A stretch of 64,000 bases of DNA from Macrostomum hystrix (GCA_950097015.1 CATNEN010000012.1:3753632-3817631), one strand, 5' to 3'. Shown: positions 1-64,000, counted from the first letter of the stretch. The notes: generated from the letters alone by a model not told the origin. Numbers and translations: made by a program.

Positions 1-3000
1 AGCTGAACACGTCGCCAGTGTTGCGATAAGAATTGCTGCCGCTGCCGGTCGAGTCCGTGACGCCGACAATCGCGCTGCCGGCATGAGCTAACTGGCTCAT
101 CTTAGTTACTAGGCTGTCGGCCTTATGGCGTAGTCGCCTTAGCAACTGTTGCTGCTGCTCGCCCGGCTTTGAAAATGGTAGCTGTCGGGAATGCTTCGGG
201 CTTGGCGCTTGTTGTTGTTGCTGCTGCTGCTGCTGCGGGGACAGTCCAGCCGAGGCAGACGCGGCTGTGGCGCACTCCGGGCAGGTCATGGCGCAGTGGT
301 CGGCCAGTCTGGCGGGGCCCAGCTCGCGGTGGAGAGCAGTGTAGCCGCCTGGAAACAAGCTGACACCGGGGCACAGGCGGCGCAACAACTGGGCAGCCAC
401 CAGCACGGTGGTGGTGTCGTCCTCCTTGCGGCCGTGCCCGCTGACGCACAGCGGACCATTGGCGGTGCGCACTACGGCAGACATGGCCGAGTCGAATTCG
501 GCTGGCCGGCTGAGCAGCAGGCCGCTGTCCAGATTGTAAGCGCCGGCCAGGTGACCCCGGTTGTACAGCTCCGGCGAGCGAACGTCCACCTAGAGGCAGG
601 GTTAACGGAGCAGGCACGATAGGAGCCTTATATCACAATCTGGGAACCAGGATAAAATTACACAATAATCCCGAATCTTCCCAGATCCAATCCAGGATCT
701 TACGCAATGATCAAGAATCTTCCCAGGTCCCAATCCAGAATCCGTACACAATGATCCCGAATCTTCCCAGGCCCCTATCCAGGATCCTTACACGATGATC
801 CCGAATCTTTCCAGGTCCCAATCCAGAATCCGTACACAATGATCCCGAATCTTCCCAGGCCCCTATCCAGGATCCTTACACGATGATCCCGAATCTTTCC
901 AGGTCCCAATCCAGGATCCTTACACAATGATCCCGAATCTTTCCAGGTCCCAATCCAGGATCCTTACACAATAATCCCGAATCTTGCCAGATCCAATCCA
1001 GGATCTTACGCAATGATCAAGAATCTTCCCAGGTCCCAATCCAGGATCCGTATACAATGATCCCGAATCTTCCGAGGTCCCAATCCAGGATCCTTACACA
1101 ATGATCCCGAATCTTCCCAGGTCCCAATCCAGGATCCTTACACAATGATCCCGAATCTTCCCAGGTCCCAATCCAGGATCCTTACACAATGATCCCGAAT
1201 CTTCCCAGGTCCCAATCCAGGATCCTTACACAATGATCCCGAATCTTCCCAGATCCAATCCAGGATCTTACGCAATGATCAAGAATCTTCCCAGGTCCCA
1301 ATCCAGGATCCTTACACAATGATCCCGAATCTTCCCAGGTCCCAATCCAGGATCCTTACACAATGATCCCGAATCTTCCCAGATCCAATCCAGGATCTTA
1401 CACAATGATCCCGAATCTTTCCAGGTCCCAATCCAGGATCCTTACACAGTTATCACCGCAAAAAAGCAGGATGAACACAAACCAAGGTGAAGGGCGGATC
1501 CCGGATAACTTCAGCCAAGGTGACTGGCAGGCAGAGCGCCATCAGCAAGTCGGCTTCTGGCTCGGCGTCACCAAACAGAGCAGCCGTGAATAGAGTGCGC
1601 AGGCTGGCCGGCGTGCGACACGCGTAGTGCTGCGCCAGTGCGCACAGATCGGCTACGTCGGCAACGCCGAGAGCGCTGGGCGTAGCGGCCAACATGCGGC
1701 GAACGGCATCAGCTTTGGCGTCTGGGCCTAGCAGCGACTCTTTGCAGTTCACAACGAACACTAGGCCTGGGGGAGACAGGCACGGATGCATGATGGTTAG
1801 GATAGTTAGCGAGTTATAATGATGAATGAGGACGTATGGACCTCAGGATAAGGACAGAAAAGGATAGAGAAGGACGGATTAAGATAGAGAAGGACGGATT
1901 AAGATAGAGAAGGACAGACAGTATAGAGAAGGACAGACTAGGATAGAGAAAGACAGACTAGGATAGGTAAGGACAGACTTGGATAGAGAAGGACAGACAA
2001 GGATAAAGAAGGACGGACTAGGATAGGGAAGGACAGACTAGGATAGGGAAGGACAGACTAGGATAGGGAAGGACGGATTAAGATAGAGAAGGACGGATTA
2101 AGATAGAGAAGGACGGATTAAGATAGAGAAGGACAGACAGTATAGAGAAGTACAGACTAGGATAGAGAAAGACAGACTAGGATAGGTAAGGACAGACTTG
2201 GATAGAGAAGGACAGACAAGGATAAAGAAGGACGAACTAGGATAGGGAAGGACAGACTAGGATAGAGAAGGACGGACTAGGATAGGGAAGGACGGACTAG
2301 GATAGGGAAGGACAGACTAGGATAGAGAAGGACGGACTAGGATAGAGAAGGACGGACTAGGATAGGGAAGGATAGACTAGGATTAAGTATGAGAGAGATG
2401 GATAGACTAGGATAAAGTATGAGAGAGAAGGACATATTGAAATAGAAAAGGACAGAGCCGGATAGAGAGAGACTCGCATATAAAAAGATAGAATAAAAAG
2501 TAATATAGAGAAGGATACGAGACGGAGTCGAAAAATTATAAAGAACTTCAGACAAGGAGATAGTGAAGGATTGGGAATGTGAGGCAAGGAAAAGAAATGA
2601 AAGCTAACACAAAACAACCCTGGTAGCTCACAAATAAACAGTAGCAAGAAGGGATCAGCCAGTAGGAAGTACATATCCCAAAGCGGATGAAGCACTTCCT
2701 GGGGCAGGTCGGCAGCCAGCAGGCCGGCCAGCCAATCAGCTGCGAACTGAGCCACAGGCAGTCGCAGGCTGTCCAACAGGGAGCTGAGAGCCGGCTCGTG
2801 ATATTGCAACAGCAGGCGGAACACGTGACAGGCCGGCTCGGGTCTAGGCGTGTACTTTGTAAGCAGTGCTGAAAACATAGGGAATAGAGAGCGAACTGAC
2901 GGCTGCGGGGGCGGCTGCTGCTGCTTCTGCTGCTCCTGTTGCTGCGGCTGCGGCGGCAGTGGCAGTTGAAGTAGAGCGCGAATCACCTAGTGTGTTGGGG

Positions 3001-4342
3001 AGGGACTTTTGATTGATTTGACAATGGGTTGAGGTGTGATGGGTGATTGATTTGATAGCGGGTTGAGGTGTGATTGTTGATTGATTTGACAGCGGGTTGA
3101 GGTGTGATTGTTGATTGATTTGACAGCGGGTTAAGGTGTGATGGTTGATTGATTTGACAGTAGGCTGTTAAAAATTAAATTACAAAGATCTGAAAGCATT
3201 GCAACTTACTTGCAGCCAGACTGGCAGAAATCTTCGGCCAGTAAGTTTGCAATAATGGGTGAGCATAGACTCAAGATCTGACTGCATAGCCAGACCGCCG
3301 GCGCCTCCGGCCGCTTCCCAGTCGCGAACAAATGTCCGACAGGCCGCGCGAAGCTCAGCCTGCTCAGGCAGGTCGAACAGGCCGTCGAATTCGTCCAACC
3401 GGCTGGCCGCCCTGGCGCCGCCAGTCATTGCGCCGAGGCTGATTGACCACACCTAGCGGATTGATTTTATTGAAAGTTGCAGGTTTCAAGGAATATAATA
3501 ATAATAATAATAATTACAGGAGCGCTGCGGGCAATGGCACATTATTTCTGACAGTTGACCTGCAGCCAGCGAGGAGGCAAAAACTGAGCACAGGTGTGTA
3601 CATGTGCCCTGACTAGCTCATTGTCAGGCGGCAGTGTACACTTTCACTGCGCTTTGGAAGTTGGCAAACAAGGGCGTAAATTGCACGACAAGCACCCAAG
3701 CCTTCTTTCTGCGCTCCAATTTAACATGGCCCAGCCGCAGAATCGAGCTCAGGGACCTTGGTGCGAGAGGCAAACGCGTCAGACCGCTGTTAGTCACCCC
3801 GTTAGTTTCTAGGAATTTGTAAACATTCGTTTTTTTAGAGAAAGTACAGGTTCCCTGCAAAACTTCTAAATCCGGTTTTGACCCCATCGCAACAACTTTA
3901 CCGTGTCTTATCTCTCACGCATCCCATCTATCCAATCGAATCCTTCTAAATTATTCCGCAGCTAATCGCCAATCAAGAGACGCACCTGAGCGCGCAGGTG
4001 ACTAGGCACAGGCCTGCCGCGGCAGATGTTGCGCACGGTGCCAAAATCGCAATCCTCATCCAGCAGGGCTGTCTCCAAATCGATGCGCCACGCCGTGTCG
4101 CCGCCGCCGCCTCCGGCTTCGTCGTCCTGATCTTCACCAACTCCGCCAATACCGCTCTCGCGGAGTCGCTCCAACTCTTCAAAAAGATCCTCGTCGGCCT
4201 CGCCGTCGTCCTCGAAATCGCCCATGGGATTCGGTGATTGGAAATCGGTGGAGGTTGCAGAGTTAGCATTGACGTCGTCATCCTCGTGATCGGACAGCGA
4301 ATAGGCAGACGATCTATTATTAGCTGAATCAGGCTCTGTCAT
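1..4342 (-). CDS. TBC1D23: TBC1 domain family member 23 (Rab-GAP-like TBC + rhodanese domain); 3' part runs off the window
   Basis: Exons read by hand with GT-AG sites and consistent phase: 3986-4342, 3210-3452, 2632-2986, 1483-1766, <1-589. Peptides LETALLDEDCDFGTVRNICRGRPVPSHLRAQVW, FRLLLQYHEP, LCALAQHYACRTPAS, VDVRSPELYNRGHL (rhodanese) and YRNTGDVFS follow the order of TBC1D23 as I recall it. Confidence 0.9.
661..1448. repeat. 44-bp minisatellite in TBC1D23 intron 4
   Basis: Unit tgatcccgaatcttcccaggtcccaatccaggatccttacacaa; period 44 (e.g. 1101 to 1145). Confidence 0.95.
1852..2520. repeat. 20-bp purine-rich minisatellite in TBC1D23 intron 3
   Basis: Unit ggacagactaggatagagaa; degenerates toward 2520. 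Confidence 0.93.
3010..3160. repeat. 34-bp minisatellite in TBC1D23 intron 2
   Basis: Unit ggttgaggtgtgattgttgattgatttgacagcg; period 34 (3061 to 3095). Confidence 0.9.
3495..3800 (-). mobile_element. tRNA-derived SINE copy in TBC1D23 intron 1
   Basis: Homologous to 42784-43183: tRNA-like head (GCGTTTGCCTCTCGCACC..GAGCTCGATTC), shared body, (ATT)n tail at 3495-3514. Confidence 0.85.
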
Positions 4343-6782
4343 GGTTTCTTAGAGATCTGACTTGGAACACATGCAGTTGAGTAGGCATAAAACCTTGGTC
4401 CCGAACAAGGCAAACTTGGTAGCTGCGAAACAAAAGTTTCATGTGACAATTAAAGGGCCTGACAATTAAACGATTCACATTTTAACACTGTAAATATTTA
4501 TGCAAAATGTTACCTTTGCCACTGAAAACAATTATAGCCCAACTAGTTTTTAGCCACATTCAGCTAAATATTTTATGTCTAACCATAAAACACTAAGGCC
4601 GATTTTTTATAAAGCAGATAAAATAATGAACTATGCACATGTGTTAAACATTCAAAGACAAAACAACTTTTTGTAGAATGATAAAAATTTGTAAGTTTAA
4701 AAAGAAATACTGAATATGTCATTGTATACCTAACCTTTTTTGACTGAGTTACTGTTTATGTACACTTTTTATCAATGCTAATCACCTTTATCACCTTTAT
4801 ACTGTATTCTAAAAGTATAATACAAGCAGAGAAATAGTTCACAAATAGTACCAGTTATGATGACCCTTTTATGATACAGGCGTCATTAATTTAAAATGTT
4901 AAGTTAATAAAAACTATAATAATATTACTATTTAGAATTTGACGATAAAGAGTATGATGATTTGGTTTGAGCTCTCTCAGCTCAGCTATCAAGCTAGCAA
5001 CTAGCAATAGTTTTACCTTTATTGACATAGTAAACCTATTATGTTCCATGTTTCATACTTTGGGGGGGTTAGTTTTGGCTTCCTACTCTAAATAACTTAG
5101 TTAATTTTAACAGTCACAAAATTACAAAATAATGGGACCCAAACAACCTAGAGGCCTTTGAGCATATAGAGTGAGGAGTAGGTCAAGTCATGGTGATCAA
5201 GTCAAATAAGAGCCACAAAGGATAATAATGTGCAATCCAATACAAGATGATGCCAAACTAACACTTGGGCCTTGGAGAAGACTTGGCACCACATAAATTC
5301 CTAGAGGTTTCTCAAAAACAGCTTGTTGCTGGTTCCACATATGGTGCAAAATTTTGACTTGCAAAGGATCCACCTATTATCAATCATATTTTGTAGGCCT
5401 TTGGTTTGTCTGGGTCCTATTGAACAATAATGGATTTGTTTAAAAAAATAGAGTGGGAAACTGAAACTAGGGCCTATGTCTTGCCCCTGCTGGGGACTTT
5501 GCAGGGACTTGGCTACACAGGCAGTGGTCATGGCGGGTCTCCTTCTAAATTTTCGCGCCACCCAATTTTTTTCGCGCCATATGTATCTATACATACAGCT
5601 AAGAATACCCAACAAAAAATACCGCCACAACTACTGTACACAGGTGCAGACAGGCACAAGCCAAGTGGATTGCTACACCAACTGTATTTTTGATAATGCA
5701 TGAGCACCCAGCCAGACAGTGGGCTAAAAATTTTTTGTTTGATGCCTGCCCCTTTTGGCTACTTTGTAGTTGGCATGTGGCATAAATTACTACTAGTAAT
5801 AGTAATATTATTATTATGCTATACATTTTACAGTTTGCCTATTGCTAAAATTATTCTAGCTAGGCCTAGGAACCTTGATTCGAAAAAAACTATATTCATT
5901 ATTATATAGGCCTAGCGTAGGCCTCCTTTCTATAACTAAGGAATGATCATACATATTGTCTTGACTTGATAGTAAGGACTTATTGTTGTAGCTTAATATA
6001 ATTATAAAGCTAATAAACAAAAATGTTTTTTACTTAGTTGTGCAAAAGTGGCCTTTCGTAAAAAACCACTCATACCGTATTATTTAATTTTTTGACATTA
6101 GCAAGTTTGTAAAAAAAACTGGCTAAAAAGAAGAAGGCGCAGTTATTAGTTAGTCCTAACTGTTTTACTGAACACAATCTGAGAAATCCAAATGCACGTA
6201 ACATTAGTCGACTTAGTTTGTTTGTTTATGGCTCAGGCCAGGTACTTGTTTGTCCAAAAATTGACGGATAAAGTCATAAAATTATTTATACCCATCTAAT
6301 TACACGCAATAATGCCATACATGACTGTCGTCGGCAACAACTTCACAACTTATACCTTTTTTATGAGAGGCATGTGGCGTAGCCGCGTATGTAATAAACT
6401 AAAATTGTGCGAAAAAACTAATAAGCAGTTATTATCAACAGTAATTTTCCCAGCATACACAGCTAGCTTTGAAATCTCATGAAATGGTTTTAGAATAAAA
6501 ACAGTATCGCTTTAGTACACTAACTTGTTAAAAATGACCAAGCTAATATTTTCAATGAAATTTACGTGCTCATATTTAAAGCCATAATTATTGCACGTGA
6601 AATAATTTCACGACGAATATAGCTTTCATTCATACTTCATAGTCACTTTTCGGACAGACGCTTGCTCAGCTCAGTCAGCTCAAAATGGTGTATCAATTTT
6701 TTCGTAATAAAATAATCCACAACTAAATTTATCTTAATGTTTTAAGTCTCCCTTACGTCTCCCTTAAACGTAGCAATTTTAT

Positions 6783-7540
6783 ATGGAAGTGCTTATTCCC
6801 ACGGTCCTGTGCCGATAATTTCAATTTTATCCACACGGATCCGTGCCGCTAATTTTCTGCTTATCCACACGGCAGCTTGTATGAATAGGTCTACTTTCAA
6901 GTCCCTACCTATTCTTCTCTGAGCATTAGGCTTTTGCTTCAGAGTAGGCTATAGTGTATAGTGTACACTATCAATGCATAGTGTAAAAGAATAACAATGA
7001 TGTATAATATGTGTGACGAGTTTGTTGCTGACTAAAAGTTTGCTGGTTGACTCGTATGATTTTCTTTGATAGACTTCTTACTTTTTAAGTCAATACAATT
7101 CGAATGAAAACACATAATGATGACAAAAGATTTAGTGAGTTGTTATTAAAATAATTAAAAAGGATGACATTTATGTTGGTTAGGCCTAATGAATGTGGAG
7201 GTCGAAATGTAGAACACTGTCGTAACACACTGGCAACTTTGTCTATCTATTGGCTTGAGGGTTCAACAAAACATTCAAGCCTGAAAGGGCCTTGTTTCAA
7301 AGATTAGAACCATGTGGATAAAATTGAAATTAATGGCCCAGCATATTTATTTAAGAGTTTTAGACCTATTCATACAAGCTGCTGTGTGGATAAGCAGAAA
7401 ATTATCGGCATGGCTCCGTGTGGATAAAATTGAAATTAATGGCCCAGCATACATAAAGAGTTGTAGACCTATTCATACAAGCTACCGTGTGGATAAAATT
7501 GAAATTATTGGCACGGGACCGTGGGAATTAGCTCTGCCAT
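6783..7540. mobile_element. Foldback/MITE-like element with long imperfect inverted arms
   Basis: 6783-6892 is the reverse complement of blocks in ~7350-7540; repeated subterminal motif TTATCCACA(C)GG; no ORF, no clear TSD. Confidence 0.7.
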
Positions 7541-8034
7541 TTTATATAGCCGAAAGACAATAAATACTATCCTTTGAAGGTCAATTTTTAGGCATAGGAT
7601 AAAATAATGCAAAAACCTTTTTTGTATACAGCTATGCTTATCTATTTCTGTCAATAACACTCTGAAACTTTAAATACAAACAGATTTTTCTACCAAATTC
7701 GTCTTTACTAAGTAGCTAATCTATGTATATTCATATTTATGTTTTTAATTTATAATTGGCTGACTTTTGGGCAATGTTGAGGTTTTTCACTTTATTATTT
7801 TGACTAATAGCTTCAATTAACACTGACAAGCATGCCCCAAAAGTCTTAAAGCCATACACAGTAAAATACTAGGTAAAATAAAAATAAATGGAAGTGCCAT
7901 TTATTTTGGTACCTGTCAGTATATTTTGGTACAACTTTTGAGGTGGGGACTGCATTTTGGTACCGATACAATGTGGTAATTATGGAAAGTTGCTTTTATA
8001 TACTGTTAAAAGGCTAGAGATAATCAATACATAC

Positions 8035-8282
8035 CATACATGTGCAACCTCCCAAATCTACCTCCCAGCCAGCCGTGCGACTTAGTTTTTGCTCTATTTA
8101 CAACTTAGTTTGCTCTTATTAGCTCTCTTTTTCTCTCCCCTTTTTCCTTTTCTTCACGTCTTCCTTTTTTGTTCCTTGGTCCCCCCTTTGATTTTTTTGT
8201 GCTTGGTCAATTGTTTTATGCGACGTACTTTGCTTGGCCCTCGTTTCACCCAGCTGGTTTGACCGGGTGTTGCACATGTATG
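8035..8282. mobile_element. hAT-like MITE, short copy (248 bp)
   Basis: 14-bp perfect TIR CATACATGTGCAAC/GTTGCACATGTATG; 8-bp TSD ATACATAC (8027-8034, 8283-8290). Confidence 0.85.
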
Positions 8283-8696
8283 ATACATACCATATATCTA
8301 GCAATTAAAAGCTAATAAACACATGTTCTCAGAAAACTTGGTTTTGCTATGTTTTACATATGTCAAGTATAAGAAAGAAAACAAAAGGTTGCATTTTGAA
8401 TAAATTGTATTGGGTACCAAAAGGCACTCTTTATCCTAGGAATAGATAGAATCTAATAAATAGTTAGGGATATCGTCTTTAGCTAGCTAGCTATGATTAT
8501 ACTAACTAAATTCTCTATCTAACTACAATGTATCTACATTGCAATATTGAATCTATATGCAATCTTCAACATTTATATAATTTATATAATGTGCACATTT
8601 GCCCCAGGCCCACACTATTTAAGCTCTACAAACATGCACTAGATCTGTCAATAGATAAGGCTGTCTTAGAGCACTTTTCTGTGTGACAAAAATGCT

Positions 8697-9396
8697 AAAT
8701 AGAGAAAACTCAGAATCAACATTTAAGTGTGTGGTGACCTAGATAAATTATTTAGAAGTCACATTGATTCCCAGCTCCGGGTTTTGTTCCGCACAGAAAA
8801 GATTGCTCAGTTTGTCTGCAGGCTGAAGTCCCATGTTCCTAGACCACTTGTTGCAGGTGTCATGTATAAATTTCATTGTTCTGTGGATCAGAACATCTCC
8901 TACATAGGTAAAACTAAGCGACACTTGTACACAAGGGTTAGGGAGCATTGGATTAGAAATTCTGCCATCAATGAGCACCTTCTCTCGTGTAACTCCTGTT
9001 GCAATAAGAACTGTTGTGATATGTTTAAAGTGATTGATTCCTGTATCCAAGAAAACAAATTGAATATTCTTGAGGCTATGTGCATTATGGCTCAGAAACC
9101 ATATTTGAACAGTCAGTTAGCCATGGGGGGTGCAAGCCGCCAACTCAATGTGTTTTAGCTATGGTAGAAGTGTCGTTGAACTTTATTTGGTTGTTGTTTT
9201 TTTTCTCTTGTTAAACAAACTGGAACAAAATTGATTCGCACTTTGCAATGTACAGTTTTCATTTCTTAAAAAATATATATAACTTGGTTCTGTGTGTTTA
9301 ATTGATGTGTCTGCCCTGAAGATGACCGATTGTGGTCGAAATGCATTGGCAAAATTCTAAGAAAATTTAAATGGTGATTCTGAGTTTTCTCTATTT
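8697..9396 (+). mobile_element. 5'-truncated Penelope-like retroelement (GIY-YIG endonuclease C-terminal fragment)
   Basis: ORF 8727-9158 contains VMYKFHC..YIGKTKRHLYTRVREH (GIY-YIG); 30-bp inverted copy of the 3' end at the 5' junction (8697-8726 vs 9367-9396, 29/30); hammerhead motif downstream of the ORF. Confidence 0.85.
9312..9351 (+). ncRNA. Minimal type I hammerhead ribozyme
   Basis: TGCC-CTGAAGA-T-GACC(gattgt)GGTC-GAAA-TGCA-TT-GGCA: stem I TGCC/GGCA, core CUGANGA and GAAA, stem II GACC/GGTC, palindromic short stem III (ATGCAT). Confidence 0.8.
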
Positions 9397-9454
9397 TATT
9401 GTTGTCAAGCAAGCTACTCTACCTGAAAAATGCTAAAGTTTGGTTACTTTGTCA

Positions 9455-10913
9455 CATACATGCGCAACCTCCCAAATTTACACCGGCCGTGCCACTTCGT
9501 TTTTAAAAAAAAATGCGACATACCTATGCCCAAATTTTTTTTATCTGGGTAAACGGCAGGGGAAACTATGACTGTGTTGCAATAGTAGCCCGTAAAATGT
9601 TTATGCACTGTAATAAATCTGATTGCGACTTACTTCCCTCTGAATGCGACTTACTTCCCTCTGATTGCGACTTACTTACCTTGGAATGCGACTTACTTCC
9701 CTCTGAATGCGACTTACTTCCCTCTGATTGCGACTTACTTACCTTGGAATGCGACTTACTTCCCTCTGATTGCGACTTACTTCCCTCTGATTGCGACTTA
9801 CTTCCCTCTGAATGCGACTTACTTCCCTCTGAATGCGACTTACTTCCCTCTGAATGCGACTTACTTCCCTCTGATTGCGACTTACTTCCCTCTTAATGCG
9901 ACTTACTTCCCTCTGAATGCGACTTACTTCCCCCTGAATGCGACTTACTTCCCTCTGATTGCGACTTACTTCCCTCTGAATGCGACTTACTTCCCTCTGA
10001 ATGCGACTTACTTCCCTCTGAATGCGACTTACTTCCCCCTGAATGTGACTTACTTCCCTCTGATTGCGACTTACTTCCCCCTGAATGTGACTTACTTCCC
10101 CCTGAATGTGACTTACTTCCCCCTGAATGTGACTTACTTCCCTCTGAATGCGACTTACTTCCCTCTGAATGTGACTTACTTCCCTCTGAATGTGACTTAC
10201 TTCCCCCTGAATGCGACTTACTTCCCTCTGATTGCGACTTACTTCCCTCTGAATGCGACTTACTTCCCTCTGAATGCAACTTACTTCCCTCTGAATGCGA
10301 CTTACTTCCCCCTGAATGTGACTTACTTCCCTCTGATTGCGACTTACTTCCCCCTGAATGTGACTTACTTCCCCCTGAATGTGACTTACTTCCCTCTGAA
10401 TGCGACTTACTTCCCTCTGAATGTGACTTACTTCCCTCTGAATGTGACTTACTTCCCTCTGATTGCGACTTACTTCCCTCTGATTGCGACTTACTTCCCT
10501 CTGAATGCGACTTACTTCCCTCTGAATGCGACTTACTTCCCTCTGATTGCGACTTACTTCCCTCTGATTGCGACTTACTTCCCTCTGATTGCGACTTAGC
10601 CCCCTCTGATTGCGACTTACTTCCCTCTGATTGCGACTTACTTACCTCTGAATGCAACTTACTTCCCTTGGAATGCGACTAAGTTGCCTCTGATTGCAGA
10701 TTTTGTCACGTTTTTGCTTCTTTCCCCATTTGCTTTCCTTCGTTTCTTCTTTCCTTTCTCTGCTTTCCTCATTTTCCTGCCTTCTTTTCTTTTTTTCCGC
10801 TCGTTTTTTTCTGTCCGATTTTTTTCTCGGGTGGCCATTTTTGCGACTTACCTTGCTCGGCCGCTCGTCACCCAGCCGGATCGGCCGGGTCGGCCGGGTG
10901 TTGCGCATGTATG
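9455..10913. mobile_element. hAT-like MITE, long copy (1459 bp) with internal minisatellite
   Basis: TIR CATACATGCGCAAC/GTTGCGCATGTATG; perfect 8-bp TSD CTTTGTCA (9447-9454, 10914-10921); subterminal sequences shared with 8035-8282. Confidence 0.88.
9618..10700. repeat. 21-bp minisatellite inside the MITE
   Basis: Unit gaatgcgacttacttccctct, about 50 copies. Confidence 0.97.
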
Positions 10914-11965
10914 CTTTGTCATATAGCTGAGAAGGTTTAGGTAGTTGTATGGCAAATAATAATATATTTTTTAACCTATCAAGTTGCCAAAAGTACATAT
11001 AACAATTATTGTTATACTTATTCTAGGCATTTAGTCTGTTAAAAGAGAAAAAAAGAAATAAATGTCAAGAAAAAATCAACAAATACAGTTATTTGCTGTT
11101 CAGTATACAACATAGATTAATGGTCAAAAAAGTTATCTACCTAATTTTTATGTAGCTAAAAACAATATAATAAAACCATATAAATGTCATTTCCTCTGGG
11201 GAAAAGGCAAAAGGCTTTTGGTGTGTTTTGGGATTTTTCAAAAGTGTGGTGCATATGTTTTTTAGGTAACTACTGCTAAAAAACTTATAGGCAGCCAGCA
11301 AAGGCATGGACTAGCACTGAAGACAGGCACAAAAATTCAAAGTGCTAGGTGCTAGTCTAAAGTGCACATTTTTCAATCCTCAATTCTCAAGCGCATCCAT
11401 AGGTTTTCAACTTTTTATCTAATGGTGGGCATTTCTTATAAACTAAAGAATGTATTGCAATAAAAATATTTTTTGCAGATGCAGATCAATGATTTGAATT
11501 TTTTCTTTCAATTGATATAGAAAAAACTGCAGATGACTGATTTTCAAACCATTGTTGCTTTGTGCTTTAGTAAAAAATATGTTTGATCAATTGTTTTACT
11601 TGACTGTCTGGCCTGCTGTTTTTTGTAAAATAAAGGTACTGTTTTTGTTTTTATTACAGCTTTGACATTTATTCTTGGCTTCCACACTTCTTAAGTTATT
11701 TAAGTTGACCTCATTAAAGGTATTTAGTTCCACTGTGCATTATAAGTATTGCCATAATGCACAGTCAACAAATATAAAAAAGCTTATCCCCAAACAATGG
11801 GCTATGAGAAAAAACTGTTTGTCAATTAGAAATCTTAAATTTTTATGGTAAACTTTTATAACTACTAGTACATGTGGTCTATAAATTTTAGTTAATGTTT
11901 TCGCTGCAATTTCGCTCCATTTATTATAATCTTATATTTCATACTCTAGCAAAAGTCGCTACGAA

Positions 11966-14567
11966 ATGGGTGGCGACAAGAAAAAGAAGAAGCAGCACCG
12001 CGAAGTCGAGACAGCAGAGTCCTTGGGAGAAATTCACGCTTCTGAGAACTTTGTCATTCAGCCATCTGAGCGAGTTGCTAGTCTCGACGCCTCTCAGTGG
12101 CCAATTCTGTTAAAGAACTTTGACAAGCTCAATGTTCGCACCAATCACTACACGCCGTTGCCCTTTGGCTGCTGTCCTCTTAAGCGTCCTATTAAAGACT
12201 ACGTTTCGTAAGTGATTTTGCTTATGAAATTCGACAGAAATGCTTTTTAAAACAGTCTTAAAGTTCATCTTTTAATTAATTTCCCCCATAGGTCTGGCAT
12301 GATCAACCTGGACAAACCCAGCAATCCCAGCTCGCATGAGGTTGTGTCCTGGGTAAAGCAGATTCTCAAAGTTGATAAAACTGGACACAGCGGCACTCTA
12401 GATCCCAAGGTCACCGGCTGCCTGATTGTGTGCATTGGTCGGGCTACGCGCCTAGTTAAAAGTCAACAGTCTGCTGGCAAAGAGTACGTAGCCATTTTCA
12501 AGCTTCACTCGCTAGTTAAAGACGAGAAAAAACTGCTGTCGGCTGTCGAGACCCTGACTGGAGCTTTGTTCCAGCGGCCGCCTTTGATCTCGTCTGTGAA
12601 GCGCCAACTGCGCATTCGCACTGTTTATAAATCTAAGCTGCTCGAGTACAATGACCGGAGAGGAATCGGTAAGGGGCGAAACACATTATTCTACGTCTAG
12701 TTTTTAATTCATACATTAGTGCTATTTTAGTAGTTTCTGATGCATTTTATGTTATATCAGGCTTTGTTAAGCTGAGACCCTAATGAGTCCGCTACAATAT
12801 ATTTTGTCAGGTATCCTCTGGCTAGACTGCGAAGCTGGCACCTACGTCCGCACACTGTGCGTGCATCTCGGCCTACTTCTAGGCGTTGGCGGCCAGATGA
12901 TCGAACTGCGTCGAGTGCGATCCGGCCTGCACAAGGAGAAAGTGAGTTTTCGGTTGATTTTTTATTTTAAATATGTCCTAAATTTATGGAGGAATGGAGG
13001 TTAGACCTAAAATATTTTTCTGACAATAAATTTAACAGGACAACCTAGTCACAATGCACGATGTACTGGACGCCCAGTGGATGTATGAGAATCACAAAGA
13101 CGAGACCTACCTGCGTCGCGCTATTCGGCCTCTGGAGTGCCTGCTAACTGGGCACAAGCGTGTCTTTGTCAAAGACAGCGCCGTCAATGCTGTCTGCTAC
13201 GGCGCCAGGATTCTGCTGCCCGGTGTGCTGCGTTACGAGGATGGCATCTCCATTGGCGAGGAGATCGTCATTTGCACTACCAAGGGCGAAGCTATTTGCA
13301 TTGGTGAGCAAAGATATCACTTGGAAATAACCAGCTTTGTCTATGGGTTTGTCCATCTACTTTTAGTATTATTCCTGTACCTAAACTAACTCACTTTAAG
13401 CTGTTTAAGCTCATTGGTTAGAGCGTAGGACTCATGACTTAAGGGTCGGGAGTTTGGATGCACAACTAGCATCCAAATATTGTTAGTAAGCTAATTGATA
13501 TCTACTACACTGAAATAATAATATTATTAGCTGCAGCTACGGGCAATGGCACATTATTTGGAGGCAATTCTGCCCACTGAGCACATGCACTCAGATACTG
13601 TACACAGGCACTAGCCAGATATTTAAAAAGGATGATCTCCAACGTGTACTGAGCCGCATTTCATTTGCGACACTTATGACTATCAAAAGAAACGATACCT
13701 GACCTTAGCCTGATGTATTCATTTTGCAGCATCAAAATATTGTTAGTAAGCTAATTGTTACGCATGTTTTGTGACACTTGAAAAATCTAGCCATCGCCCA
13801 GATGACAACGGCCGTAATGGCCTCCTGCGATCACGGCATGGTGGCCAAATCCAAGCGAGTCATCATGGAGCGTGACACCTATCCGCGCAAATGGGGCCTC
13901 GGCAACCGGGCTGTTGAGAAGAAGAAACTGATTGCAGCCGGCCTGCTAGGCAAGTTTGGCAAGCCTAACGACAAGACGCCTAAGGAGTGGCTGCAGCAGT
14001 GCCCGCCGCTTGACCAGTCGGCCTCAGCCAAGTGAGTTGCAGATTCTCTTAAGTTTTTTTTCTTCGATAAAAAATCGATACTGTGACGAGCAACGTTATT
14101 CTGTTCTTTTTTTTCCAATTTTCCCTTAACAAACCTGTACTGTTTCTGAAGTGACTCAGCTTGACTCAACTGTCTCGTTTTTATCGGGGTTAGTTATGAT
14201 TATGATCTTAGCAACTATTATCAACAGTCGGTGCTCATTTTACTATCTAGTGTCTCTGAATTGCTCCGACGGAGTTAATTATGAGAAAAAATATTCCATG
14301 TTGCTCGCTATTTTCAGACCCTCCTCCAAGAACAATGAGGCATCGGCTGTCACTTCGCCTGTGGCCACGCCGTCGAAGGTACAAATAATAGTTTTGTTGT
14401 GTGTTTTTTACACTAAGTTGTATGTAAAATCAAAAATGCTATTCTGCGTAAGTTAGAAAATTGTTCATAGTAATTCTAGTTGCACTTCGTTGTTTTCGCA
14501 GAAGGCCGCCAAGCCAGCTCCTCCGCCTTCGTCATCATCTAGTTCCGAATCGTCTGATTCCGATTGA
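11966..14567 (+). CDS. DKC1: Dyskerin / H/ACA RNP pseudouridine synthase (Cbf5)
   Basis: Exons 11966-12207, 12292-12668, 12811-12941, 13039-13303, 13791-14031, 14318-14378, 14502-14567 (GT-AG, phases consistent). Motifs [15 protein letters not shown], catalytic [25 protein letters not shown] domain, [12 protein letters not shown]. Confidence 0.96.
13400..13470 (+). pseudogene. Degenerate tRNA-Met(CAT)-like sequence in DKC1 intron 4
   Basis: Perfect D-arm GCTC-ATTGGTTA-GAGC, anticodon loop CTCATGA, partial acceptor pairing GCTGTT/AACTAGC; anticodon stem and T-arm damaged. Confidence 0.5.
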
Positions 14568-14644
14568 CAGCGGAGAAAACAGTTTAGAACTAGGTAAGAG
14601 CTGTACTGCTTTGCTTTAATAATACTGTTGACATTGTTGTCAAT

Positions 14645-14701
14645 ATGATGCTTTAAAATGTCTGATCTGAATCACAAATGTGGAATCAAACTTATAACTG
14701 A
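14645..14701 (+). ncRNA. Candidate C/D box snoRNA (target unassigned) in intron 14594-14786
   Basis: ATGATGC (C-like) ... CTGA (14662 or 14667) ... CTGA 14698-14701; 57 nt C-to-D, the same size as the two U27-like copies; D box 85 nt upstream of the 3' splice site. Confidence 0.4.
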
Positions 14702-15658
14702 TACCATAAATGATTTTGTGAAGCTACTCTGCCACGCGCTGTATTTTTTTCTTCTATAAAATTGATTTCTCTGTTTTCCATTTCAGAATACGTGGCATCA
14801 GAATTCAGAATTCTTGATGCCAATAGAAGCAAATTGCATCAAGAAAGTGAGCAGTGTCTCTGTACATTTTTCCTGCTGGTGTCGGTAGACTCAATTTCAC
14901 CCTTGTTAAATCGTATTTTCGGAACGTAGATCCGGATCTTATTAGGCCATTATTTTATCTTCAGTTATACGACTGTTCTTTGCTTGAAAGCAATTGATAT
15001 ATGCAATTAAGACTCCTTTTAATAATTGATCAGTCAATGCTTCTTAATCCCTGCGTTGTAGTTTATGATTATAACATGTTATGTATGAGTTAGTGAGTAT
15101 ATCAAATTTATATACTAGTTCAGTTGCTCCAGCTGGTGTTCAGAAACAACTTTTTGTGCTCATTTCGGCGCGTTATCTTTTTGAAGCTTAAAAAGCCAAA
15201 TGTTAATCAGACCGGCTGTTGTTTGCATTTTTGTTTAAAAAAAGATGGCCTTGATAATCGAATAAATGAAACTGTTAGCTGCAGGGCCGCTGTGCCCAGC
15301 TAAGATTTATTTGTCTTGGCCTCTTGTGTTCGGGATAAAAAAACGACTGTGTTACATCTTGCGCTTGCTTCTTTTTGGTTTCAAAGGCTCCATCCGGTAT
15401 AGTAAACTTAGTAGGAAATTATACGTCATTTTGAAATTATATTTCCGATAATAATTCTGCAGCTTTCTTTTACAGTCAATTTACTTGGAATAGGATATTG
15501 CTGAAGTGCTTCTTTAATAAAGTCTGTATGAGAACAGACAGCTGCATACTTATTTATGGTAAGCACCTTGCACTAATTGTCTTTTGTTACGTAACCTATG
15601 TAACCTAAACTATAATTAAACAACATAAAAATGTCTGCTAAAAAAAGTAGTGATTTTT

Positions 15659-15716
15659 ATGATGATAATTAGACAAGCATATATCTGAAATTCTATGTAG
15701 ATTAAAACATCTCTGA
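15659..15716 (+). ncRNA. SNORD27: C/D box snoRNA, U27/snR74-like (18S Am27/28 guide), copy 1
   Basis: C box ATGATGA 15659-15665; guide AGACAAGCATAT then D' CTGA 15685-15688; D box CTGA 15713-15716. Guide is complementary to conserved 18S ATATGCTTGTCT. Lies in intron 15559-15799, 83 nt from the 3' splice site. Confidence 0.85.
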
Positions 15717-15899
15717 TTTAATTTTTAATGGGGGATAGGATCTGTACAATCAGTGTAAGACTATTGTTTCTGATATATTCTTGTTTTCTTGTCTTTTAGG
15801 TCATCCTTAACTGTTGAATCGCATCCGTACTCAACTTATTTCAACTTTTAGCGCGTAAGTTCTGTTCTTATGCTTTTTTTGTTTTAATAAGCATATTTT

Positions 15900-15956
15900 G
15901 TGATGATAATTGACAAGCATATATCTGAAATGGATGTTGATTAATTTACTGTCTGA
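15900..15956 (+). ncRNA. SNORD27: C/D box snoRNA, U27/snR74-like, copy 2
   Basis: C box GTGATGA 15900-15906; same guide GACAAGCATATAT + D' CTGA 15925-15928; D box 15953-15956; intron 15855-16034, 78 nt from the 3' splice site. Confidence 0.85.
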
Positions 15957-17788
15957 AAGTCTTACCGAAAGTTCACTCACTACAAATCTGAAAACATACT
16001 TTTACTACTAACTTTCACGCTTCATCCTTTTTAGGCTTAACTGCGGACTGAATGTTGGTCGGAATTCGAATTCTAGTCTTGTTTGACCAATCAATAGCTA
16101 GTTGGACTATTAATACTTGTACATAGTTAATATGGTAAGAACCTTTTTTTGGCCTGTTGATTAAAACTACTTCATATAACTTTTAGTTATCTTACGATAA
16201 ATATTTTACTATAGTATTTTACCTAAAATGTTTTAGACTACTTGTATTAAGCAAAAAGGTTGGTTACATAATAATAAAGTCGGATGATAGCAGTCAGAAT
16301 TATGGCACGATCAAGTTGCACACAAACATTTTATGTTCGATATCTAAGCTGCTCATATATCATAAATGTTTTTTACGCAAGCTGTATACAATCATTTAAT
16401 GCTCGCTTTAAGAAAGGAGGCAGACTAGCTTCTTTCAGACATTGTTATAAAGATGGCCCTAAATAGTTGCGCTTTGTTGTATGGCTTTTATTTAAGCTTA
16501 AAAGCTGTAGTTCAAGGCGAAGTCTTGCACTCAGGCCACGACAGGCCAGTCCACTTTAAAAGGATTTTTAAAGCGGTGTGCAGCTCAATTGGCTCGAACT
16601 CTTTTTATTGTCTGGCTGGTTGTTCAGGCAAATGCATATTCAGGTGTACTAAATGTGTCTTACAGTATTAAGGAAATCTAACTTAACATGTAATTTCGAC
16701 GCATACATGAGCAACGTTAAATGCAAAAAATGGACAATGAAATTATTTGCTAAAACTGTTACTAGACCCACAATTCTAATTCCACATTTTTAATTGGCAT
16801 ACTTGTGGAGGCCAGTCCATTGGAGGCAGGCATAGAAGTATCTATAATATACTTATTGTTGTTTGCCAGTCACACGTATCAACTAACTTAAAATTGCCCT
16901 CGTGCAATAATTAGCTCGAGGCGGGCGGTCGCACCGTGGGAAGTTAGAAATAAAAGCGACTGATAAAAAACGAGAGAATAACATGCAAGACTAGTTAAAT
17001 GGCTAGCCTGCTAACTCAGATGAATGCTATAAGATGGCTTGGAGCTAGGAAAAATCATAGAAACAGATCTTCGTACATCTCCACTCGTTCGAGTTGAAAA
17101 GAAATGGACAAAAAGCAAATGGGTTTAGTTTTCAATAGACGAAAAAATATGCTGCTCTCTTAATGGTCTATTTTGCCCTAGCTTATCTACAGCGCCAAAA
17201 TCTTGGCCCTAAGAATTGAAGATGCGACTGAAACTGTTCTTTTCTTTGGAACTATCTATTCTTTGCAACGGTCCTAGCTGTTTGCAAAAAAAACAATGCA
17301 CGATCTCACTAACCCAGACCTCACAAGCAAGTTCTTTATCAGTCCTTAGGAATTCGAGTGTTTAATTGCTAGCTGCCAGTTTGCATTAAGGCATAGCTAG
17401 TAAAAAGACCACAAGACGCTATTTCTTCACACGAGATTGTGACTACGCATTTGCAAAGTATTTGCTATGCATTTTTCTTTCAGTCCGTTTGTCTCACGGG
17501 TGTCCTGCAACCTCACTCCATCTTCCTAGTAGACAAAATTTGCCAGTCAGCGAATTGGAGTCCTGGGCCAGGTGTCCTACGTGACGAGCCAATGGCTGCG
17601 TCATTGTTGCTTGCGCTCTCATTGGATGCACCGCATAAATTAATAAGTATACGCTAGCCGACACGACTGGAGTACGATCAAAAAACCTTTACAAGCGCAC
17701 TAGCAACGTTATTACAGAAAAGCCGAACGCACGGCTTTGAAATTTTTCGTGCCTGATTATTGTGGGACCCGGAACTATCCTTTCCTAA

Positions 17789-19000
17789 ATGCCGGTAGGC
17801 CGGTACAAGCATGTTTCATCGCGCTTCCAGCAGTGGCGCATCCTTCCACCTGATTGTAAGTCTTGGATAGAGCGTCGGGATCAGGAACTACCAGCAGATG
17901 CTGCTCCAACTGCTTCCAATGCTTCAGCGGCTGCTGCGTCAGCATCTGCGACTGCATCTGTTTCTGCCACAGGCCGCCTGGGCGATCTCCCGGTAAACGT
18001 GACACAGGAACGACTCTACCAAAGTCGCCTTTTTGATTTGGCTAGGGAGCGACACAAAATGATTCAGGAGAGCGATTTTGTACGCAACCAGTTTATTGAC
18101 CATCAGGTGCGCAAAGCTAGATCAAAGTCACTTGGTCGACTATTACAAGGTCTTGATATTGAACAATATCGTAACAAGAGTGCTAGCGGAGTTGAAAAGC
18201 TGCACCAGCGATCTGCGCATGCCAAGCTAATGATTCTAGCTAACCGGCTTCTAGGTCTGAGCATTGATGAGGTGAGCAAGTTTAGCGAAGCAGAGCTGCG
18301 GCAACGATTAAACATTTCTGCATCCGGCACTCAGGATGAAACGGTACCAGAGTTAATCACTGCGCCTCCGCCGACAGCTCCACTTCCACCACTCCACGAA
18401 AACCAGCAGCAGCCACAGCGGCCATCCACATCGCGGACGCAGGTTTTGAACCCAACTGGTTGGATGGACCAGTCATTGCCATCATCATCTCGGCCTGGGA
18501 GCCGTCGACCTGGCTCCACTGGACGCAACGCTTTTGCACCCGCATTTGCCGCTGGATTACCCGGTGTTGCTGGCACTCCTGACCGGTATCATAACAGGCG
18601 CCAGTCTAGTAGCTATAGGGCGCGCGTATCTATCGCTGCTGGGGCGACAGGCCAGTCTTCGCCGGATCGTCGACCACGGACCGCGTCCGCCAGGCGTCGT
18701 GTACAATCAGACCCGCGTTGCGTCCAGCTAATCAACACCCTGACGCCGCGTTATAAGCCTGTTGGCAAGCCGCAAGATGTTAGTGCAATCATCCGGGCCA
18801 ATCCCTCCCTGTTCCAGCCGGCTGAGCGAAGCAGTGATCAAGATGAAGCACAGCAACAGCTGCAGCAGTCCATGCAACATTTGCAGCAGAGACAAAAAGC
18901 AGCAAAGGGAAGACGAACCCGGCGTGAAGCATTGGAGATGCTAGATAACATTGTCAGGACACGGTATTATGAAGCTGGAAACCTGGCTAGCCTTGGCTGA
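17789..19000 (+). CDS. Intronless hypothetical protein, 403 aa
   Basis: 1212-nt ATG-to-stop ORF, GC-richer than flanks; helical N-terminal block, R/S/P-rich low-complexity middle, Q-rich C-terminus; no family recognised. Confidence 0.7.
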   Translation: MPVGRYKHVSSRFQQWRILPPDCKSWIERRDQELPADAAPTASNASAAAASASATASVSATGRLGDLPVNVTQERLYQSRLFDLARERHKMIQESDFVRNQFIDHQVRKARSKSLGRLLQGLDIEQYRNKSASGVEKLHQRSAHAKLMILANRLLGLSIDEVSKFSEAELRQRLNISASGTQDETVPELITAPPPTAPLPPLHENQQQPQRPSTSRTQVLNPTGWMDQSLPSSSRPGSRRPGSTGRNAFAPAFAAGLPGVAGTPDRYHNRRQSSSYRARVSIAAGATGQSSPDRRPRTASARRRVQSDPRCVQLINTLTPRYKPVGKPQDVSAIIRANPSLFQPAERSSDQDEAQQQLQQSMQHLQQRQKAAKGRRTRREALEMLDNIVRTRYYEAGNLASLG

Positions 19001-20575
19001 AGGAAAATTTCGACGAAGGAAAGTCAGCGATCGTTATCGTTGACCGGCAGAGTTTGTTTGTGTGCTGCTTATTATAAAATAATCAGATTTAGATTTGAAA
19101 ATCTTTATCTGCATCCTGCTCTGCTATTTTTGCTATTACTTTCTGTGCATGATTACTGTGTGTGTGCGTCCCAACTGTATAAGATGATATGACTTCTGAC
19201 CTCCGTTAGTCTCAGCTTCAGCTCAGCAGAAGTCTCTAGCTGTTTCCTTGCCAAATTATTTCTAATTTTGTGTGAATCATGAATTCAGTACAGTATCGTA
19301 GGTATTTTTGTTTTTGTCGTTCTTCTACGTGTTTTACTAATGAATCTGCATAATTTTATTAAGATTTGATGTGTGTGCCATAAATGAGAATTTGCTTGTG
19401 GTTTTTTACACCTCAGTTTCATTTGATTGTCCAGCGCCTCTGATATAAGTGTCATATTTTTGGTAGTTGTGTTAGTTGCACACGAAATAGATCTTAAAAC
19501 TCAATTCGCCTTCTTTAAAAAAAGCGTTTGTATCGACTCAAGCATACATTAAATGTGAATGTTTTATGAAACGCTACATACTGCTAGTATATTGCTCGTA
19601 TAATCTAAAACAGTAAAACGTGGTTAAGGCTTTGAACTAGCGCGCGAAAAATATAGGTTAATTTTCTAATGCGACTACTTCTCTACTAAGTAGGATTAGT
19701 AGGATAAAGGTTTTCGTTTCTAACCAACAACTGACGATAACCCGAAGTTAAATATCCAAAATTTAAGCCGCCGCTTTTCATGGTTAGAAATCGAGACTTT
19801 CTAATTATATTAGCTATTAAGCACAAGCTTATATAAAAAATTGCCCTTACAAATTAACCCAGATCCCGACCCCGAACTAACCCCAGCGTCAAAAACTAGA
19901 ATAAAATTGCGTCTTAGATTACTAGTCAGTTAAAATTTCATTTGTTAGTACTCTTACTCCGGTGTCATACACCATATACTGTACGAATTCCGCCGTTGGA
20001 GTCTAAACTCAAAAGTTGATAGTTTTTTAAACAATTTTTGAAATATTGTGTGCAATCTAGCTATCTGATAAAATATTGCATGCTGCTGGTTTATCAGAAT
20101 GTACAATCTGACGTAAACGGTGCCTTTGTACCTGTGCCTGCAATTGTATTCTGTGGCTAAGCAGGAATAAAACCTTGGCTTTCAGCTATCTCTGGCCCGT
20201 GTAAACAAGCACACACCAACAAACTGGATCTCAGCTCATATCGCCAGAATGTTAAGACAAGCCAAGTGTGCATTTTTATCTTATTTTGGCAGGAAAGTAA
20301 ATGAATCAGAGGTTGAGAGACTAGATGGTCGGTTTAAGCGAAGACTTGGTGACTTTGCACATATACTTTTTGAAAAGTCGCAGAGTTTGGCTGTAGCACA
20401 CAAAAAGCGAGTACAGTTCGCGTCACATCCTTGTAGATAGCACAGCACGCAGGTAAAATTAGTGTAGAATGCGCTTCTGATCGCGATATAAAGCCACATA
20501 GTAACGAAGACGATTTGAGGGCCCGTGTAGTTCACAAAATTAAACAAATAATCTGAAACTCAAGCCGGCGACTAA

Positions 20576-23299
20576 ATGGGTCAATGTCTTGTCAGCCTAC
20601 TTGGCAGAAGAAATCAAGGTTCGTCGGCATATCGGCAAGAGAGCCATGACAACATTAACATGGAGCCTACAGTGCGCGTGAAAACTCTCTACGAGTACAG
20701 CGCCCAGACACCCGGCGACCTGTCGTTTAAGGAAGGCGAAACCCTCATTCTGGAGCGCGAGGATATCGATGGGTGGTGGTGGTGCCGCAGCAGTGCTGGT
20801 GAATCTGGCTTCGTGCCCTCCAACTTTGTGCAGCGACTCGACCTCGGTCCGGAGTCTTTGCCTTGTTGGTTCAACGTTGACCGTCATGAGGCAATGAGCA
20901 ACTTGCTGATGCCTGGCTACAAACCGGGGACTTACCTGTTACGGCCATGCCACCAGCAGAAGAATTTGGCAAAGTATACGCTAAGCGTTCGAGCCGAAGT
21001 TTCTAACGAATCTGGTCAAATGCGACCGACTGTAAGCCACTATATGGTGAAGACGAAAGACAACGGCGGCTACTACATTACGCCGAAAAATACCTTTGAT
21101 GACATGCAACAGCTATTGGAGTTTTACCAGATGCCGAATTGTGGCCTTACAGTGCCGCTCATCATGCCTTGTCCGAAGGTGTGGGTTCCACCGGCTTCGT
21201 TCCGCGAATTTGAGGTGGAACGTGACCGCATTACACTAAAGGAGAAGCTTGGCAACGGATCGTTTGGAGAGGTACAGTAAATAAGATTTTCTCGAGGTTA
21301 ATTGCGCTTTGCCACGACAGTAGAAAGACCAGGCTATTTTTCCCCTGGGGAAAGACCACGCACTGCCTACTTCACGATAGCTCCGAAACCATATTAACGA
21401 TTTTTTGTGAAATTGCGTCATATGGTTAAAACATTTCCGCTCTTTACGATGAACAAATTTCAAAGCCGTCCGACATCAGCATCGTCGAGATATTCAGCGA
21501 TTATTTTCGACGACCCTGGTGACAAGGATAACAGCCGATATGGTTACATGATGAAATTTTGTGAGCAGAAAAAGCATGCCTATATTGGCTGTTTTGCCAC
21601 CAGACACCCCGATGTTTTGTGATTTTTTAGTTTCAACGAATAGAGCGGAACATTTTAGCCCGTGTTCAGGATTTTTATGACGATTGGTCGAATATTTAGG
21701 GAGATACAGAAACGAAAAATGTGGGTATTAGAAATACCCCCGTGGTCTCTCTACTGTTATAATGGGGCTGATATTGTTAAACTGAGTTTTACACCTTGAT
21801 TTTGTTTACATCCTACCCTATACTAAATCATATACTAAAGCCTAGAACTTCGTACAACGAACGAACTTCGTTGGAAAAGGACAGTTGGAGAGACTCGAAA
21901 ACCTGAAGAAGGCCTACTCTTCAATTTGGTCCTGATGGTGTCTTGTACAGCTCAAAATGGCAGAGTATGGAACACCCTTCCAGCACTGTGTGCTAGCTGT
22001 TGCTTCGTAATCACTTTAGTGAAACAAAATCATCGGAAAATGTTGAGACGACTGGGGCCTATTATCAATGCAAGCTATTCCATAGGTGACTCGGGCGTGG
22101 TTAGAGAGTGCATTATAAGGTCTTTATCTTTCACTGAAACTACTACAGCTGCATGCGCCTGTAGCTTCTGGTTGCCGTTTTATCTTTTAACATTTTGCAG
22201 AATTTTCTTAGACGACAGATAGCTATACTTCGCTAAGGTTGAAAATTGCTCTAACTGTAATTTTTATGGTACGTTTTTCACCCATAATCAGGTGCAAGCA
22301 AATTTCATAGGGAAAAAAAGAATAAGCAACAGAACCCTTAAAATGCAGATTGAAGGCTTCATGCGGTGTGTACTAAAAATAACAGCTTTATAATATTTTC
22401 GTGCTCTGACTTTTTTATTCAATGACCTTTTATTTAATTTAAAACAAAAGAGTTCTCTATAACCAATGAACTGTCCAGGAAAATCTATCGCCTACGCTTT
22501 ATCCACTAATTTGCAGGTGTTCAAAGCCCAGCTTGGGAAGGTGCAGGAAGTGGCCGTGAAGATCATGACCGAAGGTGCCATGCGCAAGGAGGAGTTTCTC
22601 AGCGAGGGTCGGACTCTGCACAAGCTACATCATCCGAAGATTGTGCAACTGCTGGGCGTCTGCACCAAGGACGACCCAATCTACATTATCACCGAGTTCA
22701 TGCCGAACGGTGACCTTAAGAAGTACTTGGTGAAGGACCGGGAGATCGGAAAGGTCAATTTCGAGGCCATGGTTGCGATGCTGAGTCAGATCGCTGATGG
22801 AATGGAGTACCTGGAAAATAAGGGTTTCATCCATCGCGATTTGAGAGCTGCAAACATTCTCGTCGGCCACAACAATGTTGTCAAGGTGGCCGACTTTGGA
22901 CTGAGCAAGTACCTTGACGAAGACATCTACCTCCAAGCTACGGTGGAGAACAAATTTCCTATTAGATGGACAGCGCCAGAGGCTGCTAGATCACCGACCA
23001 TGTTCAGCATTAAGTCAGACGTCTGGTCGTATGGCGTACTGATCTACGAGGTTGTCACCAAAGGCGCCACTCCTTATCCCAACCTGGGGAACCGTGAGAT
23101 CATTGACAAAGTGGGCGATGGAAACTATCGCATGCCGAATCCCAGGTCTTTGGGCAACGAGAATGACGACCACATGTACGCAGTGATGCTGGACTGCTGG
23201 AGGGCTACGCCTGCGGACAGACCGACTTTTGCCACTCTGAAGGACATTTTCACGAGCTACAGAACTGAATTTGAGAAGCAGTATTCGCAGAACGAATGA
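20576..23299 (+). CDS. Src-family non-receptor tyrosine kinase (SH3-SH2-kinase), 492 aa
   Basis: Exons 20576-21271 and 22517-23299 (phase 0). MGQC myristoylation/palmitoylation start, SH3 (LYEYSA..GWW..GFVPSNFV), SH2, GNGSFG, VAVK, HRDLRAAN, DFG, activation-loop Tyr (DEDIY), C-tail Tyr (KQYSQNE). Confidence 0.95.
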
Positions 23300-26200
23300 G
23301 AATCTAACCTACCATATTTATACTCCAGTGCCGTGAAATTACGAAATAACTGCGGACACTGGTATTTTAGGCCGCAAATTTCTATTGCAGTGAATTCGCT
23401 CTTAATTGTGCCGTGGTTAATTTCCTTCTAATACAAAATGTAGTATTATGTGTTTACCAAAGTTTTTCGTTGTAGCTTTTGCAATCAGAGAAAACTACGA
23501 GTACTATACTAAATCTTACGTCTATGGCAACCAAAAAATGCGTTTTGCATGGATCTGCTGAAACGAGCACAGCCGAGTATATACAGTATGTAGCTTAATT
23601 TTATGAAGAATTACCATGCAAAAGCAACTGTGCATAGGAATTATCTTCACATTCGCTCGGATTCCACTGGTTAAAAATGCTGGTATGTCCATTTGCTCAG
23701 AGCTGCCATGTGCAGTTTTTTATTAATTAGAGCGTTCTGATGACTACAATAAGTTGCTGTCCTTTATTCATGATAATATTGCGTCATATATACATTGTAA
23801 AAATAAAACTAGAGAATATGGTATACCATGTGCATGTACAAATTTTATGTTCTCATTCCCATACGTCTCTTTCTTTGTGTCCTGCTATACTACTCGTAAC
23901 TATACACCAACGGTAGAGGCAGCTGCCGTCCAGTATTTCTGCTCCGCCGTTAACATTGATTACCCCTCAGCACAACCAAGCATACACACCTGACCTGCCA
24001 GCTAGTAGGACACGCTGTTCAGGGCTCCCAACAAAATTACGCACTTAAATTGCGAGATTACTCGTAGACGACCTCAAACACCTGCTTGCGATCGTGCTCA
24101 TCCGAGTTCTTAGTTGTTATGGGCTGGATGCCTTGGACAACGTCCAAGCCTTCCTTCTGGCCTCAACCGCAATCATTCACCAATTAAAGGACTAGGAGGA
24201 TAAGTAGAAGCACGGTGCACAGCTAGCACAGACTCTTTTATAACTGATTTTCAAAATGCCTTCATTTCTTTATATCTGCATACATGTTGAATATAATCCA
24301 CAATGCATGAGATAAGTCAAAGCGAACAATTTTGGCTGCAGCTACATCGATGCACACAAAAAGTACAGCAGTAAAGTACAGGTGCTTCGAATTCATTTCT
24401 CTATTGAGATTCGACGGCTTTTAAGATCAGAAATGTTTAAAGTTTTTAAATTTCTAGTAAGCAACATTATGCATGATATTTGATATAACAGACTTTAGGG
24501 GATAATAATTTTTTAGAATAATGTAATGCCCTTTCCTTACCCGATTCCACTTCGCATGCCTTACTCATCCCCATGTATTGATCATGGACGTCAGTATTAT
24601 TTTTCTATAAAAGTGGGTGCTAAATTATATGCGCGCTTTTTGTCTGTCTAATTTCATCCAACCTTCCCCTTTTGGCGATTTATGGTTTTCCCCCCACCTT
24701 CGAAATTTACCCACCTGATCCCTAGCTCCCTCTTCCATTTCGTTTATACTAATTAGTCATGCATATATACGCAATATGATAAGGTTATAACTTTATGAAG
24801 TCCGTACACCGCTTAATTTACTGTCTCCTGGCTGAGTGTATTGTAATGTAATATAGTGGATAGTGGAATATGCCTTTACGTGCTTCCAATCTAAATAGTA
24901 CCCTCTCCCTCACCTATTTTCTCAACGTTGTAACTATTATTGTATAACAGGTTGATTTTGGACCAATTATGTAAGACTAAAAGCTTACTAATTGGTGGAT
25001 TTTAATTCTATAATTTACTAGATAATATAATGTTTAAAGACAACTAAAAAAATTACATTGTTGTTAGAATGTCAACGTAACTTTTTGCTCCCTCTGTATA
25101 TTTGTAACAACTAAAAACTCCAACAAAATACAAAATAAAGTTGCGAGGATAACTTCTACTGTAAGAATATAAGCGAATAACAATTAAGTTCACGTTTGTT
25201 CGTCGTAAAGTTATCGTAACTTTTCTACAAAACAAATAGGGCAGCAGTCACCTGATATGGTTCTAGGAAACCGAGATAGTCCGGGTGAAGAAATTGTAAA
25301 ATAAATATACTATAACTGTCTGATATATTTCACTTTTAATAATTTGATCCTTAAGGTAGCTAAGTAGCTTTTTTTAGTGCTCTTTAGATTTCACTTTAGC
25401 TGAGTGTGTTCGGTTTTGCTAAAATATAGGCAGATGAGTCTATATTTAAAAGTAGGACATTAGAATAGATGATTACGATAATTAGATTACAATTGCATTA
25501 CTTTTGTATGTGAGGTGACCCTGATCGAAATACGAAGAAGCATTAAATACTTTTTATATTTTCGTAACCGAAGTCAGTGAATATATAGAACGAAATTCAG
25601 TAGACCACATAGGAAAGAAAGTCAGAAATTGTCTAAAATATAAATGGCATTGAATGCACAAGCCCGAGATAATTTTTGTTATCTACTTTCAGCATAGCCA
25701 TAGGCATAGGGCCATAAGCCTAAAAAGCCAGAAAAGGCACCATTTACTTGAGTAATAAATACATTCCTCCTGATACAGATAGTCTGTAAAGTGTAAATTA
25801 AGCATTAGCACTTTGCCAAATTACATTAAATCATCTTGGCTATACCAATCTGAGTGTATTTACCCAAGTGCAACTCAAAATCCGACCAGAAAGGAGATGA
25901 ATTTGAATATTCTTTTCTGTAAGTTCAATTCTGTGTTAATCAACATCTATCAACTTTTTGTCTTCACACTTTGTCATACACTTTGCTTATAATCAACCTA
26001 ATAAAAAATATTTTATTTTAACTTGTTTTATCAACATACAAGTAGTAATTACCAGGCATTTCAGTGCCTATGCTTTTTGTTTCTTGGTATTGCTTTTTGG
26101 TACCACTTTGATACATTTCCTGTATTGTGCATTTGATGCATTGGTAAGGGCTCCAGTGAGAAATTAAAATAAAAATTTCTATATTTTTGGTTTTCTTGTG

Positions 26201-27935
26201 TTACAGATCTTGCTAGTCTGAGTTAAAAGACACCTCACTCATCAAAATTGGTCAAGTAATAAAAAAGTTATAACAATTTTTTGATCAACATTTTAGTTGT
26301 TTTTGTAGTGTATTTTTCCTATAAGGGGCTGTGATCCAGATAACAGGATAGATTTGACTTGAAAAAATTGCAATGACTTTTTATTTTTAATGGATTTAAA
26401 TAATTCCAAAAGCATATAGTTTATTTCTTTGTTATCTTCACTATGGAATATATATATCTTCTATAACACTCAATATTAAAGTATTAAATTTTGATTTTAC
26501 ATTGACTAGGATTACTATGCTGACAAGACATGTTTATTTGTTTACAATATAAAACTTTTTTGGCTTTAAAGAAGTGGTAAAGCCATACCTATTCCATAGC
26601 TTAACAAATACACCTTGCATAGATTTCAATTTACTATTTACAGTCAATTGCAAAAGCCATCTGAAATGTGTAAAGGGGGTACATTAGAGAACCATGTTTC
26701 TGGGAGATTCTGCTAAAGAAAATAAATAGTTTTGAGTATCATATTCTACATAAAATTCTCTGTAAAATTTAATGGGATATACTTGGAAAACACTAAAAAC
26801 AATAGTCAAAAACAGAATATGAAACTTTCAAACAGAAAATTTATAAAGAAATTTTTTTAAACAAATACTTTTTTTCTTTTATAGAATTTTTTTCTTTTTA
26901 TGAATATTTACTTTGTTTGACTCAGTATCAACGCATAACTTACATTTTCAAAATCTACCTATGTTTTAAGTATAAAGTTATTAAAGAACATGAAACATTC
27001 TTATCTCACTAGTGCATTTTTGTGACAATCTACCTTCATGTAATTTTTCTAAGAAATGAAGAGTCCTCTCTTCTAGTGGTCCTTGGTTAAATCCTGCCTA
27101 ACATTATATGTATAATTGGATGATTTTGGATAACTCGTGAGCTTGATTTGTTTTGATTGAGATATATGCTACCTTTTATATACATATGCATGCATATAAC
27201 ACACAATTGAAAGCTTCCTACTGTATTAGTAGTACATTTGGTATTATAACAATTGCAATCTATGAGCATTTACCACTAAAAACTGTTTGATATAGGCCTA
27301 GTGAAAAGAACAAAACAACAAAACAGACACGCAGCTAATTATGCATCGTAATGTTATACAATGTCTATACATCTTAGAGTTTCCCATGTTTCCACTTTAA
27401 ATATTGCATTTGCTGTACTGGTCCAGTTTATTAGTTTTGAAACTAATTGGTTTATTCCTTTTTTAGTTTTAGTGTTTTAGATGTACTAGGTCTATTTTAT
27501 AATATTTAATATCCCACTGAATGTCACCAAAGTTGACATTTATATATTTATTTATATAGGCTTATAAGAAAATCCTACTGCTGTTGTACTAGTGCTAATT
27601 ACTATTCTAACAAAACTTTCACAATGTTGTTGTATTTCTTATTGTTAATATTCTATGAAAGTTGTTTTACACCGGTAGTTTCAATATTTTCTTAGAATTA
27701 GTCTCAGAGAATGTATTTATATATTTCAAAGAATTTCTTGGCAGTGTATTTAGTCTTGTAGCATATTTAGTTATTCTGAGTATTGTATTTAGTTAGTCTA
27801 GGTAGGGTATTTAGTTATTCTGGCCAATTACTTTATCATATATATGTATTTTTGAGTATAGGCTTTCCAAAGAGCATTACCATTGATCTCAAGTGTATAG
27901 CAATACTTTCTACTTCTCTCTCTCCTCTTCTCTGG

Positions 27936-28074
27936 CCCCCGGTGAATTGTTTGTCTCTGTTATTTTTCATCTCCACCCACCCATCTATATCCGCTCATTT
28001 TTAACTGGCCTTTTGTAGTTCTTGTCCCTCGCTGTGACTCAGCATACTTCAGTGCACTTTTAGCTACTTATTAG
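27936..28074 (+). repeat. 139-bp dispersed direct repeat, copy 1
   Basis: Matches 30544-30682 with 4 mismatches counted by eye. Confidence 0.9.
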
Positions 28075-28948
28075 AGAGAGAGAAGCAGATAAGCATTGCA
28101 GAATCCTTCTTAGTATTCGTCTCCATATGTTTTTTTAAAGAATGAAAGAACACTTCTGAGTATTGTATACGAACTTTGTATCAAACAGCGTTGAACAAGG
28201 TTAGTTTCTCCCTCGTTTTCGCTCCTGTATTTATACTAACTTTGTATTGTGTCAAACAAAATAATTACAGGGCATTCAAACAAACTATCTTCACATAAAA
28301 ACTATTTACAAAACTACATAATTTACATGTGGTAAAATAAAATATATACAAAGAAAAGTCTCGGATTTTCTATTTTACTATATTCGGTCTACATCATGTA
28401 TGTATGGTTATAAGGGTCTACTGCTTATAGCTAATAAAAATGTATGTAAAATATCGATTTACATTTTTTAAAGAAACTTTTAATGAGCTCTTTTTGTTTA
28501 AAAAAGTATCAAAAAATGGGACAAATAACAAATACTTTAGATGAGTTCTGTCTCGAATAATTTTATTTTATTTTATTTGTTTCTAATCTGGAATTTTCAT
28601 CTTTTTCTTGCTATTTATAAAGTAATTTAGTTCTGTTTGTTTAAAGTTATATATATATATATATTTTAGCATTCACTTTGTTTAACGAAGTACTATATAA
28701 ATATCGAAAATAAATTTTATAGTAATACACTATATACTTGATTCTAAGCCTGTGACATCAAGGTCAGACATGAAGCCAAAAAGGTAATGCTGTGTAATAA
28801 AATAAAATATCTTAACCATTTTAGGCAGCAAAATGTATCTATTTTCCCACAACAAGCACTTTTTTGATTATCTGGTTATTTAATTTTTTAGTGTTTTTTG
28901 TTTTTAATGTGTTTTTTAATTATTCTCCATATTTTAATCATTTTTTAG

Positions 28949-29675
28949 CTGGCAAAAAACTTGCTATCACGTGTGCAGAGGACTCTTTTGATAGCCTAGC
29001 GAAGGCTGTTGCTAAGGAGACCAATGTTCCAGTTGAGCATCAGAAATTAATTTATAAAGGTAATTTTTTTACACTCATTGTGATTATTTCAATTGTTTAA
29101 TTTTTCAGTTTACTTTCAGTTTACTCACTTTATTGAATATTGAATATTAACAATGCAAGGCATAGCTACTCGTTCCATTTACTCGGAATGAAAGTTAATT
29201 GTAAATTCTAAAATATCCCAAACCAGGCAAATCCCTGCAGCCTGGCAGCAGCCTATCACAGCAGGGCCTCGCCTCCGGCTGCAAGCTGATGCTGATTGGC
29301 AGCTGCGAGGAGGTGGCCAGGCCCGACGAATTCGCCGCTCTCGACGCCGTCGATCGAGAGGTGGAAGCGATGGAAGCCAAACTGGACGATCTTAACAGTG
29401 AGTACGCCAGCTTCGCCAAGGGCTTCACGCCGGACAGCATGCAGCGCCAGGTGGCTCAGTCGCTTTCCAAGCGCTTGCTGGCCTTCAATGATCGAGGCGA
29501 GCGCGGACTGGAACGTCTGGATAGTCTGGCTCTGGGCGAGGCTGCGGCTACGTCGCGAGTTCGAGCCCGGCGCAAAGATTTAGCCGATAGGCTGCAGGCG
29601 ATGCTCAACATATCGGATAGTCTGCTGCAGGACCTGCTGCGAATGGCCGCAGAGGCTGGCTTCTCATTGGACTGA
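28949..29675 (+). CDS. BAG1: BAG1-like co-chaperone (ubiquitin-like + BAG domain); first exon unresolved
   Basis: Exons 28949-29059 and 29227-29675: VPVEHQKLIYKG/KSL..GCKLMLIG (BAG1 UBL), followed by ERGLERLDSL..RARRKDLADRLQ (BAG helices). Confidence 0.8.
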
Positions 29676-30543
29676 GCTCAAATGCTCAATGCGTTTTCAT
29701 AAATACCTTAATGCATTAGTGAAACTATACAGGCTTAGATTTGCCGGCAACTGCGGCGACCCAAGCGATGGTTTTGAGTCTGTTGGACTCACCCAAGCTT
29801 TAGTTTTTTGTCGATGCAGTAATACAAGTTATAAGTACTTTACTTTAAGGCATCAGTAATGACCTAAATGTACTCATGTAGGCTACAGCAATGACCTAAG
29901 TGTACTTCTATAGTTTACAGAAATGACCCGAACTGTTGTTGTCTCGGTTACAGCAATGACCTAAATACTATAGTCTTGAACTATGATCTAAATAGATGTT
30001 GGTTTTGCTGCTGTCGAGATATCTTAGTTTCCGTTCGTTGACCAAAAGTGCACGAATTTCTTTAAGAAAGAAAAAGGCAACTCGCATTAACATTCATTAC
30101 TCTGTATCTCTGTCACTTAAGTTTCTTAATAGTTCACACGCTGTTAAAGTGCATCCTGTGTCCTGTACTGATGCATTGTGTTAGTGACCAGCTCCAGTAT
30201 CAGCCAGCTTCCTGCACTTCCAGTTCTTGTTAAAGTGTAAGACGAACTCTTAAATTGAGAAATACACTGCAGTCTGCAGACATCAGCAGCTAATGAGTTC
30301 TAGTGCTGCTTTATTCGTGTCAAGTAGAGTTTCTTTTGTAACTCTTTGCCAGCAAACAGAAATTTACGAGAGAAAATAGTCTAGTGTAGTGTGTACAGGC
30401 ACTGCTGTCAGCTAGTACATTCTAGTACAGCAATTTGAGTGTACAATATCTAGACAAGACCTAAGTACAGCCTGCAAACCCTAGCCCTATTGCCAAGCCT
30501 AGCTCTCTGGTCCTACCCCACCCTGGCAACAGCGCGGCCCTGT

Positions 30544-30682
30544 CCCCCGGTGAATTGTTTGTCTCTGTTATTTTTCATCTCCACCCATCCACCTATCTCC
30601 GCTCATTTTTAACTGGCCTTTTGTAGTTCTTGTCCCTCGCCGTGACTCAGCATACTTCAGTGCACTTTTAGCTACTTATTAG
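30544..30682 (+). repeat. 139-bp dispersed direct repeat, copy 2
   Basis: Matches 27936-28074; ends about 75 bp upstream of the cathepsin L copy 1 ATG. Confidence 0.9.
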
Positions 30683-30757
30683 CACCTGCGCCAGCTCAGA
30701 ATTTGTTCAGATTTTGCCTGTTTGTTTCTGCAGCTTCTGCTATTCTTCACTCGCATC

Positions 30758-33696
<2,939 letters not shown>

Positions 33697-34935
33697 ATGA
33701 TTAGCGACCAACTGGGGCCGTCGCTGCTTGGTTGGACTGTAAAATTTATTATCCAGACTGCTTAATCAGCAATTTTGTTTTTAATTCTGTTAAGCTTTCA
33801 TTTCGCTCTTTTATTTTATCATGTTTTTAGAGTACTATTGTTTCCTGCTTAGGGAATTTTTGTCAAATCTGAAATCGCTTGGCTAATATCTGATTGATTT
33901 TGTGAGGTGAATTGAAGGATTGATTTTTCGCACATGCAAATTATTTTTAAGTTTTTATTTCCCAATTTGATTCTTTCACAAACTCTTTTCCTCATTATTG
34001 AACTGGTTGAAATGCTGTGCTGCTCCATAATTCCTGGTGTCGACTTTTGAGAATCCCAAGCATACAGCAAGCATACAGCTACAACTAACCTAATAACTAT
34101 TCTGTATAAATATGTATATTCCGAACATATACTACTGGTATGCTCCTAAAGTGTAGTGGGAAGAGCCGCTTATTACAAAGGCTGTCTGATTTCCTTTTGT
34201 GGCCAATGCGGCCAATACTACTGCAAGTAAATAATCGCGATTGCTGTTATTCTTTTTCTTCGCTCTACTAATAAAATATAATTACATAATTGTTGCAGTG
34301 TAGCGATCGCCTAAGTGCAAGCAATTTTATTTGATTGATTGATTGACAAATTTAATAAGGCACCAACTGATTGCGCTATCCCAAGTGAAATAAGCTTTGT
34401 TAAAATGTGAACCTGAAAAACTTCAGACAAAATTAATTTTTTGTTGACAAAAAAACAAAATGATTATCTTCTTTTTTGCTTTGCTTTTTTATTTATGACC
34501 AGGGAGTGCAGGTTGTCAATGATGGGAACTACTGTTAAGGAAAGTATTGCTCTAGTGTTTAGAGCTTCGGACTCCTAACAGGAGATCAGGGATAGCTGAT
34601 ACACTGAAGGAATGGGTGTCGAATCGCTCATAAATAAATTGCTAATAAATAAATATGGAAAAAAATACTTATACTACCACTTTAAGTAGCATATATAGGA
34701 CATGACATTAGCATAGATAATATACATTTAACAAGTACTTTCCCCTTATTGCCACTATTAGTAGAGTAGATAGGATATGCGAATTCGAGCGTACCGAACA
34801 AATTAAGAATATTATCGATCGGGTGGTTTTTCCTCTTATTTTAAATATATGAACATCAGAAAAGGAGCCTTTATACTCTACTGGAATTTATTAAATCCAA
34901 ATTGCTCGTGACATCGTTATTTCCCTGGGATGGGA

Positions 34936-35165
34936 TGGTCCCTGAGTTCGATTCCGCGGCGAGGCCAAATTCATTTGGGGCGCAGCCGCGCAGAGATGGC
35001 TTTCGGGGCTTGTCGCGCCCATTAGGACCAACCTCCAAGGTACAGTGAAGGGTGTACACTGCCTGATGAGTGCGTGTTCAGGAGTGAGTGGAATGAACAG
35101 AATTGTCTATCTGTCTGCGGGTCTACTGTCAAATAATGTGCCAGCAGCTGCAGCCTTTCTGCAAA
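34936..35165 (+). mobile_element. tRNA-derived SINE, degraded copy
   Basis: GGTCCCTGAGTTCGATTCC B-box and family body with deletions. Confidence 0.7.
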
Positions 35166-35524
35166 CAAAATCATTTTTGGGTCGTGGCGAGCACTACGGT
35201 ACAACTGAAGAGTCTGAGCGCACAAGGAAAGCCTGACAAAAGAGAGAGGACCTAACATTGTGCCTAAATGCTCAAACTATGCTCAAACATAGACACAGGG
35301 AAACAAGTGCCTGGGTATTTGGGCTCTTGTTGGGCCGGCGGTTCTTCCGCTTATTGATCGACCGTGTCTTCTCGGTGTTCTGGTGGGTCTTGTTGTACTC
35401 GTATGTTCTATGGTAAGTGCAGGCGCAAGTCCGAACTTTGCGCTTGGCGTAAGACCGTAAAGCTGTTTCTCGAAGCTAACTTAGGTTTTTCGCAACTTAC
35501 GCAGTTCGCAAGTTATCGCGAAGC

Positions 35525-35772
35525 ACACAGATACTGCACGCAGGCATACGTTCACACAGGTGTGTACATCTGCCCTGACTTTCTCATCGTCAGGCAGTGT
35601 ACACTCTCACTGTGCCTTGGAGGTTGGCCCTCAAGGGCGTAAATTGCACGACAAGCCCCCAAGCCTTCTCTCCGCGGCTGCGCCCCAAATAAATGTGGCC
35701 TCGCCGTGGAATCGAACTTAAGGACCGTGGTGCGAGAGGCAAACGCGTTAACCGCTCTGCCACCGACCCCCC
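35525..35772 (-). mobile_element. tRNA-derived SINE, 3'-truncated copy
   Basis: Head GGGGGTCGGTGGCAGAGCGGTTAACGCG...GTTCGATTCC; body highly similar to 42784-43183. Confidence 0.85.
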
Positions 35773-37353
35773 TTCATTCATCCATGGTCATGGCCGGGTT
35801 TATTTCAGTGGCGGGACTGGTGCCATCGATTGCACACATGTAGCTATGAAAATGTTTTTGTGCGTCTTACGACTGATTAGCAGTCGTAGGGTTAAGATCA
35901 AACTCCGAAAGACCATAGACATAGCGCAAAGTTACAATCTCGCAAAGTTGCGATCGATCGTACGTCGTTGTCTCCTATGTTCCTTGTCTCCTGAGCCTTC
36001 TTAGTAACTGCTTGTCGATCCGGTCTGTTGCGCTTGTCTTTATCTGTTGGTCAACTAAAGACGAGTGTTCGGAGCTCGAAACCTTGACATTTTCCTCGAG
36101 CTCGGAATTCACAATAGAAGCGTGCGCCCTAGTAACAATTAAAGTCTCTCTAATAGGTCCTCCTGAATCGCGTCTTCTTTGTTAACTCCGAAAGATAACG
36201 GATAACTCAATCAATAATCCTCTAGGAATGAATCCAAGGAAACAAAGAGGCCTTGCTCAAAAGTATCGACGATATGTGGCTCTCGTAAAATTAATTCACT
36301 TCAAAGACTAACGCTATAGCGATAAATAATCAATGCAAGGAAGCGCTTACCACTTGTCTTCCTCATAGATGAGTCATTCTCATGTTCTTAGCATTTCCTG
36401 GTCTTCTAGTGGACCTCTCCGAGTCAGATTTTTAGTTCGGATTTGAACTAAAACCGGCTTACGACCGGGTGTTTACGTAAATCAAACAAGCTTGACTTAT
36501 GGTGTCCATCGTGTTTGCATAGCAGGGTTTAAGTATTTTGGAGTTAACATTATGTTTGGAGATCAAGCAAATAACAGCTGTCAAGAACCGGTTTTGTGAT
36601 GATGTAACAATCCTTAATCACATGACATTATTTCGAAAAATAACTCAAGTCATAATGACTCATTCGTAAAAATAGATTTCCAGTTATAGCTTAAATTTCC
36701 AACTAATATTACTATAATTAATATAAGTAGCACGTTAAGCATACCGTGTGATTTGACTGCTTTCTACACTAGTAACTGGCCTAACTTGGTTATCTGTAAT
36801 TTCGTCCACGCCTCTATCTCTGTGGATAATTATATGGCTGATCATATTCTCTTACTCATCTAACAACTAATAAAGGATAATAAAAAATTTGGATTGCGTT
36901 TGCGCTCATTCGTTTATACTTTTGTCACTGCTAGCTATGCCTCGCCTTGCAGCTTGGTAGAGTTAATTCATTCACTGCAGGTGGGCAGTCTGACTGGATC
37001 TGCTCTATTTAATTTCATGATGAATATTTTTTCTTGCTATTCCCGGTCTCAAATCTTATCTACTAGTTTGCGAATGCACACTGTCCTACCTACCCCCAAG
37101 CCATCCATTATGTTCTATCCTTGGTAGCAGCTGACACGCTACCTGCCCGATTTTAGTTAGTGTCTAATTCAGCTTTCTTCATCTGTCTCTTCTTTCTTTA
37201 CGTCCTTGCCAAATGCTATGTATATATATACATTTGCCTGGAGTTCCTGTAGAATTAATTATAGGCAGCACTTAGCTAGCTTGGCTTCAGAGAAACAACT
37301 AAACATTGTCCACTCTGCGCGGCCTTCTTTGGTTCTGGTCTTCCCTTTTGAAT

Positions 37354-39184
<1,831 letters not shown>

Positions 39185-39960
39185 ATGATTAGCTCGTGAC
39201 ATGAGAGACTAAACGAGCTTGTGTCTCCAAGTTTCATGAACAGAACTTTAAGCTCCGTTTAACCGAGTCGTTCGGCGGTGGTTGTGCTTCGCTTTACTTT
39301 AATTCGGATTCTTCGGATGTTATTCATGTGCAGCCATTATAATTTTATTGTGTGTGCTAAACCTTGGATTCCTTTTTTAACTGTTTACAGAACTCCGAAT
39401 TTTTTACTTTTGAGTCTAAAGCAGTGAAGATTTATCTAAGTGTATTTAACAGTAGAAAGTCGACGGGTGTGGAACCCTGAGTGTCATAAATTTTAGAAGC
39501 TTATCAAAGTGTCAATATTCAAGTGATTCGCTTATTTTTGCCACAAACCTTCCTTTTAAACATTTCAACCAGTTTTTTTAAACACAAGTTACAGCCTGTG
39601 AGAATGCGAGGCTACGCGAATGAGCAAATATTCAAGAATTTTAAGAAATTAATCAGAAGGTGGCCCGTGAGCAGCTGGCTTCTAATCGTGTTTGTTTTAG
39701 TAATTATTATGAATCTAAATTTTTCGCACACACGCAATGGGTGCATAGTTTATCTCTTCTTGATAAATTGCTGATAGCTTTCTCAAAACAAAGTTAAATT
39801 AGTAATTTGCTGCGAACCAAAATTAAAAAGCGTCATACAAAATACTAATTACGATTGAGTCACAACCAAGTGAAACTTTTGGCCTGAAAGTATAATATGT
39901 AGCATAGCCATAGCATAACATACCGCAAACGTAAATATGTCATTCCCAATTTCATCAGTC

Positions 39961-40320
39961 AGTACACTGACCCTCCCGCTTCAGTCTTTCAGTACACTGA
40001 CCCTCCCGCTTCAGTCTTTCAGTACACTGACCCTCCCGCTTCAGTCTTTCAGTACACTGACCCTCCCGCTTCAGTCTTTCAGTACACTGACCCTCCCGCT
40101 TCAGTCTTTCAGTACACTGACCCTCCCGCTTCAGTCTTTCAGTACACTGACCCTCCCGCTTCAGTCTTTCAGTACACTGACCCTCCCGCTTCAGTCTTTC
40201 AGTACACTGACCCTCCCGCTTCAGTCTTTCAGTACACTGACCCTCCCGCTTCAGTCTTTCAGTACACTGACCCTCCCGCTTCAGTCTTTCAGTACACTGA
40301 CCCTCCCGCTTCAGTCTTTC
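39961..40320. repeat. Perfect 30-bp minisatellite, 12 identical copies
   Basis: agtacactgaccctcccgcttcagtctttc x12. Confidence 0.98.
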
Positions 40321-40425
40321 AATGAATTGCCCCAATTGAAATTCGCCAGCCGAATGATCTCTTGTAACCCAACGAGCCTAGGTCTTACGCTCTCTGCCTC
40401 GTTAAAAGGTTCATCAGTGTCAGTG

Positions 40426-42779
40426 TCAGCAGGTGCTGGCTCCGGCAGACACAGCCAGTCGCGGCTCGAACACAATCCGATGCTCCAGTGGAGCCCGAAT
40501 GCCGCCGCCGTGGCTGGACACCCGGCCGAGCAGTTCGTCCAGGCCGCGCGTCTCGGCCGGATCCAGCCGCAGCTTGAAGCGCTGCATCAGGCCGGTGAAG
40601 AACAGGAATAGCTCCATCCTGGCGAGACTCTCGCCCAGGCACGCCCGCTTGCCTAAGCCGAAGGACACCACGAATTCGCTTGGCGAGAATCGCCCGCTAG
40701 CCGGGTCCAGGTGACGCTCCGGACGGAAGCTGTCGGGCTCAGGGAACAGGTCGGAGCTGTGGTGGATGTTGTAGACATTGTAGGCCACTGCTGAGCCAGC
40801 AGGCAGGCGATAGCCGCTGACTGTGGTCTCCTCAGTGGAGCTGTGCATCACACCCAGCGGTGCCAGGCAGGCGAGTCGCTGCACCTCCTCCAGGGTGGCC
40901 ATTGTGTAGTGCAGCGCAGCTTTGTCCTTTGTGCTGACTGGCCGCTCCGTGCCGATTTGGGCCTGGATCTCCTGAAGAACAGTTTAGAGGCGGGTGATGG
41001 TACACTTGTCTTGTCACTCTAGTCTCCCTGGAACTGTTTGGTCTGTCACTCTAATCTCTCAGGAACTGTTTGGTCTGTCACTCCAGTCTCCCTGGAACTG
41101 TTTGGTCTGTCACTCCAGTCTCCCTGGAACTGTTTGGTCTGTCACTCCAGTCTCCCTGGAACTGTTTGGTCTGTCACTCCAGTCTCCCTGGAACTGTTTG
41201 GTCTGTCACTCCAGTCTCCCTGGAACTGTTTGGTCTGTCACTCCAGTCTCCCTGGAACTGTTTGGTCTGTCACTCCAGTCTCCCTGGAACTGTTTGGTCT
41301 GTCACTCCAGTCTCCCTGGAACTGTTTGGTCTGTCACTCCAGTCTCCCTGGAACTGTTTGGTCTGTCACTCTAATCTCTCAGGAACTGTTTGGTCTGTCA
41401 CTCCAGTCTCCCTGGAACTGTTTGGTCTGTCACTCCAGTCTCCCTGGAACTGTTTGGTCTGTCACTCCAGTCTCCCTGGAACTGTTTGGTCTGTCACTCC
41501 AGTCTCCCTGGAACTGTTTGGTCTGTCACTCCAGTCTCCCTGGAACTGTTTGGTCTGTCACTCCAGTCTCCCTGGAACTGTTTGGTCTGTCACTCCAGTC
41601 TCCCTGGAACTGTTTGGTCTGTCACTCCAGTCTCCCTGAAACTGTTTGGTCTGTCACTCCAGTCTCCCTGGAACTGTTTGGTCTGTCACTCCAGTCTCTC
41701 AGGAACTGTTTGATCTGTCACTCTAGTCTCTCAGGAACTGTTTGATCTGTCACTCTAGTCTCTCAGGAACTGTTTGGTCTGTCACTCCAGTCTCTTAGGA
41801 ACTGTTTGGTCTGTCACTCCAGTCTCTCAGGAACTGTTTGGTCTGTCACTCTAGTCTCTCAGGAACTGTTTGGCCTTTTCACTCCAGTCTCTCAGGAACT
41901 ATTTGGTCTGTCACTCCAATCTGTCAGGAACTATTTTGTCTGTTACTCCAGTCTCTCAGGAACTATTTGGTCTGTCACTCCAATCTGTCAGGAACTATTT
42001 TGTCTGTCACTCCAATCTGTCAGGAACTGTTTGGTCTGTCACTCCAATCTGTCAGGAACTATTTTGTCTGTTACTCCAGTCTCTCAGGAACTATTTTGTC
42101 TGTCACTCCAATCTGTCAGGAACTGTTTGGTCTGTCACTCCAATCTGTCAGGAACTATTTTGTCTGTTACTCCAGTCTCTCAGGAACTATTTGGTCTGTC
42201 ACTCCAATCTGTCAGGAACTATTTTGTCTGTCACTCCAATCTGTCAGGAACTGTTTGGTCTATCACTCTAGTCTCTCAGTAACTTTTTTGGTCTGTCACT
42301 CCAATCTCCCAGAAGTCAGAACCCAGGCTAACGCTGGCAGCCACCATTTTCTTCGCAGCCACTCTCTGTACTGTACCTGGAAGACCCTCTCAGCAACGTC
42401 CGGATTGCGCAACATCATCAGCACGGCCCAGCGCAGCGTATGCGATGTGGTATCTGTGCCGGCCAGAAACAGGTCGGCAACGGCCAGCGTGAGCCTGGCG
42501 TGGTTGAACTTGTCCGGATGGCTAGCCTGGTGCCGCAGGTGGGCTTCGATATAGTCGCGCGGCTGCTGGGCGACGTCGCCATCGAGCTGCATCTCCGCCC
42601 GGTGCTGGTCGGCCTGTTTGGCGCAGAAGGCGAACAGCTCGCCGAACAGATCCAGTCGGCTGCGCCGGAGCCACAGAGCCAGGCGGGCCAGTGGGCGAAG
42701 CGCCTGTCAAATCAGTGAAGGTTGGACGTCAGGGTGTCCAATGCAATTAGCCGGTTGCTGAAATATTTGATAAGGGCCC

Positions 42780-42836
<57 letters not shown>

Positions 42837-44657
42837 TGCAGAAGGACTGCGGGCAATGGCACATCGTTTAGTGACACTAGACCCGCAGCCAGCGAGGAGG
42901 CAATTCTGCCCATTTCGCTGACTCCTGAGCACACACGCACAGATACTGTACGCAGGCACACACACTTACACAGGTGTGTACATCTGCCCTGACTTTTTCA
43001 TCGTCAGGCAGTGTACTCTTCACTGTTCCTTGGAGGTTGGCTCTCAAGGGCGTAAACTGCACGACAAGCCCCCAAGCCTTCTCTCCGCGGCAGCGCCCCA
43101 ATCTATTGTGGCCTCACAGAGGAATCGAGCTCAGGGACCGTGTGCGAGAGGCAAACGCGATAACCACTCTGCCACCGACCCCCTTGATAAAGGCCCTATA
43201 CCTGCATCTGCCTGGCATGCAGAGCTACGATCATGATGAGTGTGCGATTGCTCTGCGATTGGGTCAGCTGGCGGAACACCTGCAGGATGCGGCCGAACTC
43301 CGGGTCCTCAGAGGCCAGCCGCGAGCCAAACACCAGCTGGCAGATGACGTTGCTAACCGCCGTGCTGAACAGCGGCACCGTGTCCAGGGCCGCTCCCGCC
43401 GGCTGCTGGCTGATACTGTCGCACAGGATGGCTGCCTCCTGGGCGATGATTTCCTGCGGGTGATTTTCCAAATGTGGCAATGTCTGATGTGTCAGCGTTC
43501 ATCGCGAATGCTAGCTCATAGCAGACACTAGAGCTAAAGAGCTGGCGGAGTTATGTTTACTTTGCTTAGTCTCAGATCCAGGGGGTTTCCGTGGGCAATG
43601 ACGCATTTATAGCGACAGTCGATCCGCAGCTAGCGTGGAGGCTTTTTGCGTGCAAATTCCGCTGACCTGGGCACGCGGATAAGTTACTTACGAGGTACAC
43701 GCGCACTCACAGAGGGTGTGTACATATGCCATGACTTTTTCATCCTCAAGCAGTGTACACTCTCACTGCACTGGAGATTAAACTTCATCGGGGCTGAGTG
43801 ACAGCAGTCTAGCGTGTTTCCACCTCGCACCGAGGTCCCTGAGCTCGATTCCACGGCGAAGCCACATTCGCTGGGGCGCAGCCGCAGAGAGAAGGCTTGG
43901 AGGCTTGTCGTGCAATTCACGCCCTTGAGAGCCAACCTCCAAGGCACAGTGCGAGTGTACACTGCCTGACGATGAGAATGTCAGGGCAGATGTACACGTG
44001 TGTGAGTGTGTGCCTGTCTACGTATGGGCAGATCAGCCTCAATGACTCAATGAGCTCAATGACTTTAGTGCGCGAAGTCTAATACGTAACGGTATAGCAA
44101 GGTATAGCGAACAGGCCCCTCTACTACGAGGATAAGTTAATCTCAGGTTTTGGCTTTCTGTAGTTCTGTAACCTTGCATCGCATCTCTTTCAGTGGTAAG
44201 TCCTTCCGGTTTGTCACAACCGAAGACCAACCTCGGCGCCCTGCCTTCCGAAGCCGAAATCGCGCAGCGTCTTCAAGCTGAAGCGGCGATAATCCCGCCA
44301 CTGCTCGCCGCTGCTGGTGATGATTCCGCCCCATTCGCCAGTGAGCTCCTTCAGCATGATGGCGGCAGGCCTTGCTAGAAACTTGTCGCCCTGCGTCACC
44401 ATGGCCTCCTTCATGGCGGCGTGCGTGTTCAGGATGTAGAGCGTCTCGAGGCCGTAGTGCAGCGCCACCACCGGCTCGTGACGATACTTGGCCTCGCTCA
44501 GGAACTCCTCCATTGGTTCGGCGACGAATGGCGAACTGCCTAGTAGCGGCAGCCAGCCAGGCGATGGCGGCGACTTGCCTACGGCGAGGCTGCGGCGAAC
44601 GAGCGACGCAATCATGAGGCAGGCCAGGCCCGTTAGAAACAGAACAGCGATCAGCAT
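40426..44657 (-). CDS. Cytochrome P450, clan 2 (CYP2-like), 516 aa
   Basis: Exons 44232-44657, 43202-43453, 42377-42703, 40426-40971 (all phase 0). TM anchor + PPSP hinge, WRDYRR C-helix, AGTDTT I-helix, EEVQR (ExxR), PER, FGLGKRACLG haem motif. Confidence 0.95.
41005..42310. repeat. 32-bp minisatellite filling CYP intron 3
   Basis: Unit ggaactgtttggtctgtcactccagtctccct; variant types segregate along the array. Confidence 0.97.
42784..43183 (-). mobile_element. Full-length tRNA-derived SINE (400 bp) with (ATT)n tail and 17-bp TSD
   Basis: A-box TGGCAGAGTGG, B-box-like GAGCTCGATTCC, ~18 ATT repeats; TSD ttgataa(g/a)ggccctata at 42767-42783 and 43184-43200. Confidence 0.92.
43695..44018. mobile_element. 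Two SINE pieces in inverted orientation in CYP intron 1
   Basis: Minus-strand body fragment 43695-43775 followed by plus-strand head+body 43788-44018. Confidence 0.8.
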
Positions 44658-45299
44658 TCTAACAAATGATGAGCACTTCTAGTACGAACTCGACCGGTTT
44701 TTACTCTGGAGTTATTTATGCGTTCAATTTTGTCCTCGAGTGAAAACTATTCCATTTTTTATCTGTTCGGACTGAATGCGAGTGAGTGTGAGACGAGGAG
44801 TCGTGAGAAAGACCATGGACAGTTTTTTACATGGAGCCACGGCGCGATGTTCCTTCGAAACCATGTCAGACAGACTTGCACAGTGAGCTAACGAGCATAG
44901 CCACATTTAAAAATTCTTTTCAAAATCATGATTTGCGCATAATACCTGTTAGCACACACATTTGTCAGATTATATGCCCTTATCTAACTCTTGCTTTGAT
45001 ACTGTCCAATACAGCTAGCTATTCATGCACTATACGTTTTTTTAAAAGCGTCAATGTACTCATGTTGCATGACATTACACTTTTTTACACGAAATGCTTA
45101 AAAGGCAGCTTTGTTTCGGCAGGGTTTAGCAAAAAAAGCATGCGCCGATATGTCGAGAAATTAATTCCGTCCAACTCCCACGGCCGTCCGACTTGGAAAC
45201 CACACAAAGCATCTCTGACTCAAAGTTCGACTTGCGCGCTTTATTGCCATCCAAAGAATGTTGGTGGCATGTGGTTGATTGCTAGGAATTAGAGAATTT

Positions 45300-46275
45300 C
45301 ATCCCTCCCCTGTCTCAAATATCCCTGTCTCATCCCTCCACTGTCTCATCTCTCACATGTCTCATCCCTCCACTGTCTAATCCCTCACCTGTCTCATCCA
45401 TCCACTGTCTCATCCATCCACTGTCTCATCCATCCACTGTCTCATCCATCCACTGTCTCATCTCTCACCTGTCTCATCCGTCCCCTGTCTCATATCTCAC
45501 CTGTCTCATATCTCACCTGTCTCATCTCTCCCCTGTCTCATCTCTCCCCTGTCTCATCCGTCCCCTGTCTCATCTCTCACCTGTCTCATCCCTTCCCTGT
45601 CTCATCTCTCCCCTGTCTCATCTCTCACCTGTCTCGTCTCTCCCCCTGTCTCATCTCTCACCTGTCTCATCTCTCCAATGTCTTATCTCTCCCCTGTCTC
45701 ATCCCTTCCCTGTCTCATCTCTCCCCTGTCTCATCTCTCACCTGTCTCATCCCTTCCCTGTCTCATCTCTCCCCTGTCTCATCTCTCACCTGTCTCGTCT
45801 CTCCCCCTGTCTCATCTCTCACCTGTCTCATCTCTCCAATGTCTTATCTCTCCCCTGTCTCATCCCTTCCCTGTCTCATCTCTCCCCTGTCTCATCTCTC
45901 CCTTGTCTCATCTCTCACCTGTCTCATCTCTCGTCTGTCTCATCCGTCCCCAGTCTCATCCCTCCAGTGATTTGACTTACTTAGCTGTCCGAAGACTCAG
46001 CGGGGAAGCGGCAGTCACCCATTCCGCTAATCCCTGAAAAGCCCGCTTCAACCGAAAATTTGCTCAAAAAGGTGGCTGCGGGCGTGAGGCATCGCAGACC
46101 TTAACTTGCAGGCCTGGTCTGACTCATACTCACTGGCGTTGTGCCCCTCCAGTGTCTCATCTCTCCCGTGTCTCATCCGTCCCGTCTCATCTCTTGCCTG
46201 TCTCATCTCTCCCTTGACTCATTCTCTCCCCTGTCTCATCTCTTCTCTTACTGATCTGTTTCCTGTCTCATCTTA
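45300..46275. repeat. ~17-18-bp pyrimidine-rich minisatellite, interrupted at ~45970-46145
   Basis: Unit ctgtctcatctctc(a/c)c. Confidence 0.9.
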
Positions 46276-46752
46276 ATTCTAACTGTCAATCCGACTGACT
46301 ACACTACTCTTGACTAACATCCTCCATCAAACATCCACATTAAATCTAACATCCTCTAATTTAATCTAACATCCTCTCATTATATCAAACATCCTCATTA
46401 AACCTTACAGTCTCATTAAATATTATATCCTCATAAAAATTAGGACTTATTCTGTCTGGTTTTCGAGTCAGGCAAGCGCGCGGCTCGCCTAAAATAGACT
46501 TAAACTACTTCTTCACATAAGTACGTGCAACATAGTTGTTGTCTTACATAGCTGTCTCTCTTTTCATCTGCGTTTAGCTTCGGCTTTAGCTTTCGGTTTA
46601 GCTTTGACGTGAGTCAAAAATTGGCTATTTTTATCTATGATTTAAAGCACTCTAGCCAAAATGCAAAAAATGATGAGAGCCATTTCAGTGATATGCTTTT
46701 CTTTCGTGCATCTATTTTGTGTTTGGAGTGAAAACAGAGACACCCCGCGCCG

Positions 46753-46766
46753 GTTACCAGGGCGAC
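46753..46766. promoter_or_regulatory. Putative RFX X-box
   Basis: GTTACCAGGGCGAC resembles the GTTRCCATGGYAAC-type palindrome; a strong GTAAGT donor lies ~115 bp downstream. Confidence 0.35.
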
Positions 46767-46984
46767 TGTGATTTATAAGTACTAGTATAGGCTGCAGTCA
46801 GCACGGACTGGAAGTTGCCCATACGCGGCCAAGGACACAAGGACACTGAAGCAGTCACCAAGATCCAGGCGCACCATCAAATGTAAGTACTGGGCGTAAA
46901 TACTGGGCAAAAGGCACTTTTTAATAGACAGTACTGCCAACTTAACTTCTGCCAAATCCTGTTCAATCATTTTCCCATCTCTCC

Positions 46985-49205
46985 GCTCGCTCCTCTCTTC
47001 CTTCCGCTCCTCTCTTCCTTCCTCTCCTCTCTTCCTTCCGCTCCTCTCTTCCTTCCGCTCCTCTCTTCCTTCCTCTCCTCTCTTCCTTCCTCTCCTCTCT
47101 TCCTTCCGCTCCTCTCTTCCTTCCTCTCCTCTCTTCCTTCCGCTCCTCTCTTCCTTCCGCTCCTCTCTTACTTCCTCTCCTCTCTTCCTTCCTCTCCTCT
47201 CTTCCTTCCTCTCCTCTCTTCCTTCCGCTCCTCTCTTGCTTCCTCTCCTCTCTTCCTTCCTCTCCTCTCTTCCTTCCTCTCCTCTCTTCCTTCCTCTCCT
47301 CTCTTCCTCTTATCCCGCTCCTCTATCCCCCTATCCCGCTCCTCTATTCCACCTATCCCGCTCCTCTATCCTCCTTATCCCGCTCCTCTATTCCACCTAT
47401 CCCGCTCCTCTATTCCACCTATCCCGCTCCTCTATCCTCCTTATCCCGCTCCTCTATTCCTCCTATCCCGCTCCTCTATCCCCCTATCCCGCTCCTCTAT
47501 CCCCCCTATCCCGCTCCTCTATTCCTCCTATCCCGCTCCTCTATTCCTCCTATCCCACTCCTCTATCCCCCCTATCCCGCTCCTCTATTCCACCTATCCC
47601 GCTCCTCTATCCCCCCTATCCCGCTCCTCTATTCCACCTATCCCGCTCCTCTATCCCCCCTATCCCGCTCCTCTATTCCTCCTATCCCGCTCCTCTATCC
47701 CCCTATCCCGCTCCTCTATTCCACCTATCCCGCTCCTCTATTCCACCTATCCCGCTCCTCTATTCCTCCTATCCCGCTCCTCTATCCCCCTATCCCGCTC
47801 CTCTATCCCCCTATCCCGCTCCTCTATTCCTCCTATCCCGCTCCTCTATTCCTCCTATCCCACTCCTCTATCCTCCCTATCCCGCTCCTCTATTCCTCCT
47901 ATCCCGCTCCTCTATTCCTCCTATCCCACTCCTCTATTCCTCCTATCCCGCTCCTCTATTCCTCCTATCCCGCTCCTCTATTCCTCCTATCCCGCTCCTC
48001 TATTCCTCCTATCCCGCTCCTCTATTCCTCCTATCCCACTCCTCTATCCTCCCTATCCCGCTCCTCTATTCCTCCTATCCCGCTCCTCTATTCCTCCTAT
48101 CCCACTCCTCTATTCCTCCTATCCCGCTCCTCTATTCCTCCTATCCCGCTCCTCTATTCCTCCTATCCCACTCCTCTATTCCTCCTATCCCGCTCCTCTA
48201 TTCCTCCTATCCCGCTCCTCTATTCCTCCTATCCCGCTCCTCTATTCCTCCTATCCCGCTCCTCTATTCCTCCTATCCCGCTCCTCTATTCCACCTATCC
48301 CGCTCCTCTATTCCTCCTATCCCGCTCCTCTATTCCTCCTATCCCGCTCCTCTATCCCCCTATCCCGCTCCTCTATCCCCCCTATCCCGCTCCTCTATTT
48401 CTCCTATCCCGCTCCTCTATCCCCCTATCCCGCTCCTCTATCCCCCCTATCCCGCTCCTCTATTTCTCCTATCCCGCTCCTCTATTCCACCTATCCCGCT
48501 CCTCTATTCCTCCTATCCCGCTCCTCTATTCCTCCTATCCCGCTCCTCTATTCCTCCTATCCCGCTCCTCTATTCCTCCTATCCCGCTCCTCTATTCCAC
48601 CTATCCCGCTCCTCTATTCCTCCTATCCCGCTCCTCTATTCCTCCTATCCCACTCCTCTATCCCCCCTATCCCGCTCCTCTATTCCTCCTATCCCACTCC
48701 TCTATTCCTCCTATCCCGCTCCTCTATTCCTCCTATCCCGCTCCTCTATTCCTCCTATCCCGCTCCTCTATTCCTCCTATCCCACTCCTCTATTCCACCT
48801 ATCCCGCTCCTCTATCCCCCCTATCCCGCTCCTCTATTCCTCCTATCCCACTCCTCTATTCCTCCTATCCCGCTCCTCTATTCCTCCTATCCCGCTCCTC
48901 TATTCCTCCTATCCCACTCCTCTATCCCCCCTATCCCGCTCCTCTATTCCACCTATCCCGCTCCTCTATCCCCCCTATCCCGCTCCTCTATTCCTCCTAT
49001 CCCGCTCCTCTATCCCCCTATCCCGCTCCTCTATCCCCCCTATCCCGCTCCTCTATTTCTCCTATCCCGCTCCTCTATTCCACCTATCCCGCTCCTCTAT
49101 TCCTCCTATCCCGCTCCTCTATTCCTCCTATCCCACTCCTCTATCCCCCCTATCCCGCTCCTCTATTCCACCTATCCCGCTCCTCTATTCCTCCTATCCC
49201 GCTCC
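46985..49205. repeat. Adjacent 17-bp and 22-bp polypyrimidine minisatellites
   Basis: cctctcctctcttcctt (46985-47310), then ctcctatcccgctcctctattc (47311-49205; period 22). Confidence 0.95.
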
Positions 49206-50123
49206 TCATTGCCATCCTCTTTCTCTCCATGTCTCCTTCCCGCTTTTCTAGCCCTCTGTTTCGCTCTTGTTTTGCTTTCATCGTCTTTACTCGCATCTCA
49301 TCCGCATCTCCGTCTCTGCTTTCAGTAACGACTGAGTCAATGCCCCCCTTCCAGATATAATTGACGGTGTAGAAATTGCATTTACAGTACAATTAGCTCT
49401 CTAATAGAGATAAAACTGCACCTCTTCGATTTGTTATTTGTATGATTGTTGTACATTAAGCAAGTGAGCATCTAAAATGAGATTTTCCTCCTCAATACTG
49501 AATTGTGGCCCCTCTGTCCCTCTCTTTGTTAGTAAAACAGAGCTACTAACACAAAAGAAACTTCTGATGAGAGGCTTAAAGTAGGCATTGTGAAATGAGC
49601 TTGCAGGGTAAGACAATAAAACACAGTAGCTAACGATAGAGTACAATTGAATGCGTCTACGAGTTATATAGCAGCTGTAAGAAATTCATTGTGCAGCATT
49701 TGGAGAATTGCATTTAATTCGTTAAGATTTTTGTTGATAATTTTTTTTTCATCATTAGTCCAACTTTTTTAGAGCTAGGCGAGTTCACTTTTAGAGAACG
49801 TGAGTGCAACTACTATAGATAGGAAAATTTACCTGCTAAGAAAGCTATTGTTATCGTGTGACAATTTTCATGGCTATAATATTAATAGCAATAATATTTG
49901 CACCAGATGAGAGGCTCATTATTTGATGACAGTAGATCCACAGCCAGCGAGAGGCAATTCTGCCCATTTCTCTGATCTCTGGGTTCCGGCAATCACACTC
50001 GAGATTCTAGGAATCTCGGTGAACAAGTCGAACGCGTTGCAGCTTCGCCAATCACACCCCAGTCAGAGGGGGGTCGGTGGCAGAGCGGTTATCGCGTTTG
50101 CCTCTCGCACAACGGTCCCGAAG

Positions 50124-50408
50124 GGGGTCGTTTCACAAACCCTAATTTTCACAACGTCGCAAGACACACTTTCATAAGCCCTAAATTTCACAAACCCTAA
50201 TTTTCTCAACGTCGAAAAGCCGTGCACAGAATTTCACAACGTCGAAAACTAAAGTTGCTTCCGACTTCACAAGCCCTAAATTTCACAAGCCCTTAATTTC
50301 ACAAGCCCTAAATTTCACAAGACCTAATTTTCACAAGACATAATTTTCACAACGTCGAAAAGCCATGCACAGAAACTTCAGAAAATTAGGGTTTGTGAAA
50401 GCGACCCC
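50124..50408. mobile_element. MITE-like element with ~28-bp TIRs and internal 16-bp repeats
   Basis: ggggtcgtttcacaaaccctaattttc vs gaaaattagggtttgtgaaagcgacccc (one indel); internal tttcacaagccctaaa repeats; directly follows a SINE head (50067-50122); no TSD seen. Confidence 0.7.
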
Positions 50409-50627
50409 TGTGAAAGATTCTATCTCCATAGTGCTTTTAGGCGTTGTGAAATTTAGGGCTTGTCAAATTTAGGTGTTGTGAAATCTGTGGCATTGCTTAT
50501 TTTCGACGTTGTGAAATTTAGGGCTTACTAGCAAGTTTTGCCCCCCTTCGGGGAGCAGAAATATTTTGATTTCGTCCAGTATACACTTTTTAGCAGCTGC
50601 ATTTTCAGCCTTTTTACGCTACAATGA

Positions 50628-51600
50628 TCAGTTGACAATGATCCCCCAGTTGATAAAGATCCCCCAGTTGACAATAATCCCCCAGTTGACAATGATCCCC
50701 CAGTTGACAATGATCCCCCCGTTGACAATAATCCCCCAATTGATGATGATCACGCAGTTGATTATGATCCCCCAGTTGACAATAATCCCTCAATTGATGA
50801 TGATCACGCAGTTGACAATGATCCCCCAGTTAATGATGACTCCCCATTGATGATGATCCCCAGTTGACAATGTTAACACAGCTGACAATGATCCCCGAAT
50901 TGACAATAATCCCCCAATTGATGATGATCACGCAGTTGACAATGATCCCCCAGTTAATGATGACTCCCCATTGATGATAATCTCCAGTTGACAACGTTCC
51001 CCCAGTTGACAATGTTCCCACAGTTGACAATGATCCCCCAGTTGATGATGATCAACAAGTTGACAATGATCCCCCCAGTTCACAATGATCCTCCGGGTGA
51101 TGATAAACCCCCAGTTGACAATGATCCCCAGTTGACAATGATCCCCCAGTTGACATTGACAATGATCTCCCAGTTGACAATGATCCCCCAGTTGACAATT
51201 ATCCCCCAGTTAACCATGATCCCGCATTTGATGATGACTCCCCAGTTGACAATTATCCCCCAGTTGACAACTATCCCCCCGTTGACAATGATCCTCCAGT
51301 TGACCATGATCCCCCAGTTGACGATTATCCCCCAGTCGACAATTATCTCTCAGTTGACTATGATCCCCCATTGATGGTGATCCCAGTTGACAATGTTCCC
51401 CCAGTTGAACATGATCCCCTAGTTGACAATGATCCCCTAGTTGATTATGATCCCGCATTTGGTGATGTTTCCCCGTGACAATTATCCCCCAGTTGACAAT
51501 TATCCCCCAGTTGCCAATGATCCTCCAGTTGACAATGATCCCCCAGTTGACAATTATCCCACAGTTTACCATGATCCCCCAGTTGACGATTATCCACCAG
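50628..51600. repeat. 18-bp satellite array (unit 1)
   Basis: gttgacaatgatccccca, more degenerate than the other two arrays. Confidence 0.95.
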
Positions 51601-51611
51601 TTCTGGTTTAG

Positions 51612-54600
51612 CAATGATTCAAACGCTGGGTTAGCCATGATTCAAACTCTGGTTTTGCCATGATTCAAACTCTGGTTTAGCCATGATTCAGAATCTAGTT
51701 TAGCCATGATTCAGACGCTGGTTTAGCTATGATTCAAACTCTGGTTTAGCCATGATTCAGACGCTGGTTTAGCTATGATTTAAACTCTGGTTTAGCCATG
51801 ATTCAGACTCTGGTGTAGCCATGATTCAGACTCTGGTTTAGCCATGATTCAGACTCTGGTTTAGCCATGATTCAGACTCTGGTTTAGCTATGAGCCATGA
51901 TTCAGACTCTGGTGTAGCCATGATTCAGACTCTGGTTTAGCCATGATTCAGACTCTGGTTTAGCCATGATTCAGACTCTGGTTTAGCTATGAGCCATGAT
52001 TCAGACTCTGGTGTAGCCATGAATCAGACTCTGGTTTAGCCATGATTCAAACTCTGGTTTAGCTATGATTTAAACTCTGGTGTAGCCATGATTCAGACTC
52101 TGGTTTAGCTATGATTCAAACTCTGGTTTAGCCATGATTCAGACTCTGGTTTAGCTATGATTCAGACTCTGGTTTAGCCATGATTCAGACTCTGGTGTAG
52201 CCATGATTCAGACTCTGGTTTAGCCATGATTCAAACTCTGGTTAAGCCATGATTCAGACTCTGGTTTAGCCATGATTCAGACTCTGGTTTAGCTATGATT
52301 CAAACTCTGGTTTAGCCATCATTCAAGCTCTGGTTTAGACATGATTCAAACTCTGGTTAGCCATGATTGAAACTCAATTTTAGCTATTATTCAATCGCTG
52401 GTTTAGCAATGATTCGAACTCTGGTTTAGCAATGATTCGAACTCTGGTTTAGCAATGATTCAAACTCTGGTTTAGCAATGATTCAGACTCTGGTTTAGCC
52501 ATGATTCAGACTCCAGTTTAGCCATGATTCAAGCTCTGGTTTAGCCATGTTTCAGACTCTAGTTTCGCCTTGATTCAAATTTAGCCATGATTCAGACTCT
52601 AGGTTAGCCATGATTCAAACGTTGGTTTAGCCATGATTCAAACTCTGGTTTAGCCCTGATTCAAACTCTGGTTTAGCCATGATTCAGACGCTGTGATGAT
52701 TTAAAGTCTGCTTTAGCCATGATTCAAACTCTGTTTTAGCCATGATTTAAACTCTGGTGTAGCCATGATTCAAACTCTGGTTTCGCCTTGATTCAAATTT
52801 AGCCATGATTCAGACTCTAGGTTAGCCATGATTCAAACGTTGGTTTAGCCATGATTCAAACTCTGGTTTAGCCCTGATTCAAACTCTGGTTTAGCCATGA
52901 TTCAGACGCTGTGATGATTTAAAGTCTGCTTTAGCCATGATTCAAACTCTGTTTTAGCCATGATTTAAACTCTGGTGTAGCCATGATTCAAACTCTGGTT
53001 TCGCCTTGATTCAAATTTAGCCATGATTCAGACTCTAGGTTAACCATGATTCAGACTCTGGTTTAGCCATGATTCAAACTCTGGTTTAGCCATGATTCAA
53101 ACTCTGGTTTAGCCATGATTCAGACTCTGGTTTAGCCATGATTCAAACTCTGGTTTAGCAATGATTCAGACTCTGGTTTAGCCATGATTCAGACTCCAGT
53201 TTTGCCATGATTCAGACTCTGGTTTAGCCATGATTCAAACACTGGTTTAGCCATCATTCAAGCTCTGGTTTAGACATGATTCAAACTCTGGTTTAGCCGT
53301 GATTCAAACTCTGGTTTAGCCATGATTCAAACGCTGGTTTAGAATGATTCAAACTCTGGTTTAGCCATGATTCAAACTCTTGTTTAGCAATGATTCAGAC
53401 TCTGGTTTAGCCATGATTCAGACTCCAGTTTAGCCATGATTCAAGCTCTGGTTTAGCCATGATTCAAACTCTGGTTTAGCAATGATTCAGACTCTGGTTT
53501 AGCCATGATTCAGACTCCAGTTTTGCCATGATTCAGACTCTGATTTAGCCATGATTCAAACTCTGGTTTGGCCATGATTCAAACTCTGGTTAAGCCATGA
53601 TTCAAACTCTGGTTAAGCCATGATTCAGACTCTGGTTTAGCCATGATTCAAACTATGCTTTAGCCATGATTCAAACACTGGTTTAGCCATCATTCAAGCT
53701 CTGGTTTAGACATGATTCAAACTCTGGTTTAGCCGTGATTCAAACTCTGGTTTAGCCATGATTCAAACGCTGGTTTAGAATGATTCAAACTCTGGTTTAG
53801 CCATGATTCAAAATCTGGTTTAGCAATGATTCAGACTCTGGTTTAGCCATGATTGAAACTCAATTTTAGCTATTATTCAATCGCTGGTTTAGCAATGATT
53901 CGAACTCTGGTTTAGCAATGATTCGAACTCTGGTTTAGCCGTGATTCAAACTCTGGTTTAGCCATGATTCAAACGATGGTTTAGACCTGATTCAAACTCT
54001 GGTTTGCCATGATTCAAAATCTGGTTTAGCAATGATTCAGACTCCAGTTTAGCCATGATTCAAGCTCTGGTTTAGCCATGTTTCAGACTCTAGTTTCACC
54101 TTGATTCAAATTTAGCCATGATTCAGACTCTAGGTTAGCCATGATTCAAACGTTGGTTTAGCCATGATTCAAACTCTGGTTTAGCCATGATTCAAACTCT
54201 GGTTTAGCCATGATTCAGACGCTGTGATGATTTAAAGTCTGCTTTAGCCATGATTCAAACTCTGTTTTAGCCATGATTTAAACTCTGGTGTAGCCATGAT
54301 TCAAACTCTGGTTTCGCCTTGATTCAAATTTAGCCATGATTCAGACTCTAGGTTAACCATGATTCAGACTCTGGTTTAGCCATGATTCAAACTCTGGTTT
54401 AGCCATGATTCAAACTCTGGTTTAGCCATGATTCAGACTCTGGTTTAGCCATGATTCAAACTCTGGTTTAGCAATGATTCAGACTCTGGTTTAGCCATGA
54501 TTCAGACTCCAGTTTTGCCATGATTCAGACTCTGGTTTAGCCATGATTCAAACACTGGTTTAGCCATCATTCAAGCTCTGGTTTAGACATGATTCAAACT

Positions 54601-56705
54601 CTGGTTTAGCCGTGATTCAAACTCTGGTTTAGCCATGATTCAAACGCTGGTTTAGAATGATTCAAACTCTGGTTTAGCCATGATTCAAACTCTTGTTTAG
54701 CAATGATTCAGACTCTGGTTTAGCCATGATTCAGACTCCAGTTTAGCCATGATTCAAGCTCTGGTTTAGCCATGATTCAAACTCTGGTTTAGCAATGATT
54801 CAGACTCTGGTTTAGCCATGATTCAGACTCCAGTTTTGCCATGATTCAGACTCTGATTTAGCCATGATTCAAACTCTGGTTTGGCCATGATTCAAACTCT
54901 GGTTAAGCCATGATTCAAACTCTGGTTAAGCCATGATTCAGACTCTGGTTTAGCCATGATTCAAACTATGCTTTAGCCATGATTCAAACACTGGTTTAGC
55001 CATCATTCAAGCTCTGGTTTAGACATGATTCAAACTCTGGTTTAGCCGTGATTCAAACTCTGGTTTAGCCATGATTCAAACGCTGGTTTAGAATGATTCA
55101 AACTCTGGTTTAGCCATGATTCAAACTCTTGTTTAGCAATGATTCAGACTCTGGTTTAGCCATGATTCAGACTCCAGTTTAGCCATGATTCAAGCTCTGG
55201 TTTAGCCATGATTCAAACTCTGGTTTAGCAATGATTCAGACTCTGGTTTAGCCATGATTCAGACTCCAGTTTAGCCATGATTCAAGCTCTGGTTTAGCCA
55301 TGATTCAAACTCTGGTTTAGCCATGATTCAGACTATGGTTTAGCCATGATTCAGACTCTAGGTTAGCCATGATTCAAACGTTGGTTTAGCCATGATTCAG
55401 ACTCTGGTTTAGCCATGATTTAAATTCTGGTTTAGCCATGATTCAGACTCTGGTTTAGCCATGATTCAAACTCTGGTTAAGCCATGATTCAGACTCTGGT
55501 TTAGCCATGATTCAAACTCTGGTTTAGCCATGATTCAGACGCTGGTTTAGCCATGATTCAGACTCTGGTTTAGCCATGATTCAGACTCTGGTTAAGCCAT
55601 GATTCAGACTCTGGTTTAGCCATGATTTAAATTCTGGTTAAGCCATGATTCAGACTCTGGTTTAGCCATGATTCAAACTCTAGTTAAGCCATGATTCAGA
55701 CTCTGGTTTAGCCATGATTCAAACTCTGCTTTAGCCATGATTCAAACTCTAGTTAAGCCATGATTCAGACTCTGGTTTAGCCATGATTCAGACTCTGGTT
55801 TAGCCATGATTCAAACTCTGCTTTAGCCATGATTCAAACTCTAGTTAAGCCATGATTCAGACTCTGGTTTAGCCATGATTCAAACTCTGCTTTAGCCATG
55901 ATTCAGACGCTGGTTTAGCCATGATTCAAGCTCTATTTTTGCCATGATTCAAATTCAGGTTTGCTATGATTTATGATATTTTATTTACGAAATGAAAAAA
56001 ATAAATCAAAATAATCTTCAATCACTACTGGCTGAAAATTAGTCTAAATAATTTGACGCAGTGCAGAATCGAACCCTAGCCTAGCCTAACTTATTCCTAG
56101 TGCCTAACACATCGGCTATTCCGACTGTTGGTTAGTGGGTGCAGAAATCAGCCTTATAAAATGAATTCTCAAAGTTCTGGCTTTGTACAATGAAGTAAGA
56201 AAATAGAGTAAATAGAGAAGCCATGATTCAGACTCTGGTTTAGCCATGATTTAAATTCTGGTTAAGCCATGATTCAGACTCTGGTTTAGCCATGATTCAA
56301 ACTCTAGTTAAGCCATGATTCAGACTCTGGTTTAGCCATGATTCAAACTCTGCTTTAGCCATGATTCAGACGCTGGTTTAGCCATGATTCAAACTCTGGT
56401 TTAGCCATGATTCAAACTCTGGTTAAGCCATGATTCAGACTCTGGTTTAGCCATGATTCAAACTCTGGTTTAGCCATGATTCAAACTCTGGTTTAGCCAT
56501 GATTCAAACTCTGGTTTAGCCATGATTCAAACTCTGGTTTAGCCATGATTCAAACTCTGGTTTAGCCGTGATTCAAACTCTGGTTTAGCCATGATTCAAA
56601 CTCTGGTTTAGCCATGATTCAAACTCTGGTTTAGCCATGATTCAGACGCTGGTTTAGCCATGATTCAAGCTCTATTTTTGCCATGATTCAAATTCAGGTT
56701 TGCTA
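51612..56705. repeat. 23-bp satellite array (unit 1), interrupted by a spacer module at ~55965-56220
   Basis: atgattcaaactctggtttagcc; period 23. Confidence 0.97.
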
Positions 56706-57437
56706 TGATTTATGATATTTTATTTACGAAATGAAAAAAATAAATCAAAATAATCTTCAATCACTACTGGCTGAAAATTAGTCTAAATAATTTGACGCAG
56801 TGCAGAATCGAACCCTAGCCTAGCCTAACTTATTCCTAGTGCCTACACATCGGCTATTCCGACTGTTGGTTAGTGGGTGCAGAAATCAGCCTTATAAAAT
56901 GAATTCTCAAAGTTCTGGCTTTGTACAATGAAGTAAGAAAATAGAGTACACTCAGTCTCGCGGTTGGTTGTGTACATTTATTTCCAATTTGTCTCCAGAG
57001 TGCAGGCTTCAAATTCAATCAGCTAGGGGTTGTTGCGCAATTTGACGATGCAATTCTAATTCAGTGGCAGTGAGTGGTTTGACCTTTGAAAAATCATGTT
57101 TTTCGAATATTTAATCCCTTTAGCAATAAAGTTAAGCTTAATAAAAATACGTGTATAATTGTCCCCATATTTGGCATCTTTTGGTGAAGAAATGGTGAAA
57201 ATCGGTTGAGCCGTTCGGGAGAAAATCAATTACAAGCAACCAAGCAAGCAACCAACCAACCATTTCATTTTTAGTATATTTATAAGTTAAGCTTAATAAA
57301 AATACGTGTATAATTGTCCCCATATTTGGCATCTTTTGGTGAAGAAATGGTGAAAATCGGTTGAGCCGTTCGGGAGAAAATCAATTACAAGCAACCAAGC
57401 AAGCAACCAACCAACCATTTCATTTTTAGTATATTTA

Positions 57438-57770
57438 CTAGCTGCCTTCGCTACCCTCTGGGTAGCCTCCCTGTGAGTTCTTATCAGTACGCGCGTGCGT
57501 TATCAAAACTGGCTCTGATGCAATCATTAAAATTGGCACTGAAGGCCTCACTGTGCACAAGCTGTAAACAAGAATGCATTAGAAAAGCCTATTTAAAACT
57601 GTTTTTCGAATATTTAATCCCCTTGCCAATGGAATTAAGCTTAATAAAATTACGTGTACCGATTCCGGCCCATTTGTGATCTTTTGGCGAAGGAATTGTG
57701 AAAATCGGTTGAGCCGTTCGGGAGCTAGTCGATTGCAAGCAAGCAAGATTTTCATTTTTAGTATATTAGA
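57438..57770 (-). mobile_element. Short Helitron-like element, family B, copy 1 (333 bp)
   Basis: 5' TCTAATATACT..., 3' hairpin GCTACCC-AGA-GGGTAGC, 8 nt, CTAG. Confidence 0.75.
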
Positions 57771-57814
57771 AGATTACAAGCAACCAACCAACCATTTCAT
57801 TTTTAGTATATTTA

Positions 57815-58141
57815 CTAGCTGCCTTCGCTACCCTCTGGGTAGCCTCGCTTGAGTTCTTATCAGTTCGTTATCAAAACTGGCTCTGATGCAATCATTAAAA
57901 TTGGCACTGGAGCCTCACTGCGCACAAGCTGAAAACAAGAATGCATTAGAAAAGCCTATTTAAAACAGTTTTTCGAATATTTAATCCCCTTGGCAATGGA
58001 ATTAAGCTTAATAAAAATACGTGTATATGTGTCCCCATATTTGGCATCTTTTGGTGAAGAAATGGTGAAAATCGGTTGAGCCGTTCGGGAGAAAATCAAT
58101 TACAAGCAAGCAAGCAAGATTTTCATTTTTAGTATATTAGA
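57815..58141 (-). mobile_element. Short Helitron-like element, family B, copy 2 (327 bp)
   Basis: Same termini as 57438-57770; its 5' TC abuts the CTAG of unit 2. Confidence 0.75.
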
Positions 58142-58235
58142 CTAGCAAGTTTTGCCCCCCTTCGGGGAGCAGAAATACTTTTAATTCGTCTAGTACATAC
58201 TTTTTAGCAGCTGAATTTACAGCTTTTTAAAGCTA

Positions 58236-61070
58236 CAATGAACCCCCAGTTGACAATGATCCCCCAGTTGACAATGATCCCCCCGTTGATGATGATCTCC
58301 TAGTTGATGATGATACCCCAGTTGACAATGATCCCCCAGTTGACAATGATCCCCCAGTTGACAATGATCCCCCAGTTGATGATGATCCCCCGTTGATGAT
58401 GATCTCCCAGTTGACAATGATCCCCCAGTTGACAATGATCCCCCAGTTGACAATGATCCCCCCGTTGATGATGATCTCCCAGTTGATGATGATACCCCAG
58501 TTGACAATGATCCCCCAGTTGACAATGATCCCCCAGTTGACAATGATCCTCCAGTTGATGATGATCCCCCGTTGATGATGATCTCCCAGTTGACAATGAT
58601 CCCGCCCGTTGACAATGATCCCACAGTTGACAATGAACCCCCAGTTGACAATGATCCCCCAGTTCATGATGACCCTCAGTTGACAATGATCCCCCAGTTG
58701 ACAATGATCCCCCAGTTCACAATGATCCCCCAGTTGATGATGATCCCCCAGTTGATGATGATCCCCCAGTTGATGATGATCCCCCAGTTGATGATGATCA
58801 CCCAGTTGACAATGATCCCCCAGTTGACAATGATCCCCCCGTTGATGATGATCTCCCAGTTGATGATGATACCCCTGTTGACAATGATCCCCCAGTTCAT
58901 GATGACCCTCAGTTGACAATGATCCCCCAGTTGACAATGATCCCACAGTTGACAATGATCCCCCAGTTGACAAAGATCCCCCAGTTCACAATGATCCACC
59001 AGTTAACAAAGATCCCCCAGTTCACAATGATCCCCTAGTTGATGAAGTCTCCCCATTGATGATGATCCCCAGTTAACAATGTTCCTCCAGTTGACAATGT
59101 TCCCCCAGTTGACAATGATCCCCCAGTTGATGATGATCACCCAGTTGACAATGATCCCCCAGTTGACAATGATCCCCCAGTTGACAATGATCCCCCAGTT
59201 GACAATGATCCCGCCGGTTGACAATGATCCCACAGTTGACAATGAACCCCCAGTTGACAATGATCCCCCAGTTGATGATGATCCCCCAGTTGACAATGAT
59301 CCCCCAGTTGATGATGATGCCCCAGTTGACAATGAACCCCCAGTTGACAAAGATCACCCAGTTGATGATGATCCCCCAGTTGATGATGATCACCCAGTTG
59401 ACAATGATCCCCCAGTTGACAATGATCCCCCCGTTGATGATGATCTCCCAGTTGATGATGATACCCCAGTTGACAATGATCCCCCAGTTGACAATGATCA
59501 CCCAGTTGACAATGATCCCCCAGTTGACAATGATCCCCCCGTTGATGATGATCTCCCAGTTGATGATGATACCCCTGTTGACAATGATCCCCCAGTTCAT
59601 GATGACCCTCAGTTGACAATGATCCCCCAGTTGACAATGATCCCACAGTTGACAATGATCCCCCAGTTGACAAAGATCCCCCAGTTCACAATGATCCACC
59701 AGTTAACAAAGATCCCCCAGTTCACAATGATCCCCTAGTTGATGAAGTCTCCCCATTGATGATGATCCCCAGTTAACAATGTTCCTCCAGTTGACAATGT
59801 TCCCCCAGTTGACAATGATCCCCCAGTTGATGATGATCACCCAGTTGACAATGATCCCCCAGTTGACAATGATCCCCCAGTTGACAATGATCCCCCAGTT
59901 GACAATGATCCCGCCGGTTGACAATGATCCCACAGTTGACAATGAACCCCCAGTTGACAATGATCCCCCAGTTGACAATGATCCCGCCGGTTGACAATGA
60001 TCCCACAGTTGACAATGAACCCCCAGTTGACAATGATCCCCCAGTTGATGATGATCCCCCAGTTGACAATGATCCCCCAGTTGATGATGATGTCCCAGTT
60101 GACAATGAACCCCCAGTTGACAAAGATCACCCAGTTGATGATGATCCCCCAGTTGAAGATGATCACCCAGTTGACAATGATCCCCCAGTTGACAATGATC
60201 CCCCCGTTGATGATGATCTCCCAGTTGATGATGATACCCCAGTTGACAATGATCCCCCAGTTGACAATGATCCCCCAGTTGACAATGATCCCCCAGTTGA
60301 TGATGATCCCCCGTTGATGATGATCTCCCAGTTGACAATGATCCCCCAGTTGACAATGATCCCCCAGTTGACAATGAACCCCCAGTTGACAACGATCCCC
60401 CAGTTGACAATGATCCCCCATTTGACAATGATCCCCCAGTTGACAATGATCCCCCAGTTGATGATGATCTCCCAGTTGATAATGATCCCACAGTTGACAA
60501 TGATCCCCCAGTTGACAATGATCCCCCAGTTGACAATGATCCCCCAGTTGACAATGATCCCCCAGTTGACAATGATCCCCCAGTTGACAATGATCCCCTA
60601 GTTGATGAAGTCTCCCCATTGATGATGATCCCCAGTTAACAATGTTCCTCCAGTTGACAATGTTCCCCCAGTTGATAATGATCCCCCAGTTGATGATGAT
60701 CACCCAGTTGACAATGATCCCCCAGTTGACAATGATCCCCCAGTTGACAATGATCCCCCAGTTGACAATGATCCCGCCGGTTGACAATGATCCCACAGTT
60801 GACAATGAACCCCCAGTTGACAATGATCCCCCAGTTGATGATGATCCCCCAGTTGACAATGATCCCCCAGTTGATGATGATGCCCCAGTTGACAATGAAC
60901 CCCCAGTTGACAAAGATCACCCAGTTGATGATGATCCCCCAGTTGATGATGATCACCCAGTTGACAATGATCCCCAAGTTGACCATGATCCCCCATTTGA
61001 TGATGATTCCCCAGTTGACAATTATACCCCAGTTTACCATGATCCCCATTTTGATGATGACTCCTCAGTT
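58236..61070. repeat. 18-bp satellite array (unit 2)
   Basis: gttgacaatgatccccca with higher-order duplications. Confidence 0.97.
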
Positions 61071-61089
61071 GACGTTGATTTTTCAAACG

Positions 61090-61925
61090 CTGGGTAAGCC
61101 AAGATTCAAACTCAGATTTCGCCATGTTTTAAACCCTGGTGGGCTATGATTCAAACTCTCGTTTTGCCATGATTCAAACTCTGGTTTAGCCATGATTCAG
61201 ACTCCGGTTGACTATGATTCAAACTCTGGTTTTGCCATGATTCAAACGCTGGTTTAGCCATGATTCAAACTCTGGTTTAGCCATGATTTAAGCTCTGGTT
61301 TAGCCATGATTCAAGCTCTGGTTTAGCCATGATTCAAGCTCTGGTTTAGCCATGATTCAAACTCTGGTTTAGCCATGATTCACACTCCGGTTGACTATGA
61401 TTCAAACTCTGGTTTTGCCATGATTTAAACTCTGGATTAGCCATGATTCAAACTCTGGTTTAGCCATGATTTAAGCTCTGGTTTAGCCATGATTCAAACT
61501 CTGGTTTAGCCATGATTCAAGCTCTGGTTTAGCCATGATTCAGACTCTGGTTTAGCCATGATTCAAACTATGCTTTAGCCATGATTCAAACTCTGGTTTA
61601 GACATGATTCAAACTCTGGTTTAGCCGTGATTCAAACTCTGGTTTAGCCATGATTCAAACGCTGGTTTAGAATGATTCAAACTCTGGTTTAGCCATGATT
61701 CAAACTCTTGTTTAGCAATGATTCAGACTCTGGTTTAGCCATGATTCAGACTCCAGTTTAGCCATGATTCAAACTCTTGTTTAGCCATGATTCAAACTCT
61801 GGTTTAGCCATGGTTCAAACTCTGGTTTAGCCATGATTCAGACTCTGGTTTAGCCATGATTCAGACTCTAGTTTAGCCATGATTCAGACTCTATTTTTGC
61901 AATGATTCAAACTCAGGTGTGCTAT
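61090..61925. repeat. 23-bp satellite array (unit 2)
   Basis: atgattcaaactctggtttagcc. Confidence 0.96.
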
Positions 61926-62617
61926 GATTTATGATATTTTATTTACGAAATGAAAAAAATAAATTAAAATAGTCTTCAATCACTACTGGCTGAAAATTAT
62001 TCTAAAATGATTTGACGCAGTGCAGAATCGAACCCTAGCCTAGCCTATAACCTATTCCTAGTGCCTACACATCGGCTATTCCGACTGTTGGTTAGTGGGT
62101 GCAAAAATCAGCCTTATAAAATGATTTCTCAAAGTTCTGGCTTTGTACAATGAAGTGAGAAAATAGAGTACACTCAGTCTCGCGGTTGGTTGTGTACATT
62201 TATTTCCAATTTGTCTCCAGAGTGCAGGCTTCAAATTCAATCAGCTAGGGGTTGTTGCGCAATTTGACGATGCAATTCTAATTCAGTGGCAGTGAGCAAA
62301 ATTCTTAATAGGCCAAGATGGTTTGACCTTTAAAAAATCTGGTTTTTCGAATATTTAATCCCCTTAGCAATAAAGTAAGGCTTAATAAAAATACGTGTAT
62401 AATTGTCCCTATATTTGGCATCTTTTGGTGAAGAAATGGTGAAAATCGGTTGAGCCGTTCGGGAGAAAATCAATTACAAGCAACCAAGCAACCAAGCAAC
62501 CATTTCATTTTTAGTATAGTGGACTAGCAAGTTTTGCCCCCCTTCGGGGAGCAGAAATACTTTTAATTCGTCTAGTATATACTTTTTAGCAGCTGAATTT
62601 ACAGCTTTTTAAAGCTA

Positions 62618-63145
62618 CAATGAACCCCCAGTTGACAATGATCCCCCAGTTGACAATGATCCCCCAGTTGACAATGAACCCCCAGTTAACAATGAACCCC
62701 CAGTTGACAACGATCCCCCAGTTGACAATGATCCCCCATTTGACAATGATCCCCCAGTTGACAATGATCCCACAGTTGACAATGATCCCCCAGTTGACAA
62801 AGATCCCCCAGTTGACAATGATCCCCCAGTTGACAATGATCCCCCAGTTGACAATGATCCCCCAGTTGACAATGATCCCCCAGTTGATGATGATCCCCCA
62901 GTTGACAATGATCCCCCAGTTGAGAATGATCCCCCAGTTGACAATGATCCCCCAGTTGACAATGATCCCCCATTTGACAATGATCCCCCAGTTGACAATG
63001 ATCCCCCAGTTGACAATGATCCCCCAGTTGACAATGATCCCCCAGTTGACAATGATCCCCCAGTCGACAATTATCCCCCAGTTTACCATGATCCCCCAGT
63101 TCACCATGATCCCCATTTTGATGATGACTCCCCAGTTGACGTTGA
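62618..63145. repeat. 18-bp satellite array (unit 3)
   Basis: gttgacaatgatccccca. Confidence 0.96.
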
Positions 63146-63149
63146 TTTT

Positions 63150-64000
63150 TCAAACGCTGGGTTAGCCAAGATTCAAACTCAGGTTTCGCCATGTTTTAAA
63201 CCCTGGTGGGCTATGATTCAAACTCTCGTTTTGCCATGATTCAGACTCTGGTTTAGCCAAGATTCAAACTCTGGTTGGCTATGATTCAAACTCTGGTTTA
63301 GCCATGATTCAAGCGCTGGGTTAGCCATGATTGAAACTTGGTTTTTGCCATGATTCAAACTCTGGTTTAGCCATGATTCAAACGCTGGGTTAGCCATGAT
63401 TGAAACTCTGGTTTAGCCAAGATTCAAACTCTGGTTGGCTATGATTCAAAGTCTGGTTTAGCCATGATTCAAACTCTGGTTTAGCCATGATTCAGACTCT
63501 GGTTTAGCCATGATTCAAACTCTGGTGTAGCCATTATTCAAACTCTGGTTTAGCCATGATTCAAACTCTAGTTTAGCCATGCTGATGATGATGGTTTAGC
63601 CATGATTCAAACTCTAGTTTAGCCATGCTGATGATGATGGTTTAGCCATGATTTAGTCTCTGGTATAGCCATGATTCAGACGCTGGTTTAGCCATGATTC
63701 AAACTCTGGTGTAGCCAATATTCAAACTCTGGTTTAGCCATGATTCAAACTCTGGTTTAGCCATGATTCAGACTCTGATTTAGCCATGATTCAGACGCTG
63801 GTTTAGCCATGATTGAAACTCTGGTTTAGCCATGATTCAGACTCTGGTTTAGCCATGATTCAGACTCTGGTTAAGCCATGATTCAGACTCTGGTTTAGCC
63901 ATGATTCAAACTCTGCTTTAGCCATGACTCAAACTCTGGTTTAGCCATGATTCGGACTCTGGTTTAGCCATGATTCAAACTCTGCTTTAGCCATGATTCA
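63150..64000. repeat. 23-bp satellite array (unit 3)
   Basis: atgattcaaactctggtttagcc; continues past the window edge. Confidence 0.96.

Follow-up and report, generated by a model that had tools for sequence, protein, structure and literature searches.

From position 50528 to its last nucleotide, the 64,000-nucleotide stretch of Macrostomum hystrix DNA analysed here (the window) consists, on the minus strand, of a head-to-tail run of non-autonomous canonical Helitrons in a single orientation. The chain is made up of one copy of subfamily A1, two copies of subfamily A2, two mini-Helitrons of ~330 bp (B) and two 5'-end stubs; all coordinates below refer to minus-strand features. The 3' ends of the three larger units, CTAGCAAGTTTTGCCCCCCTTCGGGGAGCAG, begin on the plus strand at 50528, 58142 and 62524, and each shows the 8-bp stem, GAA loop, 7 nt and CTAG that the initial annotation had described. 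Both of the exact CTAG|TC joints that it had noted, at 58141/58142 (TATATTAGA|CTAG) and at 62523/62524 (TATAGTGGA|CTAG), were likewise confirmed. When the entire window was scanned, the only other perfect hairpin-CTRR-T ends were those of the two B copies.

The 3'-most element of the chain lies next to a host target site at 50517-50527 (plus strand TTTAGGGCTTA|), which on the element strand reads CTAG|TAAGCCCTAAA and holds a 5'-end-like box 6 nt off the insertion point. This element, unit 1 (50528-57282; subfamily A1, non-autonomous, 6,755 bp), comprises a 3' module (50528-50628), an 18-mer array (50629-51602), a 23-mer array (51602-56710), a spacer (56711 to ~57099) and a 5' module that reaches 57282 and begins with TAAATATAC instead of TC. 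The adjoining stretch, 57283-58141, had been assigned to unit 1, but it proved to be composite. It contains a 155-bp, 100% identical tandem duplicate of the 5' terminal stretch of unit 1 (57283-57437), which starts with the same TAAATATAC variant and not with TC; B copy 1 (57438-57770, 333 bp); three additional nucleotides, read as TCT on the element strand, together with a 41-nt 5'-terminal stub bearing the microsatellite (57771-57814); and B copy 2 (57815-58141, 327 bp), whose 5' end TCTAATATAC exactly adjoins the CTAG of unit 2. The B elements possess a 5' module of the family-A kind but another 3' end, CTAGCTGCC..., in which a 7-bp stem (GCTACCC/GGGTAGC) is followed by 8 nt and CTAG.

Unit 2 (58142-62523; subfamily A2, 4,382 bp) is a complete non-autonomous Helitron with a 3' module (58142-58240), an 18-mer array (58235-61047), a transition (61048-61081), a 23-mer array (61082-61929), a spacer (61930 to ~62341) and a 5' module that carries a (CAAG/CAAC)n microsatellite and ends at 62523 with TCCACTATAC. 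Unit 3 (62524-64000), also of subfamily A2, retains its 3' module (62524-62622), 18-mer array (62617-63140) and part of the 23-mer array (63149-64000). Since position 64000 is the terminus of contig C12, unit 3 and the outer end of the chain are cut by the assembly. The array lengths and module order given in the initial annotation agree with these coordinates. The block does not, however, consist of three copies of one unit as described there: unit 1 belongs to the other subfamily, and the chain includes extra elements. The transition zones, too, are conserved only between units 2 and 3, the 18-to-23 transition of unit 1 being different.

Searching the genome with the family-A 3' terminus returned 534-549 copies (~540), and the 534 matches against 0 for the reversed control show that this terminus is not a product of chance. 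The 3' modules of units 2 and 3 are 99% identical, and that of unit 1 is 87-88% identical to both. An old founder at unit 1, with a gradient of age along the chain, was considered and dropped: the unit 1 3' module is matched at 100% by at least 19 other loci, which marks a young subfamily rather than an old copy. The 5' terminal letters also differ within the chain (TAAAT, TCTAA and TCCAC). A third 3' end (CTAGAAGATAC...) was uninformative, with 6 copies only, all sharing one flank. The counts for family A given below come from samples of ~130 of the ~540 copies in one haploid assembly.

From its 5' end, a family-A element consists of a ~180-nt terminus with a tetranucleotide microsatellite, a ~0.4-kb spacer, the 23-bp array, the 18-bp array and a ~100-nt 3' module terminating in the hairpin and CTAG. 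The 18-mer array follows the 3' module in 30/30 sampled copies, and in the 12 copies where it ended inside the sampled 1.5 kb, a 23-mer array or an 18-to-23 transition came next. This fixed module set implies that two minisatellites have spread genome-wide as cargo, and the earlier idea of a two-satellite vehicle is borne out, both arrays being standard cargo of the family. Genome-wide, ~22,900 dimers of the 18-mer and ~25,700 of the 23-mer were counted, so that an element has on average some 40-50 well-preserved monomers of either repeat, and the two minisatellites alone amount to at least about 1 Mb of the genome. Classical satellites form free-standing arrays; here, all 30 sampled 18-mer arrays begin at a Helitron 3' module. 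At the search stringency used, a few arrays had no canonical 3' end. Array lengths, as derived from the window and the 1.5-kb samples, evolve far more rapidly than the sequence of the flanking modules. For the spacer, ARAGORN gave no tRNA match, and Rfam gave just a sub-threshold snoRNA match.

The termini and insertion sites identify family A as canonical Helitrons of the Helitron1 type, in keeping with the class first proposed. The 5' termini begin with TC not only in unit 2 and B copy 2 but also in an autonomous copy (TCGAATATAC). In two samples of solo copies, 57/58 and 13/14 have A as the plus-strand base ahead of CTAG, which places T after the 3' end in 70/72. One copy lies inside the spacer of another, where the sequence reads caaa, the insert, and then tcatttagac; comparison of this one empty site with the intact spacers caaatcattttaga and caaattatttagac indicates A|T insertion without duplication. 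At the other end, a host A directly precedes TC in 4/8 solo copies and stands before 3-7 extra letters in 3/8.

A putative autonomous RepHel partner, which the initial annotation had proposed to look for, was found at C1:16481616-16491856. This 10,241-bp element is flanked as A|TC...CTAG|T, and it has ~180 nt of its 5' end and 69 nt of its 3' end in common with unit 2, at 94% identity. Its ORF pieces, searched separately with exons unjoined, matched Helitron_like_N (1.5e-46), PIF1 (3.9e-19 and 2.6e-34) and REPA_OB_2, an RPA-type OB fold (3.8e-07). A search of 10 of its plus-strand ORF pieces, which covered the larger exons, gave no match to an AP endonuclease. Judging from the shared ends, a RepHel Helitron with an RPA gene most likely mobilises the non-autonomous copies. 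Assignment to the Helentron/HINE class was rejected, as the target is A|T and not TT and neither terminal nor subterminal inverted repeats are present: when the first 200 nt were compared with the last 200 nt, the longest inverted match was 9 nt, a length reached in 14% of shuffles.

Family A resembles Helibat and Helraiser in its TC/CTAG termini, in a hairpin that stops ~7-8 nt short of the 3' terminus, in inserting between A and T with no target-site duplication, and in a partner that encodes RepHel along with an RPA-like product. Its exact CTAG-TC joints recall those in circles of Helraiser, and its target preference is likewise strongest beside the 3' end (PMC4778049, PMC5876387). What differs is that the preference seen here concerns a family-specific box in a defined position (TTTAG or TTTAT, at ~7 nt) and not plain AT-richness, that ~45% of family-A copies lie exactly on a cognate 5' end, and that the non-autonomous copies contain two minisatellites. 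The Helentron-derived HINE elements (DINE-1 of Drosophila, Cg_HINE of oyster) are built in the same modular way, with a tetranucleotide microsatellite closing the 5' flank, central tandem repeats of variable copy number and a palindrome in the 3' flank, and they too scatter satellite-like arrays across the genome (PMC7492417, PMC8268682, PMC4067079). Yet their monomers are about 160-180 bp long rather than 18 and 23 bp, family A carries two array types per element, and its partner has Rep, helicase and RPA with no endonuclease match in the ORF pieces searched. The 5' microsatellite layout also resembles that of Lep1 non-autonomous Helitrons, a resemblance of layout only.

The junction census suggested in the initial annotation revealed that 40/100 and 13/27 family-A copies adjoin a cognate 5' end, the rest including solo copies at A|T sites; B copies adjoin an A-type 5' end in 99/100 cases, with variable joints. 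The family-A 5' end reads TC-N7-CTAAAAATG. Solo copies occupy A|T sites with CTAAA(A)nT ~7 nt further on, the TTTAG box in their flanks imitating the 5' end of the family itself. TAG lies 5-10 nt from the junction in 55/72 (76%) family-A solo flanks against a background of 8.7-9.6% (p=2e-36; replicate p=2e-8). Its frequency has a sharp maximum at 7-9 nt and stays level at other positions, and an A stands 5 nt ahead of TAG in 32/45 flanks, as in the family's own CATTTTTAG. The possibility that these flanks are 5' ends of other Helitron families was rejected, since they are mutually unrelated in sequence and the 2/2 tested were single-copy. Nor are they donor letters carried past CTAG, as the 7-nt stretch varies freely among copies whose remaining sequence is 99-100% identical.

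A second family, G1, served as a control. Its 5' end, CACTTTTAT+9 nt, has TTTAT in the position of the box, and its 3' end is linked to a second RepHel lineage by one tandem pair only. In G1 solo flanks, counted by eye from a printed list, TAT is present in 68/75 and TAG in 10/75, while the corresponding family-A values are 11/72 and 55/72 (Fisher p = 8e-22 for TAT and 3e-15 for TAG). The two families are similarly separated in their landing sites: 24/100 G1 copies adjoin 5' ends of the G1 type and no more than 1 adjoins an A-type end, whereas 0/127 family-A copies adjoin G1-type ends. A literature search found no description of a co-varying, family-specific target box in eukaryotic Helitrons.

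Together, these observations lead us to think that the chain is probably composed of separately inserted Helitrons that landed serially on 5'-end-like targets and was later enlarged by block duplication. The transposase would choose its targets by a box resembling one in its own 5' end, and resident cognate 5' ends would be the best targets of all, so that newcomers would stack exactly in front of older copies and leave CTAG|TC joints. Unequal recombination would afterwards duplicate whole blocks of the chain. Exact multi-element periods occur elsewhere (for instance 8,710 bp x3 on C14 and 5,020 bp x2 on C9), and at C1:25.82 Mb the spacings run 4902/4773/5078/4902/4773. On balance, the sequence comparisons favour, with somewhat less assurance, a more general proposal: that the Helitron transposases of this genome choose targets via a family-specific box like that of their own 5' end (CTAAAAAT / ATAAAAGT, ~7-9 nt from the cut), so that chains would self-assemble by serial integration into satellite-like blocks without a rolling-circle multimer. 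We infer both the reading of the box by the transposase itself and the order of events in chain growth. However, true 5' ends have 9 nt between box and terminus, but at solo sites the box is mostly 7 nt from the insertion point, and one cleavage register does not explain both. Many junctions, moreover, have 3-5 extra letters or no TC, which a simple landing model does not predict.

The initial annotation had offered two mechanisms for the exact joints, and of these repeated insertion at the terminus agrees with the present findings, while a single rolling-circle concatemer does not. In the latter, a circle would be replicated without termination and the multimer inserted in a single event. Helraiser circles do carry an exact CTAG-TC joint, and tandem Helitrons of bats and plants have been so interpreted (PMC4778049, PMC5876387). 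Neighbours of equal length elsewhere in the genome (3421/3422 bp; 5,020 bp x2), which are 98.1-99.5% identical, could themselves be rolling-circle multimers. At this locus, however, the neighbours come from two subfamilies and from another family, B, that has its own 3' end (A1, B, B, A2, A2 and stubs), and they differ in 3' ends, in 5' letters and, several-fold, in array length. A concatemer also fits poorly with the variable joints at which B meets A-type 5' ends, and it leaves the box at solo sites unexplained, all of which makes it a very improbable origin for the chain. Growth mainly by unequal crossing-over or replication slippage among side-by-side copies, after one or two true insertions and in the manner of an ordinary satellite, would account for the blocks of two or three elements that recur elsewhere with exact higher-order periodicity, for the identical 155-bp duplicate at 57283-57437 and for the closeness of the unit 2 and unit 3 3' modules. 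Yet it must start from a mixed chain that already exists, the unit 2 3'-module variant is common to a C13 copy and absent from unit 3, and the heterologous joints, together with the ~31 distinct chain loci represented by the 100 copies sampled, need repeated 5'-end landing; we consider it unlikely as the main process.

The flank motif might instead reflect a general Helitron preference for AT-rich DNA or old, eroded Helitron 5' ends. Helraiser favours AT-rich DNA, most strongly flanking its 3' end (PMC4778049), the solo flanks average 13 A/T of 17, and short 5' stubs are present in the genome. But AT-rich background yields TAG at 9.6% and TAT at 26.7% of sites, far from the 76% TAG of family A and the 91% TAT of G1; the two families differ from each other, the motif has a sharp positional peak, and the flanks are mutually dissimilar, with both of the two tested being single-copy. 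This explanation is accordingly improbable. That the tandem units are an assembly artefact is hardly credible: the window does stop at the end of C12, inside a 23-mer array, and array lengths are hard to assemble, but modules, joints and chains of this kind are met again in the interior of many large contigs, and the non-array modules hold subfamily-specific differences.

The proposed landing on 5'-end-like targets can be compared with other systems. IS608 and IS91 recognise a target in the way they recognise the cleavage site of their own end, and their insertion is oriented and without duplication (work cited in PMC5876387). As an analogy, though no more than that, they come nearest to a target box resembling the 5' end. 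Both are transposons of prokaryotes, their targets are fixed sequences of only four or five nucleotides, and IS608 has no helicase; a Helitron transposase that treated 5'-end-like sequence as target would parallel such bacterial HUH transposons. Among eukaryotes, Helitrons at Paramecium chromosome ends appear to be sequence-specific with a fixed orientation (PMC13085455), but they belong to another Helitron clade and their target is the telomeric repeat, whereas here it is the 5' end of the element itself that the target resembles.

Published examples exist both of Helitron chains and of Helitrons that carry satellites, and head-to-tail Helitrons in bats and plants, like the Heli2Xen minisatellites of Xenopus, have usually been ascribed to rolling-circle replication (PMC5876387, PMC12001565), so that such arrays have mostly been read as its footprint. 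The chains described here, in contrast, mix subfamilies and families, in a manner suggestive of serial 5'-end landing rather than of multimers, and two families in one genome, each favouring the box of its own 5' end, offer an alternative and testable origin for them. Box targeting, if true, would explain the build-up of chains, the mixing of non-autonomous families that share a 5' end, and the seeding of new satellite blocks by transposons. Finally, given the near-identity of the copies and the presence of partner elements, the Helitron system may still be active.

The chain of Helitrons is cut by the end of the assembly (220 Mb, 42 contigs, eukaryotic), contig C12, of which the window covers 3753632-3817631, stopping at window position 64000. 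Within this chain, copies of the motif CTAGCAAGTTTTGCCCCCCTTCGGGGAGCAG begin at 50528, 58142 and 62524, and Tandem Repeats Finder locates 18-bp arrays at 50629-51602, 58235-61047 and 62617-63140 and 23-bp arrays at 51602-56710, 61082-61929 and 63149-64000. On the minus strand, every unit ends in an 8-bp stem with a GAA loop, followed by 7 nt and CTAG, and at 58141/58142 and 62523/62524 the start of the following element (TCTAATATAC, TCCACTATAC) lies directly and exactly against this CTAG. The initial annotation agrees with this re-examination by Tandem Repeats Finder, motif positions and sequence on the coordinates, the hairpin, the joints, the order of the modules and the lengths of the arrays. 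Its description of the block as three copies of one unit must be abandoned: the 3' module of unit 1 (50528-57282) is 87-88% identical to those of units 2 (58142-62523) and 3 (62524-64000), as against 99% between units 2 and 3, and at least 19 further loci match the unit 1 module at 100%. The 18-to-23 transitions, which had been taken as conserved throughout, are so in units 2 and 3, but that of unit 1 differs. Unit 1 represents a subfamily (A1) separate from that of units 2 and 3 (A2).

The stretch 57283-58141, which had been counted as part of unit 1, is instead composed of a 155-bp duplicate of the 5' end (57283-57437; 100% identical, directly before the full 5' end), two mini-Helitrons of a family B (333 bp and 327 bp), and a 41-nt stub of the 5' terminus (57774-57814), again directly before a full 5' end. 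Family B possesses a 5' module of the same kind as family A, to which the array-bearing units belong, but a different 3' end (GCTACCC-AGA-GGGTAGC, 8 nt, CTAG), which is present ~390 times in the genome. The elements are ordered A2, A2, B, stub, B, stub, A1, and the host site of the chain is TTTAGGGCTTA|CTAG. The host flank at 50170-50526 is made up of 16-bp repeats (TTCACAAGCCCTAAAT), first direct and then inverted, each holding a TTTAG-type box; this flank may be another mobile element.

The family-A 3' terminus occurs 534-549 times in the genome, compared with 0 occurrences of a reversed control. The 99-nt 3' module is identical in 28 of 30 A2 copies sampled, and the family is therefore very young. 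Matches to the Helitron Rep domain are found at 67 places, and a RepHel-carrying partner with the same termini, of the kind for which a search had been proposed, is present at C1:16481616-16491856, on another contig of the assembly. This 10,241-bp element contains a Rep match, is flanked as A|TC...CTAG|T, and matches unit 2 at 94% over the ~180 nt of its 5' end and the final 69 nt of its 3' end. Pieces of its open reading frame, searched separately with exons unjoined, match Helitron_like_N (1.5e-46), PIF1 (in two pieces) and RPA-type OB folds, and the Rep piece stops at an apparent splice site. The partner carries its own 21-bp minisatellite of 28 copies right after the 5' module (locus L035:829-1420, equivalent to G000:C1:16482328-16482919), which overlaps a 264-aa open frame.

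Comparison of one copy's spacer, interrupted by another copy (...gcatcaaa|[Helitron]|tcatttagac...) with the uninterrupted spacers of the window (...gcgtcaaatcattttaga... and ...gcgtcaaattatttagac...) shows that insertion splits A|T without duplication. Together with the hairpin-CTAG ends and the partner with matching termini, this bears out the Helitron identity originally proposed. Family A displays every defining feature of canonical Helitrons that was tested and belongs among them; unlike Helentrons and HINEs, it lacks both subterminal repeats, no inverted ones having been found, and a TT target.

With regard to the origin of the chain, the initial annotation had offered two explanations, a rolling-circle concatemer and repeated insertion at the terminus. 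The order of elements in this window is incompatible with one rolling-circle multimer, as the members differ in their 3' ends, terminal letters and arrays. Repeated insertion, by comparison, fits the genome-wide distribution of joints, in which family A lies exactly against a cognate 5' end in 40 of 100 listed copies and in 13 of 27 from a second, independently chosen sample. Family B abuts such 5' ends in 99 of 100 copies, some joints being exact, some having 3-5 extra letters and some lacking the TC. In addition, the block periods on other contigs (8,710 bp, three times, at C14:697580-718106; 5,020 bp, twice, at C9:331016-341084) and the chain spacings of 4902/4773/5078/4902/4773 at C1:25816447-25848518 are exact higher-order periods, and therefore indicate that duplication of blocks, two or three elements at once, also acts. 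Adjacent units of equal length are 98.1-99.5% alike.

The extra letters at the joints, 3-5 in many cases, duplicate the opening letters of the 5' end (+ strand: AGA, TAGA, TTAGA, GGA, TGGA), window 57771-57773 being one instance; they are also seen outside solo 5' ends, and joints without TC are few. Stubs of 20-45 nt are numerous elsewhere in the genome.

Solo copies, whose CTAG end does not abut a cognate 5' end, share a feature of their target sites. In a first sample of 58 non-redundant family-A flanks, A lies beside CTAG in 57, and TAG is found 5-10 nt from the junction in 45, with a mode of 7 (background 8.7%, p=2e-36); a second sample of solo flanks has TAG in 10 of 14 (p=2e-8). Anchoring on TAG yields the motif A-n-T-T-T-T-A-G, whose first A is present in 32 of the 45 flanks; this motif is family A's own 5' end on the opposite strand (CATTTTTAG + 9 nt). 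The flanks are mutually unrelated, and both of the two tested are single-copy DNA. The box lies 9 nt from the terminus at true 5' ends, and mostly 7 nt from the cut at solo sites.

A second RepHel lineage, G1, provides a control family. It has at least two autonomous copies in tandem with a period of 6,424 bp (G000:C38:19325762-19335449; loci L113 and L114) and an intron-less 1,840-aa frame; one tandem pair alone, whose joint reads ...GGGCAAAAAAAGCTAG|TCTATATATATAAAAGTG..., links the G1 3' end to its RepHel. Its 5' region includes a 69-bp repeat whose copy number differs between copies, match ends stepping by 69 nt. On the opposite strand, the G1 5' end is CACTTTTAT + 9 nt, the same layout as in family A with T replacing G. 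Counted by eye on 100 listed copies out of 287, G1 abuts a G1-type 5' end in 24 and an A-type end in at most 1, while family-A copies abut G1-type ends in 0 of 127. G1 solo flanks, also by eye, contain TAT in 68 of 75 and TAG in 10 of 75 within the 5-10-nt window, as compared with TAG in 55 and TAT in 11 of 72 family-A solo flanks (Fisher, p=3e-15 for TAG and p=8e-22 for TAT); the AT-rich background is 9.6% TAG and 26.7% TAT. Each family's solo-site preference matches its own 5' end, and the target box thus co-varies with the element's 5' end.

The best-supported reading of these sequence patterns is that the transposase would recognise a 5'-end-like box in its target. On this reading, cognate 5' ends already resident would offer the best targets, and serial landing upon them would lengthen the chains. 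In IS608 and IS91, target and element end are recognised alike (work cited in PMC5876387), which supplies a working analogy for the target box of family A and G1. On its 3' side, Helraiser favours AT-rich DNA (PMC4778049), possibly a weaker form of the same recognition. The finding is real, and the Helitron family is new, though of known kind; chains and satellite cargo, both common in this genome, are likewise known in kind. The feature that goes beyond what we found in the published literature is a target box that is positioned and family-specific.

As for the cargo, the 18-mer array lies directly behind the 3' module in all 30 copies sampled at 1.5 kb each; the 23-mer array is reached within that length in 11, and one further copy shows the 18-to-23 transition alone. 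The unit-2-type transition occurs 208 times in the genome. Well-kept dimers number ~22,900 for the 18-mer and ~25,700 for the 23-mer genome-wide, both arrays together amounting to at least ~1 Mb, or per element ~40-50 monomers of either type, and these counts fit arrays that are housed within the elements. Where copies share an identical 3' module, their 18-mer arrays still range from ~0.5 to 2.9 kb, so the arrays change in length far more quickly than point mutations arise. Transposons with tandem repeats at their centre and a microsatellite on the 5' side are well documented among Helentron-derived elements of flies and oysters and among Xenopus Helitrons (PMC7492417, PMC8268682, PMC4067079, PMC12001565). 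A long 18-mer array at G000:C1:7924309-7925708 has no canonical family-A 3' end at the search stringency; it could represent a variant copy or a truncated one.

The minisatellites of window 1-50000, at least 12 unrelated arrays, have no perfect hairpin-CTRR end of a Helitron beside them, the arrays including a 44-mer (658-1448), a 21-mer (9618-10697), a 32-mer (41012-42312) and a 22-mer (47296-49207). Between 44 and 50 kb, the window is strongly skewed toward C over G.
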